Below are positions 1-64,000 of a stretch of 64,000 nucleotides of DNA, one piece after another. The notes beneath the pieces were generated by a model. That model made no database searches. It had not been told where the DNA came from and worked only from the letters and a program-made list of their open reading frames with translations. Position 1 is the stretch's first letter. The number at the start of each line of letters is the position of its first letter. Made by a program: the position numbers and the translations under genes. This stretch comes from Clostridia bacterium (GTDB taxonomy: Bacteria; Bacillota; Limnochordia; DTU080; RSA5): assembly GCA_002919235.1 (NCBI GenBank), contig PKEX01000008.1:138530-202529 (forward strand). Reading direction: 5' to 3'.

Positions 1-2455
1 GGTCCCCGCGGTCTGCCGCCTGCTGGATGCACTCCCGGAGCCGGGACCAGTCGCCCCCGAAGGAGGCCTCGAGCCTTTCGCACTCCTGGAGGGCCTGCTG
101 CAGCTGCTGCCAGGCGGCGCCCCGGCCGCCTCCCGCAAGCCGCTCCCACTCGGCGGTGAGCCGGGTGATCTCCTCTGCGATCCGGTCGTGGGTCTTCGCC
201 CGTTCCAATAGCGAGCGGCGCTGATCGAGGAGCTGCTCCACCTCGTCCACCAGCTCGCCGAAGCCAGGGCCGGGCGGGCCGGCCCGGAGCAGCTCCAGCG
301 CGGCTTGGGCCCGGGCCCAGACGCCCTTGAGCCCAGTGACGCCGGCCAGGGACACCCGCTCTACTTGGCCCGGTTCGACCCCGTCCAGGCCCCACGACGC
401 GAGCGTCCGTTTCAGCTCTTGGGAGAGCCGTTCTTCTTCCTCCGCCAGCCTCCGGAAGGCCTCCAGAGCCTTCTGGAAATCGTCGAACGCCTCCTTGGGC
501 CCGGCCACCGCCTCTTCCAGGGCCTGCAGGGCTTTCCGGCTCTTTGACGCCTCCTCCTCGAGGCGGCGAAGCTCCTCGTCGGCGGGGGCTACGGCATAGA
601 CGGTGTCGAGCATCCGAGCGGATTCGACGTACCGCTCCATCTCGTCCAAGAGCCGGTCGAGCTCCGCCGCCCCTTGCGGGCATCCCGCGGGAAGCTCTCT
701 CGCCGCCCGCTCCCGCTCCTTTCGCAGCGCGGCCAGCTCGTCCTCAAGCCGCTTCACCTGGGCCCGCCAGCTTCGAAACGGCGGCACGAAACGGGTGAGC
801 AGGATGGGCAGGATCGTCGCGATCGCGCCCAGCAGAGACAGGGGCCCCCACCGCTCAGGCCCCTCCCTGCCGAACCCCGAGAGCACCAGGACGGCTCCGG
901 CTGCTGCGACCGCCAGCGCGGCCCACTGCACGGGAGCCAGCCTCCGCCGCATCTCTGCCCGGCGGGCCTCCTTGGCCTCGATCTCGCCCACGACCTTCCG
1001 GAAGGCCTGAAGGGCTTCCCGGAAAGGCACGAAGGGAGCAGAACCGGCAAAGCGCTCCATCAGCCGCCGCCGGGCCTCCTCCGCCTCGCTCCGGGCGCTT
1101 CGCGCCCGCGCCAGCTCCTCTTCGGCCCGCTCCGCCTCTGCGAGCAGCTCCGCGCGCCGCGCTTCGTACGACTCCACCAGGTCGAGCCCGGCGGGAGACA
1201 GCTCGTCAAAGACGGCGAAGCGTCCCCGCCGCTCCTCCCGGATGCGTTCCAGGCTCCCCCGGAGGTTCAGGAACTCCCGCCACGCCAGGGCCGCCTCTTC
1301 CAGGTCGTCCAGGGCCCGGCGGGTCCAGGACAAAGCCGTTTCACCCTCAAGCCCGGGCAGCTTCAGGGCCTCCAGCTCCTCTTTGAGGCCCTCAGCCCGC
1401 CTGCGAAGCTCTCTCGCCTCCTCGAAGAGGCGTTCTGCCTCGGCCAGGTGGGCCAAGAGGTCTTCCAGCCGCTCGAGCCCTTCGCCGAACTCGGCGGGCG
1501 CTGCGGCCAGCTCCGGGAAGCCCGCCAGGCGCTCCTCCGCCCGGGCCACCTGCTTCTCCCGCTCGCGGCAGCTTTCGCGCCCCCGCTTCAGCCGGTTCAC
1601 TTCGGCGGCGCTCTCCCGCACGGCTTCCCGGTGCCGCCGCCACTGCTCGAAGGCCGCCAGGCTGTTCCGGGTCGTCGCCAGCCTCGCCTTGAGCTGTTCC
1701 AGGTCGGCGGAGAGCTGTGCCGATTCCTCCTGCATCGCCCGCAGCTCTTCCACGGCCTTCTGGCTCGCGGCGACGGCTTGCTGGAGCTCTGCGATCTGCC
1801 TTTCGATCTCTTCCAGCCGGCCGTCCTTCTGCCCGTCCCGGGGCGTGAGTCCCCGCTGGCCGGTGCGGCGGGTGAGCTCTTTGGCGCGCTCGGCCAGGCG
1901 CTTCAGCGCTTCCGTGTGGCTGCCGCGCGCGCCCGCCCCCGCGAGCAGCGACTGCAGCTCCGCGCTGAGCTTCTCCGGCTGCGGCAGAGGCTGGATCACG
2001 GAGAACGTGTGGTGAAACAGCTCGCGGGAAGTGTGTTGAAAAAGCGAGGCGAGCCACTGCACGTACCTGGGGTTTTGCTTGCGGCCGGCCGGGTTGTGCT
2101 CGCCCACCGCCTCATCGAGCCAGCCGCCGTCCGTCCAGCGGCTGAGCCGGATACGGTGGGTGTCGAAATCGCGCGCGATGCGGTAGCGGACACCGCCGGC
2201 GTCAAGAATCATTTCCCCCAGGCAGCGAGGGGGGCCGTCCCAGCTGCGAAAACGGCCCAAGCCGAAGGCGGCGGGGTCCTGCACGGCCGGAAGGCCGAAG
2301 AGGATGGCGCTCATGGCCGCGGCCAGCGTCGACTTCCCCGCTTCGTTGGGCGCAGCCAGGACGCCGAGCCCCGGCGGGAAATCGAACGCCGTCTCATCCC
2401 GGTAGGGACCGAACCCCACCAGGGTCACTCGCTCGATCACCAAGGGGCGGCTCAT
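1..2455 (-). CDS. SbcC-like AAA ATPase with coiled-coil arms and an internal transmembrane segment (YhaN-like). The C-terminus runs off the window start.
   Basis: Direct translation of the minus strand from the ATG at 2455 gives MSRPLVIERVTLVGFGPY...NEAGKST (Walker A), then long Glu/Arg/Leu coiled coils and a hydrophobic stretch (AALAVAAAGAVLVLSGF...ILPILL). The frame is open to position 1. Its ATG overlaps the stop of the upstream nuclease gene (ATGA). Confidence 0.75.
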   Translation of the reverse strand, partial: MSRPLVIERVTLVGFGPYRDETAFDFPPGLGVLAAPNEAGKSTLAAAMSAILFGLPAVQDPAAFGLGRFRSWDGPPRCLGEMILDAGGVRYRIARDFDTHRIRLSRWTDGGWLDEAVGEHNPAGRKQNPRYVQWLASLFQHTSRELFHHTFSVIQPLPQPEKLSAELQSLLAGAGARGSHTEALKRLAERAKELTRRTGQRGLTPRDGQKDGRLEEIERQIAELQQAVAASQKAVEELRAMQEESAQLSADLEQLKARLATTRNSLAAFEQWRRHREAVRESAAEVNRLKRGRESCREREKQVARAEERLAGFPELAAAPAEFGEGLERLEDLLAHLAEAERLFEEARELRRRAEGLKEELEALKLPGLEGETALSWTRRALDDLEEAALAWREFLNLRGSLERIREERRGRFAVFDELSPAGLDLVESYEARRAELLAEAERAEEELARARSARSEAEEARRRLMERFAGSAPFVPFREALQAFRKVVGEIEAKEARRAEMRRRLAPVQWAALAVAAAGAVLVLSGFGREGPERWGPLSLLGAIATILPILLTRFVPPFRSWRAQVKRLEDELAALRKERERAARELPAGCPQGAAELDRLLDEMERYVESARMLDTVYAVAPADEELRRLEEEASKSRKALQALEEAVAGPKEAFDDFQKALEAFRRLAEEEERLSQELKRTLASWGLDGVEPGQVERVSLAGVTGLKGVWARAQAALELLRAGPPGPGFGELVDEVEQLLDQRRSLLERAKTHDRIAEEITRLTAEWERLAGGGRGAAWQQLQQALQECERLEASFGGDWSRLRECIQQAADRGD

Positions 2456-3567
2456 CCGGAAGGCCCCTCCCATCCCATCGCTTCCAGTCCCCGCACCAGC
2501 GCCCGGCGGATCGTCCTCTCCTCGCCGGGCGCCGCGCGGCGAAGCCGCTCCAGCATCCTCTGCACGAAGGCACCCCGCACCGTGGGCTCGCGGGCCAGCG
2601 CTTCGATGAGCTCGTCCGCCAGGCCGCGGGTCTCGTCGACTACCTCGAGGTAAAACGCCCGTCCCGCCAGGGCCGCTTTCACTCTCTCCGGGTGGACGGG
2701 ATACGCCGGGGTGCCGGAAAGGGTCAGGCGGACGGCCGCGCCCTCCGGCACCAGGCCGCGCGCGTCCTCCTCCAGCTGGGCCAGGCTCTCGTACCCGCCC
2801 GCGTCCAGCTCGACGGAGACCAGAGGCCGCACCCCGTCCGCCGGCTCGCGGCGAACGACGGCCCCCTGCTCGTCCACCTCCGCCACCACGTAATGGCCGG
2901 TGCCCGGGTCGTCGAAGTCTTTTCCGTCGATGATCCCGGCGTAGACCACCGGCCGCTCGCGGCCCCGGACTTCGTGCCGGTGGATGTGACCCAGGGCCGC
3001 GTAGTGATAGCCCGCAGCCTCCAGCGCTCGCCCGTCGATGGGAAGGCTCCGTTCCCGCCCCCAGTCCAGGGAGCCGTGCAGCAGGGCGATGTGGATCCCC
3101 GCGCCGTCGGGAGGCGGGAAGTGAGCCAGCGGCCGGTCGGCCCGGGTGACACCGGACGTGTACGCCAGGGAGTAAATGGAGACCTCATGGCCCCGGCACG
3201 TGAGCGTCACCGCCCGGTCCATGTGGGGGTTGGTGACCAGCCTGCCGGGCCACCGGCCCTGCTCCGTGCGGTAGACCGAATCGTGGTAGCTGATCTCGTC
3301 GTGGTTGCCCGGAAGCGTGACTACCGGAATTCCCGCGCCCTCCAGCCGCTCCAGCTGGCGGATGACCTCGTTCACCAGGGAAGCCGGCGGGCGGTGGGTT
3401 TCAAAGAGATCCCCCGCGATGAGGACCAGGTCGACGCCGTGCGCCAGCGCCCAGTCGACGGCGGCGGAAAGCCGCATGTCCCTTTCCCTGCGCCGGCTTT
3501 CCGCCGCCTCCTTCCACGGGGGCAGGTACCCGAGATGCAGATCGGCCAGGTGCAAGATGCGGATCAA
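2452..3567 (-). CDS. SbcD/Mre11-like metallophosphoesterase nuclease (YhaO-like)
   Basis: Calcineurin-like motifs ILHLADLHLG, LVLIAGDLFE and GNHDE are present. TTG start at 3567 sits 7 nt after GGAGG. 4-nt overlap with the downstream ATPase gene. Confidence 0.75.
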   Translation of the reverse strand: MIRILHLADLHLGYLPPWKEAAESRRRERDMRLSAAVDWALAHGVDLVLIAGDLFETHRPPASLVNEVIRQLERLEGAGIPVVTLPGNHDEISYHDSVYRTEQGRWPGRLVTNPHMDRAVTLTCRGHEVSIYSLAYTSGVTRADRPLAHFPPPDGAGIHIALLHGSLDWGRERSLPIDGRALEAAGYHYAALGHIHRHEVRGRERPVVYAGIIDGKDFDDPGTGHYVVAEVDEQGAVVRREPADGVRPLVSVELDAGGYESLAQLEEDARGLVPEGAAVRLTLSGTPAYPVHPERVKAALAGRAFYLEVVDETRGLADELIEALAREPTVRGAFVQRMLERLRRAAPGEERTIRRALVRGLEAMGWEGPSG

Positions 3568-3750
3568 GAGCAGCGCCTCCCCTGGCACACTAGATTCGCT
3601 TCGCCGGGGGCGATGCCTCCCGCCCTGGCCGGAGCGGGAGACCGGGAAAAAGGAGGAGCCGGAGCGCCGGAGCGGAAGATGGAGACGCCCGGGAGGCGGC
3701 CTGGGAAGAGGCCGTCCCCGGGACGACCGGGACAGAGGAGGCAGGATGCC

Positions 3751-4050
3751 GTGGAAAGCCGGGGCGAACCCGTCGCCATCACCCATGTTGAGGAGCGGGT
3801 GGTTCCCGACAACTCCTTCGACCAGGCCTACGCGATCTACCTCGGGCTTTCGTACGAACCCCCGCTCTTGTGGCAGGAGGCGTTTCACCGGCTGATGGCG
3901 CGCGAGCCCGAGCCGCGCATCACCAGCTTCGTCGGTCCCAAACTGCGGGTGGTGGTGGGCCCAAAGGACAACCTGGAATCCGTGCTGCGCCAGGTGGCCC
4001 ACGTGGTGCGCAAGACCAACCTGGAGCTGGACTTGGTGGACGAAATGTAA
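3751..4050 (+). CDS. Hypothetical small protein (99 aa)
   Basis: GC3 is about 88% in this frame only. GTG start at 3751 lies 9 nt after GAGGAGG. A GC-rich hairpin follows the stop. Divergent from the nuclease gene. Confidence 0.5.
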   Translation: MESRGEPVAITHVEERVVPDNSFDQAYAIYLGLSYEPPLLWQEAFHRLMAREPEPRITSFVGPKLRVVVGPKDNLESVLRQVAHVVRKTNLELDLVDEM

Positions 4051-4051
4051 G

Positions 4052-4080
4052 CGCCCGCCGGCACCGGCGGCCGGCGGGCG
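4052..4080. terminator. GC-rich hairpin (CGCCCGCCGGC...GCCGGCGGGCG) between convergent genes
   Basis: Perfect 11-bp inverted repeat seen directly. It lies between the stop of the small + gene and the stop of the moeB-like gene. Confidence 0.45.
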
Positions 4081-4129
4081 ATCGTCTTGCACCTCCGAGA
4101 CCGGGCCGCGCGCTTGCGCCCGGGAAGCC

Positions 4130-5341
4130 TCAGCCTCGCTCGATGGGCAGCTTCTGGTTGATCCAGGCCACCATCCCGCCCGTGAGGTTGTAGGCTTTAT
4201 CGAAGCCGCGCTTTCGCAGCTCGATGGTGATCTTGGCGCTGCGCTCGCCGCTCAGGCAGACCACGATGGTCTCCTTGGCGGGATCCAGTTCCGAAAGGCG
4301 GTCCAAGGTCTCCCCCATGGGGATCAGCTTCACCCCGGGAATGCGGAACATCTTATACTCCTGGGGTTCCCGCACGTCGAGCCACTGCACGTCGGGCGAG
4401 CCCACCCGGTCCTTCACTTCGGTGACCTCCCGGACCCACCCCTTCGCCTGCACCACCTGCTGGGGCGGGCCGGCCAGCTCGCCGGCAGGCTCCTGGGTGC
4501 GGGGCGGCAGGCCGCAGAACTCCTCGTAGTCGATGAGCTCCGTGATGGTGGGGTGGTCGCCGCACACGGGGCAGTTGGGGTCCCGGCGCCAGCGGACGGT
4601 GCGGTACTCGCCGCTCAGCGCATCGAAGAGGAGCATCCGGCTGGCGAGCGGTTTGCCGATGCCCAGCAGCACCTTCACCGCTTCGATCACCTGAAGCGTC
4701 CCCATATGGCCCGCCAGCGCGCCGATGATGCCCGCCTGGGCGCAGTTGGGCACCATGCCCGGCGGAGGCGGCTCGGGGTATAGGCAGCGGTAGCAGCCCT
4801 GACCGGGCAGGAAGACGGTGGCCTGCCCTTCAAAGCGGAGGATGCTCGCGTCGATCAGCGGCTTCTTCAACAACACGCAGGCGTCGTTCACCAAGTAGCG
4901 GGTGGCGAAGTTGTCGCAGCCGTTGATCACCAGGTCGTAATCGCGGATGATCTCCAGGGCGTTGCTGGAATCCAGGTAGACCGGGTGCTCGATCACCCGC
5001 ACGTCAGGGTTCAGCGCCTCCAGGTGCTCCTTGGCCGACTGGGTCTTGGGCCGGTTCACGTCCCGGTTGAAGTGGAGCACCTGCCTGTGAAGGTTTGAAA
5101 GGTCGACCCGGTCCGCGTCGATGATCCCGATGGTGCCCACGCCCGCGGCGGCCAGATAGATGCTGGAGGGCGATCCCAGGCCGCCGGCGCCCACCACCAG
5201 CACTTTGGAGTCCAGCAGCTTGCGCTGGTTTTCGATGCCGACTTCACTCAGGATGATCTGACGGGAATAGCGGGTCAGCTGCTCCTGGGTGAGGAGCCCG
5301 CCGCCGGCTGCCGTCCTGCTGCTCACATCAGCCGTCGCCAT
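4130..5341 (-). CDS. MoeB/ThiF-family adenylyltransferase with C-terminal rhodanese domain (MoeZ-type)
   Basis: SRQIIL, the nucleotide-binding GAGGLGS motif and CxxC motifs (CYRC, CPVC), then a C-terminal rhodanese-like tail (VVCLSGERSAKI). Confidence 0.85.
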   Translation of the reverse strand: MATADVSSRTAAGGGLLTQEQLTRYSRQIILSEVGIENQRKLLDSKVLVVGAGGLGSPSSIYLAAAGVGTIGIIDADRVDLSNLHRQVLHFNRDVNRPKTQSAKEHLEALNPDVRVIEHPVYLDSSNALEIIRDYDLVINGCDNFATRYLVNDACVLLKKPLIDASILRFEGQATVFLPGQGCYRCLYPEPPPPGMVPNCAQAGIIGALAGHMGTLQVIEAVKVLLGIGKPLASRMLLFDALSGEYRTVRWRRDPNCPVCGDHPTITELIDYEEFCGLPPRTQEPAGELAGPPQQVVQAKGWVREVTEVKDRVGSPDVQWLDVREPQEYKMFRIPGVKLIPMGETLDRLSELDPAKETIVVCLSGERSAKITIELRKRGFDKAYNLTGGMVAWINQKLPIERG

Positions 5342-5373
5342 GCCGTCCTGCCCCTTTCCGAGAGAATCGAAAG

Positions 5374-5628
5374 TTAAAGGCGCCTGAGATAAAGGCGGAA
5401 AAGCCCGTCCTCCTGCACCACGCCCAGCGCTTGCGCAAGGCCGCCCGTCTCGACGGCCAGCCGGACGTTGGCCGTCGCCGGCTCAAGGTCGGTGATCAAG
5501 ACGACCACGTCGCCCGCCTGAACCGCCCCCAGGGCCTCCATCGCCTTCAGCACCGGACCCGGGCAGAGCTCCCCGCGGCAGTCCACCTCCCGGGCAGCCG
5601 GGAGCTGTCTCAACTCCGCGTCCGTCAC
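5374..5628 (-). CDS. TusA-like sulfurtransferase (SirA/YedF/YeeD family)
   Basis: CPGP motif (DCRGELCPGPVLKAME). GTG start at 5628 lies 6 nt after GGGGGAG. Only 32 nt upstream of the moeB-like gene on the same strand. Confidence 0.75.
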   Translation of the reverse strand: MTDAELRQLPAAREVDCRGELCPGPVLKAMEALGAVQAGDVVVLITDLEPATANVRLAVETGGLAQALGVVQEDGLFRLYLRRL

Positions 5629-5744
5629 GACGCTCTCCCCCTCTCCCGGGCCGCGCCGGCCCGGCGGGGCGGCGCACGGCCTCCCCCGTTCCCGGGCTGC
5701 CCGCGGCCGGAGGATTTCCGCTAATTCGGATTGGTTTTGTATAT

Positions 5745-5750
5745 TATAAT
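5745..5750. promoter_or_regulatory. AT-rich island (TTGTATATTATAAT) with a perfect TATAAT in the divergent tusA/fumC intergenic region
   Basis: It is the only AT-rich block within about 300 bp of otherwise 70% GC sequence. It could serve either divergent gene. Confidence 0.3.
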
Positions 5751-5934
5751 CCCTCCCGCCGGATCGCGCAAGGACCGCGCCGCGGGCGAAACGCCGAAGG
5801 GGAGTTCCCCCGCGGCTGCGAATACAAGAGCCGGTAAAGGTTCTACTATAGCACCGCGCGCCGGCAGACCCGAGGCGCCGGCCGGGCCGGCGCAGGACCG
5901 GCATGGGGCGCAAGTGGGAAAGGAGCATCAGCAG

Positions 5935-7329
<1,395 letters not shown>

Positions 7330-7381
7330 GAGCCGGCCGGATCCTTCGCGGCGTTGACGGCCGCAGGCAAACGAGAAAGAG

Positions 7382-7408
7382 ACGCCCCCGGCGCAGCGCC
7401 GGGGGCGT
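7382..7408. terminator. Bidirectional intrinsic terminator (ACGCCCCCGGCGC/GCGCCGGGGGCGT hairpin)
   Basis: Perfect 13-bp stem flanked by A-rich sequence on one side and T-rich on the other. It sits between convergent fumC and the PAP2-GDPD gene. Confidence 0.6.
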
Positions 7409-7423
7409 TGTCTTCCTTGCCGC

Positions 7424-9244
7424 TCACATCCCGGAGATCAGGTCGGGGCGGTCGGTGACGATCCCGTGGACCCCCAGCGCGATGAGCCGCCTTGCCAGCG
7501 CCGGATCGTTGACGGTGAAGACGTATACGGGCCTTTCCATCCGGGAGGCCGCGCCCACCAGGCCCTGGGTGATGACGGTGATCCACCCATAATCGGGCGG
7601 CACGGAGAGGATGTCCCACGGGGGCGACGGCGAGAAGACCGTATCCAACCCCAGCCGCGCCAGGATCACGAAGCGGATGGCCTCTCCCTGGCTGGCCGTG
7701 GTGGGGACCTCGGGCATCACTTCGCGAAAGCGGGCCGCGACGGCGTCGTGAAACGTCCCCATGATCACCCGGCCCTGGGCCCCGGTGCGCCGGATCACCG
7801 CGGCCACCGCATCGGCGGCCTCCGGATCGGGCTCCTTGATCTCGATGAGAAACCGCGCCGCCGGGAACGCGGTCAAGGCCTCCTCCAGGGTGGGGACCGT
7901 CACTCCCCTTCCCCGGTAGGGATAGGTGACGCCGTCCGGCGTAAACCAGTAGCCGGCGTCGAGCGTCTTGATCTCCGCCAGCGTCATGTCGCGCACGTAG
8001 CCGCTCCCGCCGGTGGTCCGGTCCACGGTGGGGTCGTGCATCAGCACCAGGTGGCCGTCCCGTGTCCGGTGGACGTCGACTTCGATCACCTGGGCGCCCT
8101 CCAGGAGTCCTCTTTCGATGGCCACCAGCGTGTTCTCGGGCGCCAGGCCCGCCGCGCCCCGGTGCCCGATGACCAGGATGTCATGGCGCCCCAGCTCCGC
8201 GAGGATCGGCACGTACCGGGCGCTGGGCGGAGTGTGGGTCAGCGCCAGCACGCCCAGGGCCACGCTGATCGCGGCGGCGGCCATGAGCAAGCCCCGCAGG
8301 GGTCCCGCCAGGGACGGGCTGCCGTAAACCGGCCCCCAACCGGGGCGAACGGGGCTGTAGGGGCTCCACCACCGGCCGCTCCGACGCCTCGCCGAGGGCT
8401 CACTGGCCCGCGCGAGGCCCAAGCGGATGAAAAGCCACGGGGCCAGGACGGTGACCCACACGGCCATCACTGCATAGCCCAAAAACTCCGGAAAGCCTTC
8501 GGGAAGGTGACGATGGAGCAGGTAGAGCCCGCCCATCCCCGCAAGGCCCAGGACCATCTTGGCCGCCTGGCGCAGCACGCCGCCGCGGGGATCGTAGGGC
8601 AAGAGCTCCAGGGCGAAGACGCCGCTGGCCGCCACCCCCAAGAGCAGCCCCAGCGTCTGCACGGACGCGTCCGACTGGTACAGGGGATAGAGCGCCAGCG
8701 GCGCCGCGACGGCGAAGACGAACCGAAGGCCCCGCGGGAGCACCGCGATGACGCCCCAGCGCTCCAGCGCCGCGGCGACCACCACCAGGGCGAAGGCGAG
8801 CGCATATCCCCCCAGCACGTCCCCGAGGAAGTGCGCACCCAAGTACAGGCGGGAAAAGCCGATCAGGACGATGAGCGCCGCGGCTGCGCCCCAAAACGGC
8901 CGCGATCCCAACGCCCATGCCAGGTACCCCCAGAGGGTCGCCCCACCCTGGGCGTGGCCGGAAGGAAACGCGAAACTCTCCTCCCACACCAGGACCCGCA
9001 CGCCCTGCGCCGGGCTGGGCCGGGGCGACGCCACCAGCTCCTTGACCCAGCCGTTGAGCCACATGGAAAAGAGAAAGAGGATCGCAGTCCTATGACCGAT
9101 CCTCCGATCAACGCACCAGTAGACGAAGAGCAGGATCGCGACGTATGCATACTCGTGGCCCAGCTGGGTGACGGCGTAAAAGAACGTGTCCAGAAAAGGC
9201 GTCGAAAGCTTTTGAATCGCAATGAGCACTCCGGGATCCGTCAT
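7424..9244 (-). CDS. Membrane protein fusing an N-terminal PAP2 phosphatase domain to a C-terminal glycerophosphodiester phosphodiesterase (GDPD) domain
   Basis: N-terminus: KELVASPRP...PSGH (PAP2 motifs) followed by multiple hydrophobic helices. C-terminus: ILVIGHRGAAGLAPENTL...EVDVHRTRDGHLVLMHD (GDPD). One continuous 606-aa frame. Confidence 0.75.
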   Translation of the reverse strand: MTDPGVLIAIQKLSTPFLDTFFYAVTQLGHEYAYVAILLFVYWCVDRRIGHRTAILFLFSMWLNGWVKELVASPRPSPAQGVRVLVWEESFAFPSGHAQGGATLWGYLAWALGSRPFWGAAAALIVLIGFSRLYLGAHFLGDVLGGYALAFALVVVAAALERWGVIAVLPRGLRFVFAVAAPLALYPLYQSDASVQTLGLLLGVAASGVFALELLPYDPRGGVLRQAAKMVLGLAGMGGLYLLHRHLPEGFPEFLGYAVMAVWVTVLAPWLFIRLGLARASEPSARRRSGRWWSPYSPVRPGWGPVYGSPSLAGPLRGLLMAAAAISVALGVLALTHTPPSARYVPILAELGRHDILVIGHRGAAGLAPENTLVAIERGLLEGAQVIEVDVHRTRDGHLVLMHDPTVDRTTGGSGYVRDMTLAEIKTLDAGYWFTPDGVTYPYRGRGVTVPTLEEALTAFPAARFLIEIKEPDPEAADAVAAVIRRTGAQGRVIMGTFHDAVAARFREVMPEVPTTASQGEAIRFVILARLGLDTVFSPSPPWDILSVPPDYGWITVITQGLVGAASRMERPVYVFTVNDPALARRLIALGVHGIVTDRPDLISGM

Positions 9245-9256
9245 GATCCACCCCGC

Positions 9257-9793
9257 CTATCGCCAGCGGAAGGAGTTTACCGCCCGCAGCCAGTACTGGC
9301 GGATGTTTCCCGTGTAGTCCGACTCCTTCCCCACGAACATGAGGTACGCGGTGCGCCCGTCCCGGGTGAATGCTACCATGCGGATCATCGCGGACGACCC
9401 ATCCTGCATGGTCCCGGTCATCACCCAAAAGCGGGCCCGCAGCCCTTGGCTGGTGGTGATCTGCGTGTCTTCAGTCACCCTAGAGCTGCGCAAGGGGAGC
9501 GCCCAGGGCGCGCTGAGGGCCTGCCAAAGCCGCGCCGTGTCGGTGCCCGGCACCGTCCCGATGAAAAGGTGCGGCCCCCCGTCCCTAAGAGGGATCATCA
9601 CGTACGTATGGCCGCTCCACTCCTGATCTAAATAGTAGCTACGATTGGACGGCACCAGAACCTCGTAATTGGGCGTCCCTGACCAGTACCACCAGTATTG
9701 GGGATCGTCGTCATAGATGTAGAGTTCGCCGGCGGCCGCCGCGGCGCTCGCCGTCAGCATCAGGATCAACGCTGCGAGGATTCTCTTGGCCAT
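9257..9793 (-). CDS. Secreted hypothetical protein (signal peptide, Trp/Tyr-rich)
   Basis: MAKRILAALILMLTASAAAAAGE signal-like N-terminus. ATG at 9793 follows GGGAGAGAG. The gene stop is 13 nt upstream of the PAP2-GDPD start. Confidence 0.6.
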   Translation of the reverse strand: MAKRILAALILMLTASAAAAAGELYIYDDDPQYWWYWSGTPNYEVLVPSNRSYYLDQEWSGHTYVMIPLRDGGPHLFIGTVPGTDTARLWQALSAPWALPLRSSRVTEDTQITTSQGLRARFWVMTGTMQDGSSAMIRMVAFTRDGRTAYLMFVGKESDYTGNIRQYWLRAVNSFRWR

Positions 9794-9904
9794 CGCGTCT
9801 CTCTCTCCCACCCAGACCACTGGCTTCTCCTTGCTTCTTTCTTGCCCGCGAACCCAAGGACCTGCCTGGCGCCGCCATCCCTTCCTTTAACAGCACGGGG
9901 ATAG

Positions 9905-9910
9905 TATAAT
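9905..9910 (+). promoter_or_regulatory. Candidate -10 element (TAGTATAAT) upstream of the small zinc-ribbon gene
   Basis: TATAAT lies 38 nt upstream of the GTG at 9948. Confidence 0.3.
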
Positions 9911-9947
9911 GATACGCGGACGTGCTGGCCAAAGGAGGCATCCGTCA

Positions 9948-10172
9948 GTGAACATCCGCTGCGTCTGCGGCAACGAAACCATCATCAGCCCCGGCGGCAA
10001 TCCCGGCTACATCCTCCGAGACGACAAGTGGTTCGACAAGAAGAGCAACCAGCTCCGCTGCCCCAAGTGCAACAACACGGAGCTTCCCTTGGAGCTCATC
10101 GACGCGAGCGGGCCCATCAAGGTCCAGGTGGTCCCCGGCCGCACCATCGCGAAAAAAGGATTTTGGAGCTAG
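9948..10172 (+). CDS. Small zinc-ribbon protein (4 Cys: CxC ... CPKC), 74 aa
   Basis: GTG start 9 nt after AAAGGAGG. High GC3. Cys pairs lie at both ends of the protein. Confidence 0.6.
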   Translation: MNIRCVCGNETIISPGGNPGYILRDDKWFDKKSNQLRCPKCNNTELPLELIDASGPIKVQVVPGRTIAKKGFWS

Positions 10173-10178
10173 GGACTC

Positions 10179-10730
10179 TTACGCGCCCTCTTTCTGTTCA
10201 TCTCCGGCGGGCCGCGCCGGCACGATCACGTAGGTCCCCCCGTCTACGTTGCGGTTGGGGATCACGTGCAGGTTTCCCTCGGCGTCCCGGATGCGGGTCT
10301 TGCGGATGGTCAGTTCCTCCAGCTCGCCTTCGACGCCCCCGGCTTTGACCCACGCGCCTTTCGCAAACTCCTTGTCGCCCAGGAGAAAGATGCCGGCCAA
10401 GAGGTCTTGGGTGATATTGTTAAGGCCCGTGGCCAGGGCCATCGCGATGAGTGCGATGGAACCGCCGAGAGCCAGCGAGAGCTGGCTCAGTTCCATCACG
10501 TTGAACACCGCGGCCAGGGCCAGAACCCACCCGGCAAAGCCCACTACCGAACGGATCATCGTTTGGACGGCCCGGTTCACCCGCGCCAGCCCGGTGGCCG
10601 CGAGGATGGCCCGCTTCGCCAGTTCGATCACCACGTAGGCCACGGCCAGGGTAATCACGGCCGCCGGCAGCTTCTCCACGTACTTCCAGTTGGCCTCAAG
10701 CATCGCGGTGAGATTGCTCATCCCGTCCAT
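10179..10730 (-). CDS. Small-conductance mechanosensitive channel (MscS family)
   Basis: Three TM helices and the conserved pore-helix region GGSIALIAMALATGLNNITQDLLAGIFLL, then a beta domain. Start is taken at MDGMSNL; the exact start is uncertain. Confidence 0.75.
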   Translation of the reverse strand: MDGMSNLTAMLEANWKYVEKLPAAVITLAVAYVVIELAKRAILAATGLARVNRAVQTMIRSVVGFAGWVLALAAVFNVMELSQLSLALGGSIALIAMALATGLNNITQDLLAGIFLLGDKEFAKGAWVKAGGVEGELEELTIRKTRIRDAEGNLHVIPNRNVDGGTYVIVPARPAGDEQKEGA

Positions 10731-10856
10731 AGGCCAGGCGTCACGCTCCCCAAGTGCCGTTTCCCGTGAGATTCGCCCTTCTCTTGCCGCACCCCTCCGC
10801 CCGCCTTCGGCCCGCGGCCGGAAACCGGAGGAAGGGCCGGCTGGCCGGAAAATCAA

Positions 10857-10893
10857 AGGGCGGCTTGCGAGCTCCTCCCGCTCGCAAGCCGCC
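10857..10893 (-). terminator. Intrinsic terminator after nuoN (14-bp perfect stem GGCGGCTTGCGAGC/GCTCGCAAGCCGCC followed by a T-tract on the minus strand)
   Basis: Inverted repeat seen directly. TTTGATTTTC follows the stem on the transcribed strand. Confidence 0.7.
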
Positions 10894-10920
10894 CGGGGAT
10901 GCACCGCGGGTACGATGGCC

Positions 10921-12498
10921 TCACGGCAGAGGCAACACGTACCGGGTCAGCGCCAGGGCCGACTGGGGGAATACCCCCAGGTACAGCGTGCCCAGTGCGG
11001 CGACGGCCAGGACGGCCGCCAGAGCCCACGAGAACGGCGCGCCGGCGCCGGCCGCGGCGCTTTCCGGGCCGTGTGCGGCCGCGGCCGCCTCGCGATACCC
11101 TTCCGTCCCGGAAGCCGCCGCCGGCTCGGCCTTCCGGAACATCTCGGCGGCCACTCGCAGGTAGGCGTAGGCCGAGACACCGGTGGTGACCACCAGCGCG
11201 CCTACCAGCCACCAGGCGGCAGCGCCTGCACCGCTGGCCAGCGCTGCGAGGACCAGGTAGAGCTTGCCTTGGAACCCGGCGGCAGGCGGCATGCCGGCCA
11301 AGGACAGGAGAAAGAGGGTCATTGCCAGCGCCAAGCCGGGCCGCCGGTAGAACAGCCCGGTAAAGTCAGCCAGTTCCTCCCCGTCGCGGCCGCTTCGCCC
11401 GAGGCCGGCCACCACCGCGAAGGCGCCGATGTTCATGAAAAGGTACGCGCCCAGGTAAAACAGGCCGGCCGTCACGCCCCGGTCGGAAAGGCCCAGGAGG
11501 GACATCATCAGGTAGCCCACGTGCGCCACGCCCGAGTAGGCCAGGAGCCGCTTGACGTTGTTCTGCACCGCGGCGCTGAAGCTGCCCACCACCATGCTCA
11601 GCACCGCCAGGATCCACAAGGGAAGGAGAAAGCGGGAAGGCTCCTCCGGCAGCGCCGCGAGAAGGATCCTGACCAGGGCGGCGAAGGACGCCGCCTTGGT
11701 CCCCACGGACATAAAGGCGGTGACCGGCGCCGAGGCCCCCTGGTAGACGTCGGGTGCCCAGAAATGGAACGGTGCCAAGGCCAGCTTGAAGAAGAGCCCG
11801 AAGAGGACCAGGCCCAAACCCACCTTCATCAACACGGTGGAGCCGGAGTGCCAGCCCGCCGCGAGGCCGCTGAGAGCCATGGTGCCGGTCTGCCCGTACA
11901 GCAGCGCAAAACCGTAGACCATCGTCGCCGTCGCGGCGGCACCGAGGATGAGATACTTGAATCCCGCCTCCTGGGCCGTCACTTTCCCCCGCTCGAACGC
12001 CACCGCCACGTACAGGTTGAGGCTGAGGATCTCAAGGCCGAGAAACAGCGTGAAAAAGCTTCCCGCCCCGGCCAGCACCCCCATCCCCAGGGCGGCGCCG
12101 AGGAGCAGCGCGAGGTAGCCCGACTTCTCCTCGTCCCGCCGGGGCGCGCTCATCAGCAGCGCGCAGAGGACCGCGATCAAGACCAGTGCGTGAAAAATCA
12201 AGGTAAACCGGTCGAGCACGTAGTGCCCGCCGAACACCGCGATGCCGGTGCTGAGGCGCCCCAGCGCCCCCGCCCCGACCACGCTGGCCGCCGGGCCCGC
12301 GGCGGGCCCCCACCAGAGCTGGTACGTGTAAAGGAGCGCCACCAAGACCCCGCCCACGCCCGCGGCGTACAGCCACGGCCGCGACCGGTCCGCAGGGAGG
12401 ACGAGGTCCAGGATGAGCACCAGGAGCGCCGCCACCGCCAAGGTGATCAGCGGCGCCACGGCCATGAAGTTGAGGTCAACGGTTGCCAGGTTTGACAT
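10921..12498 (-). CDS. nuoN: NADH-quinone oxidoreductase subunit N
   Basis: LEILSLNLY, EAGFKYLILG and KLALAPFHFWAPDVYQGASAPVTAF motifs match Nqo14/NuoN rather than NuoM. ATG at 12498 follows GGAGG. About 60 aa of Ala-rich C-terminal extension. Confidence 0.85.
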   Translation of the reverse strand: MSNLATVDLNFMAVAPLITLAVAALLVLILDLVLPADRSRPWLYAAGVGGVLVALLYTYQLWWGPAAGPAASVVGAGALGRLSTGIAVFGGHYVLDRFTLIFHALVLIAVLCALLMSAPRRDEEKSGYLALLLGAALGMGVLAGAGSFFTLFLGLEILSLNLYVAVAFERGKVTAQEAGFKYLILGAAATATMVYGFALLYGQTGTMALSGLAAGWHSGSTVLMKVGLGLVLFGLFFKLALAPFHFWAPDVYQGASAPVTAFMSVGTKAASFAALVRILLAALPEEPSRFLLPLWILAVLSMVVGSFSAAVQNNVKRLLAYSGVAHVGYLMMSLLGLSDRGVTAGLFYLGAYLFMNIGAFAVVAGLGRSGRDGEELADFTGLFYRRPGLALAMTLFLLSLAGMPPAAGFQGKLYLVLAALASGAGAAAWWLVGALVVTTGVSAYAYLRVAAEMFRKAEPAAASGTEGYREAAAAAHGPESAAAGAGAPFSWALAAVLAVAALGTLYLGVFPQSALALTRYVLPLP

Positions 12499-12575
12499 GG
12501 AGACGCCTCCATTCCCCCGCCCTCGCCGCGCGCCGGTGCCGCCCGGCAAAGGCGCAAAGCAGCCTCGTCCGTTGT

Positions 12576-14447
12576 TTAGATCAAGAGGAAGTAGATCATG
12601 AAGACGGCGACACCGGCGAACAGCACCAGCGTATAGCGGCGCACGTACCCGCCGTGCAGCCGCCCGAGACCCTGCGCGATGCGCCGGACCCCGCCGGCCA
12701 CCCCGTTCACCAGCCCGTCGATGACGTGCGGCTCAAGCCCGTTGCCCACCACGTAGCTGGTGCCCACCACCAGGCCGCCGATGCCCTTCTGGTAGACATC
12801 GTCGATATAGAACGCGTTTGCCAGCGCTCCCCGCAGGGGTGAGCCCGCCGTGGCCAGCAGCTCCTGCCGTCCCGCACCGCGTGGGCCGAAGGCCCTCACC
12901 GCCAAGAGCGCGCCGGCGGCCGCCGCGGCCAGGACCACCGCCACCGGCCAGCCGATCCCCCCGTGGGGCACGTGATAGCCGTAGGCCAGGAACGCCGGCT
13001 CCAGGAACTGGGCGGGCACCGCCGTCACCCCCGGGATGGCGATGAGACCCGACACCGTGGAGAGCAGCGCCAAGATCGCGACGGGCAGCTTCATCGCGAG
13101 GCCGCTCTCATGCCCCTCGCCGTGCTCCTCCGCGGGTTCGCCGGCAAAGACCAGGGCGAAGAGCCGGACCATGTAGTACGCGGTAAGCCCCGCGACCAGC
13201 ACGCCGATGAGCCACAAGGCGACGTGGCCTTGGGCCAGGACCGCGCCGAGGATCTCATCCTTGCTGAAAAACCCGGCGAAAGGCGGCGCGCCCGCGATGG
13301 CCAGGACGCCGATGAGGAACGTCCAGTAGGCGAACGGCAGCCGCTTGCCGAGCCCGCCCATCCTCCGGATGTCCTGCTCGCCGTGGAGGTAGTGAGCCAC
13401 CATGCCGGCGCCCAGGAAGAGCAGCGCTTTGAAGAAGGCGTGGGTGAAGAAGTGAAACAGCGACGCCGTGTACGCCCCCACGCCCGCGCCCAGCATCATG
13501 TAGCCCAGCTGGCTCATGGTAGAGTAGGCCAGCACCCGCTTGATGTCCACCTGGCGGGTGGCCACCACGGCGCCCACCAGCGCCGTCAGCCCGCCCACCC
13601 AGGCCACCGCGGCCAGGGCGGCACTGGACGCCTGGTAGATGGGGAACGCCCGCGCCATGAGATAGACGCCCGCCGTCACCATGGTGGCCGCGTGCATCAG
13701 GGCGCTCACCGGCGTGGGGCCCTGCATCGCGTCGGGCAGCCAGGTGAACAGCGGCAGCTGCGCCGACTTGGCCGTGGCGCCCACCAGGAGCAGCAGGCCG
13801 ACGGCGGTCACGATCCCCGCATCCGCCTGTGCGGCCCCGGCGAACACGTCGGCGAAGGCGAGGCTGCGAAATTCCATAAACATGAGCACCAGCGCCAGGA
13901 TGATGCCCACCTCGCCGATGACGTTGAGGAGAAACGCCTTCTTCGCCGCGGCCGCCGCTTCCGGCTTGTAGTTCCAAAAGCCGATGAGCAGGTAGGAAGC
14001 CAAGCCCACGTTGGCCCAGCCGATCAAGAGCCCCACGAAGTTGTCGGCCAGGACCAGAAGGCTCATGGCGAAGACGAAGTAGTTCAGCTTTGCGAAAAAG
14101 CGGCCGACGTCAGGGTCTTCCGCCATGTATTCGGACGCGTACACGTGGATCAAAAAGCCGACCCCAGTCACCACCAGGAGCCACCAGAGCGAGATGGGGT
14201 CGCCCAGAAGGCCGAAGTCGACCTGAAAGCCGCTGCCTTTCGCCCACGTGAACAGCGCCTGCACCAGCGGCGCTCCAGCCTGGCGATAAGCGCCCAGCGC
14301 GGAGAGCGCCACGGCGAAGGAGGCGCCGACCGCCAGGCTCCCCAGGGCCCCGATGAGCCGCGGCGAAAGGTGGTTGCGGCCCAAGGCCAGCACGGCCGCG
14401 CCCGTCAGCGGAAAGAGCAAGATCCAAACCAGTGCCGTCGTTTCCAA
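12576..14447 (-). CDS. nuoL: NADH-quinone oxidoreductase subunit L
   Basis: 623 aa, with GWANVGLASYLLIGFW, KAFLLNVIGEVG and HAFFKALLFLGAGMVAHYLHGEQDIRRMGGL signatures. Confidence 0.9.
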   Translation of the reverse strand: METTALVWILLFPLTGAAVLALGRNHLSPRLIGALGSLAVGASFAVALSALGAYRQAGAPLVQALFTWAKGSGFQVDFGLLGDPISLWWLLVVTGVGFLIHVYASEYMAEDPDVGRFFAKLNYFVFAMSLLVLADNFVGLLIGWANVGLASYLLIGFWNYKPEAAAAAKKAFLLNVIGEVGIILALVLMFMEFRSLAFADVFAGAAQADAGIVTAVGLLLLVGATAKSAQLPLFTWLPDAMQGPTPVSALMHAATMVTAGVYLMARAFPIYQASSAALAAVAWVGGLTALVGAVVATRQVDIKRVLAYSTMSQLGYMMLGAGVGAYTASLFHFFTHAFFKALLFLGAGMVAHYLHGEQDIRRMGGLGKRLPFAYWTFLIGVLAIAGAPPFAGFFSKDEILGAVLAQGHVALWLIGVLVAGLTAYYMVRLFALVFAGEPAEEHGEGHESGLAMKLPVAILALLSTVSGLIAIPGVTAVPAQFLEPAFLAYGYHVPHGGIGWPVAVVLAAAAAGALLAVRAFGPRGAGRQELLATAGSPLRGALANAFYIDDVYQKGIGGLVVGTSYVVGNGLEPHVIDGLVNGVAGGVRRIAQGLGRLHGGYVRRYTLVLFAGVAVFMIYFLLI

Positions 14448-14484
14448 AGGGCCTCGACTCCTTCAGCTTGTCGGAGGATCCAGG

Positions 14485-14793
14485 TCAGCCTCGCAACGTG
14501 TTGACGTCGTCCACGTCTGCCGCGTCCCGTTCCCGGAAAAGCAGCACGATGATGGCCAGCCCGATGGCCACCTCCGCCGCCGCCACGGTGATGACCAGGA
14601 ACGTGAAGATGTGCCCTTCCATGTTGCCCAGATGCCGGGCGAACGCGACGAAAGCCAAGTTGGCCGCGTTGAGCATGATCTCCACGCACATCAACATCAC
14701 CAACGGGCTCCGGCGGAGCATCAGCCCGGCGGCCCCGATGACAAACAAAATCCCCGAAAGCGCCAGGTAAGCTTGAACCATGTCCCCGATCAA
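14485..14793 (-). CDS. nuoK: NADH-quinone oxidoreductase subunit K
   Basis: About 100 aa and 3 TM helices, with the conserved Glu (EIMLNAANLAFVAF). Confidence 0.9.
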   Translation of the reverse strand: MIGDMVQAYLALSGILFVIGAAGLMLRRSPLVMLMCVEIMLNAANLAFVAFARHLGNMEGHIFTFLVITVAAAEVAIGLAIIVLLFRERDAADVDDVNTLRG

Positions 14794-14807
14794 CCCGTAT
14801 CCGCCCC

Positions 14808-15317
14808 TTACAGCTGCCGCCGCCCCACCAGGACGACGACGCCGATCACCGCGGCCAGCAGCACGAAGGCCGTCAGCTCAAACGAGAAAATGTGCGTCGT
14901 AAGCAGCTCCCGCCCGAAGGCGGCCGCCGACCCGAAACCGGAGGGAAGCGCTTCGTTGGCCGGCATCCGGCCGAGTCCCGCCGACGCGGCCACGGCGATC
15001 ATGAGGACGGCGCCCCCCACCGCCGTCACCAGGCCCAGCTCCCTCTGGCCCTCCAGCTTGCCCTCGGTCCGCTCGATGGGATCCTTCCTCGCCGTGAGCA
15101 GCGCGATGACGAAGAGGAAGAGGATCATGATCGCGCCGGCGTAGACGATCACCTGGATCAAGGCCAGGAACTCCGCGTGCAGCGCCAGGTAGAGCGCCGC
15201 CAGGGCCAGGATATTCACCACCAGCGAGATGACGCTGTGCACCGGGGTCTTCGCGACGATGACCCCCAGCGCGCCCGCCACCGCGAGAATTCCTGCAATC
15301 CAAAAGACCGCCGTCAC
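14808..15317 (-). CDS. nuoJ: NADH-quinone oxidoreductase subunit J
   Basis: GTG start overlaps the nuoI stop (GTGA). Sequence VTAVFWIAGILAVAGALGVIVAK... Confidence 0.85.
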   Translation of the reverse strand: MTAVFWIAGILAVAGALGVIVAKTPVHSVISLVVNILALAALYLALHAEFLALIQVIVYAGAIMILFLFVIALLTARKDPIERTEGKLEGQRELGLVTAVGGAVLMIAVAASAGLGRMPANEALPSGFGSAAAFGRELLTTHIFSFELTAFVLLAAVIGVVVLVGRRQL

Positions 15318-15802
15318 AGGGCATCCACCGCCTTCCGCCCCCGGTATTCGGGGTAGACGTGCTCGGGCACCCGGTACGTGCTGGGCACCTTGCTCACGAG
15401 CCGGTCGCGCCCGTAGATCAAGGCCTCCCGGGTGAAGTCGGCGAGCTCGAACTCCTGCGTGAGGTGAAGCGCCTCGGTGGGGCACGCCTCTTCGCAGAGG
15501 CCGCAGAAGATGCACCGGAGCATGTCGATCTCGTAGACGTAGGCGTACCGCTCACCCGGCGAGTGCGGGTTCTCCGGGTCGTTTTCCGCCGCCATCACCG
15601 TGATGGCCGCGGCCGGGCACGCCGCTTGGCAGAGCTCGCACCCGATGCACATCTCCAGGCCGTTGTCGTAACGCCGCAGCTCGTGCAAGCCGCGGAAACG
15701 GGCGCTCCGCGGTTTCTTCTTGTCGGGATATTCGATGGTCGACTTCTCGCGAAAGAGCATGCGCAGGGTGGTGCCCATGCCCTTGACGATACCTCTGATC
15801 AT
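15314..15802 (-). CDS. nuoI: NADH-quinone oxidoreductase subunit I (2x[4Fe-4S] ferredoxin)
   Basis: CIGCELCQAACP and CIFCGLCEEACP cluster motifs. Confidence 0.92.
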   Translation of the reverse strand: MIRGIVKGMGTTLRMLFREKSTIEYPDKKKPRSARFRGLHELRRYDNGLEMCIGCELCQAACPAAAITVMAAENDPENPHSPGERYAYVYEIDMLRCIFCGLCEEACPTEALHLTQEFELADFTREALIYGRDRLVSKVPSTYRVPEHVYPEYRGRKAVDAL

Positions 15803-15900
15803 CGCGCTCCACCCCTCGTGATCAAGCCGTCCCTGCCGGCCTCTTGAACGCCGGCCCCGCGCGCCGTGTCACAGGCTCGCCGCCCCCGGGCCGGTTCCCC

Positions 15901-16881
15901 TCAGAACAGGGAGACGGCGGCTGCCGTGATCACCAGGTTGGCCAAGGCGACGGGAAGCATCACCTTCCAACCGAAACTCATCAGCCTGTCGTAACGCAGC
16001 CTGGGCATCGTGGCCCGTACCCAGATGAAGATGAAGATGAACAGCGTCACCTTCAGCGCGAACCAGACGATCCCCGGCAGGAAGGAAGGCCCGTTCCAAC
16101 CGCCGAGATACAGCAGGGCCGCCAGCGCCGACATGGTGATCATGTTGATGTACTCCGCGATCATGAACATGCCGAAGCGCATGCCGGAGTACTCCGTGCT
16201 GTAGCCCGAGACCAGCTCGGTCTCGGCTTCCGGCAGGTCGAACGGGACCCGGTTGGTCTCCGCGAACATGCTGATGAAGAAGATCAGGAATCCCACGGGG
16301 TTGAGCAGCACGAACCAGACCCGCTCCTGCGCCTGGACGATGTCGTACAGGTTGAGCGAGCCGGCCAGGATCAAGACGCCGATGATGCTCAGGCCCAGCG
16401 ACAGCTCGTAGCTGATCATCTGTGCCGTCGAGCGCAAGGCGCCCAGGAGCGAGTACTTGCTCTGCGAAGCCCAGCCGCCCAGGGTGATGCCGTACACCCC
16501 CAGCGACGTGGTGGCGAACAGGAGCAGTACGCCGGCGTTGGGATTCACGATCGAAAGCTCGATGGTCCGTCCGAAAAGCTCGATGGGCGGGCCCACCGGG
16601 ATGCTGGCGAAGGCCGCCAGGGCCACGAACAAGCTGGCGATGGGCGCGAGCTTGTAGGTGATCCGGTCGGCCTCCCGCGGGATGATGTCCTCTTTGATGA
16701 TGATCTTCACCGCGTCGGCCACCGGCTGGAGAAGCCCCCACGGCCCTGTCCGGTTGGGGCCCAGCCGCAGCTGGAAGTAGCCGAGGAATTTCCGCTCAAA
16801 CAGCATCAAGAACGCGAAGATGGAGAGCAGGACCACGATCCAGACGATGGACTTGAGAAGGAGCAGCAATACCATCTCCAC
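15901..16881 (-). CDS. nuoH: NADH-quinone oxidoreductase subunit H
   Basis: FERKFLGYFQLRLGPNRTGPWGLLQPVADAVK, then 8 TM helices. Confidence 0.92.
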   Translation of the reverse strand: MEMVLLLLLKSIVWIVVLLSIFAFLMLFERKFLGYFQLRLGPNRTGPWGLLQPVADAVKIIIKEDIIPREADRITYKLAPIASLFVALAAFASIPVGPPIELFGRTIELSIVNPNAGVLLLFATTSLGVYGITLGGWASQSKYSLLGALRSTAQMISYELSLGLSIIGVLILAGSLNLYDIVQAQERVWFVLLNPVGFLIFFISMFAETNRVPFDLPEAETELVSGYSTEYSGMRFGMFMIAEYINMITMSALAALLYLGGWNGPSFLPGIVWFALKVTLFIFIFIWVRATMPRLRYDRLMSFGWKVMLPVALANLVITAAAVSLF

Positions 16882-16882
16882 C

Positions 16883-19261
16883 TCAGCTCACCTCCTCGGC
16901 CACCGGCTTCAAAACGGTGACGGCCACCCGGGCTCCCTTGGCGAACGCGTTGGCCGGGGCCTCGAAGAGCCCTTTGGGCACCTGCACCGTGCCGGCCACC
17001 ACCGACCGGTCCACCGCCGCCTCGTACCGCTGGCTCACGCCGCCCGCCGCGAGCTCCACCGCGGCGCCGGCGGCGATGCCCAGCCGCGCCGCATCCTCCG
17101 GATGGAAGCGGGCCTCTGCCTTGGGACGGGCCCGGCGGAATTCCGCGTCGAAGTAGGCCGTTCCACCGCCGGCGTAGAGCCGCTCCACCGGCACCAGGAC
17201 CAGGCCTTCGCCCTCCGCCGCCGGCGCCGGCTCCTCCTCCCCTTCGCCGGCCAGCATCTCGGCAGGGGCCGCGGCCAGCCGGCCGTCCTGCGCGCCCGCG
17301 AGGTGCTGCATCTCCCATGCCAGCTCCTGGTCGGACGCATAAAGCCGCACGCCCATGGCCTGGGCCAGCCGCGCGAAGATCTCCCTGTCGGAGAGGGCGT
17401 CGCCCTCGGCTTCCATCGCCTGCTCCACCGCTTGCACGGTGCCGTCCATGGCCGTATACCGCCCCGACTTCTCCGGGAACGCCGCCGCGGGCAGCACCAC
17501 GTCGGCGTGCTTCGCCGTCTCGGTCAGGAAGAGGTCCTGCACCACCAAGAACGGCACCTTGGAGAGAGCCTGCTCCACCAGCTGCCGGTCGGGGAAGGTG
17601 GCCATCAGGTTGGCGCTCACCAGGTACAGCGCCTCCAGCCGGCCGGCGGCCGCCCGCTGCAGCATCCTCGCGGTGTCGAGGCCGGCGCCCTCCGGCAGCG
17701 CGACCTGCCAGGCCTGCTCCACCAGGCGGCGGGCCCCCTCGTGCAGGACAGGGGCGTATCCCGGCAGCCTTTCGGGGTGTACGCCCATGGCCTCGGCGCC
17801 CCAGGCGTTGGCCTGTTCGCCCGCGATGAGCAGGCTCACCTCGGAGCCGGCCTCCTTGAGGCGCCGCAGGAGCGCCGCTAGGGCAGCGCCCACGGCCCGG
17901 CCGCGGCCGCTCCAGAGGACCACCACCCGGGAACGCCCTCTGTAGAGCTCAAACAGCTCCTCCGAAGCCAGAACCCGGGGAATCTCCTCTTCCCGCGCGG
18001 GAAACGCCTTGAACTCCGGCCGGTACGTGGGCATGGCGGGACCCACCGCCGCGAGGAGCGCCCGCCCCCGCCCGGCCGCCCGGCGGATCCGCAGGTCGAC
18101 CACGGGGATCCGCTCCGCCGGCAGGAGGTCCACCAGCAAGATGCCGCTGGCCTGGCTGATGTCGGAGATGCGCCCGGGAAATTCCCGGCTCGAGGCGATG
18201 TACTGCTCGCCCACCCGCCAGTCCACGTTGGGACTGCCGAAGACCGCCCGCACCAGCTTTTGGAACAGGTACGCCTCCTCGTTGGTGAGACGGCCGCCGC
18301 CGATAGCACCGATCGCGGCGCCGCCGCGGTCCCGCCGGACCTGCCGGAGGCGCCGGGCGATCTCGGCGAAGGCCTCCTCCCACGAGACCTCTACGAACGC
18401 ACCGTCCTTCTTGACCAAAGGCCGGCGCAGCCGCTCCTCGCCGTGGACGTAGCGGTAGTTGAACCGGCCCCGGTCGCAGAGCCAACCGCCGTCCAGCTCC
18501 GGATTGTCCCGGCTGATCACCCTCAGCAGCTCGCCGAAGCGGAAATCCAGGTACACGTTGCAGCCGGCCGGGCAGCCCGTGCAGACGAACGGCACCCGCG
18601 CAAGGTCCCAGGGCCGCGCTTTGAAGCGATAGATGTCGGACGTCAGGGCGCCCACCGGGCACAGCTCGATGGTGTTTCCCGAGAAATACGAGTTGAAGGG
18701 CGCTCCGTCCGCCGTGGTCACCCGGTTCTCGTGAGCCCGCTGGGTGATGACCAGATGGTCTTCCTGGGTGATCTCGTGATCGAAGCGAGTGCACCGCCGG
18801 CACAGGATGCACCGCTCCTGGTCGAAGACGATGAAGTTGCCCAGGTCCACCGCTTTGGGCTTGCGCACCTTGGGATCGAGGGAGCGCCCCTGCGGCGGCC
18901 CATAGCGGAACGTCTGATCCTGCAGGGGGCACTCGCCGCCCTTGTCGCAGATGGGGCAGTCCAGCGGGTGATTCAGCAGGAGGAACTCGATGACCCCCCG
19001 CTGCAGGCGCTGCACCACCGGGGTGTCCGTCCGCACCACCATCCCGTCGGCCACTGGCGTGGTGCAGGCCGGCACCGGCTTGCGCTGCCCCTCCACTTCC
19101 ACCAGGCACATCCGGCACACGCCTACCGGGTCCAGCTTGGGATGGTAACAGAAGACGGGAATGTCAATCCCCGCGTACTTCGCGGCCTCGACCAGCAGCA
19201 TCCCCTTGGGCACCTGGGCTTGCCGCCCGTTGACCGTGATGGTGACCATCTCTTGACTCAC
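16883..19261 (-). CDS. nuoG: NADH-quinone oxidoreductase subunit G (Fe-S and molybdopterin-like domains)
   Basis: N-terminal 2Fe-2S/4Fe-4S Cys motifs (CYHPKL...CRMCLVEV, HPLDCPICDKGGECPLQ, CILCRRCTRF). 792 aa. 4-nt overlap with nuoF. Confidence 0.9.
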   Translation of the reverse strand: MSQEMVTITVNGRQAQVPKGMLLVEAAKYAGIDIPVFCYHPKLDPVGVCRMCLVEVEGQRKPVPACTTPVADGMVVRTDTPVVQRLQRGVIEFLLLNHPLDCPICDKGGECPLQDQTFRYGPPQGRSLDPKVRKPKAVDLGNFIVFDQERCILCRRCTRFDHEITQEDHLVITQRAHENRVTTADGAPFNSYFSGNTIELCPVGALTSDIYRFKARPWDLARVPFVCTGCPAGCNVYLDFRFGELLRVISRDNPELDGGWLCDRGRFNYRYVHGEERLRRPLVKKDGAFVEVSWEEAFAEIARRLRQVRRDRGGAAIGAIGGGRLTNEEAYLFQKLVRAVFGSPNVDWRVGEQYIASSREFPGRISDISQASGILLVDLLPAERIPVVDLRIRRAAGRGRALLAAVGPAMPTYRPEFKAFPAREEEIPRVLASEELFELYRGRSRVVVLWSGRGRAVGAALAALLRRLKEAGSEVSLLIAGEQANAWGAEAMGVHPERLPGYAPVLHEGARRLVEQAWQVALPEGAGLDTARMLQRAAAGRLEALYLVSANLMATFPDRQLVEQALSKVPFLVVQDLFLTETAKHADVVLPAAAFPEKSGRYTAMDGTVQAVEQAMEAEGDALSDREIFARLAQAMGVRLYASDQELAWEMQHLAGAQDGRLAAAPAEMLAGEGEEEPAPAAEGEGLVLVPVERLYAGGGTAYFDAEFRRARPKAEARFHPEDAARLGIAAGAAVELAAGGVSQRYEAAVDRSVVAGTVQVPKGLFEAPANAFAKGARVAVTVLKPVAEEVS

Positions 19262-20562
19262 GCCGAACGCACCTCCCGAGCGTGCAAGCCGCAGGACCTG
19301 CCGTGGACGTGGGCCTTGAACTCGTCCTCGAAGTGCTTCAGAACCGACTGAAGGTACGTGATGGAGAAGTCGGAGAGGAGACAGATGGTGGTGCCGCTCA
19401 TCGTCTCCTTCAAGCTCCTGAGCACTTCAAGGTCGTGCTCCGTCCCCTGACCCTGTTCGATCCGGCGCAGGATCCGCGCAGTCCACGCGGTCCCCTCCCG
19501 GCACGGCGTGCACTGGCCGCACGATTCGTGCGAGAAGAAGTCGGCGTAGTAGAGTGCGGTCCGGACCATGCAGACCGTGTCGTCGAACACGATCACCCCG
19601 GCCGTGCCCAGGATGGAGCCGGCCGCCTGCACCGAGTCGAAATCCAAGGGGATGTCCAGGTGTTCCGGGAGCAGGACCGGCGACGACGCCCCGCCGGGCT
19701 GCACCGCTTTCAGCGTCCGCCCGGGCAGGAGCCCGCCGGCGTGCTCCTCCAACAGCTCCCGCAGGGTGACGCCCAGGGGAAGCTCGTAGTTGCCCGGGCG
19801 CCGCACCTTGCCGCTGACCGAAAAGATCTTGGTCCCGGGGCTCTTCTCGGTGCCGATGGAGAGGAACCACTCGGCGCCCCGGTCGACGATGAACGGCACG
19901 TTGCACAGCGTCTCCACGTTGTTGACCACGGTGGGGCAGCCGTAAAGCCCCGAGACCGCCGGGAACGGGGGCTTGATGCGGGGCTCGCCGCGCCCGCCTT
20001 CCAGCGAGCTCAAAAGGCCCGTCTCCTCGCCGCAAATGTAGGCGCCGGCCCCCCGGTGAATGGTGATCTCCTGGCTGAAATCCGAGCCCAGGATGTTCCG
20101 GCCCACGTAGCCCTTGGCCTTGGCCTGGGCCAGCGCCTTCACCAGGGTCTCGTATCCCCGCTTAAACTCGCCGCGAATGTAGATGAACGACTGGGCGGCC
20201 TTGGTGGCGTAGGCGGCCAGCAGGATCCCTTCGATCAACAGATGCGGGTTGTACTCGATCAGCATCTTGTTGTTGAAGGTGCCCGGCTCGCTCTCGTCCG
20301 CGTTGCAGCACAGGTAGCGAGGACGCCCGTCGTCCGGCAGAAAGCCCCACTTGATCCCCGCCGGGAAGCCGGCTCCTCCCCGGCCCCGCAGGTTGGCCTT
20401 CTTCACCTCGTTGTGCACGTCTTCGGGCGTCATCTGCTTCAGCGCCTTGCGCAGCGCCTGGTAGCCGCCCTGGCTCTCGTATACCTCGATGTCGACGAGA
20501 TCCAGCTTGCCGATGCCTTTGGTCAAAACGGGCTCGAATGCCACGGGATAACCTCCAGTCAC
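19258..20562 (-). CDS. nuoF: NADH-quinone oxidoreductase subunit F (FMN/NADH-binding)
   Basis: GRGGAGFPAGIKW, CCNADESEPGTF and ESCGQCTPCREG motifs. Confidence 0.92.
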   Translation of the reverse strand: MTGGYPVAFEPVLTKGIGKLDLVDIEVYESQGGYQALRKALKQMTPEDVHNEVKKANLRGRGGAGFPAGIKWGFLPDDGRPRYLCCNADESEPGTFNNKMLIEYNPHLLIEGILLAAYATKAAQSFIYIRGEFKRGYETLVKALAQAKAKGYVGRNILGSDFSQEITIHRGAGAYICGEETGLLSSLEGGRGEPRIKPPFPAVSGLYGCPTVVNNVETLCNVPFIVDRGAEWFLSIGTEKSPGTKIFSVSGKVRRPGNYELPLGVTLRELLEEHAGGLLPGRTLKAVQPGGASSPVLLPEHLDIPLDFDSVQAAGSILGTAGVIVFDDTVCMVRTALYYADFFSHESCGQCTPCREGTAWTARILRRIEQGQGTEHDLEVLRSLKETMSGTTICLLSDFSITYLQSVLKHFEDEFKAHVHGRSCGLHAREVRSA

Positions 20563-21098
20563 ACGGCCTTGACCGGCGGGATGCCGAAGCGGTCGGAGAT
20601 GGCCGCCGGGTCTTCGCCCTTCTTGATGAGCTCGATGATCTCATCGGCTCGCTCGGGCGTCACGTTGCCGCAGTACTCCAAGTTGACTTGGAGCGCCGGG
20701 GCCCCGTCGCACGCCGCGATGCACTCGCCGGTGACCAGCAGCGTGATCAAGCCGTCCGGGGTGGTCTCGCCCACCTTGATGCCCAGCCGGCGCTCCAGGT
20801 GGTCCACCAGCTCCTGGGCGCCGGACAGGCCGCACGTGATGTTGCCGCAGACCGTGATGACGTACTTGCCCATGGGCCGGCGGTAAAAGAGCGAGTAAAA
20901 GCTGCAGACGGACTCCACCACCGATTTGGTCTCGCCCAGGATCGCGGCCACCGCCTCGATGTCCTCGTCGGCGATCCAGCCCCGCTCCTCCTGCGCCAGG
21001 TGAAGCAGGGGCATGAGGGCCGAACGCTTCTTGGGATAGCGGGCGATGATCTCTTCAATCTTCTCTTTGTGCTTTTCGACCCACGCCGGAGCGCTCAT
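20559..21098 (-). CDS. nuoE: NADH-quinone oxidoreductase subunit E (thioredoxin-like 2Fe-2S)
   Basis: CGNITCGLSGAQE...TGECIAACDGAP Cys pattern. Confidence 0.9.
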   Translation of the reverse strand: MSAPAWVEKHKEKIEEIIARYPKKRSALMPLLHLAQEERGWIADEDIEAVAAILGETKSVVESVCSFYSLFYRRPMGKYVITVCGNITCGLSGAQELVDHLERRLGIKVGETTPDGLITLLVTGECIAACDGAPALQVNLEYCGNVTPERADEIIELIKKGEDPAAISDRFGIPPVKAV

Positions 21099-22333
21099 CG
21101 GTCAACCTCCCCAAAGACCGGGTCGACGGTGGCGACGACGGCCACCAGGTCGGCGACCAGCTCGCCCCGGACCATCTCCGGAATGGCAAAGACATTGTAA
21201 AACGCCGGCGGCCGCGTCCTGACCCGCCACGGCTTGTTCTTGCCGTCGGAGACGACGTAGTAGCCCAGCTCGCCCCGGGGGCTTTCCACGCTGACGTACA
21301 CCTCGCCCGCGGGCACGTCGAAGCCGTAGGTCACCAGCTTGAAGTGGTGGATCAGGGCCTCCATGTTCTCCCGCACTTCGTGCTTGGGCGGCCGGACCAG
21401 CTTGCGGTCCTGGATCTGCCAGTCGCCCTCCGGCAGGCGCTCCAGCGCCTGCACGCAGATCTTGTGGCTTTCGTGCAGCTCCCGCATGCGCACGTGGTAG
21501 CGGTCGTACACGTCGCCGTGGGTCCCCACCGGCACTTCGAAATCGAACTCGTCGTAGCCGCAGTACGGGAACGCCTTGCGCACGTCGTAGTCGATGCCGC
21601 ACGCCCTCAGGTTGGGACCGGTCAGCCCGTAGGCGATGGCCTTGTCCTTGCTGATCGCGCCGATGCGGCGGATCCGGTCCAGGAAAATCGGATTTTCGTC
21701 CAAAATGGCATGCAGCTCGGCCAGGCGCTTGGGAAACTTTTCAAGATACGCCCGGACCATGGGGACGAAGTTCTCGGGCACGTCGTTGGCGAGGCCGCCG
21801 ACCCGGATGTAGCTGGGGTTCATCCGGGCGCCGGTCACCTCTTCAAAGATGTCCAGGATGCCCTCGCGCAGGTCGAAGGCGTAGAAGAAGACGCTCATGG
21901 CCCCCATGTCCAGGCCTGTGGTCCCCAGCCACACCAGGTGGCTGGCGATCCTCTGGAGCTCCACCAGCAGCACCCGGACGTAACGGGCCCGCTCGGGCAC
22001 CTCGATGCCCAAGAGCTTTTCCACCGCGAGGACGTACGCCAGGTTGTTGGAGAGCGGCGACAGGTAGTCCATCCGGTCGATGACCGTGATGGCCTGCTGC
22101 CAGGTGAGATGCTCCGCCGTCTTTTCGATCCCCGTGTGCAAGAAGCCAATCTCGGGCACGCACCGCACGATCCGCTCGCCTTCCAGCTCCAGGATGAGCC
22201 GGAGCACGCCGTGGGTGCTGGGGTGATGCGGGCCGACGCTGATCACCATGCGGTCGCCTTCGGCCGCCTCGACGCGATAACCCCTCGGATCGGGATGCTC
22301 CAGGGGAAACTCTGCCGGATCAAACTTGGCCAT
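21095..22333 (-). CDS. nuoD: NADH-quinone oxidoreductase subunit D
   Basis: GPHHPSTHGVLRL, RIASHLVWLGT and RVRTRPPAFYN motifs. Confidence 0.92.
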   Translation of the reverse strand: MAKFDPAEFPLEHPDPRGYRVEAAEGDRMVISVGPHHPSTHGVLRLILELEGERIVRCVPEIGFLHTGIEKTAEHLTWQQAITVIDRMDYLSPLSNNLAYVLAVEKLLGIEVPERARYVRVLLVELQRIASHLVWLGTTGLDMGAMSVFFYAFDLREGILDIFEEVTGARMNPSYIRVGGLANDVPENFVPMVRAYLEKFPKRLAELHAILDENPIFLDRIRRIGAISKDKAIAYGLTGPNLRACGIDYDVRKAFPYCGYDEFDFEVPVGTHGDVYDRYHVRMRELHESHKICVQALERLPEGDWQIQDRKLVRPPKHEVRENMEALIHHFKLVTYGFDVPAGEVYVSVESPRGELGYYVVSDGKNKPWRVRTRPPAFYNVFAIPEMVRGELVADLVAVVATVDPVFGEVDR

Positions 22334-22341
22334 CGCGCACC

Positions 22342-22866
22342 CTACCTTTCCCCCGCCAGCTTGGGAGCGTGGAACCGGTTCTTCTCCGCGGCAAACCGCG
22401 CCTCCAGCTTCTCCCGGGGGCCTCTCAGAGGATAGTCCTTGCGAAGGGGATGTCCCTCAAAATCTGACGGCAACAGAATGCGCGTCAGGTTGGGGTGACC
22501 GGTGAAGACCACGCCGAAAAGGTCGTATACCTCGCGCTCAGCCGGGTTGGCCGAGGGCCACATGCCGGCCAGGGAAGGCACCTCCGGCCGCTGGTCGTCT
22601 TCGGGGACGCAGCGGAGCCGCACGCGCGCCCGGTTCTTCATGTCGAGAAAGTGATAGACCACCTCAAAGCGGGGCGAGCGCGGGAAGTAGTCGACCCCGC
22701 CCACGTCCAGGAGCATGGTGTAACCCAGCTCCCTGAGGTACGCCGCCACGTCCACCAGCACGGAGGGGGCCACGCGAAACTGCGGGATGTCAAAAGGCGT
22801 CTGCAGGGGTTCGATGCCCCCCGCAAACCGCGAGGTGAGCGCTTCCGCCAAAGCCTCAGGCTTCAC
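22342..22866 (-). CDS. nuoC: NADH-quinone oxidoreductase subunit C
   Basis: 174 aa, EVVYHF...[18 protein letters not shown]. Confidence 0.88.
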
Positions 22867-23338
22867 GGGCCATCAACCCGCCTTTCGCCCGCCCTGCGGC
22901 GATGGACTCCTTCAGCTTCATAATGGCGTGGAGGACTGCGTCGGGAGTCGGCGGGCATCCCGGCACGTACACGTCCACCGGCAGCACCCGGTCGACGCCC
23001 TGCACGATCGCGTAGTTGTCGAAGATGCCGCCGCTGGAGGCACACGCCCCCATGGCGATCACCCACTTGGGCTCGGGCATCTGCTGATACACCTGTTGGA
23101 TCACGGGCACCATCTTCAGCGACAGGCGGCCCGACACGATCAAGAGGTCGGCCTGCCGGGGCGACGACCGCATCACCTCGGAGCCGAAGCGGGAGGCGTC
23201 GTAGCGCGGGCCCACGAGGTTCATCATCTCGATCGCACAGCAGGCAAGGCCAAAGGTGAGCGGCCAAATGGACGACTTCTGCGCCCACCGGACAAACTTG
23301 TCGATGGTCGTGGTGAAAAACTGGCCGTTGTTGATCAT
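22856..23338 (-). CDS. nuoB: NADH-quinone oxidoreductase subunit B
   Basis: [19 protein letters not shown] and GCPP motifs. ATG at 23338 overlaps the nuoA stop (ATGA). Confidence 0.9.
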
Positions 23339-23703
23339 TTCCACGTCAATCCCCCCTTTTTCCACTCGTACGCGTAGCCGATCCCGAGGACCAGGACGTA
23401 CACCAGCATCGCCAGCAGGGCGTAAAAGCCGAGCCCCGCCGCCTTAAACTCCTTGAGCAGGATGGCCCACGGGTAGAACGATGCGACCTCTACGTCAAAG
23501 ACGACGAAGAGCATGGCCACGTGGTAGAAGTTGACGGGAAAACGCCCGTGCAAGGGGGGTGTAGGAAATCCGCTCTCGTAAGGCTGGTCCTTGTACGGCT
23601 CCGGCTTTTTGGGCCCGAGGTGCGCAGCCGCCAGCGAGAAGAGCACCGGCACGGCCAGCGCGACCAACAGGTAGATCAGGAGTGGCGCGTACACGTGGCC
23701 CAC
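23335..23703 (-). CDS. nuoA: NADH-quinone oxidoreductase subunit A
   Basis: GTG at 23703 lies 9 nt after [28 protein letters not shown] motif. Confidence 0.85.
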
Positions 23704-23745
23704 AGGGTGATTCCTCCTGCTAAATGCCCTCAAAATTTTGGACTC

Positions 23746-23774
23746 ATGATATCATACGCCCTGGGTTTTGTAAA
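23746..23774 (-). promoter_or_regulatory. Candidate sigma-A promoter of the nuo operon (-35 TTTACA, 17-bp spacer, -10 TATCAT)
   Basis: Read on the minus strand about 40 nt upstream of the nuoA start. The only promoter-like hexamer pair in the nuoA upstream region. Confidence 0.4.
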
Positions 23775-23808
23775 GTGAACGCGAGCACAAAGTCCCTCGT
23801 TTCACCAG

Positions 23809-24015
23809 CTAGAAGCGGTTTTCGCCCGGCTCGCCCGGCTCCCGCAGCACCTTCCACTCGATCAACCGCTCGCGGAACATCTCGAGATCCCCGTACTTCG
23901 CCTGCAGCACCTCCACTTCCCGCCGGGCCAGCCAAAACTTTCGCAAGAGGGTCCAGGTCAACCAGGGAAAAAGCGTCACTGCCGCGAGCAGTGCCAGTCC
24001 CATCAGCGTCCTCAC
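23809..24015 (-). CDS. Small hydrophobic hypothetical protein (about 64-68 aa)
   Basis: Open frame with a TM-like segment (GLALLAAVTLFPWLTWTLL). Sits between the M20 peptidase gene and the nuo promoter. The start is ambiguous. Confidence 0.35.
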   Translation of the reverse strand: MRTLMGLALLAAVTLFPWLTWTLLRKFWLARREVEVLQAKYGDLEMFRERLIEWKVLREPGEPGENRF

Positions 24016-24035
24016 CGGCGCCCCAAGCCCTCCTT

Positions 24036-25184
24036 TTACGCCCCGGGAGCCGAGGCCAGCGCCACCACCATCCGGGCGAGGAGAACCAGCTGGTCGACGG
24101 GCATGCTCTCCTCCCGCGTGTGGATGGCCTCGTAGCCGACACCCAGCACCGCGGTGGGGATTCCCTTGGCGTTGAAAATGTTGGCGTCGCTCCCGCCGCC
24201 GGTGGACTTAAGGCGCGGCGCAAGGCCCAAGGACTCCGCCGCCCGGACGGCCCGCCTGACCGGCTCGGCGTCCGGGTCCAGGCGGAAACCTTCGTACTCT
24301 AACTGTACGTTCCAGCGGGCGCTGCCCCCCGCCGAACGGGCCGCCTCGTCGATGGCCTGGATCATGTGGGCTACCTGACGTTCCACCCGCTCTCTCTCCA
24401 GGCTCCGGGCCTCCGCCCGGATGGTCGCCCGCTCCGGCACGATGTTGGTGGCCCCGCCCCCCGCGATGTAGCCGACGTTGGCGGTGGTGTCGGCGTCGAT
24501 CCTCCCCAAGCGCATCCGGCTCACTGCCAGCGCCGCCATCTTGATGGCGCTGATGCCCCGCTCGGGCGCCATGCCGGCGTGGGCGGCGCGGCCGAAGAAC
24601 TCCGCTTCGATGGTGTACTGGGTCGGCGCCGCGGTGATGATGGTCCCCACCGGCCCGTCGGCGTCCAGGACAAACCCCGTCTTGCTCCTGAGCCGGGAGA
24701 GGTCCGCGTGGGCCGCCCCGACCAGGCCGATCTCCTCCCCGATGGTGAGCACCAGTTCGATGGGGGCCGCGGGAGCGCCGCTTTCCGCCAGCGCCCGGCA
24801 GGCTTCGACGATCGCGGCCAGGCCCGCCGCGTCGTCTGCGCCCAAGATGGTCGAGCCGTCGCTCCGGACGCGGCCGTCCACCACCCGGGGCCGGACACCG
24901 GTGCCGCCTTCCACCCGGTCCAGGTGAGCCGAAAACATGACGGGCGGCCACCCCTCACCCCCGCCCTGCCCCGGCTTGGTGGCGATGAGGTTTCCCACCT
25001 CGCCGCCGAGGCGTCGTCCCGCGTCGTCCTCGTGGACCTCAAAGCCCAGTTCGATCAGGGCCCTTTTCACGATGTGAAAGACGGGGCCTTCCTTGAGCGG
25101 GGCGCTGTCCGCCCGGCAGATCTCCATCATCAAATCGACCACGCGTTCCTCGCGGACCCGGGAAAGCGCGTCCGTCAGCGACAC
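24036..25184 (-). CDS. M20-family metallopeptidase (peptidase T / ArgE-DapE-like)
   Basis: HLDRVEGG, DDAAGLAAI and EEIGLVGA metal-ligand motifs. 382 aa. Confidence 0.8.
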   Translation of the reverse strand: MSLTDALSRVREERVVDLMMEICRADSAPLKEGPVFHIVKRALIELGFEVHEDDAGRRLGGEVGNLIATKPGQGGGEGWPPVMFSAHLDRVEGGTGVRPRVVDGRVRSDGSTILGADDAAGLAAIVEACRALAESGAPAAPIELVLTIGEEIGLVGAAHADLSRLRSKTGFVLDADGPVGTIITAAPTQYTIEAEFFGRAAHAGMAPERGISAIKMAALAVSRMRLGRIDADTTANVGYIAGGGATNIVPERATIRAEARSLERERVERQVAHMIQAIDEAARSAGGSARWNVQLEYEGFRLDPDAEPVRRAVRAAESLGLAPRLKSTGGGSDANIFNAKGIPTAVLGVGYEAIHTREESMPVDQLVLLARMVVALASAPGA

Positions 25185-25288
25185 ACCGGCTCACCTCTGC
25201 CTGCGCCGCGCAAAGCGCGCCGCGCGCGTCCATCCTCTTTTTCGCGGGGCGCCGGAACTCCTGTCGCGACTTGCCGGGAACAAAAAAA

Positions 25289-25318
25289 CCGCCCCCTTCC
25301 GGTCGGAGAAGGGGGCGA
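25289..25318 (-). terminator. Intrinsic terminator (stem CGCCCCCTTC/GAAGGGGGCG followed by TTTTTTTGTT on the minus strand)
   Basis: Hairpin plus T-tract seen directly. Lies downstream of the zinc-ribbon gene. Confidence 0.65.
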
Positions 25319-25458
25319 TCGCTGTGAGGGATGGGCCGGCGGAAAGTCCGGGGGTCGGGGGGGTGGTATTCTCCGCCGTGCTCCGTCCGGTTGTCTTCAT
25401 AGTACGGCGCCCGTTTCCCCGCAAACCGTGATGCACGTCACAAAAACAGGAAAAGGCA

Positions 25459-25641
25459 TCAATTTAGGTCCGGCGGGCCCAATTCGGCGCTTCGCACCGG
25501 CAGCACCCGGGCGGTGCTCCGGTCCAGCGCCAACAGCGGCGCATCCGTCAAGTCTTCGCCGCACTGCGGGCAGATCCAGCGCCCTTTGGCGCTCAAACTG
25601 TAGCTTATGTTTTCGCAGCGGCTGCATTTCTTGCGGACCAT
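25459..25641 (-). CDS. Small zinc-ribbon protein (CxxC...CxxC), 60 aa
   Basis: MVRKKCSRCENISYSLSAKGRWICPQCGEDL. ATG at 25641 lies 7 nt after AGGAGG. Confidence 0.6.
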   Translation of the reverse strand: MVRKKCSRCENISYSLSAKGRWICPQCGEDLTDAPLLALDRSTARVLPVRSAELGPPDLN

Positions 25642-25841
25642 GGCGTGACCTCCTGGCCCGGCGAACACCCCGCCGGACGGTGGTTTATCAACACTCTACG
25701 CCGGAGAGGCTGTCCGGCGTGCAGGCCGCACCGGGAAAAGGCAGGCAAGGAAAGGAAACGCCGGGCGTCGAACCATGTGCGAGCACTCCAGCCGCCGGGA
25801 GCTGGAACCGATCACAGCGGAGACGACGGAGGAGGCACGCG

Positions 25842-26456
25842 GTGGTCCGTCTGGCTTCAATCATTCTTATCCTTATCCTATGCGTCAGCCTGGGCGGCCC
25901 GATCCTGGCGGCCCAGCCCATGGAGTACCGGCTGGGCGACCGGACGCTGAGCTACGGCGCGTGGGGTGCGGACGTCTTCGAGCTTCAGCTGCGCCTGAGG
26001 GAGCTGGGCTACTCCCTGGCGGCGGACGGGCACTTCGGCTCCGAAACCCGCCGCGTGGTCACGGCGTTCCAGCTCGCGTACGGCCTGAGGCCTGACGGCA
26101 TCGCCGGACCCGCCACCCTCGCGGCCCTGCAGTCGCTGCGGAGCACCTTCACCTACGTGGTCCAGCCCGGGGATTCCCTCTGGGCCATCGCCCGGCGCTT
26201 CGGCGTCTCCATGGAGGAGATCGTCAGGCTGAACAACCTGCCCGACCGGCCGCTCTGGGTGGGAGACCGCCTGATCCTGCCGGCCCGGCCGGTGTACCGG
26301 GTGCAGCCCGGCGACACGCTGTGGGAGATCGCACGGCGGTTCGGCACCACGGTCGAGGAGCTAGCAGAGCTCAACGGCATCGCCGATCCTTCCCGGATCC
26401 GCGCCGGGTCAGAGCTGCGGCTGCCCGCCGGAGCGCTCCCGGCCGGCGGCTTTTGA
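25842..26456 (+). CDS. Secreted peptidoglycan-binding protein (PG_binding_1-like domain plus two LysM domains)
   Basis: GTG at 25842 lies 6 nt after GAGGAGG. Hydrophobic signal (LASIILILILCVSLGGPILAAQP). LysM repeats YVVQPGDSLWAIARRFG and YRVQPGDTLWEIARRFG. Confidence 0.75.
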   Translation: MVRLASIILILILCVSLGGPILAAQPMEYRLGDRTLSYGAWGADVFELQLRLRELGYSLAADGHFGSETRRVVTAFQLAYGLRPDGIAGPATLAALQSLRSTFTYVVQPGDSLWAIARRFGVSMEEIVRLNNLPDRPLWVGDRLILPARPVYRVQPGDTLWEIARRFGTTVEELAELNGIADPSRIRAGSELRLPAGALPAGGF

Positions 26457-27089
26457 TCCATCGCCGGCGGCGGGAAGGTAGCGCTCGCCCGCACGGGCGA
26501 CGGCGGCAGCGCCCGCGGTCGCGTCCGCCAGCCGCTCCTCCAGCGCTTCGGCCGCTTCCCGCGGGACGGCCACCACCAGCTCCACCGTATCGGTAAAGCG
26601 CGCCGACACCACCCGCGCGCCCAGCTCCTCGAGGAGCCGCTCCACCCTGCCGTGGCGGGCGTAGTCCACCCGCACGGAAAGGCACGCGTGGAGGCGGTAC
26701 TCGGCGATCCCGGCCCGGGCCAGCCCCTCCGCCGCCGCGGCGGCGTACGCTCTCACCAGACCCGCGGCGCCCAGAAGGGTCCCCCCGAAGTAGCGCACCA
26801 CGGCGATGCAGGTGTTGTCGACTCCCTGCCGCTCCAGGACGTCCAGGATGGGCCGGCCCGCCGTGCCCTGGGGCTCCCCGTCGTCGCTCATCCGGACGAC
26901 GGCAGCAGGCCAGCCGGCGCGGTAGGCGTAACAGACGTGGGTGGCGCCGGGGTGCTGCTCCCGGATCCGGGCCAGCATCGCCTCGGCCTGCTCCGGAGTG
27001 TCCACCGGCTCCACGTAGGCGATGAAGCGGGACCGCTTGCGTATCTCTTCATACACGGCGGGTCCAGCGGCGCTGCGGTACGTGTCCAG
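26409..27089 (-). CDS. YigZ/IMPACT-family protein (UPF0029)
   Basis: YEEIRKRSRFIAYVEPV...ATHVCYAYR...DDGEPQGTAGRPIL. The start is uncertain: the only nearby RBS (AAGGAGGAGGAG) is followed by a CTG, not ATG/GTG/TTG. Confidence 0.65.
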   Translation of the reverse strand: MDTYRSAAGPAVYEEIRKRSRFIAYVEPVDTPEQAEAMLARIREQHPGATHVCYAYRAGWPAAVVRMSDDGEPQGTAGRPILDVLERQGVDNTCIAVVRYFGGTLLGAAGLVRAYAAAAAEGLARAGIAEYRLHACLSVRVDYARHGRVERLLEELGARVVSARFTDTVELVVAVPREAAEALEERLADATAGAAAVARAGERYLPAAGDGSKAAGRERSGGQPQL

Positions 27090-27173
27090 AACGCTCCTCC
27101 TCCTTACATGCCGGATGGATCGCACGGGAGCGCCGGGACGGCGGGGTCCCGGCGGAGAAAGGCGGATCGGATC

Positions 27174-28346
27174 ATGACCCTGGAGCAACTGGTCTACTTT
27201 CACGACGCGGGCTTCGACCTTTACGACTTCGGCGAAGGCCACCCCTTCAGCCCACTTCGACAGAGGCTCACCTTCGACCTACTGCGGGAAGCCGGCCTCC
27301 TGCCCGAAGCCGTGGTCCGCGCCGCGCCGCCCGCCGCCGAAGAGGAGCTCCTCCTCTTCCACACTCCCGAGTACGTCGACGCCGTGCGCCGCGCCGACAG
27401 GCTGGCCGCCCCGGAGCGCTGGGGGCTTGGTCCCCCGGACAACCCCGTCTTTCCCCACATGCACCGGGCGGCTTCGCTGCGCGTCGGCGCGACCGTCGCG
27501 GCGGTGCGGGAGGTGATGTCCGGGCGCAAGCTCCAGGCCGTCAACTTCGGGGGCGGGCTCCACCATGCCCATCCCGCCCGGGCCTCGGGGTTCTGCATCT
27601 ACAACGACATCGCGGTCGCTATCCGGTGGCTTCGCCGCGAGTACGGCTGCAAGGTGGCCTACGTCGACCTGGATGTCCACCACGGGGACGGCGTTCAGTG
27701 GGCCTTTTACGACGATCCGGCGGTGCTCACCATCTCCATCCACGAAAGCGGCCGCTCCCTCTTCCCGGGCACGGGGGACGTGGACGAGGTGGGAGAGGGG
27801 GATGCCCGGGGAACCTCCGTCAACGTGCCGCTCTTGCCCTACACTTCAGGTTCCAGTTGGTTCGAGTGCTTTGAGATCGTGGTGCCGGAGCTCCTTCGCG
27901 CCTTCAAGCCCGACATCCTCATTACCCAGCACGGCTGCGACCCGCACCGCCTCGATCCCCTGGCCCATCTCGCCGTCTCCACCTCGTATATGGCAGCAGC
28001 CGCCCGCGCGCTGCGGGAGCTCGCCGGCGAGGTGTGCGGGGGACGCTGGGTGGCGCTGGGCGGGGGCGGCTACTCCATCTGGGACGCGGTGCCCCGGACG
28101 TGGGCTGCCGTCTGGGCCGAGATCAGCGAACAGCGGCTTCCCGAGACGCTTCCCCCGAGCTGGCGGGCCCGCTGGCAGCCCGCGGCCCCGGTGGAGCTTC
28201 CCGTTCACTGGGACGATCTCGTCGACGAGCCGCCTCCCAAGGACGGCGCCGACGGGGAGGACCACTGGAGGAGCCAGCGGAACCGCCGCACTGCGCAAGA
28301 GGCGGTGGAGACGGCCCTGCGCTTTCTCGCCCTGCGCCGGCCGTAA
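27174..28346 (+). CDS. Histone deacetylase-family protein (AcuC / acetoin-utilisation type)
   Basis: HHGDGVQ, FHESGRSLFPGTG and GGGGYS motifs. ATG at 27174. Confidence 0.8.
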   Translation: MTLEQLVYFHDAGFDLYDFGEGHPFSPLRQRLTFDLLREAGLLPEAVVRAAPPAAEEELLLFHTPEYVDAVRRADRLAAPERWGLGPPDNPVFPHMHRAASLRVGATVAAVREVMSGRKLQAVNFGGGLHHAHPARASGFCIYNDIAVAIRWLRREYGCKVAYVDLDVHHGDGVQWAFYDDPAVLTISIHESGRSLFPGTGDVDEVGEGDARGTSVNVPLLPYTSGSSWFECFEIVVPELLRAFKPDILITQHGCDPHRLDPLAHLAVSTSYMAAAARALRELAGEVCGGRWVALGGGGYSIWDAVPRTWAAVWAEISEQRLPETLPPSWRARWQPAAPVELPVHWDDLVDEPPPKDGADGEDHWRSQRNRRTAQEAVETALRFLALRRP

Positions 28347-28391
28347 GCGGTTCCCTCTTCGCGGGGCTCTCAAGGCCCTGGTGCATCGTCC

Positions 28392-29621
28392 TTAGAGAAC
28401 CAGGATGTCCGGGCGCTGGACCACCGCGCCCTCTACCTCCACCGCCCGCACCGGCCAGCGGCCCTCTCCGGCGGTCAGCACCGAGAAGGATTCGCCCGTC
28501 ACCGCCACGGTGTCTTCCGGCCGCGCCCCTCCTACCTGCGGGCTCCAGGCAAAAGCCTGGCACGCCGCCACCACGCTCGATTCGTAAGGCGCCGCGTGCC
28601 ACTCGTACAGAGCGTAGCCGGTGGCGCCGCCCTGGTGGTGCAGCTCCCATTCGTCCTGATACCCGGCTTCGGCGTAGAAACGGGCAATGTCGTCAAAGAG
28701 CTGGGCACCGGTTCTTCCGGGGCGGGTGGCCGCCATCAGCGCCGCGCTGATCTGCACCGCCGCGGTGTACCGCTGGGCGAGGCTGCTGGAGAGCCGGCCG
28801 AAGTGGACCGTGCGGGCCAGGCTCGCGATCAGCCCACCTCTTCGGGCACTGGCCCCGATGAGCGCCCACTGCTCGATGGGGCAGTCCGTGGGAACAGGAT
28901 GGCGGTACCGCTCCACCCGCCCGTCGGCTCCCACCAGGAGGGCCACGGGCTCAAGGCCCCGCTCCGCCAAAGCGGCGGCCAGCCGCGCGGCCACTTGCCG
29001 CTCGGTCTCCTTCCTCCCCACCGCCTGCGCCGCCGCCTCGACGGCCTCCGCCGCCAGCCGCCCCGTCTCCTGGTACCGGGCCACTTCCTCCGGGAACAGG
29101 GGCGCCCTCAGTGCCCCCAGGCTTTCCCCCCGCTCCCGAAAGCCCGCCAGCGGCGCATCCGCAGCGGCGGCCCGGCCGCCGGCGAACTTCTGGATCTCCG
29201 CCTGGCTCTCCCTGTACCAGGGCCAGCAAAAGAGCTCCACATCCAGGGCGTCCAGCTCTTCTTCATCGATCCTGGCCGCATCCACGCTGGCCGCCAGCAC
29301 CACCGCCCGTTCGTGGTCGACCCAGAGGCTCGCCGCCCCCTGCCCGTTCCCGCCGGCGCGGCTCGTTCCCCCGGCCGTCGCCCACGCGAAGTTCTCCGGC
29401 CGGGTGAGCAAGACGCCGTCGACCCGCTCTTCGGCCAGCCACTTTCTCAGCCGGTCGAGTTTTTTCGCGAACTCGCTGCGCCGCGCTTTCCTTTCCGCTT
29501 CCCCCACGTCGCGCCGCTGGCTCCTTTCTTTCCGAGAGATTTGCCGGCCGCTCGCCTTCGGGCCGGGAAAGCCTTCTGCGGCAGGGTATGAGCCGGGGGG
29601 CGCAGGTGTTTTACTTCCCAC
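28392..29621 (-). CDS. M24-family metallopeptidase (Xaa-Pro aminopeptidase / creatinase-like)
   Basis: Creatinase_N-like N-terminus (VDGVLLTRPENFAWATAG) and a pita-bread C-terminal domain (HHQGGATGY). The start is uncertain. Confidence 0.65.
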   Translation of the reverse strand: MGSKTPAPPGSYPAAEGFPGPKASGRQISRKERSQRRDVGEAERKARRSEFAKKLDRLRKWLAEERVDGVLLTRPENFAWATAGGTSRAGGNGQGAASLWVDHERAVVLAASVDAARIDEEELDALDVELFCWPWYRESQAEIQKFAGGRAAAADAPLAGFRERGESLGALRAPLFPEEVARYQETGRLAAEAVEAAAQAVGRKETERQVAARLAAALAERGLEPVALLVGADGRVERYRHPVPTDCPIEQWALIGASARRGGLIASLARTVHFGRLSSSLAQRYTAAVQISAALMAATRPGRTGAQLFDDIARFYAEAGYQDEWELHHQGGATGYALYEWHAAPYESSVVAACQAFAWSPQVGGARPEDTVAVTGESFSVLTAGEGRWPVRAVEVEGAVVQRPDILVL

Positions 29622-29671
29622 GGGAAGCTGTGCTATCCTTAGACAAGCAGTGAAAGGAGCTTGGAGCAGCC

Positions 29672-30388
29672 ATGCGCGCGGAAGAACGGCGCCGCCGGAT
29701 CCTCGAGATCCTGGCCGAGACGTATCCGGACGCCAAGTGCGAGCTGAACTTCACTACCCCTTTTGAACTGCTGGTGGCGACGATCCTCTCCGCCCAGAGC
29801 ACCGACAAGCGGGTCAACATGGTGACCGAGCGGCTCTTCGCCAAGTACAACACGCCCGAAGCCTTCGCGGCCCTCCCGTACGAAGTGCTGGAAGAGGAGA
29901 TCAAAGAGATCGGCCTCTACCGGAACAAGGCGAAGCACATCATCGAGATGAGCCGGCGCCTGCTGGAAGCCTTCGACGGGGAGGTGCCCCAAGACCGGGA
30001 CGCGCTGCAAACCCTGCCGGGGGTGGGCCGCAAGACGGCGAACGTCGTGGTCAGTAACGCTTTCGGCATTCCGGCCATCGCCGTCGACACCCACGTGTTC
30101 CGGGTGGCCAACCGCCTCGGCCTCGCGCGCGGCGCCAAGACGCCGCTGGAAACGGAGAAGCAGCTCATGCGGAACATCCCGCGGGAGCTGTGGTCCGCGG
30201 CGCACCACTGGCTGATCCACCACGGCCGGCGGGTCTGCCACGCCCGCAACCCCCGCTGCGGCCAGTGCCCCCTCCTCGAGCTTTGCCCCGAAGGAAAGCG
30301 GCGCACCGGCGCCGCCCCGGCGGCGCCGGCCGCCGTCAAGGCCCGGCGGTCACCTGGAGCGGGCTCCCGTCGTACGGCCGGAGCGTGA
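29672..30388 (+). CDS. nth: Endonuclease III (DNA glycosylase / AP lyase)
   Basis: LLVATILSAQSTDKRVN, LPGVGRKTANVVV and the C-terminal 4Fe-4S motif C-x6-C-x2-C-x5-C. Confidence 0.9.
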   Translation: MRAEERRRRILEILAETYPDAKCELNFTTPFELLVATILSAQSTDKRVNMVTERLFAKYNTPEAFAALPYEVLEEEIKEIGLYRNKAKHIIEMSRRLLEAFDGEVPQDRDALQTLPGVGRKTANVVVSNAFGIPAIAVDTHVFRVANRLGLARGAKTPLETEKQLMRNIPRELWSAAHHWLIHHGRRVCHARNPRCGQCPLLELCPEGKRRTGAAPAAPAAVKARRSPGAGSRRTAGA

Positions 30389-32024
30389 GGTCGGCCCCTC
30401 CGACGAGACTGCGGCCCGGCCTCACCGCGACAGGACCCGCCTCCCCGTAATAGTCCCCTGGCGACACCGCGCCATCCCCGTCCACGTCCACCCAGCCGGC
30501 CACCGTCCACCGGCCCTCCGGCACACCGGTCACTTGATAGAGCCCTCCTGTGCCCGCCCGGGTTTCCGCGTGCACGAGCAGCCGGCCAGCGCTCTTTTCC
30601 ACCACCATGATCCGGGGGATCCCCGTCGAGACGGCGCCGTACACGTCCAGCCGGCCGTAGCCCATCCGGTCGTCCCGGAGGGCCGGCGCGCCGTCCGGGC
30701 GGATCGCGGTCATGTGGAGGAGCGCCCGAACGCTTTCAGGATCTTGGGGAAATCCCCGCCCCAGCATCAACGCGACGGCGCCCGCGACATGCGGCGCAGC
30801 GAACGAGGTCCCCGTACCGCAGTCAAAACCGCCGCCCGTCTTCAGCGTCAGCACACAGCTTCCGCCCCCGCCGCCCGGCGCCACCAGATCCAGGTCTGGA
30901 CCCCCGGCCGAATAGAACGGCACCTTCCCCTCCCGGTCGAAGGCGCCCACGGCGATGACCCCGGGATGGCTGGCAGGACACGCCAGATGCCCGCCGTCGT
31001 TTCCCGCGGCGGCCACCACGACGATGCCCGCCTGCAGGACCTCGTCCAAGGCCTGGGCCATCGCCGGGCTGCACTGGTAGGAAGGCCGGCTCCAGGCGCT
31101 CACCCGCAGGCTCAGGTTGATCACCTGCGCCCCTCGGCGGGCAGCCTCCCGGATCCCGGCGATCACGTCGTCCTCCCCGGAGTCGCGGAAAATGACCCGC
31201 ACCGGCAGGAGGCGCACTCCCGGCGCCACGCCCCGGCCCCCCACGCCGTTGCCGGCCACGGCGCCGATGATCCCGGCGACGGCGGTGCCGTGAGCGTCGG
31301 CCTGCTCCGGGCGGAAGGCGTCGTAGCCGTACGGGCCGCCGCTTTCAGCATCCCAGCCAGTCACCCAGAGATCCGGATCGTCCAGCTCAGGATGGGTGAA
31401 ATCGATCCCGGTATCGACCACGGCCACCACCACGCCCGCAGCGCTGGCCACCGTCCAGGCGTCGAAGGCCCGGATCGCCGAAAGAGCCCACTGATCCGCC
31501 GCGAGGGGATCGAAGCCGCCGCCCGCCGGCTCCGCCCGGCCGTTCTCTCCGGCCCAGGCGACGCCGGGGAGCCGCTCCAGCTGGCTGATGGCCTCGAGCG
31601 GCCCGCGCCGGCGGGCGTCGCGGACCACGTGCACCCCGGGCGACGCTTCCTTTTCATAGATGAAACCCAGGGGGCGCACCTGCTCCGCCAGCGAAGACGC
31701 CGTCTCGTCTAGGCCCGATCCCACCAGGTACTCGAAGGAGGGACCCGCGGCACTCCGCTCCCCCACCCGCGGCCCGGCCTGCGGCAAGGCGCCCCGCAGC
31801 GAGAGGGGGTGGACCTCCGCCCGGTGATCCAGCGCCCTTTCCGGCTCCCCGGCAGCCCCGGGCGAGACGATCTTCACCGCGCCGGTAACGCTCCCGGCTC
31901 CGGGAGCTGAACCCGGGCGCACCAGGCCCAAACACCCGGAAAGGGTGAGGGTCAGGATCAGCAGGAGCCCCAGGCGTCCTGCCCTGCGCCAGCATCGTCT
32001 CGCATCGTGCCAACCCGTCCGCAT
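30336..32024 (-). CDS. Subtilisin-like S8 serine peptidase, probable lipoprotein
   Basis: Catalytic motifs VVDTGID (Asp), HGTAVAG (His) and GTSFAAPHVAG (Ser). N-terminal LLLILTLTLSGC lipobox. Overlaps the nth 3' end by 53 nt. The start is approximate. Confidence 0.75.
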   Translation of the reverse strand: MRTGWHDARRCWRRAGRLGLLLILTLTLSGCLGLVRPGSAPGAGSVTGAVKIVSPGAAGEPERALDHRAEVHPLSLRGALPQAGPRVGERSAAGPSFEYLVGSGLDETASSLAEQVRPLGFIYEKEASPGVHVVRDARRRGPLEAISQLERLPGVAWAGENGRAEPAGGGFDPLAADQWALSAIRAFDAWTVASAAGVVVAVVDTGIDFTHPELDDPDLWVTGWDAESGGPYGYDAFRPEQADAHGTAVAGIIGAVAGNGVGGRGVAPGVRLLPVRVIFRDSGEDDVIAGIREAARRGAQVINLSLRVSAWSRPSYQCSPAMAQALDEVLQAGIVVVAAAGNDGGHLACPASHPGVIAVGAFDREGKVPFYSAGGPDLDLVAPGGGGGSCVLTLKTGGGFDCGTGTSFAAPHVAGAVALMLGRGFPQDPESVRALLHMTAIRPDGAPALRDDRMGYGRLDVYGAVSTGIPRIMVVEKSAGRLLVHAETRAGTGGLYQVTGVPEGRWTVAGWVDVDGDGAVSPGDYYGEAGPVAVRPGRSLVGGADLTLRPYDGSPLQVTAGP

Positions 32025-32241
32025 CGTCTGGCCGTCGCTCCTTGCTCGCCCAAGCACCAAAGATGCAACGCCCTGGATCTTCCCGCGGGCATTCCAACCT
32101 TTCAAGGGAAGAAAGGTTTGCGCCTCTAGGCGAGTTCTGGAAGGGCCCGGCCGCTTCCGGAACCTACCAGGAATTGCGGCCTTGGTTGGTAAAGTAACAG
32201 TCACAACCGTGAGAGCGAGAGGTGCCCGCGCCGTGGTGGAG

Positions 32242-33384
32242 ATGCCGTGGTATCAAGAGGGGCCGGCGGACCGGCACTGGCCAGCGGGCCGGGAGCCTTC
32301 CCGGGCGACGCCCATCGGCGACGGGGCCGCGGAACCGCTCGGCATCTACCTGGGCAGTCATGCCGTGCGCGCGATCGAGCGCAGCCTCGAACAGGATCCC
32401 GAGCGTCCCTTGGGCGGGCTCTTGGTCGGCTTTCCCCTGGCCGGCGCGCGCCGTCCCTTCCTCGCCGTCACCGATCTCATTCTCCTGCCGCCCTCCGCGG
32501 TGGACGAAAGCGACGTCCGCTTCACCCCGGCCGTCTTCGGCGAGATCCTGCCGGCCTGGGAGGAGCGGCAGGACGGCGCGGTGATCGCCGGCTGGTGCCA
32601 TGCGGCCCCCGGCAGGGGCATCGCCCTTTCCAACTTCCACCGGTTCAACCATCACCGCCATTTTCCCCGGCCGTGGCAGATCGTGCTAGTCATCGACACC
32701 GCGCGCCAGGCTTCTCTCGTCTACCGGTGGGAAAAGGGCCAGCTGGTGCCCGTTGAAGGCTTCTATTACTGGGACATGGAAGGGGAACCCGCCGCGGATC
32801 TCTTCGAACCCCCGGTGCTCTCCGTGGGGCGCGAAGAGCCGGCGGCCGCGCCAGGCGAGCGGGCTTCCCCGCCGGGCCGCGCCCGCCGCTGGATCTGGCC
32901 CCTGGCGGCCGCCCTCTTGATTTACCTGCTCATCCCGCAGGCGCCGGGGAGCATCCCGTGGATGCGGCAGCGGCTCAGCCCGGGCTACCCGCTGGCGGAG
33001 CCGGCCAGCGGCACCCGCCCGGGCTTTTTGGAGCCGAGCCCGCCTTCGGCGGCGGAAAGCGCCGCGGCGGGCACACCGGCTCAGCTTCCCGCAGCGCCGC
33101 AGCAGGCAGGCGCCGGAGAAGACCCCCGAGAACCCGGCCCGCCGGCCACCGAGGCCACAGGTGCCGGCGCCACGCCTTCCGGAGGGCCCGAGGCCTTGGC
33201 CGGCGAGCCGAGAGGGCCCGCCGCCGTACGGGAATACGTGATCCAGCCGGGCGACACCATGTGGGCCATCAGCCGCACGCTCCTAGGGGATCCGCGGCTC
33301 TTTAGGGAGCTCGCACAGAAAAACCAAATTGAGAATCCGGACCGGATTTTCCCTGGACAGAGACTGGTGGTTCCGCTGGAGTGA
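32242..33384 (+). CDS. Membrane protein: N-terminal MPN/JAB-like domain with a degenerate JAMM motif, one TM helix, a Pro-rich linker and a C-terminal LysM
   Basis: E...GGLLVGFPL...AGWCHAAPG...LSNFH pattern (HxA instead of HxH). TM RWIWPLAAALLIYLLIP. LysM YVIQPGDTMWAISRTLLG. The start is approximate. Confidence 0.6.
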   Translation: MPWYQEGPADRHWPAGREPSRATPIGDGAAEPLGIYLGSHAVRAIERSLEQDPERPLGGLLVGFPLAGARRPFLAVTDLILLPPSAVDESDVRFTPAVFGEILPAWEERQDGAVIAGWCHAAPGRGIALSNFHRFNHHRHFPRPWQIVLVIDTARQASLVYRWEKGQLVPVEGFYYWDMEGEPAADLFEPPVLSVGREEPAAAPGERASPPGRARRWIWPLAAALLIYLLIPQAPGSIPWMRQRLSPGYPLAEPASGTRPGFLEPSPPSAAESAAAGTPAQLPAAPQQAGAGEDPREPGPPATEATGAGATPSGGPEALAGEPRGPAAVREYVIQPGDTMWAISRTLLGDPRLFRELAQKNQIENPDRIFPGQRLVVPLE

Positions 33385-33400
33385 CGCCCGGCGCCGCAGG

Positions 33401-33973
33401 TCACTCGGCGGCCTGCGCCACCTGAGGGGCGGTGAACAGCTCCGCCCGTTGAACGGGCCAGAACCGCAGGAGCGCCCTGCCCACGATCATGTTTCTCGGG
33501 ACGTATCCCACCAGGGGGCTGCGGCTGTCCTGCGAGTTGGTGCGGTTGTCTCCCAGGACGAAGTAGTGGTCTTCGGGCACGACGCCCGACGTGAACCGGC
33601 CGCCGAAGGTGGGCGAGCTCACGTACGGCTCGGAAAGAGCCACGCCGTTGACGTACACCCGCCCGCCCCGGATCTCGACGCGGTCGCCGGGCACCCCGAT
33701 GATCCGTTTGATGAAGTGGTGGCTGGGATCCGCCGGGTAGCGGAAGACGACGATCTCGCCCCGCTGGGGTTCACGGAACCGGTAGGTGAGCTTGTCCACC
33801 AGGAGCCGCTCGCCCGAGTGCAGTGTGGGAAGCATCGACGGTCCGTCCACGGTGAAGGTCCTGGCCACGAACGCCATGATGAACAGGGCCAGGAGCACCG
33901 CGCCGGCCACGGTCTCCAGGTACTCCCGCCAAAGCGGCTTTTCCTTTTCCCGAATCGATGGGCTTGTCTGCAC
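33401..33973 (-). CDS. lepB: Signal peptidase I
   Basis: GPSMLPTL, KRIIGVPGD and YFVLGDNRTNSQDSR boxes. GTG at 33973 lies 7 nt after GGGGGAG. Confidence 0.85.
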   Translation of the reverse strand: MQTSPSIREKEKPLWREYLETVAGAVLLALFIMAFVARTFTVDGPSMLPTLHSGERLLVDKLTYRFREPQRGEIVVFRYPADPSHHFIKRIIGVPGDRVEIRGGRVYVNGVALSEPYVSSPTFGGRFTSGVVPEDHYFVLGDNRTNSQDSRSPLVGYVPRNMIVGRALLRFWPVQRAELFTAPQVAQAAE

Positions 33974-34051
33974 CGAGAGCTCCCCCCGGTCGCGTCGTCG
34001 GTCTCTGCCACCCGGGCATGCATGCCAACATTCTTTGGCGGCACAAAAAAA

Positions 34052-34078
34052 TCCTGCCCCGGCAGTGCCTGGGCAGGA
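34052..34078 (-). terminator. Intrinsic terminator (TCCTGCCC/GGGCAGGA stem followed by TTTTTTTGT on the minus strand)
   Basis: Lies downstream of the UPF0302-like gene. Read directly. Confidence 0.55.
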
Positions 34079-34105
34079 CATCCCATCCGGCGGCGGCGCG
34101 GGCGC

Positions 34106-34708
34106 TCACAGATCCCACAAGCACCGCCGCGACACTTCCAGATAGAGGGGAACGATCCGCTCAAACCGCTCGCGGTCCCGGGCCGCGAGGGCCTCCTCGA
34201 TCTCCTGGCGCAGGGAGACGGCAAGGAGGACCAAGTCCACCTGTTCCCGCACGATCTCCTCGATCATCGCCTCGATGCTCTCCTTGGCATCGGGCCGCAT
34301 GGGGAGGGCCGGATTGGGCTCCACGATCTCTTCGTACCACGCCGGGGTGGGGCCGGCGAACGAGAAGACGACGTAAAGCCGCCCGCGGAACTGCTGCAAG
34401 GGCTTGATGGCCTCCAGGGGATCGGTGATCACCAGCGAGCAGTCCCTGCGGGTGTGCCGGACCAACCGCCCGTTGACGATGGAGACCTCTTCCCGCTGGT
34501 ACGCGCCGAGCTCGAGCTCAAAACCGACTCGAGGGCTGCCCAGCTCCGACACCAGCATGGTATTGGGCAGAAACTCGCGGCTTTGGACGAAGGTGATGCG
34601 CGACAGCAGGTCCTTGCTCTCGGCGAGAAATTGCAGGAGGTATTTGCTCATGGGATGTTTAAGAGGAGCTCGGCTGAACTGAAGGATCGCCTCTGCCTTT
34701 CGATGCAT
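34106..34708 (-). CDS. UPF0302/YpiB-like protein with C-terminal IDEAL-type helix
   Basis: The N-terminal pattern (KYLLQFLAES...ITFVQSREFLP...MLVS) and the C-terminal EIEEALAARDRERFERI resemble B. subtilis YpiB. Moderate certainty. Confidence 0.5.
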   Translation of the reverse strand: MHRKAEAILQFSRAPLKHPMSKYLLQFLAESKDLLSRITFVQSREFLPNTMLVSELGSPRVGFELELGAYQREEVSIVNGRLVRHTRRDCSLVITDPLEAIKPLQQFRGRLYVVFSFAGPTPAWYEEIVEPNPALPMRPDAKESIEAMIEEIVREQVDLVLLAVSLRQEIEEALAARDRERFERIVPLYLEVSRRCLWDL

Positions 34709-34905
34709 GGCAGCTCACCCCGGGCCAAAGAGCCTTCCCTCGGTCCACTTGCTCTCAATGTATACGACCGCCAGCGTACACACATGCCAGACAGGGATAC
34801 GTAAGCTCTGGGGTGCATCAAACAATTCGACGCTGCCGCATCTGATTCCTTTGTCGCCCCGGGCCGGCGGGCGAGCCGCCGCCCCGGAGCGGGCCTCGAC
34901 AGGGA

Positions 34906-35682
34906 GTGAAACGTGGGTTGCGCGTCGTCTTTCTCGGGACCGGCACCTCGCAGGGAGTGCCGGTCATCGGCTGCACTTGTGACGTATGCACGTCCCCGGA
35001 TCCGCGAAACCACCGCGCGCGGCCATCGATCTGGATCGACCTGGGCGGAAGGCACCTCGTCATCGACACGCCGGCCGAGTTTCGCCTGCAGGCCATCCGG
35101 TTCCGCCTGCCGCGCCTGGACGCCCTGCTCTACACCCACGCCCACGCCGACCACATCTTCGGCATCGACGACATCCGCCGGTACAACCAGATGCAGCGGG
35201 AGGCCATCCCCCTGTACGCCTCCAGGGAGACACTCGCCGCCCTCCGGCAGGCGGCCGGTTATATTTTTGACTACACGAACGAGAACTGGGCCCTTCCAAA
35301 GGCGATCCCCCGCGAGCTGGACGGGCCCTTCGAGCTCTTTGGGACGACGATCGAACCCCTCCTGGTCTGGCACGGCTCGATGCCGGTCACCGCGTACCGC
35401 ATCGGCCGGATGGCCTACGTCACCGACTGCAGCCGCATCCCCGCCGAGACCATGGAGCGGCTGCGGGCTCTCGACCTCTTGATCCTGGACGCCCTGCGCT
35501 ACCGGCCGCACCCGACCCACTTTTCCATCCCGGAAGCGCTGGAGGTCATCGAAGAGCTCAAGCCCAAACAGGCGCTCCTCACCCACCTCTGCCACGAGGT
35601 GGACCACGCCGCGGCCGAAGCCGGGCTGCCGCCCCACGTCCGCCTGGCCTACGACGGGCTGTCGGTGACGGTGGACGACTGA
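34906..35682 (+). CDS. MBL-fold metallo-hydrolase (PhnP / tRNase Z-like)
   Basis: FLGTGTSQGVP and HAHADH motifs. The start (GTG at 34906 or TTG at 34918) is uncertain. Confidence 0.75.
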   Translation: MKRGLRVVFLGTGTSQGVPVIGCTCDVCTSPDPRNHRARPSIWIDLGGRHLVIDTPAEFRLQAIRFRLPRLDALLYTHAHADHIFGIDDIRRYNQMQREAIPLYASRETLAALRQAAGYIFDYTNENWALPKAIPRELDGPFELFGTTIEPLLVWHGSMPVTAYRIGRMAYVTDCSRIPAETMERLRALDLLILDALRYRPHPTHFSIPEALEVIEELKPKQALLTHLCHEVDHAAAEAGLPPHVRLAYDGLSVTVDD

Positions 35683-36650
35683 CGCCGGGGATGGGGCACT
35701 TTCACCGCCACGATCTCCTCGGCGCTGTCGCTGCCGGCGACCGCGAGAAACCCGGGCATAGGCCCGAGCGCCGCATATCCCAGGGCGGGACCGCCCGCCG
35801 CCCCCTCTTGGGCGACGATGGCCGACTGCCCGTAAAACTCCAGTTCCCAGATGCTCCCCGTCATCATGGGGTTCACGGCGTACCGGAAGCGGCGTTCCAC
35901 CGCCACCCGCCGGTAGCTGCCATTCAGCCAGTCCCACTGCTGCTCGGGGCTCCAGGGCTTGGGGTTGGCCGACGGCTGCACCAGGATGTCGGCGCCTTGC
36001 TCCTCCAACGCCTCGACCACGGGATCCTGAAAGCCGTCGAGGCAGATCGCGATGCCGAGGCGCCCCAGCTCTGTTTCGTACACCCTCAGTGACGAAAGGG
36101 AGCCGGGATCCAGGTGGAGCGCCTCCTCCCGCTCCAGCTCGATCAGGTGCACTTTGTCCTGCTTGCCGATGACCTTCCCGTCGGGGCCGAAAAGGAAGGC
36201 GGTGTTGTGCAGCGCGGGCGCCAGCGGCCGGCGCCACCAAGCGACGCGGCCGTCTTCGACGGCGAAGGGCGGCAGCAGGACGGAGCCGGCAACGAGGTAG
36301 ACGCCGCAGCTCCTGGCGGCGTTCGAAAACACGTCGAAATAGCTGGACGCGATGGCCTTCCTTCGGGTGTAAAAAAGGGCGGGCACCCACTGGAGGCGGT
36401 GCCGGACCCGGTGATAGAGGGCAGGGAAAAACAAGGCGCGCACGGCGGCCTCAATCCCCCGGGCGATGCCGGCCGCTCGCCTCAGCCGCTTCTCCATTCC
36501 GGCCAGCACCAGCATGAGTCCGGCATCTTCGGGGAACACCACCAGCGCCGGCACGCCGGGGTCGATGGTGCGGCACACCTTGTCCATGATCTCGCCGATC
36601 TTGGCGGCAAAGGCCTCCCGGCTGAAGTACGCCTCCAGCTCCAGCTTCAT
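35649..36650 (-). CDS. Carbon-nitrogen hydrolase family protein (nitrilase superfamily)
   Basis: E-K-C triad context: LVVFPEDAG, ...HKVHL, GIAICLDG. ATG at 36650. The 3' end overlaps the MBL gene by 34 nt. Confidence 0.7.
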   Translation of the reverse strand: MKLELEAYFSREAFAAKIGEIMDKVCRTIDPGVPALVVFPEDAGLMLVLAGMEKRLRRAAGIARGIEAAVRALFFPALYHRVRHRLQWVPALFYTRRKAIASSYFDVFSNAARSCGVYLVAGSVLLPPFAVEDGRVAWWRRPLAPALHNTAFLFGPDGKVIGKQDKVHLIELEREEALHLDPGSLSSLRVYETELGRLGIAICLDGFQDPVVEALEEQGADILVQPSANPKPWSPEQQWDWLNGSYRRVAVERRFRYAVNPMMTGSIWELEFYGQSAIVAQEGAAGGPALGYAALGPMPGFLAVAGSDSAEEIVAVKVPHPRRQSSTVTDSPS

Positions 36651-36800
36651 CTGCACCGCCACCAGCTGGATCCAAGGGTGTTCCGGCACGCCGCCCCTCC
36701 TTCCGTCCCCGCACGCCCCCTGCGGGGGAGGAGCCTGCCGTCCCGCCAAGGAAGTTCCTTCCTCAGCCAGGGCCATCCCGCAGGAAAAGGGGGGCGCGCG

Positions 36801-38084
36801 GTGCAGGGAGTTCTCTACGCCTCGGCATATCTGGGCATCTCACTGGTGACGTACGTCGTCGGGTCGTGGATCACCTACTTTTACACCCCGCCCGTCGATT
36901 CCGGGCTGGTCGCCCGGCTCTCGCCCACGCTGGTGGGAATTGCGGTCGCGCTGGGACGGATCGTCGACGCCGTGGCCGATCCCCTGGTGGGCGCTGCCAG
37001 CGACCGGCTGCAGAGTCCCCGCGGCCGGCGCCTGCCGTTCATGCGGGGCTCCGTCATTCCCCTGGCCGCGGTCTTCGCGCTGCTCTGGACGCCTCCCGCG
37101 TTCCTCGGAGAGGCCGGCGCCTTTCTCTACCTTTCCGTCTCGCTCAGCCTCTTTTTCATTCTCTACACGCTCTATGTGGCGCCCTACCTCGCCCTCCTGC
37201 CCGAGCTGGCCACCCGCCGTGACCAGCGGATCGCGTGGTCGGGCTGGCAGGGACTGTTCAACATCGCCGGCACCGCCTTGGGCGGCCTTGGGGCAGGCCT
37301 GCTCATCGAAGCGGCGGGCTTTGCCGCGATGGGCGGGGTCCTGGCGCTGGTGGCTTTCGCCAGCTTGGCCCTGCCCGCGTGGCTCCTTCGCGAGCGCGAG
37401 GGCGCCCGCGGCGAGGCCCCGCCGCCGTCGCTGGTGGAAAGCGTCAGGCTCACCATGGCCAACCCCGCTTTCCGCCCGTACGTAGCCGGGCAGTTCTTCT
37501 TCTGGCTGGCGCTGTACGTGATGATCGCCGCCATCCCGTACCTGGCCACCGTGGTGATGGGCGGCAGCGAGGCCGACGCCACGGTGGCGCTCGGCCTGGC
37601 GCTGGCCGTCGCGCTCCTTGCGCTGGCCCCGCTCTCCGCCCTCTCGCGCGCCGTGGGCCTCAAGAAGGCCTTGAATCTCGCGATGGGATGGTTCGCCGCC
37701 GTCCTGCTCCTCGCCGGCGGCATCGGCCGGCTCCCCCTGCCTCTCTCCCCTTACGCCCAGGGGCTCTTGGTCTTTGCGCTGGCAGGCGTCCCCTTGGCGG
37801 CGCTCTTCGTCTTTCCCAACGCCCTGCTGGCCGAGGTGACCGACATCGACTTTCAGAGGACGGGAAGCCGCCGGGAGGCCGTCTACTTCGGCGTGCAGGG
37901 GTTCATCGTCAAGCTGGCGGTGGGCCTCTCCGCGCTGGTGACCACCGGGATCATCGACGCCTTGGGCTACAGCCGCGAGGCGCCCTGGGGCGTGCTGGCG
38001 CTGGGACCGGTCAGCGCGCTGCTGGTGGCGGCGGGCATCGCCTGTTTCCGGCGGTATCCCGCCGGGGCGGCGGAGCGGAGGTAG
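36801..38084 (+). CDS. MFS transporter of the glycoside-pentoside-hexuronide (GPH) type
   Basis: About 12 TM helices and a D-x-x-G-R-R-like loop (SDRLQSPRGRRLPFM). GTG at 36801 follows GGAAAAGGGGGG. Confidence 0.75.
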   Translation: MQGVLYASAYLGISLVTYVVGSWITYFYTPPVDSGLVARLSPTLVGIAVALGRIVDAVADPLVGAASDRLQSPRGRRLPFMRGSVIPLAAVFALLWTPPAFLGEAGAFLYLSVSLSLFFILYTLYVAPYLALLPELATRRDQRIAWSGWQGLFNIAGTALGGLGAGLLIEAAGFAAMGGVLALVAFASLALPAWLLREREGARGEAPPPSLVESVRLTMANPAFRPYVAGQFFFWLALYVMIAAIPYLATVVMGGSEADATVALGLALAVALLALAPLSALSRAVGLKKALNLAMGWFAAVLLLAGGIGRLPLPLSPYAQGLLVFALAGVPLAALFVFPNALLAEVTDIDFQRTGSRREAVYFGVQGFIVKLAVGLSALVTTGIIDALGYSREAPWGVLALGPVSALLVAAGIACFRRYPAGAAERR

Positions 38085-38124
38085 GCCGGCGGCGCTGCCG
38101 GCCTGGCCGGGCTCGGAACGGGCA

Positions 38125-41100
38125 TCAGTAGAAGTCGTGCGAATCGGGGGCCGCTTTGAGCAGCTGCCCGCCGTCCAGGGAGACCACGTCGCCGAGGGGC
38201 CACACGTCCTCCGCCGGAAAGCTCAAGGTCCCTTCGATCCGCTGCACCTTCCCCGCCACCAAGAGCAGGCTTTCCCCCCGGATCACCGCCTTCTTTCGCT
38301 CGTAAAGATCGGGACGGATCACCACGTTGACCATCCCCGTCTCGTCTTCGAGGAGCAAGAAGACGATGCCCCGGGCGGTCTCGGGCCTCTGGCGCGCCAC
38401 CACCAGGCCGGCCACGTACCCCTTCTTGCCGTGGGACGCCCGGCTCATGGCCTGGACGGTGAACACGCGGCGCGAAAGGCGCGGCCGGAGAAGCTCCAGC
38501 AGGTGCTTCCCCGCGGAAAGCCCCGTCGCGGCATAGTCGGCCAGCACCTTTTCCCACGGGTCCATTTCAGGCAGTTCGACCTCGGGCACGTCGTACGCCA
38601 GCGGCAGGGGGACCTGGTAGGCGAAAGCCTGCCTTGCAGCTTTGCCGGTGCCGTCCCCTTTCTCGCCCCCGGCTCCCTCCAGGGCGGCCCTGCCGAGGCT
38701 TGTGGCCCGCGGCGCGAGGCCCAGCTTCCACAAGAGTTCCCGGCGGTCTTTGCCCAGGCGGTCGAAGGCGCCCGCCCAGATCAGGCGTTCCAGCTTGGCC
38801 TGGGGCAGGTCCACCCGGCGGCAGAAGTTGTCCAGGTCCGAAAACGGCCCTCCCCGCTCCCGCTCCGCGACGATCCGGGCGGCGTCCCGCGCTCCCAGCC
38901 CCTTGACGTAGTTGAACCCGAGGCGCACGGCGTTCCCCTTCACCGTGCACTTTACCCGGCTCTCATTGATGTCCGGCGGCAAGATCTCCACCCCGCGGCG
39001 CTTTGCGTCCCGCACGAGGGCGTGGGGCGGGTAAAACCCCATCGGCTGGCTGTTGAACAGGGCCGCCGTGTATTCCGCCGGGAAATACGTCCTGAGCCAC
39101 GCCGACTGGTACGCCAGGACGGCGAAGGCGTAGGCGTGGGACTTGGGAAACCCGAACTGGGAGAAGGCCAGGATCTTCTTAAAGACCAGCTCGGTGACGT
39201 CGTCCGGAACGCCTTTCTTGCGGGCCCCGTCGCGAAAGCTCTCGTAGAGCTGGGCCACGGCCTCTTCGGAGTTGCGCCTTCCCAGCGCCCGCCGCAGGGA
39301 TTCGGCTTGCCCCGGGGTAAACCCGGCCAGCGCCATGGCCACCTGGAGCACCTGGTCCTGGTAGAGAATGACGCCCAGGGTCTCCTCCAGCGCCGGTTCC
39401 AGGAGCGGGTGGTCGTACGGCGGGGTGTAAGGTCTCCCCTCTTTCGCCGCCCGCCGCTGCTCCGCTTTGCGCTGGACGTACGGGTGGACGGCGCCGCCCA
39501 CGATGGGGCCGGGGCGGACGATCGCGATCTCGATCGCGAGCTCGTCGAGGCTGCGGGGCTGCGTCCGGGGGAGCAGCTGGATCTGGGCCCGGCTTTCGAT
39601 CTGGAAGACCCCCACCGTATCCCCGGCCGCGATCTGGTCGTACACCACGGGGTCGTCGAAGGGGATGCGGCTCAGGTCGACGGGAGGCAGTTCCGGCCGG
39701 TTCTCGGCGATGAGCTCGACGCACTCCTCCACCAGCGAGAGCATGCCCAGGGCGAGGAAGTCCACCTTGATAAAGCGGGCGTCCTCGCACGAGTCCTTGT
39801 CCCACTGGCAGACCACCCGCCCCGGCATGCCGGCCTTTTCCAGCGGCACCAGCTCCACCAGGGGCCTGGACGAGATCACCATCCCCCCCACGTGCTGGGA
39901 GATGTGGCGGGGAAACCCCGAGATCTCCTCCGCCAGGGAAATCAGATCCCGCCAGAGCGGCGCTTCGACCTTGTCCCGGAACCCGGGCAGCGAGAGCATC
40001 ACCTCCCGCAGGCGCCTGCTGGACCCGCCTTCGCTGAGCTTGGCCAGCTTGTCCAGGTCCTGGAGCGGCAGCCCCAACGCCTTGCCGATGTCCCGCACGG
40101 CGCTGCGCAGCCTGTAGGTGGCGAACGAGCAGACCAGCGCCGCGTGCTCCCGGCCGTAGTGCTGGTACACCCGTTGGATCAGCGCCTCGCGGATGTCCCG
40201 GGGAAAATCGAGGTCGATGTCGGGCACCACCTCCAGCGTCTCGTTGAGAAAGCGGTCGATCGACAGGCGGTTTTGAATGGGATCGACGTGGGACAAGCCG
40301 ATCAGGTAGCAGATGAGCGAGCTGACCGAGCTGCCTCGCCCTCTTCCCGGGGGAAGGCGCGCCGCCTTGCGCGCCGCGCTGGTCCCCCGGACTTCTTGGG
40401 CCACCTCTTCCGCAAGGCGCATCAGGTCCCGGTAGACCAGGAAAAAGCCGGAAAGGCCGTGCCGCCGCACCAGCGCGAGCTCCTGGTCGAGCCGCGCCTC
40501 GGCTTGGCGGTAGAGCGAAGGCGGGCCGGAGCCGTACCGCTCCGCCAGGAGCGCCTGGCACACCCGCTCCAGCTGCTGATCCGCGGTCTCCTCATCGCCT
40601 TCCCGCTGGAAATCGGGGAAGGTGTAGCCCAGGTCGGCGGTGAGGTCGAACCCCTGGCAGCGCTCGCTCAAGATCTCGGTGGCCCGCAGCGCCTCCGGCA
40701 GCTCCCTGAACGCCCGGGCCATCTCCTGCGGGGACTTGAGATAGTACTCCGAGTTGGGGCGGCGCAGCCGGTGCGACGCGTCCAGGGTCGTCCGGTGCTT
40801 GATGGCCACCAGCACGTCCTGCAGCCGGTGGCGCTCCCGCACGTGATAGTGCACGTTGTTGGTGGCGACGACGCCCACCCCCAGGCGGCGGGCCACCTCC
40901 ACCAGGCGGCGCACCCGCGCCGTATCGCCCCGGGCTTTGTGGTGCTGCAGCTCCACCCACACCCGGTCGCGGCCGAACACCTCTAGATACGCCTTGAGCC
41001 GCTGGACCGCGTCGCCCAGCCGGCCTTGGTCCACCAGGGAGGGAATCTCGCCCTTGGGACAGCCCGTCAGGGCGATCAGCCCCTGGGAATGGCGAGCCAG

Positions 41101-41436
41101 GAGCTCCCACTCGACCCGGGGAGAGCCCCGGGGATGGTCGAGGTGGGCGCGGCTCAGGAGCCGGCAGAGATTGGCGTACCCCTGGGGGCTTTCCACGAGG
41201 AGCGTGAGATGGGCGCCGCTCGCCAGGGTGACCTCGGCCCCGGTGACGGGCTGCACCCCCCAGGCCTTGGCCGCCTGCGCGAAGGCCATGGCGCCGTAGA
41301 GCCCGTCGTGATCGGTGAGCGCCACGGCCTTGAGCCCGAGCTTGTGCGCCTGGAGGGCCAGCTCCTCGGGGAGCGAGGCGCCGTCCAGGAAAGAGTAGGC
41401 AGAATGGGCGTGGAGTTCAGCGTAGACCGGCATCAT
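38125..41436 (-). CDS. dnaE2: Error-prone DNA polymerase of the DnaE family (DnaE2/ImuC type)
   Basis: N-terminal PHP domain (YAELHAHSAYSFLDG) and a polIII-alpha core, about 1100 aa. Directly downstream of a Y-family polymerase gene and LexA boxes. ATG at 41436 overlaps the stop of the upstream small ORF. Confidence 0.85.
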   Translation of the reverse strand: MMPVYAELHAHSAYSFLDGASLPEELALQAHKLGLKAVALTDHDGLYGAMAFAQAAKAWGVQPVTGAEVTLASGAHLTLLVESPQGYANLCRLLSRAHLDHPRGSPRVEWELLARHSQGLIALTGCPKGEIPSLVDQGRLGDAVQRLKAYLEVFGRDRVWVELQHHKARGDTARVRRLVEVARRLGVGVVATNNVHYHVRERHRLQDVLVAIKHRTTLDASHRLRRPNSEYYLKSPQEMARAFRELPEALRATEILSERCQGFDLTADLGYTFPDFQREGDEETADQQLERVCQALLAERYGSGPPSLYRQAEARLDQELALVRRHGLSGFFLVYRDLMRLAEEVAQEVRGTSAARKAARLPPGRGRGSSVSSLICYLIGLSHVDPIQNRLSIDRFLNETLEVVPDIDLDFPRDIREALIQRVYQHYGREHAALVCSFATYRLRSAVRDIGKALGLPLQDLDKLAKLSEGGSSRRLREVMLSLPGFRDKVEAPLWRDLISLAEEISGFPRHISQHVGGMVISSRPLVELVPLEKAGMPGRVVCQWDKDSCEDARFIKVDFLALGMLSLVEECVELIAENRPELPPVDLSRIPFDDPVVYDQIAAGDTVGVFQIESRAQIQLLPRTQPRSLDELAIEIAIVRPGPIVGGAVHPYVQRKAEQRRAAKEGRPYTPPYDHPLLEPALEETLGVILYQDQVLQVAMALAGFTPGQAESLRRALGRRNSEEAVAQLYESFRDGARKKGVPDDVTELVFKKILAFSQFGFPKSHAYAFAVLAYQSAWLRTYFPAEYTAALFNSQPMGFYPPHALVRDAKRRGVEILPPDINESRVKCTVKGNAVRLGFNYVKGLGARDAARIVAERERGGPFSDLDNFCRRVDLPQAKLERLIWAGAFDRLGKDRRELLWKLGLAPRATSLGRAALEGAGGEKGDGTGKAARQAFAYQVPLPLAYDVPEVELPEMDPWEKVLADYAATGLSAGKHLLELLRPRLSRRVFTVQAMSRASHGKKGYVAGLVVARQRPETARGIVFLLLEDETGMVNVVIRPDLYERKKAVIRGESLLLVAGKVQRIEGTLSFPAEDVWPLGDVVSLDGGQLLKAAPDSHDFY

Positions 41437-41743
41437 CGGCGTATCGCCCTCGCCCGGCTGGTGCATCGTCGACGTCAACGGCTGGATGGGGGAAGGCGAG
41501 GCCGCCGGGAGCATAGAGCGGGACGCTCTCCCGCTGGCGGTACCAGGCCCCGGTCTCCAGGTCGCAAAAGAGGACGTCGAGGCGGCCGTCCTCCAGCTCC
41601 ACCAGGTAATAGAGGCGGTGGATCGGCCGGCGCCACCACTCGTCGTCGATCCGCCAAAGGTCCCGGACGGCCGTGACCCCTTGCCGGCGTCCCCGCCAGA
41701 TGAGAGAGAGGGGCCGTCCCTCCCGGTCGCAGGCCACTTTCAC
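41417..41743 (-). CDS. Uncharacterised small protein (about 108 aa) between imuB and dnaE2, Trp/Arg-rich
   Basis: High GC3 in this frame from the GTG at 41743 (14 nt after the imuB stop). An alternative ATG at 41809 lies 6 nt after GGAGGT. The stop overlaps the dnaE2 start (ATGATGCC...TGA). Confidence 0.55.
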   Translation of the reverse strand: MKVACDREGRPLSLIWRGRRQGVTAVRDLWRIDDEWWRRPIHRLYYLVELEDGRLDVLFCDLETGAWYRQRESVPLYAPGGLAFPHPAVDVDDAPAGRGRYADDAGLR

Positions 41744-41757
41744 CGGCTGGGGCTGGT

Positions 41758-43023
41758 TTAAGGATCGAAGTCGATCAGGGCGTAGCGGCGCTCCGGAATG
41801 CGGGACCATGGTTCTACCTCCGCGATGCGAAAAAGGCCGGTAGTGCCGTAACGGGCCTTGACCGCGGCCAAGGCGTCTTTGAGGCGCGCGAGCCTCTGGC
41901 CGCCGCCGGGAAAGAGCGGCTCCTGGCCGACGTAAGGCCCTCCCAGCAGCGTCACTTTGAGCGTGACGGCCGAAACCGCCCCCGGCAGCTCCACCCCTGC
42001 GAGCCTGCGGGCCAGCATCGCCTCCAGCCTTTCGGGATCGCCCACCGGCTCGTGCAGCGTGATGCTCTTCTCCCACGTCTCTTCGTCGATGCGAGCGGCG
42101 AGGACAAGCTGGCGCACCGTCGCCTCTCCCCGCTCCTTGCGCCGCCACACCCGGGCGACCAGCTGCCGGATCCCCGCCCAAAACGCGGCCCACTCGCTGA
42201 CCGGCGCGGGAAACTCAAGGCTTTCGGCGATGGGGCGGAAGGGGCGGCGCGGCACCAGCGCCGAATCGTCCCGTCCCCGGGAAAGCTCCCAGGCCCGGCG
42301 GCCTTCGGGACCCAGGCGCGCCTCGAGCGCGGCAGGATGCAGCGCGGCGATCTGGCCCAGGCGCTCAAGGCCAAAGAGGGAAAGGCTGCGCTGGGTCTCG
42401 CCGCTCACCGGCAGGTGATCAATGGGACACGGGGCGAGAAACCGCTCTATCTCATGCCGCAGCACGATCCGGGGGCGGCCTCGCGGTGCGTGCCATGCGG
42501 CGACGCCGGCCACGAACTTGTTGGGACCGGCGCCGGCCCGGACGTCAAAGAGGCCCTCTGCCGCCGGGCTGCCCGCGGCCGGTCCCAGCCCGCGCCTTAC
42601 GGCGGCGTCGACGAGGCGTTCCAAAAGCGCTCCGAGCTTGGGATAGAGGCGCTCCATCCCCGTGAGATCCACGTATGCCGCGCCCAGGCCGGCGTCTTCC
42701 ACCGCGGGCGCCTCCGCCTCCAGGACGTCGAGAAAGGCGTCGTGAAGGCGCTGGTACCACTCGGGATCCGGCGAGAGCGCCACCACGTCGCGGCACAGGG
42801 CGATGCTCTCGCGCACCCGCATTCCCAGGCGGATCCCCCGCTCCGCCGCCTCCGGCGAGCAGTGTGCGACGGGCAGCGCCGCCGCTCCGCCGGAGGCGGC
42901 GCGCGCCGTGATGACGAACGGCCGGCCCCGCAGCCCGGGGCGGCGGGCCAGCTCGGCTTGAACGGGAAAATCGGGAACGCGGATGCACCCGATCCAGCGA
43001 CGGCTGGTGCGTGCAGCAGGCAT
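41758..43023 (-). CDS. imuB: Y-family DNA polymerase-like protein (ImuB-type)
   Basis: IGCIRVPDFPVQ N-terminus typical of DinB/ImuB. 421 aa. ATG at 43023 lies 9 nt after AAAGGAG. Confidence 0.8.
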   Translation of the reverse strand: MPAARTSRRWIGCIRVPDFPVQAELARRPGLRGRPFVITARAASGGAAALPVAHCSPEAAERGIRLGMRVRESIALCRDVVALSPDPEWYQRLHDAFLDVLEAEAPAVEDAGLGAAYVDLTGMERLYPKLGALLERLVDAAVRRGLGPAAGSPAAEGLFDVRAGAGPNKFVAGVAAWHAPRGRPRIVLRHEIERFLAPCPIDHLPVSGETQRSLSLFGLERLGQIAALHPAALEARLGPEGRRAWELSRGRDDSALVPRRPFRPIAESLEFPAPVSEWAAFWAGIRQLVARVWRRKERGEATVRQLVLAARIDEETWEKSITLHEPVGDPERLEAMLARRLAGVELPGAVSAVTLKVTLLGGPYVGQEPLFPGGGQRLARLKDALAAVKARYGTTGLFRIAEVEPWSRIPERRYALIDFDP

Positions 43024-43075
43024 CGACACGCGCTCCTTTCGCGCCGCCCGGCTGCCCCGCCGGGCGGCGCTGTTT

Positions 43076-43089
43076 CGAACGGGTGTTCG
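43076..43089 (-). promoter_or_regulatory. LexA operator, Gram-positive Cheo-box type (CGAACGGGTGTTCG)
   Basis: Perfect CGAAC-N4-GTTCG palindrome just downstream of the -10 element of the imuB promoter. Confidence 0.65.
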
Positions 43090-43090
43090 T

Positions 43091-43120
43091 ATTTTAACCG
43101 AACGCGTGTACGCCTGTCAA
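43091..43120 (-). promoter_or_regulatory. Sigma-A-like promoter of the imuB - small ORF - dnaE2 operon (-35 TTGACA, 17-18-bp spacer, -10 TTAAAAT)
   Basis: Perfect TTGACA at 43115-43120 on the minus strand. The AT-rich -10 is the only such element in the region and is interleaved with the LexA boxes. Confidence 0.55.
43099..43112 (-). promoter_or_regulatory. Second, imperfect LexA box (CGAACGCGTGTACG) inside the promoter spacer
   Basis: One mismatch in the right arm (GTAC instead of GTTC). 9 bp from the first box. Confidence 0.5.
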
Positions 43121-43148
43121 ATCCATATTTTGGAGATGGCCCGCGCAG

Positions 43149-43904
43149 TCACATGTAGGATCCGCCGTTGATGGCCAGCACCTGGCCCGTCATCAGGTCG
43201 GAGAACTTGGAGACCAGCACCAGCGCCCCGTCGGCGATCTCGTCCGCCGTGGCCAGCCGTCCCAAGGGGATCTCTTCGATGAGCTTCGCCCGCACCGCCG
43301 GATCGTCCAGGCCGAACCGCTTCACCACGTCCTCCGTCTCCGTAAAGCCCGGCATCAGGCAGTTGACCTGCGCCCAAGGCGCGAGCTCCCTGGCAAAGCA
43401 CTTGGTGAGGGCGAGGACGCCCGCCTTGGCCGCGCAGTAGTTCGCCCCGTTCTTGCGCCCCCTCAGGGCGGACGCCGCCGAGACCATGATCACCTTTCCT
43501 GCCCCCCTCGCCCTCATGGCCGGGATCGCCGCCTGCGTGCACAAGAACGCCCCTTTTAAGTTGACCTCCACCACCCGGTCCCAGTCCTCTTCAGACATCT
43601 CCTCCGCCGGCCCGTCCCGGGCGACCCCCGCGTTGTTCACCAGGATGTCGAGGCCCCCCCACTCGTCCACGATGCGCTCGACCATGGAGCGGACTTCGTC
43701 GCGCCGCGCCACGTCAGCCCTCACCGCCAGCGCCTCCCCGCCGTCCCTGCGGATCTCCTGGACCACCTCCCGGGCCCGCTCGGCCGAAGAGAGATAGTTG
43801 ACGGCCACCTTGGCACCCTCCCGGGCGAACCGCCGGGCGATGGCCCTTCCAATCCCCCGGCTGGCGCCGGTGACCAACGCGATCTTGCCGTCCAAACAGC
43901 CCAT
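43149..43904 (-). CDS. Short-chain dehydrogenase/reductase (FabG-like 3-oxoacyl-ACP reductase family)
   Basis: TGASRGIG cofactor motif, NNAG and the S...YxxxK catalytic pattern (YCAAK). Confidence 0.8.
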   Translation of the reverse strand: MGCLDGKIALVTGASRGIGRAIARRFAREGAKVAVNYLSSAERAREVVQEIRRDGGEALAVRADVARRDEVRSMVERIVDEWGGLDILVNNAGVARDGPAEEMSEEDWDRVVEVNLKGAFLCTQAAIPAMRARGAGKVIMVSAASALRGRKNGANYCAAKAGVLALTKCFARELAPWAQVNCLMPGFTETEDVVKRFGLDDPAVRAKLIEEIPLGRLATADEIADGALVLVSKFSDLMTGQVLAINGGSYM

Positions 43905-44096
43905 CCCAAGACCCTCCTGACCTGCAGCGCGCGGGAGCCGCTCGCCCCATCCCTATGCGCCGGCCTCCGGTGACAGAACCGGCGGTCGCGGCGCGCCGCT
44001 GCGATCCAGGAAAGGGAGGAGAAGGGCGATAAAGCCCGAATTTGGGTGAGGAACCCGCGTGACGACTCCCATCGACAGCAGGAGGACCAGTATCTG

Positions 44097-44903
44097 ATGC
44101 ACTCATCTCGCTCCACCTTCAAGGCAAGACCCGCAGCCGCGTGGATCTTCGCCCTGGCCGTCTCGGCGGGCAGCTTCTGGCTGCAGGCGCCGCAGGCCGG
44201 CGCCCTGCCGCTCGAGCCGGCCGTCCATCCTCCGGTGGGAGAGGAGGCCCCGCACCACCGTCCCCAGGGATCTGACGCCTCACACGCCCACGCAGAGCTC
44301 ACCCTGGAACGGATCCACGACGAGCTGAGCCAGCACATCGCCCGGGTGCGAGACCTTACGGCGCGCGTGAGCTTCGTCCAGGTCTCGCCGCGGGACGGGT
44401 CAAAGATCGAAGGCGAGCTGGAGCTGGCCGCCATCGTTCCCGACCTGGCGCGCGCCACTTGGGTCAAACCCGAGATCTACGCTGGCGTCTTTTACATACT
44501 GGATGCCCAGGCCAACCAGTACATCGAATACGTCCCGGCCACCGGCGAAGCCCACCGCATGCCCTTGGACCAGATCCTGGCCGGGCAGCCGCTGGTTCGC
44601 ATCGCTCCCGAGCAGATCTTTTCCCTGCCTCCTGCGGAGCAGTTCATCCTGGAGCTCACCGACGTTGCGCAGGTGGACGGGGTGCGCTACGCCGTGGTGC
44701 AGGCGACCGACAAGGCCAGCGGCCAGGTTTACCGGGTCTGGGTCGACACCGGGCGCTGGCTGGTCACGCGCATGCAGGCGCTCACGCCCAAAGGCGACAT
44801 CCAGGCCAGCGCCGAGGTGCTCGAGATCCGGGTCAATGAAGGCCTCGAAGCCACCGCCTTGCGCCGCCTGCCGCCCGGCACCATCCAGCGCTCCTTCCCG
44901 TAA
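44097..44903 (+). CDS. Secreted LolA-like / DUF4367-type protein
   Basis: Signal peptide (AAAWIFALAVSAGSFWLQAPQAGA). ATG at 44097 follows AGGAGG. 18 nt upstream of the RND gene. Confidence 0.55.
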   Translation: MHSSRSTFKARPAAAWIFALAVSAGSFWLQAPQAGALPLEPAVHPPVGEEAPHHRPQGSDASHAHAELTLERIHDELSQHIARVRDLTARVSFVQVSPRDGSKIEGELELAAIVPDLARATWVKPEIYAGVFYILDAQANQYIEYVPATGEAHRMPLDQILAGQPLVRIAPEQIFSLPPAEQFILELTDVAQVDGVRYAVVQATDKASGQVYRVWVDTGRWLVTRMQALTPKGDIQASAEVLEIRVNEGLEATALRRLPPGTIQRSFP

Positions 44904-44921
44904 GATGGAGGTCAGCTGCCG

Positions 44922-47900
44922 ATGAACCTGGTGCGGCTTTCGGTCCGGCGGCCCGTCGCCGCCTCCATGGCCGTGGCGGTCCTGGTCTTGTTTGGCGCCG
45001 TGGCGCTCCAAGGGATGCCGGTCGATCTCCTTCCCGACGTTGAACTCCCCATTGCCGCCGTGGTCACCATCTATCCCGGGGCGGATCCCGCCACGGTCGA
45101 GGCCGCCGTGACCGCGCCCCTCGAAGACGTGATCGCGACCGTGCCGGGCCTGGTGCGGCTCCGCTCCACCAGCGCGGAAAACGTTTCCATCATCACCGCG
45201 GAGTTTTCGTGGAAAGCCGACCTCCAGGAGTCCTTGAAGCAGCTGGAAAACAACGTGGCCGTCGCCGCCAGCTTTCTCCCGGCGGGGATCGAACGGCCCG
45301 TGGTGCTCAGGACCGATCCCAGCCAGTACCCGGTGCTGATGGTGGCGGTCTCCGGGCCCGGAGACGCCGTCCAGGTGACGCGGGCGGTGGAAAGCTACGT
45401 AAAACCCCGGCTGCAGCAGCTGCCCGGCGTTGCGGCCGTGCAGGTGCTGGGCGGCGCCTACGAAGAGATCGCCGTGCGCTACGACTCCGAAGCCCTGCGG
45501 CAGTACGGCATCACCCCCGCCCTGCTCCAGCAGGTGATCGCCGCGCAAAACCTGGTGGTGCCCGCCGGCAGCGCAGTGGACGAGGGCGTCCGCTACCACG
45601 TGAAAGCGGGCCAAGTCTTCACGGACCTGGAAACCCTGCGAAACCAGCCGGTGGCGCTGCGGCAGGTGTCACAGGAGCCGCTCTTTCCCGGGCTGCTCGC
45701 CGCCAGCCAGGCGATCCCGGTTCGCCTCAGGGAGGTCGCCGACGTCGAAGTGGTGGAACGGCCCCGGGAGGGCCTCACCCGGGTGAACGGCGAGCCCGCG
45801 GTGATCCTGCGCGTCCTCAAGCAGAGCGGGGCCAACACGGTCGCCGTCTCAAGGAGCGTCCGCGCCCACCTGGCCCAGCTAGAGCGCGAATCGGAGCTGC
45901 GCTTTCACCCCCTCACCGACCACGCAGACCTCATCGGCACGTCGCTGGGGAACCTCTCCTCCTCCGCGGCCATCGGGGCGGCCCTGGCCGCCGGCGTGCT
46001 CCTCTTTTTCTTGCGGAGCCTCGGCTCCGTGATGGTCATCGGCGTCGCCATCCCTCTCTCCATCGCCGGGGCGTGGGTCATCCTGCGCAGTTTCGGCGTG
46101 ACGCTGAACATGATGAGCCTGGGCGGCCTCGCCCTGGCCGTCGGCATGCTGGTGGACAACTCCATCGTCGTGCTGGAGAACATCGTCCGCCACCGGCAGC
46201 TGGGCAAGAGCCGCCTTGAGGCCGCTGAGGCGGGCGGCAGCGAGATCGCCGGCGCGATCGTCGCCTCCACCCTCACCACCGTGGTGGTCTTCCTCCCCAT
46301 CCTGTTCGTCGACAGCCTGGCGGGGGTTCTCTTTCGCGACACTGGGATCGCCGTGGCCGCGTCGCTCCTGGTCTCGGTGGCCGTGGCGCTGACGGTGGTG
46401 CCGCTGGCGGCGTCGCGCTGGACCGGCCTTTCCCAAAGGCGTGCTCCCGCCGCGTCCCGCTCTCCGGAACCGGCGGCCTCCGCAGGCGTCTTGGCCGGGG
46501 CCGCGCTGGAGGCGGCCGCCGCCTCCGAACTGCCCGGTGCCCCGCCCGCCGGGGCCCTGCGGCTGCACCGCCGGCTCCTGGAAGCGTATGAGAAAGCGCT
46601 GGCGGCTTGGACGCGAAGGCCCGCCGCCACCCTGGCCGCCCTGGCCCTGTGCCTCGCGCTGATCCTCTTTGTTCCCGGCCGATTGGAAACCGAGTTTCTT
46701 CCCGCCACCGACGGCGGGCTGATCGTCGTCAACCTGCGGATGCCCGCAGGATGGAGCCCCGAGCAGGTACAGCGGCACGTGGTCGAGCTGGAACAGGCGA
46801 TCCTCTCCCTCCCCGAGGTGGAGACCGTGGCCACGCTGGCAGGCGATCAGGGGGCGGAGGACCTGCTGGCCCGGGTAAGCGCCTTGGGGACCAACGAAGC
46901 CCAGCTCACCGTCGTCCTCCATCCCTTGAGCACCGGCCGCCGCTCCTCCCATCAGGTGGCGGAAGCCATCTTCGCCCTCCCCCGGGATCCGGCGGTCGAG
47001 ATGGCGATCGAGTCGGACCGCACCGCCTTCGCGCTGGGGGACGACTTCTATCCCGGCCTCACCGTAGAGTTCAGCGGGCCGGACCTGGCGGTGCTGGAGC
47101 AGCTCGCGGCCGGATGGGCGGAGCTGCTGGCCGGGACCGGAGGCTTTAAGAACGTCACCTCTACCGTGCGCCCCGGCGCGCCGGAGCTCTTCTTCCGGGT
47201 GACCGAGCGGAGCTTCCAAGGGATGCTCGGCGGCGGCGAGCCGCTCACCGCGGGGCAGGTGGGCTTGGCCCTGCGCCAGCACTTGACCGGCGTCACCGCG
47301 ACCCACGTCACCCTCGACGGCCAGCGCCTCCCCGTGGTGCTGCGGCCTTCGGCCGACGAGGTCGAAAGCCTCGACTCCATCCGCGCCTTCCGGGTCCCCG
47401 GCGCGCAGCTCACCTCGGCAGGAGGCCAGCCCATCCTCGACCGCATCGCCCAGGTCCTGGAAGGCGAGTCGCAAGGAGCGATTCTACGGCGGGACCGGGT
47501 GCGGGTGGCCACGGTCCGGGCGGAGCTGGACGGCATCGGCCTCGGGGAGGCCAAGGCGCGGGCGGAGCGCCTCCTGTCCAGCTTCCCCCTGCCCGCAGGG
47601 TATCAGGCGCAGATCACCGGCATCCACCGGGTGATCGACGACTCTCTGGGCGAGCTGGGCTGGGTGCTGGTCGTCGCCGTCGCCCTGGTGTACGCGGTGA
47701 TGGCGGCTCAATTTGAATCCCTGGGGCAGCCCCTCGTCATCATGGTGACCGTGCCCCTGGCCGCTTCGGGAGCGCTGCTGGCCCTCTGGTGGAGCGGCCG
47801 CGCTCTGGGCGTGCCCTCCTTGATCGGCATCGTGCTGCTGTGCGGGGTGGCCGTAAACAACGCCATCGTCATGATCGACGCCGTCAATCAGCTGCGGCGC

Positions 47901-48149
47901 AGCGGCGTCGATCCCGTGGAGGCCGTCCACCGGGGCGCGGCGCAGCGGCTGCGGCCCATCCTGATGACCTCCATCACCACCGTGTTCGCCTTGATTCCCC
48001 TGATGTTCGCCGCTGGAAACGGGAGCGAGCTTCAGGGACCGATGGCGGTCGCGGTCATGGGCGGCCTGGTCTCGTCCACCGGGCTCACGCTCTTCGTCAT
48101 CCCCGGGCTGCTGGTCATGGCGGCCCGCCGCCCGATCTCCAGGGCGTAA
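44922..48149 (+). CDS. RND-superfamily efflux transporter permease (HAE1/AcrB-like)
   Basis: 1075 aa with 12 TM helices and two large loops (AcrB topology). The N-terminus MNLVRLSVRRPVAASMAVAVLVLFG is typical. Confidence 0.85.
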   Translation: MNLVRLSVRRPVAASMAVAVLVLFGAVALQGMPVDLLPDVELPIAAVVTIYPGADPATVEAAVTAPLEDVIATVPGLVRLRSTSAENVSIITAEFSWKADLQESLKQLENNVAVAASFLPAGIERPVVLRTDPSQYPVLMVAVSGPGDAVQVTRAVESYVKPRLQQLPGVAAVQVLGGAYEEIAVRYDSEALRQYGITPALLQQVIAAQNLVVPAGSAVDEGVRYHVKAGQVFTDLETLRNQPVALRQVSQEPLFPGLLAASQAIPVRLREVADVEVVERPREGLTRVNGEPAVILRVLKQSGANTVAVSRSVRAHLAQLERESELRFHPLTDHADLIGTSLGNLSSSAAIGAALAAGVLLFFLRSLGSVMVIGVAIPLSIAGAWVILRSFGVTLNMMSLGGLALAVGMLVDNSIVVLENIVRHRQLGKSRLEAAEAGGSEIAGAIVASTLTTVVVFLPILFVDSLAGVLFRDTGIAVAASLLVSVAVALTVVPLAASRWTGLSQRRAPAASRSPEPAASAGVLAGAALEAAAASELPGAPPAGALRLHRRLLEAYEKALAAWTRRPAATLAALALCLALILFVPGRLETEFLPATDGGLIVVNLRMPAGWSPEQVQRHVVELEQAILSLPEVETVATLAGDQGAEDLLARVSALGTNEAQLTVVLHPLSTGRRSSHQVAEAIFALPRDPAVEMAIESDRTAFALGDDFYPGLTVEFSGPDLAVLEQLAAGWAELLAGTGGFKNVTSTVRPGAPELFFRVTERSFQGMLGGGEPLTAGQVGLALRQHLTGVTATHVTLDGQRLPVVLRPSADEVESLDSIRAFRVPGAQLTSAGGQPILDRIAQVLEGESQGAILRRDRVRVATVRAELDGIGLGEAKARAERLLSSFPLPAGYQAQITGIHRVIDDSLGELGWVLVVAVALVYAVMAAQFESLGQPLVIMVTVPLAASGALLALWWSGRALGVPSLIGIVLLCGVAVNNAIVMIDAVNQLRRSGVDPVEAVHRGAAQRLRPILMTSITTVFALIPLMFAAGNGSELQGPMAVAVMGGLVSSTGLTLFVIPGLLVMAARRPISRA

Positions 48150-48365
48150 TCCCGCCCGGCATCGTCCCGCCCGCGGGGTCCCCTCCCGCGGGCGGACCGC
48201 GCAAGCCTCCGAAAGCCCCCTCCGGGGCGACTCGATCCTCCTCCCCGTGGGCACCGGTTCCCCGACCGCAGCATCGCCCCACGGCCGCCCGCTCACTCTC
48301 CGCACATAACCGTTTTCCTGCCAGCGCATCCTAAGAGTAGCCGCTCCCGCGAGGAGGGTTTCCCC

Positions 48366-48716
48366 TTGTCGATGACTGGGCACAGCATCTTCGGGATCTT
48401 CCAGCACCCGCAAGCCGCCCGCGACGCCGCCCGCCTCCTGCGCCAGGCGGGCTTCTCCCGGATCTGGCTCGAGCCCGCGGACTCTCACCTCGACGCAGAC
48501 CTGCATGTCCCGGGCCCGGAGATGGAGGCGCTTTACAGCTGGACCCCGGACACTGCGGTACACGGAGGCCTGGAGCCCCACGGCGCCGGCGGCTGGCCAT
48601 CGCCCGGAGCGGCTTCGCAGTGGTTCGTGGTCACCGAGACGGACGGGAGCGACACCCAGATTGAGCGGGCGGTGAAGATCATCAAGCTGCACGGCGGGCA
48701 CGTGGCGGAGACGTAA
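48366..48716 (+). CDS. YflT-like general stress protein (DUF1269)
   Basis: The SIFGIFQHPQAARDAARLLRQAGF N-terminal pattern resembles the YflT family. TTG/ATG start follows GAGGAGGG. Confidence 0.45.
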   Translation: MSMTGHSIFGIFQHPQAARDAARLLRQAGFSRIWLEPADSHLDADLHVPGPEMEALYSWTPDTAVHGGLEPHGAGGWPSPGAASQWFVVTETDGSDTQIERAVKIIKLHGGHVAET

Positions 48717-48743
48717 TCTCACGCAGAGGAGGAACCGTTCGTC

Positions 48744-48992
48744 ATGGCCGAGTGGCTTTTCTGGTGGACCCTGGCCGCCATGCTTTGGCTGGGCCACTGG
48801 TCCGGGGTCGGCGTGTTTCTCTCGGAGTTCAGCCGGGCCGCCGCGCTCTCGGGCGCCGCCGCGCTGATGATCCCGGGCTCCATCGAGGCGCAGCTTCACC
48901 TCTTCCTGGCCGCCGCTCTGGCCCAGTGTGTCCTAGCCCGCCTGGTTCGCACCCGCCGCCCGCCCGCACCCCACCGGCCGCCCCGGGGGTGA
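48744..48992 (+). CDS. Small membrane protein (82 aa)
   Basis: Two hydrophobic helices. The stop overlaps the GTG start of the PBP gene (GTGA). Confidence 0.5.
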   Translation: MAEWLFWWTLAAMLWLGHWSGVGVFLSEFSRAAALSGAAALMIPGSIEAQLHLFLAAALAQCVLARLVRTRRPPAPHRPPRG

Positions 48993-51061
48993 AGCCGGTG
49001 CCTCTGCGGCGCCGCCTTGCCTCGGCCGTTTTTCTCCTGCTGCTGGCGGCCGTGCTGGCGACGGCGGCGCGCGGGTACTTCCTCCTCCGCCGTTTTGAAT
49101 CGGAGAGAGTTTTCGCCGGCGCGGCGCTGCTCGACATCGACGGGAACGTCTTCGCCACGGCCGGGAAAGGAGCCGGTCTCTACGTGCCGTTGGACGGCGT
49201 CCCGCCGCACGTGGTCGACGCCGTCGTGGCCATTGAGGACGCCCGCTTCTGGCAGCACCCGGGGCTCGATCCCATCGGCATCGCCCGGGCGCTCCTCGTC
49301 AACCTGCGCCGGGGGCGCCCCGCGCAAGGCGCCAGCACCATCACCCAGCAGCTGGCCCGCAACCTCTTCCTCACGCCTGAAAAGACGATCCTCCGCAAAG
49401 TGCAGGAAGCCGTCTACGCCCTGGTCCTGGAAGCCCGCTACAGCAAGCAGGAGATCCTGGAGCTCTACCTCAACGAGGCGTATTTCGGCGAAGGGGCCTA
49501 CGGCATCGCGGCGGCCTCCCAGGTCTACTTCGGCAAGCCGGCGGAAAGCCTCACGCTGGCCGAAGGAGCGCTCCTGGCCGGCCTGCTCCAGGCGCCTTCC
49601 CGCTACACGCCGTACCGCAACCCCGAAGGCGCCCGCGACCGGCGCGACGTGGTCCTGGCCCGCATGGAGGAGCTGGGAATGATCGGGCCCCGGGAGCGGG
49701 CGGCGGCACAGCAGGAGCCGGTCGCCTTGGCCCCGCGGCGGGCGGGCAGGGCTCCCTACTTCGCCGACTACGTCGCCGCGTGGCTGCGGGAGCGTTTCGA
49801 CGCCGCCACCCTTTCCCGGGCCGGGCTGCGGGTGCGCACCACCCTGGACCCCCGGGTGCAGGAGGCCGCCGAGAAAGCCCTGGGGGATCACCAGGGGGCC
49901 ATCGTGGTCCTGGACGTGGCCACCGGAGCGATCCGGGCGATGGTGGGCGGCCGGGATTACCGGGAGAGCCAGTTCAACCGGGCGGTGGATGCGGTGCGCC
50001 AGCCCGGATCGGCGTTCAAGCCCTTCGTCTTCGCGGCCGCCCTGGAGCGGGGCTGGCAGATGAACCACCTGGTCGAGGATGTGCCCCGCTCCTACGGAGG
50101 GTATGCGCCCCGCAACTTCCGCGACGAGTACTGGGGCCCCGTCACCATGAAGCAGGCCTTGTCCCGCTCCCTCAACAACGGCGCCGTATGGCTCCTGCGG
50201 GAGATTGGCGTCACCGCCGGGGTGGAGATGGCGGAACGCTTGGGCATCTCCACCCTGACCCCCGACGACCGCCACCTGGGGTTGGCTTTGGGCGGGCTCA
50301 AGTACGGGACGACGCCGCTGGAGATGGCCGCCGCGTACCTTCCCTTCGCCAGCGGGGGCATCCGGCGGGAGCCCTTCGCTGTCCTGGAGGTGACGGATGC
50401 TTCAGGCAAGGTGTACTACCGCCACCGCCCGGCGTCCCGCCGGGTGCTGTCGGAAGAGGTGGCCTACTTCATCACCGACATGCTGCGGGAGGCGGTGGAG
50501 CGGGGCACCGGGACTGCGGCCGCCATCGGACGGCCGCAGGCGGGCAAGACCGGCACCGCCGACCACCAGGTCAGCGCGTGGTTCGTCGGCTACACCCCGG
50601 AGCTGGTGGCCAGCGTGTACGTGGGAAACGACGACGGCTCGCCTCTTTCCGGAGGCGGCGGAACGCTGGCGGCGCCCATCTGGGGCCGGTTGATGGCGGA
50701 AGCCCTTCGCGGCCGGCCCGTTCAGGATTTCCCGGTGCCCGACTACGTCGTCACGAGCGTGCCCGTCGACTTTCGCACCGGGCTCCTGGCCGGCGAGGGC
50801 TGTCCCCACCGGGAGATGGACGCCTTCGTGGTGGGACGGGCCCCCACCGAGTATTCCCCTTGCGCCTGGACCCGGGTGAACCCCCCGCCGGATGCCGGCC
50901 CCCTGCCCGGCCCCGCCGCGGATCCCGGGGCAGGTGCCGAGCGAGAAGCCGGAGAGCCCCTGCCGCCCGGCCAGTCCCGCCCCGGAGACAGATGGGAGGA
51001 TTATCCAGAAATCCCCCTCCCTCAAGGAGGCTCTGTCTCCAGAATGTCGAATTCTATCTAA
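48989..51061 (+). CDS. Class A penicillin-binding protein (transglycosylase plus transpeptidase) with Pro-rich C-terminal tail
   Basis: GT51 motifs EDARFWQHPG and GASTITQQ. Transpeptidase motifs SAFKPF, SLNN and KTGT. N-terminal TM anchor. Confidence 0.85.
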   Translation: MKPVPLRRRLASAVFLLLLAAVLATAARGYFLLRRFESERVFAGAALLDIDGNVFATAGKGAGLYVPLDGVPPHVVDAVVAIEDARFWQHPGLDPIGIARALLVNLRRGRPAQGASTITQQLARNLFLTPEKTILRKVQEAVYALVLEARYSKQEILELYLNEAYFGEGAYGIAAASQVYFGKPAESLTLAEGALLAGLLQAPSRYTPYRNPEGARDRRDVVLARMEELGMIGPRERAAAQQEPVALAPRRAGRAPYFADYVAAWLRERFDAATLSRAGLRVRTTLDPRVQEAAEKALGDHQGAIVVLDVATGAIRAMVGGRDYRESQFNRAVDAVRQPGSAFKPFVFAAALERGWQMNHLVEDVPRSYGGYAPRNFRDEYWGPVTMKQALSRSLNNGAVWLLREIGVTAGVEMAERLGISTLTPDDRHLGLALGGLKYGTTPLEMAAAYLPFASGGIRREPFAVLEVTDASGKVYYRHRPASRRVLSEEVAYFITDMLREAVERGTGTAAAIGRPQAGKTGTADHQVSAWFVGYTPELVASVYVGNDDGSPLSGGGGTLAAPIWGRLMAEALRGRPVQDFPVPDYVVTSVPVDFRTGLLAGEGCPHREMDAFVVGRAPTEYSPCAWTRVNPPPDAGPLPGPAADPGAGAEREAGEPLPPGQSRPGDRWEDYPEIPLPQGGSVSRMSNSI

Positions 51062-51112
51062 ATCGAACAGCGTTTCTTGCAGAGCCGTTTCCGGGGGGAG
51101 GCAGCGCGCGCG

Positions 51113-52360
51113 ATGGCGGCGCCCTTGAGGTTCTGGGTGCTCACGACTGCCGGCCCGGCGTCCGTGCAGCCCATCAGCCGGATGATCGAAGCTTTTTCCA
51201 GGCGCAGCGGCGTGCCGGTGGAACTCCGGGCCATTCCGTGGGGCCGGGGGTGGAGGGCGCTGACCCGGGCCATCAAGAGGCGGGACCTTCCCGACGTCAT
51301 GCACATCGGGTCGACGTGGATCGCGACCCTGGCCCATCTCGATCTGCTGGCGGAAGCGCCCCGCGGCGTGTGGACGCAGCCGACCGTCGCCCCGTGGGTG
51401 GACGAGGCCGCATTGGCGGGCGGCGTCGCCTGGGCCGTGCCGTGGACGGTGGAGTGCAACGTCCTCATCGGCCGCACCGATCTCCTGGAAGCGGCGGGGG
51501 TGGCGCCCGAAGAGTTTTCCGACTGGGACGGCTTTCTCCAGGTCTGCCGGCGCCTCGACGGCATGGGGCGCTCCGGGGACGGCCCGCTCAAAGGCATCCT
51601 CCCCGTGGCCGTCCACTCCCGGCCGGACTCCGTCACCCTCCACTGGGCGACGCCGTGGCTCTGGTCCGGCGGGTGGCGGCTGGACCGAGAGACACTGGTC
51701 CACGGCGTGGTGCTCCGCGACGAGAGCGCCGAGCCGGGGCTGCAGTTTATCGCGGAGCTTTTCAAGACCAGCCCACTGCTGCCGGAGATGGCCGATACGT
51801 CCAGCTTCCGCGTGGCGCTGGACTTCTTTGAGGCCGGCCGGTACGTCTTTTACTCCAGCCATTCGGTGCACTTTTTCAGACCGCTGGTGCAGGCAGGCCC
51901 CGGTGAACGCCCGTCCCGCTGGCCCATGGCCATGTTTCCGCTGCCCCGGGGCCCGGCCGGATCCCTGACGCGCGGGGGCGGCTCGTTTCTGGCCGTCTCC
52001 CGGACGTCGAAGCAGCCGGCCGTCGCATGGGAGCTGGTCCGCTTTCTCACCGAGGACCAGCAGCTGACGGAGCTGGCCCTGGTCACCGGAGAGCTGCCCG
52101 CGCTCCAGGGCACCTTTTGGAGCCAGTACGCGCACCACCCGGCCCACCGGGAGGTCTTACAGATGCTGCGCAACGCCCGGGCCTATCCCCCGCACCCGCT
52201 GTGGCGGACGGTAGAGTCGCTGCTGGTGAACGGGATCGGCGAGATCTGCTGGCGATTTGCCCGCGGCCAGGGATACGACGCCGCCCTGCAGTCTTTGACG
52301 GCTCAAATCGATCAGCGGATCCAGAACCTACTTCGACTCGGCTGGGAGGTGTCGGCGTGA
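51113..52360 (+). CDS. Extracellular-solute-binding-protein-like (SBP_bac_1 / MalE-like fold) protein with no evident signal peptide
   Basis: ATG at 51113 lies 11 nt after GGGGGGAGG. The sequence matches sugar-SBP family patterns but the N-terminus is not hydrophobic. The stop overlaps the downstream GTG (GTGA). Confidence 0.6.
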   Translation: MAAPLRFWVLTTAGPASVQPISRMIEAFSRRSGVPVELRAIPWGRGWRALTRAIKRRDLPDVMHIGSTWIATLAHLDLLAEAPRGVWTQPTVAPWVDEAALAGGVAWAVPWTVECNVLIGRTDLLEAAGVAPEEFSDWDGFLQVCRRLDGMGRSGDGPLKGILPVAVHSRPDSVTLHWATPWLWSGGWRLDRETLVHGVVLRDESAEPGLQFIAELFKTSPLLPEMADTSSFRVALDFFEAGRYVFYSSHSVHFFRPLVQAGPGERPSRWPMAMFPLPRGPAGSLTRGGGSFLAVSRTSKQPAVAWELVRFLTEDQQLTELALVTGELPALQGTFWSQYAHHPAHREVLQMLRNARAYPPHPLWRTVESLLVNGIGEICWRFARGQGYDAALQSLTAQIDQRIQNLLRLGWEVSA

Positions 52361-53775
52361 GGCTCGTCGATCCCACCCAGGCCGCCGCTTTGGGCGCCCG
52401 GGCCGGCCTGGCCCTTTGCCAAGGCGACGCGACGTACCGGGCGTTTTGGCGGGCCGCCGAGGTGATCCTGCAGCCTCTTTCCCACACCTTCGAACAAGTG
52501 AGCATTTTCGTCGCCGACCCGCAGGAGGACGTGTTCCACGAGGAAGCCATCGCCGGTCCCGACGGCGGCCAAGGCTCGGACGAGCTTCCCATGTACCAGC
52601 TCCCCGACGCCCTGCTCAAGGACGGCCGGGTGGTGGAACGCTCCCGGGGCCCCTACCGCCAGCTGCTGGCCCCCATCCGCCTGGCCGGCCAGCTCATCGG
52701 GCTCTTGTCGCTCACATCCCGGGCTGGCGCCACCCCGGCGCAGCTGGACGCGGTGGCCGCGCTGGCCGATGCGCTGGCTCCGGGCGTCGGGTACGCGTTG
52801 CAGCGGCGCGCGGCGGAGCAGGCTCTCTCCGTGATGCACGCGGCGGCCAAGATGAGCCGGGAACTGGTGGGGGTCAGCGGGTTTTCTCCCGACCGCCTCC
52901 TCTACCGGTTCGTCTCCCTGGTGGTGGAACAGCTCAAATTCGACCGGGCGACGCTGGTGGTCTTCTCCGAAGAACAGGCGGCGCCGGCCCGGGTCATCTG
53001 CGCGTCCCTGGGACGTCCTCCCACCGAGATCAACCCTGAGCGGCTGCCGCCTATCCCGCATCTGATCACCGACGATCCTCTTCCGGTGCAGGACGTGCCG
53101 GGGGTGTGGATCCCCATCAACTTAGGCCGGCAGCGGCTGGGAGCGCTGCTCGCGGACAACCTGTACTCCCTGGAGACGCCGTCCCGGGAGACCATCCAGT
53201 CGCTCATCGATCTCACGGGCCAGGTGGCGCTCTCGCTGGAAAACGTCCGCCTGTTCGAACGGCTTCAGGCCATGGCGCTGCGCGACGACCTCACGGGCCT
53301 CTTCCGTCCCGGGTACTTTTACGAACGGCTCCAGGAGGAACTGGCCCGCCTTGAGCAGGATGGCGAGCCCGCGGCGCTGATCTTCATCGACCTGGACGAT
53401 TTCAAGGCCGTCAACGACACCTACGGCCACCGGGCGGGCGACGCCTTGCTGGTGCAGGTGGCTCAGGAGCTCAAGTCGGGACTTCGGCCCCGCGACGTGG
53501 TCTGCCGCATGGGCGGGGACGAGTTCATCGTCTTCCTCCCCCGGGTGAAAGAGACGGACGCCGTGGCCATCGCGCAGCGGGTCTGCGACCGGATCGCCCG
53601 CAAGGAGTACGTCCTCCCCGACGGGGCACGGGCGCGCGTCCGGGTCAGCGCCGGGGTCTCTCTCTACCCCCAGAACGCCCGCGACTGGCAGAAGCTGATC
53701 CACCGCGCCGACCAGGCTATGTATTTCGCCAAGCGCAGCGGCAAGGGGCGGGTGTACACCGCTGCGCTCACGTGA
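52357..53775 (+). CDS. Diguanylate cyclase with two GAF domains and an intact GGDEF domain
   Basis: RMGGDEFIV active-site motif. Inhibitory site RxxD (RPRD). GTG at 52357 lies 6 nt after GGGAGGTG. Confidence 0.8.
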   Translation: MRLVDPTQAAALGARAGLALCQGDATYRAFWRAAEVILQPLSHTFEQVSIFVADPQEDVFHEEAIAGPDGGQGSDELPMYQLPDALLKDGRVVERSRGPYRQLLAPIRLAGQLIGLLSLTSRAGATPAQLDAVAALADALAPGVGYALQRRAAEQALSVMHAAAKMSRELVGVSGFSPDRLLYRFVSLVVEQLKFDRATLVVFSEEQAAPARVICASLGRPPTEINPERLPPIPHLITDDPLPVQDVPGVWIPINLGRQRLGALLADNLYSLETPSRETIQSLIDLTGQVALSLENVRLFERLQAMALRDDLTGLFRPGYFYERLQEELARLEQDGEPAALIFIDLDDFKAVNDTYGHRAGDALLVQVAQELKSGLRPRDVVCRMGGDEFIVFLPRVKETDAVAIAQRVCDRIARKEYVLPDGARARVRVSAGVSLYPQNARDWQKLIHRADQAMYFAKRSGKGRVYTAALT

Positions 53776-53807
53776 GCCGGTGCCGGGACCGCCCAAATGG
53801 AGGAAGA

Positions 53808-53837
53808 AAAAACCCGCCCCCTTTCCGGAGCGGGTTT
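53808..53837. terminator. Bidirectional intrinsic terminator (AAACCCGC...GCGGGTTT hairpin flanked by an A-tract and a T-tract)
   Basis: Sits between convergent genes: the diguanylate cyclase gene and rpsI. Confidence 0.7.
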
Positions 53838-53857
53838 CGCGGCGTTCCGTCTCCAAA

Positions 53858-54259
53858 TCAGCGTTTCGAGAACTGGGGTGCCTTGCGGGCCTTCTTGAGG
53901 CCGTACTTGCGGCGCTCCTTCATACGGGGATCGCGCGTCAAAAACCCGGCCCGCTTCAAGGGGACCCGGAACTCGGGATCCACGTCGAGAAGGGCCCGCG
54001 CGATGCCGTGCCGGATCGCCCCCGCCTGGCCGGCTGGACCGCCGCCTCTCACGATGGCGATGACGTCATAGCGGTCCTCCACCTTCACCGTCGCCAGGGG
54101 AGCGCGGACCATATGCTCCAGGATCGGCCGGTTGAAATACTCCTCCAGCGTCTTGCCGTTGATGATGATCCGACCGTTTCCAGGAACCAGGCGGACCCGG
54201 GCCACTGCCGTCTTGCGCCGGCCGGTGCCGTAAAGCTGCTCCGTAGCGATGGCCATCAC
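53858..54259 (-). CDS. rpsI: 30S ribosomal protein S9
   Basis: [19 protein letters not shown]...[16 protein letters not shown]. Confidence 0.95.
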
Positions 54260-54275
54260 AAGCCTCCTTTCCTAA

Positions 54276-54713
54276 CTAGCCCTCGACAGCGACGGGCTCA
54301 GGCTTTTGCGCCTCATGGGGATGATCGGGTCCAGCGTACACCTTGAGCTTGCGGAACTGCCTCCGGCCCAGCCGGTTATGGGGGAGCATTCCCCAGACGG
54401 CCAGCTCCACCATGCGTTCGGGCTGGGTCTCGAGCATCTGGGCCGCCGTGCGCATCTTCAAGCCGCCGGGATACCGCGAGTGCCGGTAATAGATCTTCTG
54501 CTCGCGCTTTTTCCCGGAGAGGCGGACCTGGCTGGCGTTGACGACGATCACGTAGTCCCCGCTGTCAATGTGGGGCGTGTAGGTAGGCTTGTGCTTGCCC
54601 CGCAAGATCGCGGCCACCTGGCTTGCCAGGCGCCCGAGCGTCTTTCCCCGGGCGTCGACGATGTACCACTTCTTGTCGACGTCCTGCTCCTTTGCCATGT
54701 ATGTCCGTTGCAA
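54276..54713 (-). CDS. rplM: 50S ribosomal protein L13
   Basis: [38 protein letters not shown] start at 54713 (5 nt after GAGGGGGAAG) gives the MQRTYMAK N-terminus like B. subtilis L13. Alternative ATG at 54698. Confidence 0.92.
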
Positions 54714-54832
54714 CGCGTCTTCCCCCTCAGCTTGCGTCTGCCAGATCCCGTTCGACGTCACGGGGGATCGAAGGGAAAGCGGCAGCCATGACCCTAGGCA
54801 TAGTCCGCGTTCCATTCTAATATACGGCGAAT

Positions 54833-55621
54833 CTAAGTGTCAAGGCGAAGACCCTGTCTCTCCCCCGGCGTCCCCGGCGGGTAAGCCACCCACATGAGCG
54901 TCAGCCCTTTGCCGGGAAGCGTGGGCCCTGCCATCCGGCGGTCTTTGGAAGCCAGCACCTCCCGCACCCACTCGGGATCCCGCTTGCCCTTGCCCACCTC
55001 TACCAGAGTCCCGGCGATGATTCGCACCATGTGAAAGAGAAAGCCGTCGGCCTCCAAGGTGATGGCCACCAGGCCGTCCCGGGCCGTGACGTCGCAGCGG
55101 GTCACCGTCCGCACCGTGCTGCGCCCGGCGTGGCCGGAGCCGGCAAAGGCCTTGAAGTCGTGGCGCCCTACCAGGTACTGGGCGGCCCGGTCCATCGCCT
55201 CGACGTCCAAAGGGCGGGAGACGAAGTGGGTGTAGTGCCGCAGCAGGGGCGAGGGAAACGGGCGGTTGTCGATGCGGTAGACGTACTGCTTCGCCACCGC
55301 CCAGTAACGGGCGTGAAACTCCAGCGGCACCTCGACCGCCCCTACTACCCGGATGTCCGGCGGCAGCACGCCGTTCATCGCGTAGGGGACTCGCTCCGCC
55401 GGGATGGCGTCCGAGGCGGTCCTGAAGTTGACCACCTGTCCTTCCGCATGCACCCCGGCATCGGTCCGGCCGGCGCCGATCACCTTCACGCGCTCGCCCA
55501 CCAGGCGTTCCCACGCCCGCTCCAGCTCCCTTTGGATGGTGGGGCGGTCACTGAGGCCCTGGTCCTGAAAACCGTGGTAGTGGGTGCCGTCGTACGCCAC
55601 CGTCAGCTTCAGGTTCCGCAC
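54833..55621 (-). CDS. truA: tRNA pseudouridine(38-40) synthase
   Basis: [10 protein letters not shown] and [11 protein letters not shown] (catalytic Asp) motifs. GTG start at 55621. Confidence 0.9.
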
Positions 55622-55761
55622 CGTGCCGTCCTCACCCCGTCCCGGAAGCCCCCCGCCGCACAGGGCCGCGCCGGCGGCACGCACGACAAAAGCGGCGGAA
55701 GCTCCGCCGCCCTGCCTTCCCCTGTGCGATCACGCCCGGCAAAACGCCCCGCGCCCGGCGG

Positions 55762-56100
55762 TCAGACCAGCTCCAAGATGGACATGGGCGCGGCGTCTCC
55801 CCGGCGCGGTCCGAGCTTGAGCAGCCGGGTGTATCCGCCGCTGCGATCCCGGTAGCGGGGCGCCACCTCGTCAAACAGCTTGCGAACCGCTTCAGGGTTG
55901 TTGAGAAACGCCGCCGCTTGCCGCCTTGCGTGCAGATCGCCCCGCTTGCCCAGGGTGATCATCTTGTCCACCAGCGGCTTGGCCGCCCTAGCCTTCCCTT
56001 CGGTCGTCTGGATCCTCCCATGGAGCACGACGGATGCCACAAGCCCGCGCAGCACCGCCTTGCGGTGCCCCTGGGTGCGTCCGAGCTTTTGCAAGGCCAT
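55762..56100 (-). CDS. rplQ: 50S ribosomal protein L17
   Basis: [14 protein letters not shown]...[15 protein letters not shown]. Confidence 0.95.
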
Positions 56101-56143
56101 GGCGACGACCTCCTTCTTCTGAAAATCATACCGGCACGACCCT

Positions 56144-57085
56144 TCAGTCGTCCGACGAGCGCAGGCTCAGGTTGAGCGCTGCCAGCTTTTCCTTGACTTC
56201 CTGGAGCGACTTCTTCCCCAGGTTCCTTACCTTCATCATGTCCTCTTCGGTCCTGCGGACGAGCTCCTCCACGGTGTTGATCCCCGCCCGCTTCAAGCAG
56301 TTGTACGAGCGGACCGAAAGATCCAGCTCTTCGATGGTCATCTCCAGGAGGCGGTTGCGCTCCTCGTCTTCCTTTTCGACCATGATCTCGACGCCCTCGG
56401 TGTTCTCGCCGAGGCCCACGAAGATCCGCAAATGCTCCGTGAGGATCTTGGCCGAAAGGCTCACCGCCTCGTTGGGAGCGATGCTGCCGTCCGTCCACAC
56501 CTCGAGGATCAGCCGGTCAAAGTCGGTCTGCTGCCCGACCCGGGTGTCTTCCACCTTGAAGTTCACCCGGCGCACCGGCGTAAAGATCGAGTCCACCGCG
56601 ATGACGCCGATGGGCTGGTCCGGCTTCTTGTTGCGGTCCGCGGAGACGTACCCCCGCCCCTTCGCCACGGTCACCTCCATCTCGAGCCGTCCGTCCTTCG
56701 CCAGCGTCGCGATGTGGAGGTCCGGGTTGAGGATCTCGACGGTGCTCGGCGTCTCGAAGTCGCCCGCGGTCACCTCGCCCTCGCCCTCGGCCACAAGGCG
56801 GATGGTGGCGGGCTCGTCCTGGTGGAGCTTGACCAGGAGCTCCTTCAGGTTGAGGATGATCTCGGTGGTGTCCTCCACCACGCCCTTAATCGTGGAAAAC
56901 TCGTGCAGCACGCCGTCGATGCGGACCGAGGTCACCGCCGCCCCCGGAAGGGACGAGAGCAGGATGCGCCTGAGAGAGTTGCCGAGCGTGATCCCATACC
57001 CGCGCTCGAGCGGTTCGACGACAAACCTCCCGTAGGTCTCGGTCATCTCTTCCGTCTCGATCTTGGGCTTCTGAATTTCGATCAT
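56144..57085 (-). CDS. rpoA: DNA-directed RNA polymerase alpha subunit
   Basis: [14 protein letters not shown] and the C-terminal domain [14 protein letters not shown]. Confidence 0.95.
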
Positions 57086-57175
57086 AGTCCCGAAACCCTC
57101 CTTGTCGTGACGAGTAGGAGACGGCGAACGCCCGGCCCGCATCATCCCGCGCGCCCGTCTCGCTCACGTCATGGA

Positions 57176-57805
57176 CTACCGGGAGTAGTGCTCGACGATG
57201 AGGTGCTCCTGCACGCGCACGTCGATCTGCTCGCGCGTGGGCAGGCTCTTCACGGTCCCTTTCAGGCCGTCCGCATCCAGCTCTAGCCAATCCGGCACGC
57301 CCCGGCTCTGAGCCGCCTGGACGCTCTCCTTGATCATCGCGATGTTCCGGCTGCGCTCCCGGACGGCGATGACGTCGCCCACCTTCACCCGCGCCGACGG
57401 GATATCCATCTTCTTCCCGTTCACCGTGAAGTGACCGTGCATCACCAGCTGCCGGGCCGCAGCGCGCGAAGGCGCGAAGCCCAGCCGGTAGACCACGTTG
57501 TCCAGCCGGCACTCCAAGAGCTGCAGGAGGGTTTCGCCCGTCACGCCCTTGCGGCGGGACGCCTCCTGGTAATAACGCCGAAACTGGCGCTCCAGCACCC
57601 CGTAGATCCTGCGCAGCTTCTGCTTCTCACGCAGGTGGATGCCGTATTCAGTCAAACGCGGGCGCCGTCCCTGGCCGTGCTGGCCCGGCGGATACGGGCG
57701 GCGGTCCACGGGGCACTTCTCAGTATAGCACTTTTCACCCTTCAAAAAGAGCTTTTCTCCCTCACGCCGGCACAGCCGGCAAACGGGTCCAGTATACCTT
57801 GCCAT
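57176..57805 (-). CDS. rpsD: 30S ribosomal protein S4
   Basis: [16 protein letters not shown]... Confidence 0.95.
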
Positions 57806-57835
57806 CGCTCAGTCTTCCACCTCCGCCGGCTCCGC

Positions 57836-58231
57836 TCAGACCCGCCGCCGCTTGGGCGGGCGGCAACCGTTGTGAGGAATCGGGGTGACGTCTTTGATCA
57901 AGTTCACTTCGAGACCGGCAGCCTGGAGCGAACGGATAGCCGCCTCCCGGCCCGACCCGGGCCCCTTCACGTAGACCTCGATCTCCCGGACCCCATGCTC
58001 CATGGCGGCCCTTGCCGCCGCCTCCGCCGCCATGCTCGCCGCAAAGGGCGTCCCTTTGCGCGATCCCTTAAAGCCCTGGCTTCCGGCGGAAGCCCACGTC
58101 AGCACGTTGCCCTGCTTGTCCGTGATGGTCACGATGGTGTTGTTAAACGTCGAACGGATATGCGCGATCCCGACCGGGACGTTCTTCCGTTCCCGCCGGC
58201 GCAGCCGTGTGCCCTTTCTCGGCCTGGCCAA
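57836..58231 (-). CDS. rpsK: 30S ribosomal protein S11
   Basis: [18 protein letters not shown]... Confidence 0.95.
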
Positions 58232-58352
58232 GTTGTCAACCTCCCTAAATCGCGGAAAGCCACCCCACGAGTGGCATCCTTACCAAGTATCTGCAGAACC
58301 GGTGCCCTTTTACACCGTCCACGCCTTCCGGCAGCCGCCGCGCGGCGCCGGC

Positions 58353-58727
58353 TCAGCGGGCGCGCTTCTTCACGCCGATGGTGCGGCGCGGGCCCTTGCG
58401 GGTCCTGGCGTTGGTGCGCGTCCGCTGCCCGCGCACCGGAAGCCCCCGGCGGTGCCTGAGCCCCCGGTAGCAGCCGATGTCCATGAGGCGCTTGATGTTC
58501 ATCTGCACCTGGCGGCGCAGATCGCCCTCGACCACGTACTCGCGCTCAATCACCTCGCGAAGGCGGTTCACCTCGTCCTCCGTGAGGTCGCGCACCCGGG
58601 TGTCCGGGTTGACCTGGGTCTTCGCGAGGATCTTATTGGACGTCGAACGGCCGATGCCGTAAATGTACGTCAGCGCCACCTCAACCCGCTTGTCACGGGG
58701 CAAATCGACTCCGGCGATTCGTGCCAA
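58353..58727 (-). CDS. rpsM: 30S ribosomal protein S13
   Basis: [26 protein letters not shown]... Confidence 0.95.
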
Positions 58728-58754
58728 CAGCCTGCACCTCCTATCTCTCCGGCA

Positions 58755-58868
58755 CTACCCTTGAACCTGTTTGTGCCGGGGATTCTCGCAGATAACCATC
58801 ACTTTGCCATGGCGGCGAATCACTTTGCACTTCTCGCAAATGCGCTTCACCGAAGGCCGCACTTTCAC
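58755..58868 (-). CDS. rpmJ: 50S ribosomal protein L36 (37 aa, absent from the ORF track)
   Basis: Hand translation from the GTG gives [37 protein letters not shown]. The RBS AAGGGGAG lies upstream. Confidence 0.9.
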
Positions 58869-58926
58869 CGCATCCAACTCCCCTTCACGCCGCCCGGCTC
58901 AACGCACCCCAAGCGCCTTCTCCGGC

Positions 58927-59145
58927 TCATTTCTTGCGGTACGTGATGCGCCCGCGGCTAAGATCGTACGGCGACAGCTCCACCGTCACCTTGTCGCCGG
59001 GCAAGATCCTGATGAAGTGCATCCGCATCTTGCCCGAGATATGCGCCAGCACCTTGTGGCCGTTGTCGAGCTCCACCCGGAACATCGCGTTGGGCAGAGG
59101 CTCGATGACCGTCCCTTCCATCTCAATGACGTCCTGCTTGGCCAT
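58927..59145 (-). CDS. infA: Translation initiation factor IF-1
   Basis: [41 protein letters not shown]... Confidence 0.95.
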
Positions 59146-59458
59146 GGGGTCCATCGACCTCCTCTCTCTCTCCCACGAGTTCCGTCAACGCCGCTCGGAT
59201 CTGCTCATCCGTCACCTTGGCGCCGTTGCTCAGACGGGCCGCAATCTCCGTGTGGATCTCGTCGTGAACCCACAAGTGGCGGATATTCTTCTTTTTCGGC
59301 TTGGCCACCGTCCGCTTCACCCCGTCGGCGACCAGGGCGAAACGTTCCTCGACGACGTCAAGGACCAGGTAGTGAGCGCCGATGTCTCTTCCCGCCGACG
59401 ACGTCACCCACTGCCCGGGCTTCACCGAGACCAAGTGGCCATCGACCTCCCGTCCCAT
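59123..59458 (-). CDS. KOW-domain RNA-binding protein (YbzG-like) between map and infA
   Basis: Position and size match the Firmicutes ybzG slot. KOW-like [18 protein letters not shown]. Confidence 0.6.
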
Positions 59459-59459
59459 C

Positions 59460-60206
59460 CTAAAGCGCCGTCAGCACCACGGGACCGTCTTCCGTGATCG
59501 CGACCGTGTGCTCGAAGTGGACCGAGAGGCTGCGATCCCGCGTCACCACGGTCCAGCGGTCGCTCAGGATCTCCACCTCGTAGCCGCCGGCGTTCACCAT
59601 CGGCTCGATGGCCAGGGTCATCCCCGGCTTGAGCCGCGGCCCCCGGTTGGGCGGCCCGAAATTGGGCACCTGGGGCGCCTCGTGCATCGAGCGCCCGATC
59701 CCGTGTCCCACGAAGTCCCGCACGACGGAGAAGCCTCGCGACTCGACGTACACTTGCACCGCGTGGGAGATATCGGAGAGGCGGTTTCCCGGTCGCGCCT
59801 TCTCAATCCCCGCGTACAGCGCCCCTTCGCCGGCGCGCAGGAGCGCCTGCGCCGCCTCGTCCACCTCGCCGACGGGATACGTCCAGGCCGCGTCACCGTG
59901 GAAGCCGTCGACGATGGCGCCGATATCGACGCTGACGATGTCCCCTTCCCGGAGCACCGTATTCCCGGGAATCCCATGGACCACTTGCTCGTTGACCGAA
60001 ACGCATATATTCGCCGGATAGCCCTGATATCCTTTAAACGAGGGGATGGCTCCCTCCGCCTTCAAGACTTCCAGCGCCAGTGCGTCCAGGTCCTTGGTGC
60101 GGATTCCCGGTCGGATCGCTTCCGCGATCCGGCGATGAGCCAGGGCGACCACCCTTCCGGCTCGCCGCATCGCCTCAATCTCCTCGGGAGACTTGAGGAT
60201 GATCAT
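59460..60206 (-). CDS. map: Type I methionine aminopeptidase
   Basis: Metal ligands D...D...H...E...E in the GDIVSVD...HGIG...EPM context. 248 aa. Confidence 0.95.
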   Translation of the reverse strand: MIILKSPEEIEAMRRAGRVVALAHRRIAEAIRPGIRTKDLDALALEVLKAEGAIPSFKGYQGYPANICVSVNEQVVHGIPGNTVLREGDIVSVDIGAIVDGFHGDAAWTYPVGEVDEAAQALLRAGEGALYAGIEKARPGNRLSDISHAVQVYVESRGFSVVRDFVGHGIGRSMHEAPQVPNFGPPNRGPRLKPGMTLAIEPMVNAGGYEVEILSDRWTVVTRDRSLSVHFEHTVAITEDGPVVLTAL

Positions 60207-60880
60207 CGCGCTGCCTCACCGCGACGCTGCGCCTCTCTAATCTTTTCAAGCTGCGCCACGATGTCCTGAAACACCTGGTCGATGGGCCGCTCTCCGTCCA
60301 CCGAGACCAGGATTCCCTGCTCGGCGTAGTAGGTCAGCACCGGGTGCGTCTGGTCCATGAACACCTTCAGCCGGTGCAGCGCCGTCTCCACCGTGTCGTC
60401 GGGCCGCTGGACCAAAGGCCCGCCGCACTCCGCACACCGGCCGTCCAGCTCCGGGTGATGTGCCCGGTTGTACGTGGCGCCGCACTGGGAGCAGATCACT
60501 CGCTCCGAGATGCGGCGGACGGCCTCCTCCTCGGAGATCTCGATATTGACGGCAGCGTCCAGCGCCTTGCCCAGCTCCGGCAGGGCCCGGTCCAGGGCGA
60601 TGGCCTGCGGCACCGTCCGGGGGAAACCGTCGAGGATGAACCCCCTCGCACAGTCGTCCTGCCTCAGCCTCTCCTTGACGATCTCGATCGAGATGTCATC
60701 GGGAACCAGCTCCCCCCGGTCGATATACTCCTTGGCCTTCGCTCCCAGAGGACCGCCGGAGCGGATCGCCGCCCGGAACATCGCGCCGGTGGATATGTGG
60801 GGCACATCCAACTGCTCGGACAAAAGCTCCCCTTGCGTGCCCTTGCCCGCGCCCGGCAATCCCATCAGGACCAGCTGCAC
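60203..60880 (-). CDS. adk: Adenylate kinase (with zinc-binding lid CxxC...CxxC)
   Basis: GLPGAGKGTQ P-loop. Lid CSQCGATY...CAECGG. Confidence 0.95.
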   Translation of the reverse strand: MQLVLMGLPGAGKGTQGELLSEQLDVPHISTGAMFRAAIRSGGPLGAKAKEYIDRGELVPDDISIEIVKERLRQDDCARGFILDGFPRTVPQAIALDRALPELGKALDAAVNIEISEEEAVRRISERVICSQCGATYNRAHHPELDGRCAECGGPLVQRPDDTVETALHRLKVFMDQTHPVLTYYAEQGILVSVDGERPIDQVFQDIVAQLEKIREAQRRGEAAR

Positions 60881-60902
60881 CTGCCGAGCACCCCCTCGCC
60901 TG

Positions 60903-62174
60903 TTACTTCAAGAAGCCCTCGTAATGCCTCATCAGCAAGTGCGCTTCGATCTGCTTCATCGTATCCAGCGCGACGCCGACGACGATCAAGAGGCTCGTGC
61001 CGCCGAAGAACACGAAGGCCATAGGGAGCTGCGTGATCGCCGACATCACGTACGGCAAGACCGCGATGAAGGCGAGGAAGATCGCGCCTGCCAAGGTGAT
61101 CCGGGTCAGGATGCGATCCAGATACTCCGCCGTGGGCCTGCCCGGCCGCAGGCCGGGGACGAAGCCCCCGTGCTTGCGCATGTTGTTGGCCACTTCCACC
61201 GGGTTGAACGTCACGGCGGTATAAAAATACGTAAAGAAGATCACCAGCAGTGCGTAGGAGACCACGTAGAAGGTGCTGCCGATGCCGAACCACCGGGTCA
61301 CCGCCGGCGCGATGGCCGGGATGAACTGCGCCAGGGTGAGCGGGAAGGTCAGCACCGACGAGGCGAAGATGACGGGGATGACGCCCGCGTTGTTCACCCG
61401 CAAGGGGATGTGCGTGGCCTGGCCCCCGTACATCCTGCGGCCCACCACCCGCTTGGCGTACTGCACCGGGATGCGCCGCTGCCCCTCCTGCACCATCACC
61501 ACGGCCGCGACGATCGCGACGAACAGCACCGCGAGGACGATCAGGCTAAAGGCGCTGACGCCGCCTTCGCCCACCGTCTGGAACGTCTGGATGAGTCCCA
61601 CCGGGAACTCGGCGACGATCCCCGCGAAAATGATGAGGGAGATGCCGTTGCCGATCCCGTTCTCGCTGATCTTCTCGCCGAGCCACATCAGGAACATGGT
61701 TCCCGCGGTGAGGGTGACCACGATGGTCAGCAGCGAGAAGAACGTGGGGTTGGTCACCACGTTGCTGTTCTTGGCCAGGACGGTGATGCCGTACGCCTGG
61801 ATGAGGCCCAGCACCACGGTGCCGTACCGCGTGTACTGCTGGATCTTCTTGCGCCCTTCGATCCCCTCTTTCGCCAGCTCCTCCAGGCGAGGGATGACGA
61901 TGGTCAGGAGCTGGAGGATGATCGAGGACGTGATGTACGGGTTGACGCCCATGGCGAAGATGGTGAAACGGCCCAGGGCGCCGCCGGTGAACAGGTTCAA
62001 GAAGCCGAAGATGTTGCCGCCTCCGATGTCCAGGCTCTCTGCCAAGCCGATCGCGTCGACGCCGGGGACCGGAACGAAGGAGCCGATGCGAAAGACCGCG
62101 AGGAGCGCCGCCGTGTAGATCAGCTTGCGACGGAGGTCGTCAATGCGCCATGCGTTCCGGAGCGCGTCCAGCAA
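60903..62174 (-). CDS. secY: Preprotein translocase subunit SecY
   Basis: 10 TM helices. Conserved NPYITSSIILQLL and GGTSLLIVVGV motifs. Confidence 0.95.
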   Translation of the reverse strand: MLDALRNAWRIDDLRRKLIYTAALLAVFRIGSFVPVPGVDAIGLAESLDIGGGNIFGFLNLFTGGALGRFTIFAMGVNPYITSSIILQLLTIVIPRLEELAKEGIEGRKKIQQYTRYGTVVLGLIQAYGITVLAKNSNVVTNPTFFSLLTIVVTLTAGTMFLMWLGEKISENGIGNGISLIIFAGIVAEFPVGLIQTFQTVGEGGVSAFSLIVLAVLFVAIVAAVVMVQEGQRRIPVQYAKRVVGRRMYGGQATHIPLRVNNAGVIPVIFASSVLTFPLTLAQFIPAIAPAVTRWFGIGSTFYVVSYALLVIFFTYFYTAVTFNPVEVANNMRKHGGFVPGLRPGRPTAEYLDRILTRITLAGAIFLAFIAVLPYVMSAITQLPMAFVFFGGTSLLIVVGVALDTMKQIEAHLLMRHYEGFLK

Positions 62175-62618
62175 CTAGATCACCTCGGCCTTCCCACCGG
62201 CGGCCTCGATCTTTTGGATGGCCGACTTGGAAAAGCGGTGCGCCCTGACCGTCAGCGCGACTTCGAGGTCGCCGTCGCCGAGGATCTTGACGCCGTCGCG
62301 CAGCGACTTCACCAGGCCCGCCTCCACCAGCCGTTCCGGCGTGACCACCTCGCCGGCGGCGAACCGGTTGAGGCGGGACACGTTCACCACCGCGTACTCG
62401 GCGGCGAACGCGGCGTTGTTGAAGCCCCTCTTGGGCAAACGCATGTGAATGGGCGTCTGCCCGCCCTCGAAGGCCGGGCCCTTGCCGGCGCCCGAACGGG
62501 CACCCTGCCCCTTTTGGCCACGGCCCGACGTCTTGCCCGAACCCGAACCGATTCCCCGCCCCACCCGGCGGCGGGCCTTGCGGCTGCCCGGGGCCGGCTT
62601 TAGCTCGTGTAGTCTCAT
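62175..62618 (-). CDS. rplO: 50S ribosomal protein L15
   Basis: [34 protein letters not shown]. Confidence 0.93.
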
Positions 62619-62655
62619 GACGCCTCGATACCCCCAACAAAACAAAAACTCGCGG

Positions 62656-62835
62656 TTACGCCTCTTCCACGTGCACCAGGTGCTCGACCTTGCGGAGCAT
62701 TCCCCGGATGCTCGGGTTGTCTTCCTTCACCACGGTCTGATTCAGCCTCCGAAGGCCGAGCGCCCGCAGGGTCTCCTTCTGGTCCTTGGCGAAGCCGATG
62801 GCGCTCCGCTTCCACGTCACCTTGATCTGTCCCAT
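62656..62835 (-). CDS. rpmD: 50S ribosomal protein L30 (59 aa, absent from the ORF track)
   Basis: Hand translation gives [59 protein letters not shown]. Confidence 0.88.
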
Positions 62836-62848
62836 CGCGAAAAGCCTC

Positions 62849-63364
62849 CTAGCCGAGGATCTCCTCAGGCTTCTTCCCCCGCAGGCGGGCGACTTCCTCC
62901 ACGGTCCTGAGGTTCTTGAGCCCCTCGATGGTCGCCCGCACCACGTTGATGGGGTTGCTGGAGCCGATGACCTTGGTGAGAACGTCCCGGATGCCCGCGG
63001 CCTCCAGCACGGCGCGCACCGCGCCGCCGGCGATGACGCCCGTACCCTCGCTGGCCGGCTTCAGCAGCACCTGCGAGCCGCAAAAGCGCGCCTTCACCTC
63101 GTGGGGGATGGTGGTCCCCACCATGGGCACGTGGATCAGGTTCTTCTTCGCGTCCTCGATGCCCTTGCGGATGGCGTCGGACACCTCTTTGGCCTTCCCC
63201 TTTCCGGCGCCGACGTGCCCGTTGCCGTCGCCTACCACCACTACCGCCGTAAAGGAGCGCGTCCTTCCGCCTTGCACCGTCTTGGAGACGGGGTTGATGT
63301 CGACGACCCGCTCCTGCAGCTCGCCGAGGGAGTCAGGATCGATTCGCTTGCGAGTCAATGCCAT
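62849..63364 (-). CDS. rpsE: 30S ribosomal protein S5
   Basis: [42 protein letters not shown]. Confidence 0.95.
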
Positions 63365-63384
63365 GAAACGTGTGCCACTCCCTT

Positions 63385-63750
63385 CTAGAAGTCGAGGCCG
63401 CCTTCGCGTGCGCCCTCGGCCAACGCCGCCACGCGGCCGTGGTAGAGGTTGCCGCCGCGGTCAAAGACCACCGCCTGGATGCCGGCCTCCTTGGCCCGCC
63501 GGGCCAGGAGCCTGCCCACCTCCCGCGCCGCTTCGACGTTCCCCGTGTAGGTGAGCTTGCCGCGAAGCTCCTTGTCGAGCGTCGAGGCCGAGACCAAGGT
63601 CCGGCCCTGCACGTCGTCGATGATCTGTGCGTACATATGCTTCAAGCTGCGGTACACGCTGAGCCTAGGCCGCTCCGGCGTGCCGAAGACCTTCTTTCGC
63701 ACTCTGAGGTGGCGTTTGCGCCGCGCTGCCTTGCGATCCACCCTTGGCAT
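63385..63750 (-). CDS. rplR: 50S ribosomal protein L18
   Basis: [18 protein letters not shown]...[27 protein letters not shown]. Confidence 0.93.
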
Positions 63751-63763
63751 CGTGCTCACCCCT

Positions 63764-64000
63764 TTACTTGGACACCTTGCCCGCCTTGCCGGCCTTGCGG
63801 ATGATCTTTTCACCCTCGTACATGATGCCCTTGCCGAGGTAGGGCTCGGGCTTGCGCACGGCGCGGATCTTGGCGGCCACCTCGCCGACCAGCTGCTTGT
63901 CGATCCCTCTCACCGTGATCCGGGTCGGCTGGGGCACCTCAAACTCGATCCCCGCAGGAGCCTCCACCTCCACCGGATGGGAGTACCCCACCGAGAGGAC
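63764..64000 (-). CDS. rplF: 50S ribosomal protein L6 (C-terminal part; the gene continues beyond the window end)
   Basis: The C-terminus [26 protein letters not shown] is typical of L6. The frame is open to position 64000. Confidence 0.85.

Follow-up and report, generated by a model that had tools for sequence, protein, structure and literature searches.

A probable LexA-repressed iPolY–imuB-C–dnaE2 operon in a Clostridia bacterium

What does a DnaE2 mutasome consist of when imuA is missing from its operon? The canonical ImuA(ImuA')-ImuB-DnaE2 system is exemplified by Mycobacterium tuberculosis, Pseudomonas, Caulobacter and Myxococcus. A preliminary description of the 64-kb stretch of DNA analysed here (the window) had noted a tightly coupled minus-strand operon of an ImuB-type Y-family gene, a small ORF and a DnaE2 gene with no imuA or imuA' nearby, and had suggested either a mutasome that needs no imuA or a small ORF that acts in place of ImuA. 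The locus is very probably a LexA-repressed operon encoding a split-ImuB version of the DnaE2 mutasome, with the gene order iPolY (an inactive Y-family polymerase homologue), imuB-C (the C-terminal domain of ImuB) and dnaE2. The binding of LexA, of the clamp and of RecA, the induction and the mutagenic function are predicted from the sequence.

Operon layout and the missing imuA

On the minus strand, a promoter carrying two putative LexA boxes is followed by overlapping genes for iPolY (41758..43029), ImuB-C (41417..41809) and DnaE2 (38125..41436). Neighbouring genes overlap by 52 nt (iPolY/imuB-C) and by 20 nt (imuB-C/dnaE2, the latter between the dnaE2 start and the imuB-C stop codon at 41417..41419), so that translation of all three is probably coupled. 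The operon described earlier is thus present with all its elements. Its upstream neighbour, said to be an SDR reductase gene, is borne out as such by Pfam (43149..43904, upstream of the promoter), and the characterisation of the genome as Firmicutes-like fits the depositor's label, Clostridia bacterium, despite a G+C content of 69% in the window.

We searched the 64-kb window by tblastn with Rhizobium ImuA, Kitasatospora ImuA' and a RecA-like protein and found no credible match to an imuA or recA-like gene; the best match (E = 0.055) falls within a subtilisin gene. No ImuA or RecA paralogue is encoded within ±6 kb of 80 related loci either, so the reported lack of a nearby imuA or imuA' holds for the operon, the window and the related neighbourhoods. 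Since our view of this genome is the 64-kb window, the operon could belong to a canonical three-part mutasome whose ImuA or ImuA' gene is located elsewhere. We consider this improbable, both because of the searches just described and because published complete-genome surveys turned up no imuA in any part of the genomes that have the split system (PMC6511836, PMC12926913). The proposal put forward in these two papers is that housekeeping RecA itself replaces ImuA, by way of a motif resembling the N-terminus of RecA (RecA-NT); RecA as a subunit of the complex is a prediction in both.

The small gene and its overlap with iPolY

The 3' end of the iPolY gene and the 5' end of imuB-C form a dual-coding, out-of-frame overlap of 52 nt (41758..41809, minus strand). 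Between iPolY and ImuB-C there are a stop codon (41758..41760) and a shift to the −1 frame, and a Shine-Dalgarno sequence, GGAGGT (41816..41821), is located inside the iPolY codons for A-E-V, 6 nt before the ATG at 41809. Including the window, 44 distinct loci share the 52-nt overlap with its embedded Shine-Dalgarno sequence, most of them from Chloroflexota and a few from Clostridia-lineage genomes, and 42 of the 44 have GGAG or GAGG at the Shine-Dalgarno place. Codon-position conservation in the overlap tracks the iPolY frame. Across these loci the start codon begins with A in 27, with G in 15, with T in two and with C in none, against background frequencies at the third base of proline codons of 0.38 for C and 0.08 for A. 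The aligned loci therefore show a signature of selection at the start-codon position, against codon bias.

The small ORF frame extends over 41417..42193 and overlaps both neighbours. In the PGAP annotation the gene starts at GTG 41743, giving a protein of 108 residues. This deposited start is probably wrong: ATG 41809 (130 residues) fits better, because a conserved RLRxLNxP motif is encoded upstream of the GTG and because of the selection at the start-codon position.

The small gene lies in the −1 frame with respect to iPolY, the length of the overlap is constant at 52 nt across phyla, and the family includes proteins in which iPolY and ImuB-C are naturally fused (P0130 and P0007). All this would suit a programmed −1 ribosomal frameshift that yields full-length fused ImuB, with the separate small protein being secondary. 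Such a mechanism seems very unlikely to us, as no slippery heptamer is conserved in the overlap, and the strong Shine-Dalgarno sequence and selected start codon at its 5' end point to independent, coupled initiation of imuB-C. Whether the overlap sets the ratio of the two ImuB halves and marks the fission or fusion point between split and fused ImuB is, in our estimation, evenly balanced.

The small protein, encoded separately, is ImuB-C, the domain at the C-terminus of ImuB (Pfam DUF6504). The protein in the window scores 19.9 bits against DUF6504, under the Pfam cut-off of 24.2, and the assignment thus rests on family-level evidence. DUF6504 is matched at E ≤ 0.01 by 22 of 36 family members (best E = 4.1e-7) and also by the C-terminus of a canonical ImuB (25.7 bits, against the same cut-off). 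An hhalign comparison aligned the small-protein family with residues 429-486 of Rhizobium ImuB (probability 89%, E = 2.3e-6). The AlphaFold model of the small protein is all-β, with pLDDT > 90 over most of residues 21-90; the β core comprises residues 21-92 (41534..41749).

We also weighed whether the small ORF encodes a new replacement for ImuA, or an unrelated new mutasome subunit, given that imuA is missing from the window, that the protein's own DUF6504 score is below the cut-off, and that neither a sequence comparison nor a fold comparison with solved structures gave a match, the best E from Foldseek being 0.81. This is highly improbable. The protein aligns to the very domain of canonical ImuB that DUF6504 represents, 22 of 36 family members match that model, relatives carry the domain fused to iPolY, and its all-β fold contains no P-loop, unlike RecA, a homologue of ImuA, which has a P-loop ATPase core (PMC12926913). 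The suggestion that the small ORF stands in for ImuA is not upheld: the protein is not RecA-like and is best described as ImuB-C split from the Y-family gene, which makes iPolY and the small protein together a split ImuB.

The inactive Y-family scaffold and DnaE2

iPolY contains the Pfam domains IMS and IMS_C and corresponds to ImuB without its C-terminal domain. Its length is 423 residues from GTG 43029 or 421 from ATG 43023; the ATG, which has GGAG 9 nt upstream and is the PGAP call, is more likely to be the start. In the alignment with E. coli DinB, the catalytic acids D8, D103 and E104 are replaced by R, G and A in iPolY, and none of 63 family members has kept them. Judged by these residues, iPolY is catalytically dead, with the Y-family fold retained. 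Every DinB model scores far below its cut-off (93.5 bits against 389 for the best one). As had been supposed, the protein is of the ImuB type and not a canonical DinB.

The C-terminal region of iPolY contains two putative interaction motifs. Residues 369-373 (41911..41925), QEPLF, resemble a β-clamp-binding motif and align with QLVLGL, the clamp-binding motif of Pol IV, at the C-terminus of E. coli DinB. Residues 378-404 (41818..41898), QRLARLKDALAAVKARYGTTGLFRIAE, form a motif similar to the RecA N-terminus: in an hhalign comparison of the family C-termini with E. coli RecA, it aligns to RecA residues 6-32, a match that is statistically weak (P = 0.005) owing to the shortness of the motif (27 residues). 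This stretch also aligns with its counterpart in Rhizobium ImuB. The order of the two motifs is that of Mycobacterium smegmatis ImuB, in which QLPLW stands just ahead of the RecA-NT motif, where iPolY has QEPLF (PMC11791113).

The third gene (ORF 38125..41514, with ATG 41436 as the likely start) encodes a C-family polymerase of 1103 residues with PHP, DNA_pol3_alpha, finger, HHH_6 and OB domains (Pfam). All three catalytic aspartates, aligned to D401, D403 and D555 of E. coli DnaE, are retained. The protein passes the NCBIfam model NF004225, 'error-prone DNA polymerase' (1019.9 bits; cut-off 939), and falls below the cut-offs of all replicative DnaE/PolC equivalogs (771.8 against 1002 bits for NF004226, lower for the other models). 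It ends directly after the OB fold and has no C-terminal extension of the E. coli DnaE type. In a neighbour-joining tree it groups with the DnaE2 of 16 other split-ImuB loci, apart from E. coli DnaE and from ImuA-linked DnaE2, the latter represented by Rhizobium and Kitasatospora in a comparison separate from the published 'DnaE2X' tree. The identification as DnaE2 in the preliminary description is sustained: the polymerase does not cluster with replicative DnaE, and the Y-family protein is no DinB, the two findings named beforehand as ones that would speak against a mutasome. An ordinary housekeeping pair of active DinB/Pol IV beside replicative DnaE, which the shared superfamilies and our 64-kb view of the genome might suggest, is hardly credible in light of the lost catalytic acids and low DinB scores, the exclusive match to NF004225, the end at the OB fold, the grouping in the tree and the predicted SOS operators of the operon.

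The pairing of polY with the small gene recurs in most of the 80 loci that we surveyed, and DnaE2 is encoded directly downstream in many, so the three-gene arrangement does exist in related genomes. In many others the DnaE2 gene lies apart from the polY/imuB-C pair, indicating that not every member of the family has the three-part complex.

Relation to known mutasomes and SOS control

The combination of DnaE2, inactive PolY and standalone ImuB-C without ImuA has been published three times, by Aravind in 2013 (PMC3765255), by Timinskas & Venclovas in 2019, for a Firmicute, as the Kyrpidia tusciae type (PMC6511836), and in NAR in 2026 as the putative DnaE2X-iPolY-ImuB-C-RecA mutasome (PMC12926913). 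The novelty implied for an ImuA-less cassette is thereby removed, and the locus belongs to a known type. That type has the same composition and order (inactive Y-family protein bearing a RecA-NT-like motif, standalone ImuB-C, DnaE2, no imuA), likewise occurs in a Gram-positive lineage and differs in nothing essential, the K. tusciae locus being likened by its published description. What our analysis adds is the probable start correction for the small gene and the recurrent 52-nt overlap with its embedded Shine-Dalgarno sequence and selected start codon. Neither this overlap nor a double LexA operator is mentioned in the available excerpts of PMC12926913 and PMC6511836.

The canonical mutasome shares with this locus a dead Y-family scaffold, the succession of clamp motif, RecA-NT motif and ImuB-C, DnaE2 as the presumed catalytic polymerase, and predicted SOS control. 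Unlike the canonical system, the present locus lacks ImuA, has its ImuB divided between two genes, with a stop codon and a shift of frame between them, and encodes a DnaE2 on another branch than the sampled ImuA-linked enzymes (Rhizobium and Kitasatospora). The operon lexA-imuB-C-polY of Geobacter sulfurreducens (cited in PMC6511836) is similarly described as a damage-inducible unit with a standalone ImuB-C beside a Y-family gene and no ImuA, but its Y-family polymerase is predicted to be active and there is no DnaE2, whereas DnaE2 would supply catalysis here. E. coli Pol V (UmuD'2C-RecA-ATP) is also an SOS-controlled mutasome that combines a Y-family subunit with a small β-rich accessory subunit, and its Y-family subunit binds the clamp and, via a RecA-NT-like motif, a RecA monomer. 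It differs in having a catalytically active UmuC, in using UmuD' (SH3-like) instead of ImuB-C as its accessory subunit, and in working with no C-family polymerase.

By analogy with fused ImuB systems, and from published AlphaFold models, the operon may work as follows. DNA damage would generate RecA filaments, leading to LexA self-cleavage and derepression. iPolY would dock onto the β clamp, and DnaE2 would be held via its PHP domain by ImuB-C and the iPolY thumb. Housekeeping RecA could be recruited by the RecA-NT-like motif, at the position taken by ImuA/ImuA' in Proteobacteria and Actinobacteria, and DnaE2 would then carry out error-prone lesion bypass.

The promoter is of the σ70 type (43091..43120, minus strand), with a −35 element TTGACA (43120..43115), an 18-nt spacer and a −10 element TAAAAT (43096..43091), matching the consensus at 11 of 12 positions. 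No second site of this kind occurs in 6.4 kb, where 0.1 would be expected. The spacer is filled by a putative LexA (Cheo-type) box, CGTACACGCGTTCG (43099..43112), which has one mismatch to CGAACN4GTTCG. A second putative box of this type, the perfect palindrome CGAACACCCGTTCG (43076..43089), begins 2 nt past the −10 element and covers the expected transcription start; it is the sole perfect match in the 64-kb window, where 0.08 would be expected by chance. A CGAACN4GTTCG palindrome overlapping the promoter is thus present, as for a Gram-positive-type SOS (LexA/Cheo box) regulon, in keeping with the LexA boxes reported earlier. The window contains no lexA gene. Of 64 related loci, 35 have a perfect GAACN4GTTC upstream of the homologous polY gene; the background is 0.022 per kb. 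Two related Clostridia-lineage genomes, L091 and L034, have kept both the promoter architecture and the two-box layout, with CGTACATACGTTCG and CGTACGTACGTTCG, respectively, as the first box at the same position.

Between the operator and the Shine-Dalgarno sequence, the 5'-UTR contains a GC-rich hairpin (43041..43070, minus strand) with a 12-bp stem and a 6-nt loop (−42 kcal/mol with flanks, z = −4.3). The hairpin is missing in L034; in L091 a compensatory change retains the stem.

Identity of the three encoded proteins

On the minus strand between 38125 and 43120, a single promoter is followed by three overlapping ORFs, which encode a Y-family polymerase homologue, a small protein and a polymerase of the DnaE type. 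The 1129-residue ORF of the last of these (38125..41514) contains the Pfam domains PHP, DNA_pol3_alpha, finger, HHH_6 and OB. The deposited annotation (PGAP) starts dnaE2 at the ATG at 41436, giving 1103 residues, and the alignment to NF004225 begins at residue 28 of the longer ORF. NF004225, "error-prone DNA polymerase", is the only NCBIfam model that the polymerase passes (1019.9 bits; cut-off, 939), and its scores stay below the cut-offs of all equivalogs for replicative DnaE and PolC (NF004226, 771.8 versus 1002). All three aspartates aligned to D401, D403 and D555 of E. coli DnaE are present, and the protein ends just past the OB fold, lacking the extension that E. coli DnaE has at its C-terminus. 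A neighbour-joining tree with E. coli DnaE as the root places the window protein in a cluster with the DnaE2 proteins of 16 other loci that have the iPolY/ImuB-C pair, and this cluster is separate from the DnaE2 proteins of the ImuA-containing cassettes of Rhizobium and Kitasatospora.

The Y-family protein (41758..43029) contains the IMS and IMS_C domains of Pfam, but its highest score with any DinB model is 93.5 bits, the cut-offs of these models being 256-399 bits. In an alignment with the E. coli and Rhizobium DinB proteins, Arg, Gly and Ala stand where DinB has its catalytic D8, D103 and E104, which are retained in none of 63 family members. As judged from its sequence, the protein is a dead scaffold, which we refer to as iPolY. 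Given this and the identity of DnaE2, neither of the two identities that the preliminary description had set against a mutasome, a replicative DnaE and a canonical DinB, applies to the operon. Near the C-terminus of iPolY, a QEPLF motif of the β-clamp-binding type (residues 369-373) aligns with QLVLGL of E. coli DinB. Beyond it lies QRLARLKDALAAVKARYGTTGLFRIAE (residues 378-404), which hhalign aligned to RecA residues 6-32 with P = 0.005, a weak statistic for a short motif, and which also aligns with the matching part of canonical Rhizobium ImuB. The same order, with a clamp-type motif (QLPLW) preceding the RecA-N-terminus-like motif and then ImuB-C, is described for M. smegmatis ImuB (PMC11791113).

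The small protein had been proposed, as one of two options, to act in place of ImuA, but the evidence points to the C-terminal domain of ImuB (ImuB-C) instead. Its match to Pfam DUF6504 is weak (19.9 bits; cut-off, 24.2). Against canonical Rhizobium ImuB, DUF6504 exceeds the cut-off (25.7 bits) over the last 76 residues, and 22 of 36 members of the small-protein family match it with no other domain present (best E = 4.1e-7). When 72 family members were combined in a profile, it aligned to residues 429-486 of Rhizobium ImuB with 89% probability (E = 2.3e-6), and pairwise BLASTP agrees on the register, the RPxRL...P motif at the N-terminus included. The AlphaFold model is all-β, with pLDDT >90 across most of residues 21-90 and disordered ends. 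Sequence searches found no structural relative, and the best Foldseek match in the PDB has E = 0.81, in agreement with the statement in PMC12926913 that ImuB-C has no related fold. Finally, the family includes in-frame fusions of iPolY and ImuB-C, the 503-residue database protein P0130 and the 149-residue fragment P0007; fission or fusion has therefore occurred within the lineage. Taken together, the DUF6504 matches, the profile and BLASTP alignments, the model and the fused relatives identify the small protein, at the level of homology, as the detached tail of ImuB and not as an ImuA substitute.

Start of imuB-C and its overlap with the iPolY gene

PGAP starts imuB-C at a GTG at 41743, which gives 108 residues. 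This start is probably misannotated, the ATG at 41809 (130 residues) being favoured by four observations: the RLRxLNxP motif conserved among homologues lies upstream of the GTG and within the longer form; a GGAGGT Shine-Dalgarno sequence is located 6 nt ahead of the ATG; the 98% identical database protein P0002 has 130 residues and begins MVPHSG..., residues that are encoded from 41809; and the first β-strand of the AlphaFold model starts at residue 21 in the 130-residue numbering. In L091, a related locus with 82% identity, imuB-C starts with TTG and the gene has been left uncalled.

From the ATG at 41809, the 5' end of imuB-C overlaps the 3' end of the iPolY gene by 52 nt in the -1 frame (41758..41809, minus strand). 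The overlap recurs, again with 52 nt, in 44 distinct loci including the window, mostly from Chloroflexota with a few Clostridia-lineage genomes (for example, 5935..5986 in locus L003 and 7200..7251 in locus L090). In Gemmatimonadota, the two genes are for the most part separate or overlap by 4 nt. Inside the 52-nt overlap, conservation by codon position tracks the reading frame of iPolY, whose tail here is VEVxPWSRIPERxxAL. The start codon begins with the third base of an iPolY proline codon, and this base is A, G and T in 27, 15 and two of the 44 loci, respectively, and never C; among the other proline codons of the same genes, 38% end in C and 8% in A. Ahead of the start, 42 of the 44 loci carry an embedded Shine-Dalgarno sequence, GGAG or GAGG. 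The bias at the start codon relative to this proline background, together with the upstream GGAG or GAGG, indicates that an internal initiation site is under selection, as would be expected for translational coupling, and makes the overlap a conserved and apparently selected feature. A programmed frameshift across the overlap is unlikely, as no slippery heptamer is conserved across the loci. At its other end, imuB-C (stop codon at 41417..41419, minus strand) overlaps the start of dnaE2 by 20 nt. Where imuB-C and dnaE2 are 0.4-5 kb apart in other loci, the intervening ORFs are heterogeneous and none recurs.

Promoter and genomic surroundings

The operon is preceded by a σ70-like promoter, TTGACA-18-TAAAAT (43120..43091, minus strand), which matches 11 of 12 positions and is the only such site in 6.4 kb (0.1 expected). 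A perfect LexA box, CGAACACCCGTTCG (43089..43076), lies 2 nt past the -10 element and is the single perfect match in the window, where 0.08 would be expected by chance per 64 kb. A second box with one mismatch, CGTACACGCGTTCG (43112..43099), occupies the promoter spacer. This layout of -35 element, box, -10 element and box is kept in L091 and in the more distant Clostridia MAG L034, while the adjoining sequence has diverged. Upstream sequence could be used for 64 related loci, and in 35 of these a perfect GAACN4GTTC lies at or just upstream of the polY start (background, 0.022 per kb). With the boxes, their retention in L091 and L034 and the count in related loci, the predicted SOS control of the operon is well supported at the sequence level. 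The preliminary description of a cassette behind LexA boxes, composed of a Y-family gene, a small ORF and DnaE2 and without imuA in the window, stands.

The 5'-UTR contains a hairpin with a perfect 12-bp GC stem and a 6-nt loop, located after the LexA box and before the Shine-Dalgarno sequence (43041..43070, minus strand; -42 kcal/mol when flanks are included, z = -4.3). L091 has retained the hairpin, with C>T / G>A as a compensatory change, whereas L034 lacks it. An Rfam scan of the whole 64-kb window gave no match at the gathering threshold.

The SDR gene reported upstream of the promoter was confirmed at 43149..43904. In each of three Clostridia-lineage genomes, those of the window, L091 (5131..5886) and L034 (just upstream of 4660), this gene is the immediate upstream neighbour of the operon, which is probably plain synteny. 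L091 and L034, the closest relatives of the window, share the order SDR-polY-imuB-C-dnaE2. Genes called around the operon encode, among others, the SDR, an RND transporter, an MFS transporter and a nitrilase-family protein. Recent horizontal acquisition has left no sign: the G+C content of the cassette (0.69-0.71) is that of the window (~69%), and the flanks carry core genes such as the nuo operon. The flanks are core chromosome, with genes for NADH:quinone oxidoreductase/antiporter-type subunits (~10.9-19.3 kb), fumarase, peptidases and a GGDEF protein (52027..53775). At 54-64 kb, small genes in a row on the minus strand form a candidate ribosomal-protein cluster, judged by size pattern only.

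Absence of imuA from the window, relation to published types and distribution

We searched the 64-kb window and the surroundings (±6 kb) of 80 related loci by tblastn with proteobacterial ImuA (Rhizobium), actinobacterial ImuA' (Kitasatospora) and a RecA-like protein from Thermomicrobium, and found no credible ImuA or RecA. One match at 30999..31217 (E = 0.055) lies inside a gene for a 622-residue subtilisin-like protein.

In M. tuberculosis and other pathogens, DnaE2 mutasomes drive both drug resistance and the mutation induced by DNA damage. The window locus lacks two defining features of the canonical ImuA-ImuB-DnaE2 cassette, imuA and a fused ImuB. Its arrangement is an already published type, described as early as 2013 by Aravind et al. 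(PMC3765255), and establishes no new principle. Kyrpidia tusciae is the example in PMC6511836, which describes genomes without imuA whose Y-family protein bears a RecA-N-terminus-like motif and proposes that RecA takes the place of ImuA. A 2026 survey names the type DnaE2X-iPolY-ImuB-C-RecA, equates it with split ImuB, considers it a possible precursor of ImuA-ImuB-DnaE2 and reports it as the sole DnaE2 complex found alongside all three replication-system types (PMC12926913). Every feature of the published description that could be tested is present at the window locus. By analogy with homologous systems and from published models, the operon would be controlled by LexA, its products would bind the clamp and RecA, ImuB-C would contact DnaE2, and the complex would carry out mutagenic bypass. 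This split, ImuA-less version, the proposed precursor of DnaE2 mutasomes, is known from predictions; to these, the window locus, in a high-G+C MAG of the Clostridia lineage, contributes a clean example whose double LexA operator is of textbook form. Two further points, the 52-nt coupling overlap with its conservation and the likely start misannotation, are minor additions, and the practical value is modest: a probable correction of the imuB-C start and a gene that was uncalled in a close relative.

A motif scan of one genome per GTDB species yielded at least 558 confirmed loci with a standalone ImuB-C of the WRIDDEW type, which indicates that this form is common in uncultured lineages; the DnaE2X group is described as small among complete genomes in the 2026 survey (PMC12926913). 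Chloroflexota and Gemmatimonadota MAGs account for most of the best 80 of these loci, Armatimonadota and a single Clostridia MAG also being represented, and the polY/imuB-C pair is nearly always present among them. In the same 80 loci, DnaE2 is encoded directly downstream in many cases and nearby on the opposite strand in some, and it is not within 6 kb in many Gemmatimonadota loci. The Longimicrobiales loci among the 80 have polY 1-5 kb from imuB-C and no DnaE2 within 6 kb, suggesting different sets of partners there. The Thermomicrobium roseum megaplasmid (locus L082; NC_011961.1, 1703..7168) encodes a RecA-like protein of 357 residues, a 416-residue protein in which IMS_C (the little finger) is the sole domain, and DnaE2. 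This cassette differs from the split type; it may be a system of the ImuA3 type whose ImuB is reduced.

Follow-up and report, generated by a model that had tools for sequence, protein, structure and literature searches.

A predicted twin LexA-type operator at the promoter of an ImuA-less DnaE2 cassette in an uncultivated high-GC Bacillota lineage

The LexA operator of Bacillus is the palindrome GAAC-N4-GTTC, and derepression comes late at operators that release LexA slowly (PMC4234289). LexA also regulates the imuA-imuB-dnaE2 cassette in many bacteria, and in Caulobacter, Pseudomonas and Mycobacterium this cassette co-transcribes a catalytically dead Y-family protein and DnaE2 from behind a LexA-type operator (PMC6511836). 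A further arrangement, the Kyrpidia tusciae-type operon, consists of a Y-family polymerase that is inactive, a free-standing ImuB-C and DnaE2, as given in the available portions of Timinskas and Venclovas 2019 and Aravind et al. 2013. Those portions of the two papers contain no account of promoter or operator architecture.

Here we analysed a 64-kb stretch of DNA from a Clostridia bacterium assembly (the window; 69% GC), in which an initial annotation had reported two LexA-type boxes interleaved with a promoter ahead of polymerase genes. Contigs VSCS01000002.1 (GCA_047459375.1) and PKRB02000002.1 (GCA_017577665.2), each from a MAG labelled 'Clostridia bacterium', match the window at 99.94-99.97% identity. 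By ImuB identity, the closest other genomes were MAG RSA8 (72%), a Limnochordia MAG (56%) and a Clostridia MAG (53%), followed by many Chloroflexota at 33-42%; Limnochordia is a class of Bacillota. The region in question very probably represents the SOS-controlled promoter/operator of a three-gene mutagenic translesion-synthesis operon, made up of imuB-like, imuB-C-like and dnaE2 genes. Its candidate operators share with the B. subtilis-type LexA (DinR) operators, or Cheo boxes, the palindrome itself, the overlap with a sigma-A promoter and a DNA-damage gene as the target. They differ from them in that two predicted sites bracket the -10 hexamer in fixed register, with a CGTAC outer half in the box of the spacer, and in that the host belongs to an uncultivated lineage of 69% GC related to Limnochordia/Clostridia.

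The cassette lies on the minus strand in the order imuB-like gene, small ORF and dnaE2, an order that is kept in relatives. Its genes and the ribosome-binding site of the first are as follows.

43033-43039, minus strand: ribosome-binding site AAAGGAG, 9 nt ahead of the ATG at 43023
41758-43023, minus strand: imuB-like gene, 421 aa, with Pfam IMS and IMS_C
41417-41809, minus strand: small ORF, 130 aa, ATG at 41809, with a 52-nt overlap with the end of imuB
38125-41436, minus strand: dnaE2, error-prone C-family DNA polymerase, 1103 aa, with a 20-nt overlap with the small ORF

The description of the downstream genes as polymerase genes proved correct, the first encoding an imuB-like protein predicted to be an inactive Y-family polymerase and the last a DnaE2 that scored above the NCBIfam cut-off for 'error-prone DNA polymerase' (NF004225; 1020 bits, cut-off 939). 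The Pfam domains of DnaE2 are PHP, DNA_pol3_alpha, finger, HHH_6 and OB. The imuB-like protein scored far under every DinB and UmuC cut-off, and its homologues are named 'protein ImuB' in several database sources. In a HMMER alignment, residues D103/E104 of E. coli DinB correspond to G/A in the imuB-like protein; the alignment begins just past DinB D8, which corresponds to R by manual extension. Since the catalytic D103/E104 (and D8) are replaced, the product is predicted to be a Y-family polymerase homologue that lacks the catalytic acidic residues and is catalytically dead. The protein ends at residue 421 with IMS and IMS_C only, leaving no fused C-terminal ImuB-C domain.

Relatives also encode the small ORF between imuB and dnaE2, and in them it overlaps imuB by 52 nt in the same way. 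NCBI annotates this ORF as 108 aa from a GTG at 41743; because the N-terminal residues (MV.HS...LRPDRLR.LN) are conserved among homologues, we favour the ATG at 41809. The small protein matched DUF6504 with 19.9 bits, below the 24.2-bit cut-off. Its family included 2588 representatives at E <= 0.001, of which nearly all of the best 150 were ~95-200 aa long, and DUF6504 was matched by 8 of 34 sampled members (best 2e-7). A weak C-terminal match to DUF6504 was also present in P0109, a 503-aa homologue of ImuB. In P0219 (523 aa), which belongs to the small-protein family, the small protein is fused at the N-terminal end of, or was called together with, a DnaE-type polymerase having PHP and DNA_pol3_alpha domains; this would fit a direct functional connection of the small protein to DnaE2. 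Comparison of the small-ORF profile with PDB sequences gave noise only, and a full-text literature search for DUF6504 retrieved no papers. The small protein may be a standalone ImuB-C-like protein, an identification based on sub-threshold DUF6504 matches and gene context. The overlaps of 52 nt and 20 nt between the reading frames suggest that the three proteins are translationally coupled.

No imuA was found in the operon or in the window, the upstream gene encoding an SDR/FabG-like reductase. A RecA-like gene was detected neither by tblastn in the window nor in the gene tables of the near-identical and related contigs. The genome may still encode a highly divergent ImuA at another place. In contrast to the imuA-imuB-dnaE2 cassette, then, this operon is accompanied by no imuA within the window, its ImuB is short (421 aa), and its putative ImuB-C-like sequence forms a separate small gene instead of a fused domain. 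Gene content and order, including the absence of ImuA, are those of the Kyrpidia tusciae-type operon. A RecA-NT-like motif is predicted for the Kyrpidia tusciae-type polymerases; none was detected here with Pfam or BLASTP. DUF4113 was detected in 0 of 24 family members, and the BLASTP comparison with the E. coli RecA N-terminus gave no alignment. By eye, YGTTGLFRIAE resembles FGKGSIMRLGE of RecA, a resemblance that is only a lead.

Gene order from ~31400 to ~51700 is kept in relatives down to ~56-59% ImuB identity. The conserved stretch begins with an RND transporter, an unknown 268-aa protein, the SDR gene and the cassette. Past the cassette, the closest relatives carry MFS and CN-hydrolase genes, and genes for metallo-beta-lactamase-fold, ReoY-like, signal peptidase I and LysM proteins follow.

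Upstream of imuB, the elements of the predicted promoter and leader are arranged as listed here, with the two palindromic boxes given no strand.

43115-43120, minus strand: -35 hexamer TTGACA, with TTGAC invariant in 12 of 12 aligned sequences
43099-43112, no strand: LexA-type box A, CGTACACGCGTTCG on the minus strand, in the promoter spacer at ~-28 to -15
43091-43096, minus strand: -10 hexamer TAAAAT, 18 nt after the -35, with TAnnnT in all relatives
43076-43089, no strand: LexA-type box B, perfect CGAAC-N4-GTTCG, 1 nt downstream of the -10 at ~-5 to +9
43041-43070, minus strand: GC-rich hairpin with a 12-bp stem and a 6-nt loop, in the 5' UTR, lying between box B and the ribosome-binding site

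Two boxes 9 bp apart, one of them perfect, had been reported, and we recovered both. On the plus strand, box B (CGAACGGGTGTTCG) has 0 mismatches to CGAAC-N4-GTTCG and box A (CGAACGCGTGTACG) has 1, located in its outer half-site. The 9-bp gap from box B to box A reads TATTTTAAC on the plus strand; the boxes are 23 bp apart from start to start, and their centres, also 23 bp apart, are separated by ~2.2 helical turns. Read on the minus strand, the order is TTGACA-GG-CGTACACGCGTTCG-GT-TAAAAT-A-CGAACACCCGTTCG. This agrees with the interleaving of hexamers and boxes originally described, with box A within the spacer and box B 1 nt past the -10. The hexamers (TTGACA at 43120-43115 and TAAAAT at 43096-43091, with an 18-nt spacer) match 11 of 12 consensus positions, as expected of the near-consensus sigma-A promoter with a perfect TTGACA that the initial annotation had proposed. 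Two details of that annotation needed correction: the promoter reads along the minus strand, a point that had been left unstated, and the spacer is 18 nt, the optimum being 17. Transcription is predicted to start at an A at ~43084, which is covered by box B. The core of the palindrome is identical to the Bacillus operator GAAC-N4-GTTC (PMC4234289), which supports the proposed similarity to LexA-repressed genes of Gram-positive bacteria.

The number of single sites in the window is ordinary, with 3 sites of at most one mismatch found where 2.5-2.8 were expected. For the exact box the expectation is 0.055 per 64 kb, and the whole window contains a single exact core GAAC-N4-GTTC, within 43076-43089. 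In 200 windows simulated under a first-order Markov model, no two sites of at most one mismatch were separated by 10-40 bp, and the analytic expectation for such a pair is ~0.004 per 64 kb. It is the pairing, not the site count, that exceeds chance. The remark that no other such sites had been noticed in the window stood for the exact core and failed at one mismatch, where one further site is present at 26330-26343 (CGCACGGCGGTTCG). We dismissed this third site as a further operator, as it is intragenic, inside a 696-aa plus-strand ORF, and occurs at chance-level frequency.

A promoter-like site matching 11 of 12 positions was found once in the region, compared to 0.0 expected in shuffles. When both strands of the whole window were scanned, 2 sites reached at least 11 of 12, the cassette promoter and a site at 54843 on the minus strand that precedes rplM-rpsI. 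The latter (54814-54843, minus strand; TTGACA, 18 nt, TAGAAT; 11/12) lies upstream of rplM (L13) and rpsI (S9), with a leader of ~110 nt that reaches ~54697. Rfam searches of the window returned no family at gathering score, the ribosomal L13 leader included. Judged by consensus, the predicted cassette promoter is as strong as this ribosomal-protein promoter.

The comparison with close relatives was based on genome loci L001-L004 and metagenome loci L081, L082, L084 and L086-L090, where L089 duplicates L004, leaving 11 independent relatives from Limnochordia/Clostridia MAGs with 50-82% ImuB identity. All 11 carry TTGAC(A/G), a 17-18-nt spacer containing box A, TAnnnT and box B, and the flanks of this unit have diverged, which lends comparative support to the proposal of a specific SOS-type promoter. 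Box B lies 1-2 nt downstream of the -10 in relatives and 5 nt downstream in L088, the most divergent locus; the start-to-start spacing of the boxes is 23-24 bp in 10 of 11 relatives and 27 bp in L088. In a DNA alignment of 12 sequences, the invariant columns fell within both hexamers and both boxes, and flanking columns were not conserved. The half-sites adjoining the -10 are almost invariant (GTTCG upstream and CGAAC downstream). In box A, the outer half-site departs from the consensus in nearly every case; 7 of the 12 aligned sequences have CGTAC there. The relatives' loci add up to ~145 kb, in which the cassette promoter accounts for 19 boxes having no more than one mismatch and the remaining sequence for 3.

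These data also bear on whether the palindrome and the adjacent T-run might be a chance match or an intrinsic terminator, since a simple scan for terminator-like sites picks out CGAACGGGTGTTCG with TATTTTAACC after it on the plus strand. However, the stem has just 5 bp, and the T-run corresponds to the -10 hexamer of the promoter on the opposite strand. Nor does any plausible plus-strand gene have its end at this point, the ORFs of that strand being shadows antisense to imuB. Chance is excluded by the pair statistic together with the conservation, and we regard this explanation as almost certainly wrong. An SOS-type promoter overlapped by LexA-type boxes is the reading that we retain.

Chloroflexota cassettes carry a related signal. 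One exact GAAC-N4-GTTC is present within 300 bp upstream in 54 of 73 Chloroflexota loci (L005-L080), mostly in the form AGAAC-N4-GTTCT with an AT-rich centre. The density of boxes was 2.4 per kb upstream compared to 0.017 per kb over the remainder of these loci, a ~140-fold difference, and two exact boxes upstream were found in 0 of the 73 loci. The distance from the box to the imuB-like gene varies widely, from 5 to 221 bp, and some loci may therefore have long leaders or additional small genes upstream. The presence of boxes at both Limnochordia/Clostridia and Chloroflexota cassettes indicates that a LexA-type box follows the cassette across two phyla. The predicted twin arrangement, as judged from these loci, is specific to the lineage of the window.

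A single box suffices in the Chloroflexota cassettes, and box A is imperfect across the 12 aligned sequences, both of which would fit a model where box B alone is the working operator and box A is a decaying or chance half-match. However, the distance of box A to box B stays at 23-24 bp in 10 of 11 relatives, and the GTTCG half-site of box A is kept at 50-82% ImuB identity while the sequence upstream of the -35 is unconserved. This pattern argues for selection on box A, and we consider it improbable that box B acts alone. We therefore favour a promoter with two putative operators, in which box A may bind weakly on its own because its outer half-site is imperfect.

The presence of a cognate LexA in the host was assumed from taxonomy. 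With B. subtilis LexA and E. coli RecA as queries, tblastn searches that covered the window plus the first 80 related loci detected neither lexA nor recA. The only S24/S26-like gene in the window was ruled out as LexA, as it encodes signal peptidase I. The palindromes might instead be bound by a dedicated, non-housekeeping repressor, such as a second LexA paralogue or a cassette-specific helix-turn-helix protein, that responds to a different inducing signal. The absence of a tblastn hit to lexA in the window would fit this idea, as would the conserved CGTAC outer half-site of box A, which deviates from the canonical motif. Cassette-type operons often carry their own lexA (PMC6511836), and LexA-independent damage regulators are known too. 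Against a dedicated repressor, the motif is the exact Gram-positive LexA consensus, its core GAAC-N4-GTTC precedes the same cassette in another phylum (Chloroflexota), and no regulator gene lies in or beside the operon at any examined locus; we give it only a slim chance. Keeping to control by LexA, we infer LexA as the binding protein, as well as the start site, cooperative binding and induction by damage.

Between box B and the coding sequence, the 64-nt imuB 5' UTR is predicted to fold at -39.5 kcal/mol (z = -3.66), and the hairpin at 43041-43070 has no U tract downstream. GC hairpins that start with a similar GCGCCGCC arm occur in several relatives; their z-scores are mixed (-0.2 to -6.3), so we claim no conserved RNA element. 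The hairpin could act in mRNA stabilisation or in the modulation of translation. An Rfam match to Rhizobiales-2 at 42975-43070 on the plus strand (35.8 bits, gathering score 40; E = 0.009 in a 351-bp search) is probably due to chance, as it falls almost wholly on the GC hairpin and lacks the model's middle stem. On the upstream side, the SDR/FabG-like reductase gene is on the same strand and ends at 43149. No terminator-like site was found between this gene and the cassette promoter, and read-through transcription from the SDR gene, independent of LexA, is therefore possible.

In our model, two LexA dimers would be bound without DNA damage, one on box A in the spacer and one on box B at the start, so that the -10 hexamer is enclosed between them and RNA polymerase is kept off a near-consensus sigma-A promoter. 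The two dimers may bind cooperatively, and two operators on such a promoter may keep a mutagenic polymerase tightly off. Upon DNA damage, RecA-stimulated self-cleavage of LexA would free the promoter and yield a single transcript of the three genes with a leader of ~61 nt, and the three products would form an ImuA-less DnaE2 mutasome. A more specific version, which we offer tentatively and hold to be somewhat doubtful, is that this is a clade-specific twin operator, where LexA dimers would clamp the -10 through the invariant inner half-sites GTTCG-N2/3-TAAAAT-N1-CGAAC and the sub-optimal outer CGTAC would make release of the ImuA-less DnaE2 mutasome cooperative, switch-like and late in the SOS response.

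As predicted from its sequence, the locus is an ordinary SOS switch ahead of a DnaE2 cassette whose variant form is already known, in a lineage that has been little studied, and it leaves the understanding of the SOS response unchanged. What is new, and only mildly so, is that the putative twin operator is shared across the clade and that its imperfect outer half-site is conserved. The locus offers a compact natural case of a strong promoter silenced by two putative operators flanking the -10, and the 24 aligned operator sequences can seed a LexA weight matrix for the lineage. Collectively, these findings would extend the known LexA control of DnaE2 mutagenesis to a high-GC lineage of Bacillota that is uncultivated and has Limnochordia/Clostridia as its relatives, as well as to a cassette variant that lacks ImuA.

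What the first reader, a model, noticed from the sequence alone, without database searches (positions are those of the whole stretch)
51113..53775. Signal-peptide-less SBP-like protein translationally coupled to a GAF-GAF-GGDEF diguanylate cyclase
A 415-aa protein with a MalE/SBP_bac_1-like sequence pattern lacks any hydrophobic leader. It ends in GTGA, overlapping the start of a cytoplasmic diguanylate cyclase with an intact GGDEF and an RxxD I-site. Solute-binding proteins are normally exported components of ABC importers. A cytoplasmic copy coupled to a c-di-GMP synthase suggests a ligand-sensing partner that regulates the cyclase, which is an uncommon two-protein sensor arrangement.
Basis: partly seen in the sequence, partly recalled or inferred. 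Interest (0 to 1): 0.55.

Follow-up and report, generated by a model that had tools for sequence, protein, structure and literature searches.

The report
Cytoplasmic sugar-binding-protein homolog paired with diguanylate cyclase
A transporter-type sugar-binding protein that has lost its export signal is encoded back-to-back with a soluble c-di-GMP synthase, and this pair recurs in many uncultured bacteria, which suggests an undescribed way of sensing a sugar inside the cell and turning it into a second-messenger signal.

Summary
Window 51113-52360 encodes a 415-aa SBP_bac_1/SBP_bac_8 protein. An in-frame TAA 17 codons upstream leaves no room for a signal peptide. Its stop overlaps (GTGA) the start of a 472-aa soluble GAF-like/GAF-like/GGDEF cyclase (52357-53775) with an intact GGDEF motif and an RxxD I-site.

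The organism is a Limnochordia (Bacillota) MAG. The pair is not a local oddity. In 23 of 27 independent leaderless-SBP lineages (30-68% GC, unrelated housekeeping neighbourhoods), the same sensor-GGDEF gene follows directly, usually with a 4- or 8-nt overlap. In 0 of 27 leader-bearing relatives does it follow (p=3e-11); those sit next to ABC permeases or glmS. One leader-bearing relative instead precedes a two-TM HAMP-GGDEF protein, so the compartments of the two partners match.

About half of the 150 best family representatives lack a leader, and these are Cys-rich. The closest solved relative is the Thermus β-glycoside-binding protein. Its ligand-contact residues W41 and W67 are retained across the family, and E117 among the close relatives.

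Best reading: a cytoplasmic Venus-flytrap carbohydrate sensor acts in trans on the cyclase. Physical interaction and ligand are inferred, not shown. I found no description of this in the literature. It is a new variant of SBP-controlled c-di-GMP signalling.

The parts
51059..51061 (+). In-frame TAA that closes the SBP reading frame upstream. It is also the stop codon of the PBP1A gene (48752-51061).
   Evidence: Only 17 codons are open before ATG 51113, so there is no room for a signal peptide.
51093..51101 (+). Shine-Dalgarno-like GGGGGAGG, 11 nt before the SBP start codon.
   Evidence: The equivalent GGAG (read as 'GGE' in frame) precedes the conserved start in homologs.
51113..52360 (+). 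Leaderless SBP_bac_1/SBP_bac_8 protein of 415 aa, the predicted cytoplasmic Venus-flytrap sensor.
   Evidence: Pfam. PDB profile hit to Thermus beta-glycosides-binding protein, E 8e-50. Foldseek E 1e-22. Hydropathy. Family alignment.
52344..52349 (+). GGGAGG Shine-Dalgarno for the cyclase. It lies inside the conserved C-terminal LGWE/G codons of the SBP, 7 nt before GTG 52357.
   Evidence: The homolog junctions have the same layout.
52357..52360 (+). GTGA start/stop overlap, indicating translational coupling.
   Evidence: A 4-nt overlap is seen in 13 lineages, 8-nt in 4, and 11-nt in 1; the remaining four have gaps of 1, 5, 25 and 35 nt.
52357..53775 (+). Soluble diguanylate cyclase of 472 aa: GAF-like, helix, GAF-like, helix, GGDEF.
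52357..52731 (+). GAF-like domain 1 (residues ~1-125).
   Evidence: AF2 model secondary structure. Weak Pfam GAF match at residues 95-141.
52879..53181 (+). GAF-like domain 2 (residues ~175-275), preceded by a long helix (127-173).
   Evidence: Homolog L052 matches GAF_3 at E 2e-14 in this position.
53185..53277 (+). Helical linker (residues 277-307) leading into GGDEF, the presumed signalling helix.
   Evidence: The best whole-chain fold analog is the phytochrome-linked cyclase IsPadC, 5llw.
53275..53748 (+). GGDEF catalytic domain (residues 307-464).
   Evidence: Pfam PF00990 E 3e-45 and TIGR00254 E 4e-50.
53485..53496 (+). RPRD I-site (R377-D380), five residues before GGDEF.
   Evidence: RxxD is present in all 21 paired cyclases.
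53512..53526 (+). GGDEF active-site motif (G386-F390).
53809..53838 (-). GC-rich hairpin between the cyclase stop and the convergent rpsI gene. It is terminator-like on the minus strand.

Best explanation
The locus is a self-contained two-gene cytoplasmic signalling module.

Gene 1 is a homolog of carbohydrate ABC-transporter solute-binding proteins (beta-glycoside/cellodextrin group). It has lost its export signal and its transporter, and it stays in the cytoplasm.

Gene 2 is translationally coupled to gene 1. It encodes a soluble diguanylate cyclase whose sensor part is two GAF-like domains joined by long helices to an active GGDEF domain with a product-inhibition I-site.

Proposed mechanism (inferred): the SBP binds a small cytoplasmic carbohydrate-like ligand and closes like a Venus flytrap. 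One of its two conformations docks on the GAF-GAF module of the cyclase dimer. This shifts the helical linker and so the geometry of the two GGDEF domains, switching c-di-GMP synthesis. The I-site caps output.

Shown here:
- Both proteins lack export and membrane signals.
- The catalytic and I-site motifs are intact.
- The pairing is conserved, and the two families co-diverge.
- Sugar-contact residues are conserved.

Inferred: physical contact, direction of regulation (activation or inhibition), ligand identity, and downstream output.
For: Leaderless and soluble:
- The stop-bounded frame and hydropathy rule out a leader.
- None of the 21 paired cyclases has a TM segment.
- Leaderless family members carry 4.3 Cys per protein, against 1.3 in mature exported relatives (p=6e-13).

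Conserved pairing:
- Close relatives pair in the same synteny.
- Pairing also occurs in other contexts.
- A metagenome scan of 80 loci with custom HMMs gave 23 of 27 leaderless lineages followed by the same sensor-GGDEF gene, against 0 of 27 leader-bearing ones, p=3e-11.
- Junctions overlap by 4, 8 or 11 nt, or have gaps of at most 35 nt.
- No recurrent third gene and no ABC parts lie nearby.

Compartment matching:
- Leader-bearing relatives precede permeases or glmS.
- One of them precedes a 2-TM HAMP-GGDEF protein.

Co-divergence and a split pair:
- SBP and sensor identity matrices correlate at r=0.96.
- In one lineage, an orphan SBP and an orphan cyclase come from the same sample with matching composition.

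Ligand competence:
- The best PDB relative is Thermus beta-glycosides-binding protein.
- Its mutated ligand residues W41, W67 and E117 align with W43, W69 and E114.
- W43, D61, W69, W111, H177, W182, GGS289-291, W364 and E368 are as conserved in the leaderless proteins as in exported relatives.

Cyclase competence:
- GGDEF and RxxD are present in 19 of 21 pairs; the other two have GGDE[I/M] with RxxD kept.
- The DxD, KxxND and GD residues are invariant.
Against: - There is no direct evidence of SBP-cyclase contact. No multimer model could be run.
- Co-divergence (r=0.96) is also what shared vertical descent would give.
- Four leaderless lineages (L004/5, L008, L063, L074) lack an adjacent cyclase, so the SBP can exist unlinked.
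- The SBP model is only moderate (pLDDT 72). Its least confident stretches are the family-specific motifs 167-188 and 278-286, so the pocket geometry is uncertain.
- The W177 position of the Thermus protein is not conserved, so the ligand may differ from beta-glucosides.
- The GAF domains could bind their own ligand and be the real sensor.
- All members come from uncultured organisms; there are no expression or phenotype data.
Confidence: 0.6

Rival explanations
1. Ligand-independent regulatory subunit. The SBP-like protein has become a structural partner (activator, inhibitor or scaffold) of the cyclase. The input signal is sensed by the cyclase's own GAF domains or set by expression level, and the SBP cleft no longer binds a metabolite.
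For: - Tight translational coupling suggests a stoichiometric complex.
- GAF domains are classical small-molecule sensors, and the fold resembles phytochrome-type sensor cyclases.
- Family-specific invariant motifs (RPDxxTLHWATPWLWSGGW, LPLPRGPAGS) replace the lid region that includes W177 of the Thermus protein.
- There is precedent for a protein activator of a cyclase: SiaC-SiaD, 7e6g.
Against: Canonical cleft residues (W43, W69, W364, E368, GGS289-291) are under the same constraint in leaderless proteins as in transport SBPs, down to 20-25% identity. That is hard to explain without ligand binding.
Confidence: 0.15
2. Co-transcribed but functionally separate. The leaderless SBP does something else in the cytoplasm, such as buffering or chaperoning a sugar or a metabolic role, and merely shares an operon with an independently regulated cyclase.
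For: - Four leaderless lineages have no adjacent cyclase.
- About 1% of SBP-profile proteins are reported as cytosolic with alternative functions (PMC9602780).
Against: - The adjacency survives complete turnover of the neighbourhood and a GC range of 30-68%.
- This particular sensor-cyclase family is found almost only next to the SBP: 9 of 10 relatives.
- Compartment matching holds with the TM-HAMP-GGDEF variant.
Confidence: 0.12
3. It is an ordinary exported SBP after all. Either the start codon is mis-called or export is non-classical, and the protein acts outside the cell.
For: - Public annotations call it 'extracellular solute-binding protein'.
- One gene call uses the 427-aa TTG start (P0180).
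Against: - An in-frame stop lies 17 codons upstream, and the 12-aa TTG extension is charged.
- In more than 15 other lineages the open frame begins 0-25 codons before the first beta-strand.
- No permease or ATPase genes are nearby.
- Cys enrichment is typical of cytoplasmic proteins.
- The partner cyclase has no membrane segment to receive an outside signal.
Confidence: 0.03

Closest known systems
NspS-MbaA (Vibrio cholerae) and ScrB-ScrC (V. parahaemolyticus): SBP-controlled GGDEF-EAL enzymes
   Same: A stand-alone SBP homolog with no transporter of its own is encoded next to a c-di-GMP enzyme and controls it by protein-protein contact. NspS is also SBP_bac_8 (review PMC8050422).
   Different: - Those SBPs are periplasmic and have signal peptides.
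- Their receptors are membrane proteins with a periplasmic dCache-like domain and GGDEF-EAL output.
- Here both proteins are cytoplasmic, the receiver is a GAF-GAF module, and the output is GGDEF only.
- A true periplasmic analog in the same SBP clade is seen at L078/L079: leader SBP plus 2-TM HAMP-GGDEF.
Thermus thermophilus beta-glycosides-binding protein (PDB 7c63-7c71) and C. thermocellum CbpB (7x0i)
   Same: - Nearest solved relatives: profile E 8e-50 and 9e-40, with 26-29% identity to the Thermus protein over the full length.
- Same two-lobe fold.
- W41, W67 and E117 equivalents are conserved.
   Different: - Those are exported components of ABC importers for cello-, laminari- and sophoro-oligosaccharides (PMC9601137).
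- The window protein has no leader and no permease.
- It has a different lid motif in place of the W177 region.
- It has extra conserved Cys residues.
SiaC-SiaD (Pseudomonas aeruginosa; PDB 7e6g)
   Same: A soluble cyclase switched by binding of a separate cytoplasmic protein partner. Its GGDEF domain is among the structural hits.
   Different: SiaC is a small partner-switch protein controlled by phosphorylation, not a ligand-binding SBP. SiaD has a coiled-coil stalk rather than GAF-GAF.
IsPadC, phytochrome-activated diguanylate cyclase (PDB 5llw)
   Same: Best whole-chain fold match (E 3e-23). It has tandem GAF-type sensor domains, then a long helical linker, then GGDEF.
   Different: Its sensor binds biliverdin in cis and has a PAS domain. 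There is no separate binding-protein partner. TM-score is low (0.43) because the domain arrangement differs.
LacI/GalR and LysR-type regulators (periplasmic-binding-protein fold used as a cytoplasmic effector sensor)
   Same: They show that the SBP/PBP fold can serve as an intracellular small-molecule sensor (established knowledge).
   Different: Those are fused in cis to a DNA-binding domain and belong to other PBP families (Peripla_BP_1, LysR_substrate). Here a full-length CUT1-type SBP works in trans on an enzyme.

Membership tests
Pfam SBP_bac_1 / SBP_bac_8 (class II solute-binding fold) | Significant match to the family profile over the whole two-lobe domain | tested here: met
   E 5.5e-18 and 5.2e-19, above the gathering score. 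Foldseek TM 0.64-0.69 to solved SBPs.
ABC-importer solute-binding protein (functional class) | N-terminal Sec/Tat signal peptide or lipobox for export | tested here: not met
   A stop codon lies 17 codons upstream. Maximum KD(10) is 1.3, against 2.9 in classical relatives. The same holds in all family members.
ABC-importer solute-binding protein (functional class) | Genomic association with permease (BPD_transp_1) and ATPase genes | tested here: not met
   None in the window neighbourhood and none among 59 neighbour ORFs of 16 paired loci. By contrast, 12 of 27 leader-bearing relatives have a permease as the next gene.
ABC-importer solute-binding protein (functional class) | Ligand-binding cleft residues retained | tested here: inconclusive
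   W43, W69 and E114 align with Thermus W41, W67 and E117, and the core residues are as conserved as in exported relatives. The W177 position is lost and the model is of low confidence at the lid. No binding assay was possible.
Diguanylate cyclase (GGDEF, PF00990 / TIGR00254) | GG[D/E]EF active-site motif plus metal- and GTP-binding residues (DxD, KxxND, GD) | tested here: met
   GGDEF at 386-390. D345, D347, K350, N353, D354 and D362 are invariant in the family.
Diguanylate cyclase (GGDEF) | RxxD allosteric I-site five residues upstream of GGDEF | tested here: met
   RPRD at 377-380. RxxD is present in all 21 paired cyclases.
Diguanylate cyclase (GGDEF) | Enzymatic synthesis of c-di-GMP | not testable with these tools
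   Requires an enzyme assay.
GAF domain | Profile match and GAF alpha/beta fold, present twice | tested here: met
   The sequence signal is weak: window E 1.4e-4 at 22.9 bits against a 22.4 cut-off, and 7 of 10 members match. Homolog L052 matches GAF_3 at 2e-14. The AF2 model (pLDDT 88) shows two GAF-like domains. The fold identity of each domain was not separately searched.
NspS-MbaA-type SBP-dependent c-di-GMP switch | SBP gene adjacent to the c-di-GMP enzyme gene, with no transporter | tested here: met
NspS-MbaA-type SBP-dependent c-di-GMP switch | Periplasmic SBP acting on the periplasmic domain of a transmembrane enzyme | tested here: not met
   The SBP has no leader, and the cyclase has no TM segment.
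NspS-MbaA-type SBP-dependent c-di-GMP switch | Direct SBP-enzyme binding that changes activity | not testable with these tools
Biochemistry is needed.

The most novel reading that the evidence does not exclude
A widespread, so far unrecognised class of bacterial signalling. A transporter-derived solute-binding protein is retained in the cytoplasm as a free, trans-acting receptor. It docks on a GAF-GAF diguanylate cyclase and converts the intracellular level of an oligosaccharide-like metabolite into c-di-GMP. This would be the first cytoplasmic counterpart of SBP-dependent receptors. It is present in Bacillota, and family members (pairing not checked there) occur in Spirochaetota and Elusimicrobiota MAGs.
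Probability: 0.5. Interest if true: 0.75.

Novelty: new variant of a known kind. Interest (0 to 1): 0.62.

Why it matters
SBP-dependent activation of receptors is currently described only outside the cytoplasmic membrane (review PMC8050422). SBP-profile proteins without a signal peptide are usually discarded as non-SBPs in surveys (PMC9602780).

A conserved cytoplasmic SBP-cyclase module would have several consequences:
- It would extend the SBP-in-trans sensing principle to the cell interior.
- It would give c-di-GMP networks a new type of metabolic input.
- It would explain a sizeable group of mis-annotated 'extracellular solute-binding proteins'. About half of the best 150 family representatives are leaderless.
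- It would offer a compact two-protein sugar-to-second-messenger switch that could be rebuilt in E. coli as a biosensor.
- It provides a clean natural experiment in how a transport protein is exapted into a signalling protein. The same SBP clade shows exported transporter forms, exported forms paired with a TM cyclase, forms fused to kinases or phosphatases, and cytoplasmic forms.

Tried and rejected
1. Upstream start giving a signal or Tat peptide. Rejected: in-frame TAA at 51059-61, a charged 12-aa extension, and no twin-arginine motif.

2. Genome-contig scan for relatives. It returned only a 288-bp contig in an Algoriphagus assembly, 100% identical to the window and probably contamination. 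It gave no context information.

3. Word-indexed homolog searches under-sampled the family, finding 9-11 hits. The third search, with a 45-sequence profile, added nothing. The exhaustive representative search was what revealed the large leaderless family.

The SBP model built from 9 sequences reached only pLDDT 72, so no pocket geometry was inferred from it.

It was repeated with 16 sequences.

6. Search for a recurrent third gene (transporter, glycosidase, PilZ effector) around 16 paired loci. None was found, only unrelated housekeeping genes.

7. Rfam scan of the window for c-di-GMP riboswitches or other RNAs gave no hit. A PADLOC defence-system scan of both proteins gave no hit.

8. The sigma-70 promoter scan found none, so it is unresolved whether the pair is co-transcribed with the PBP1A gene 51 nt upstream.

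9. Strict monophyly of the leaderless proteins. A rough NJ tree gives about 6 state changes among 133 tips, so they are clustered but not cleanly one clade. Some 'leaderless' tips are probably truncated gene calls.

10. Literature searches for a cytoplasmic SBP with GGDEF found nothing relevant.
Full report
**1. What is in the sequence**

The + strand of window 51113-52360 encodes a 415-aa protein that matches SBP_bac_8 (E 5e-19) and SBP_bac_1 (E 5e-18) over its whole length. No NCBIfam model names it.

Its reading frame is closed 17 codons upstream by TAA 51059-51061. That TAA is also the stop of the preceding class-A penicillin-binding protein gene (Transgly + Transpeptidase), which happens to lie in the same frame. 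The only alternative start, TTG 51077, adds MQSRFRGEAARA.

With either start, the most hydrophobic 10-residue stretch in the N-terminus scores 1.3 on the Kyte-Doolittle scale. Classical relatives P0010 and P0011 score 2.9. The stretch LRFWVL is the first beta-strand of the SBP fold, not a leader. It aligns with residues 4-10 of the mature Thermus protein.

A GGGGGAGG box lies 11 nt before ATG 51113.

The gene ends ...GGCTGGGAGGTGTCGGCGTGA. GTG 52357 starts the next gene, TGA 52358-60 stops the first, and GGGAGG (52344-49) sits 7 nt before the GTG.

The second gene (52357-53775) encodes 472 aa with a C-terminal GGDEF domain (PF00990 E 3e-45; TIGR00254 E 4e-50). It has GGDEF at 386-390 and RPRD at 377-380 (I-site spacing). 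The DxD, KxxND and GD residues are invariant. It has no transmembrane segment.

An AF2 model (pLDDT 88) shows two GAF-like alpha/beta domains (about 1-125 and 175-275). Each is followed by a long helix (127-173, 277-307), and then comes the GGDEF domain. Pfam sees GAF only weakly.

**2. Organism and annotation status**

Identical or near-identical proteins occur in MAGs labelled Limnochordia bacterium or Bacillota bacterium. They are named only 'extracellular solute-binding protein' or 'hypothetical protein'.

The window has 68% GC. The neighbourhood is housekeeping: an AcrB-like pump, two small ORFs, PBP1A, the pair, then convergent rpsI-rplM-truA-rplQ-rpoA-rpsD-rpsK.

**3. The pairing is conserved**

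Close relatives:
- The word-indexed search found eight relatives of the SBP at 39-53% identity.
- Five of them (49-53%) lie in the same synteny and are followed by a GGDEF gene with an ATGA overlap.
- A sixth (43%, L009) has a different upstream context but the same ATGA-coupled GAF-GGDEF gene.

Searching from the cyclase side:
- Searching with the cyclase's sensor region alone found ten relatives.
- Apart from those already seen, three more distant ones (40-43%) each sit directly after a further leaderless SBP in yet other neighbourhoods.
- One (P0019) is unlinked.

The split pair: that orphan cyclase and the orphan SBP P0009 come from the same sample (SRR8272542). They have 53.5% and 54.1% GC and a tetranucleotide correlation of 0.88-0.90. 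This looks like a split pair kept in one genome.

**4. The family is large, and the rule is general**

An exhaustive profile search of 1.84 billion representatives gave 108 proteins at E<1e-30.

- The top ~65 hits all begin M-x(2-8)-L-[RK]-V-W-[IL]-M, which is directly at the first strand.
- Lipoprotein- or signal-peptide-bearing relatives first appear around E 1e-49.
- Among the 124 full-length hits in the best 150 that could be classified, 74 are leaderless and 50 leader-bearing.

A scan of metagenome contigs returned 80 loci. I classified these with custom HMMs for the SBP, the sensor and the GGDEF domain.

- Every leaderless SBP with enough downstream sequence is followed on the same strand by a sensor+GGDEF gene, except L063 and L074.
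- L052's downstream gene is cut by the contig end but already shows a GAF domain.
- Counting independent lineages from all sources, 23 of 27 leaderless SBPs have the partner, against 0 of 27 leader-bearing relatives (Fisher p=3e-11).
- Junctions are a 4-nt overlap in 13 lineages, 8-nt in 4 and 11-nt in 1. The rest have gaps of 1, 5, 25 and 35 nt.
- The loci span 30-68% GC.
- Their other neighbours are unrelated housekeeping genes (holB/tmk, metG/tatD, secA, prfA/prmC, alaS and others). There is no recurrent third gene and no ABC transporter component.

In leader-bearing relatives the next gene is an ABC permease in 12 of 27 cases and glmS in 11 of 27.

One leader-bearing relative (L078/L079) is followed by a GGDEF protein. 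That protein has two TM helices around a ~270-aa outside domain plus HAMP. This is the classical periplasmic layout.

Partner compartments therefore always match. I regard this as the strongest argument that the two proteins work together.

Named members come from Limnochordia, Clostridiales/Caldicoprobacterales (P0199, identical to the SBP of paired loci L031-33), Spirochaetota and Elusimicrobiota MAGs. Pairing was directly verified for the first two groups. The L073 SBP is 58% identical to Spirochaetota proteins and the L054 SBP is 44% identical to an Elusimicrobiota protein.

**5. Independent support for a cytoplasmic location**

Leaderless family members carry a mean of 4.3 Cys, against 1.3 in the mature part of exported relatives (p=6e-13). 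Two Cys residues (C115, C145) are invariant in the close family.

**6. What the SBP may bind**

The nearest solved proteins are:
- Thermus thermophilus beta-glycosides-binding protein: profile E 8e-50, Foldseek E 1e-22, 26-29% identity.
- C. thermocellum cellodextrin-binding CbpB.
- Listeria sophoro-oligosaccharide binder Lin1841.

The Thermus entries include point mutants W41A, W67A and E117A, and a W177 variant, deposited in ligand-binding studies. The alignments place these at window W43, W69 and E114, which are conserved. The W177 position falls in the RPDSVT stretch and is not conserved.

Across 80 leaderless and 50 leader-bearing relatives, the same core positions are conserved to the same degree: W43, D61, W69, W111, H177, W182, G289-G290-S291, W364 and E368. 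Only K55 is specific to the leaderless group.

I therefore expect a functional cleft and a carbohydrate-like ligand. The exact ligand is open, because the family-specific lid motifs (RPDxxTLHWATPWLWSGGW; LPLPRGPAGS) are where the model is least confident.

**7. How it probably works**

Known precedents:
- Periplasmic SBPs that regulate c-di-GMP enzymes in trans: NspS-MbaA and ScrB-ScrC (PMC8050422).
- A cytoplasmic protein activator of a cyclase: SiaC-SiaD, 7e6g.
- Sensor-helix-GGDEF cyclases in which a helical register change sets GGDEF dimer geometry: IsPadC, 5llw, the best whole-chain fold match.

Combining these gives the most likely mechanism. Ligand-induced closure of the cytoplasmic SBP changes its affinity for the GAF-GAF/helix module. 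This alters the linker and thereby cyclase activity, and the I-site limits output.

Translational coupling would deliver the two proteins in fixed ratio. SBP and sensor identities co-vary closely (r=0.96), though shared descent alone could give that.

Steps shown: domain content, localisation signals, motif integrity, conserved pairing, conserved cleft residues.

Steps inferred: contact, sign of regulation, ligand, output.

**8. Rivals**

- A ligand-independent regulatory subunit. The cleft conservation argues against this.
- Two unrelated functions sharing an operon. The persistence of the pair through total context turnover argues against this, as does the near-exclusive association of this sensor family with the SBP.
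- A truly exported SBP. This is excluded by the stop-bounded frames.

**9. Novelty**

Full-text searches found no description of a cytoplasmic SBP paired with a cyclase.

The SBP signalling review lists only extracytosolic systems. A repertoire study notes that about 1% of SBP-profile proteins are cytosolic 'with alternative functions' and filters them out.

I classify the finding as a new variant of a known kind: SBP-dependent control of c-di-GMP enzymes, moved into the cytoplasm and onto a GAF-GAF receiver. It is widespread but so far seen only in uncultured lineages. Interest is 0.62.

Noticed in passing
L001 (JAFIDK010000980.1, 288 bp, Algoriphagus aestuarii KCTC 42199 assembly): A 288-bp contig in a Bacteroidota genome assembly is 100% identical to residues 264-358 of the window's SBP. 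NCBI annotates it as an Algoriphagus protein (MBN3585786.1). This is probably contamination of that assembly by Limnochordia DNA.
   Followed up: partly
L035-L055 (e.g. L038:3857-7108, L042:3842-7062): A tight group of lipoprotein SBP relatives, with leader ...GC(A/G)... followed by VVEMWVMPNSLE, is followed directly by glmS (GATase_6/7 + SIS) in 11 dereplicated loci rather than by ABC permeases. This hints at an amino-sugar link for part of this SBP clade.
   Followed up: partly
P0135 (1180 aa), P0128 (1092 aa): Relatives of the same SBP clade are fused in one chain to dCache plus a SpoIIE phosphatase (P0135, with leader) or to dCache plus HisKA/HATPase (P0128, whose N-terminus starts inside the WIMPN motif and is probably truncated). 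This SBP clade has been recruited into signalling several times.
   Followed up: partly
L078:1574-4734, L079:3-3031: A leader-bearing SBP relative is followed 17 nt later by a two-TM HAMP-GGDEF protein. This is the periplasmic counterpart of the window's cytoplasmic pair.
   Followed up: partly
L004/L005 (SBP P0009) and L012/L013 (cyclase P0019), samples SRR8272536/42/54: An orphan leaderless SBP (next to a TetR gene) and an orphan sensor-GGDEF (after a DEAD helicase gene) share a sample, GC content (53.5% and 54.1%) and tetranucleotide profile (r 0.88-0.90). This is probably one genome in which the pair has been separated but both genes kept.
   Followed up: partly
window 48752-51061 and 51113-52360: The PBP1A gene and the SBP gene are in the same reading frame, separated by a single TAA and 51 nt. 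No promoter-like site was found between them, so the pair may be co-transcribed with the cell-wall synthase gene. PBP1A adjacency is kept in L002 and L003 but not in L006.
   Followed up: partly
window 48366-48716 and 48744-48992; L002:1985-2691, L006:5092-5832: Two small conserved ORFs with no Pfam match lie between the AcrB-like pump gene and PBP1A/SBP in the window and its relatives. One is ~116-127 aa. The other is ~74-82 aa and hydrophobic.
   Followed up: no
window 1-64000: No Rfam family reaches its gathering score anywhere in the 64-kb window, although it contains ribosomal-protein operons where leader RNAs are often found.
   Followed up: no
window 45000-58000: Many long ORFs (100-580 aa) overlap the real genes on the opposite strand or in other frames, for example 50402-52147(-) and 49780-51831(+). 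This is as expected for 68% GC DNA, and they have Arg/Gly/Pro-rich translations. They are treated as spurious.
   Followed up: no
L067:2390-3919, L069:5254-6753: Two paired cyclases carry GGDEI or GGDEM instead of GGDEF and keep RxxD. It is unknown whether they are active.
   Followed up: no
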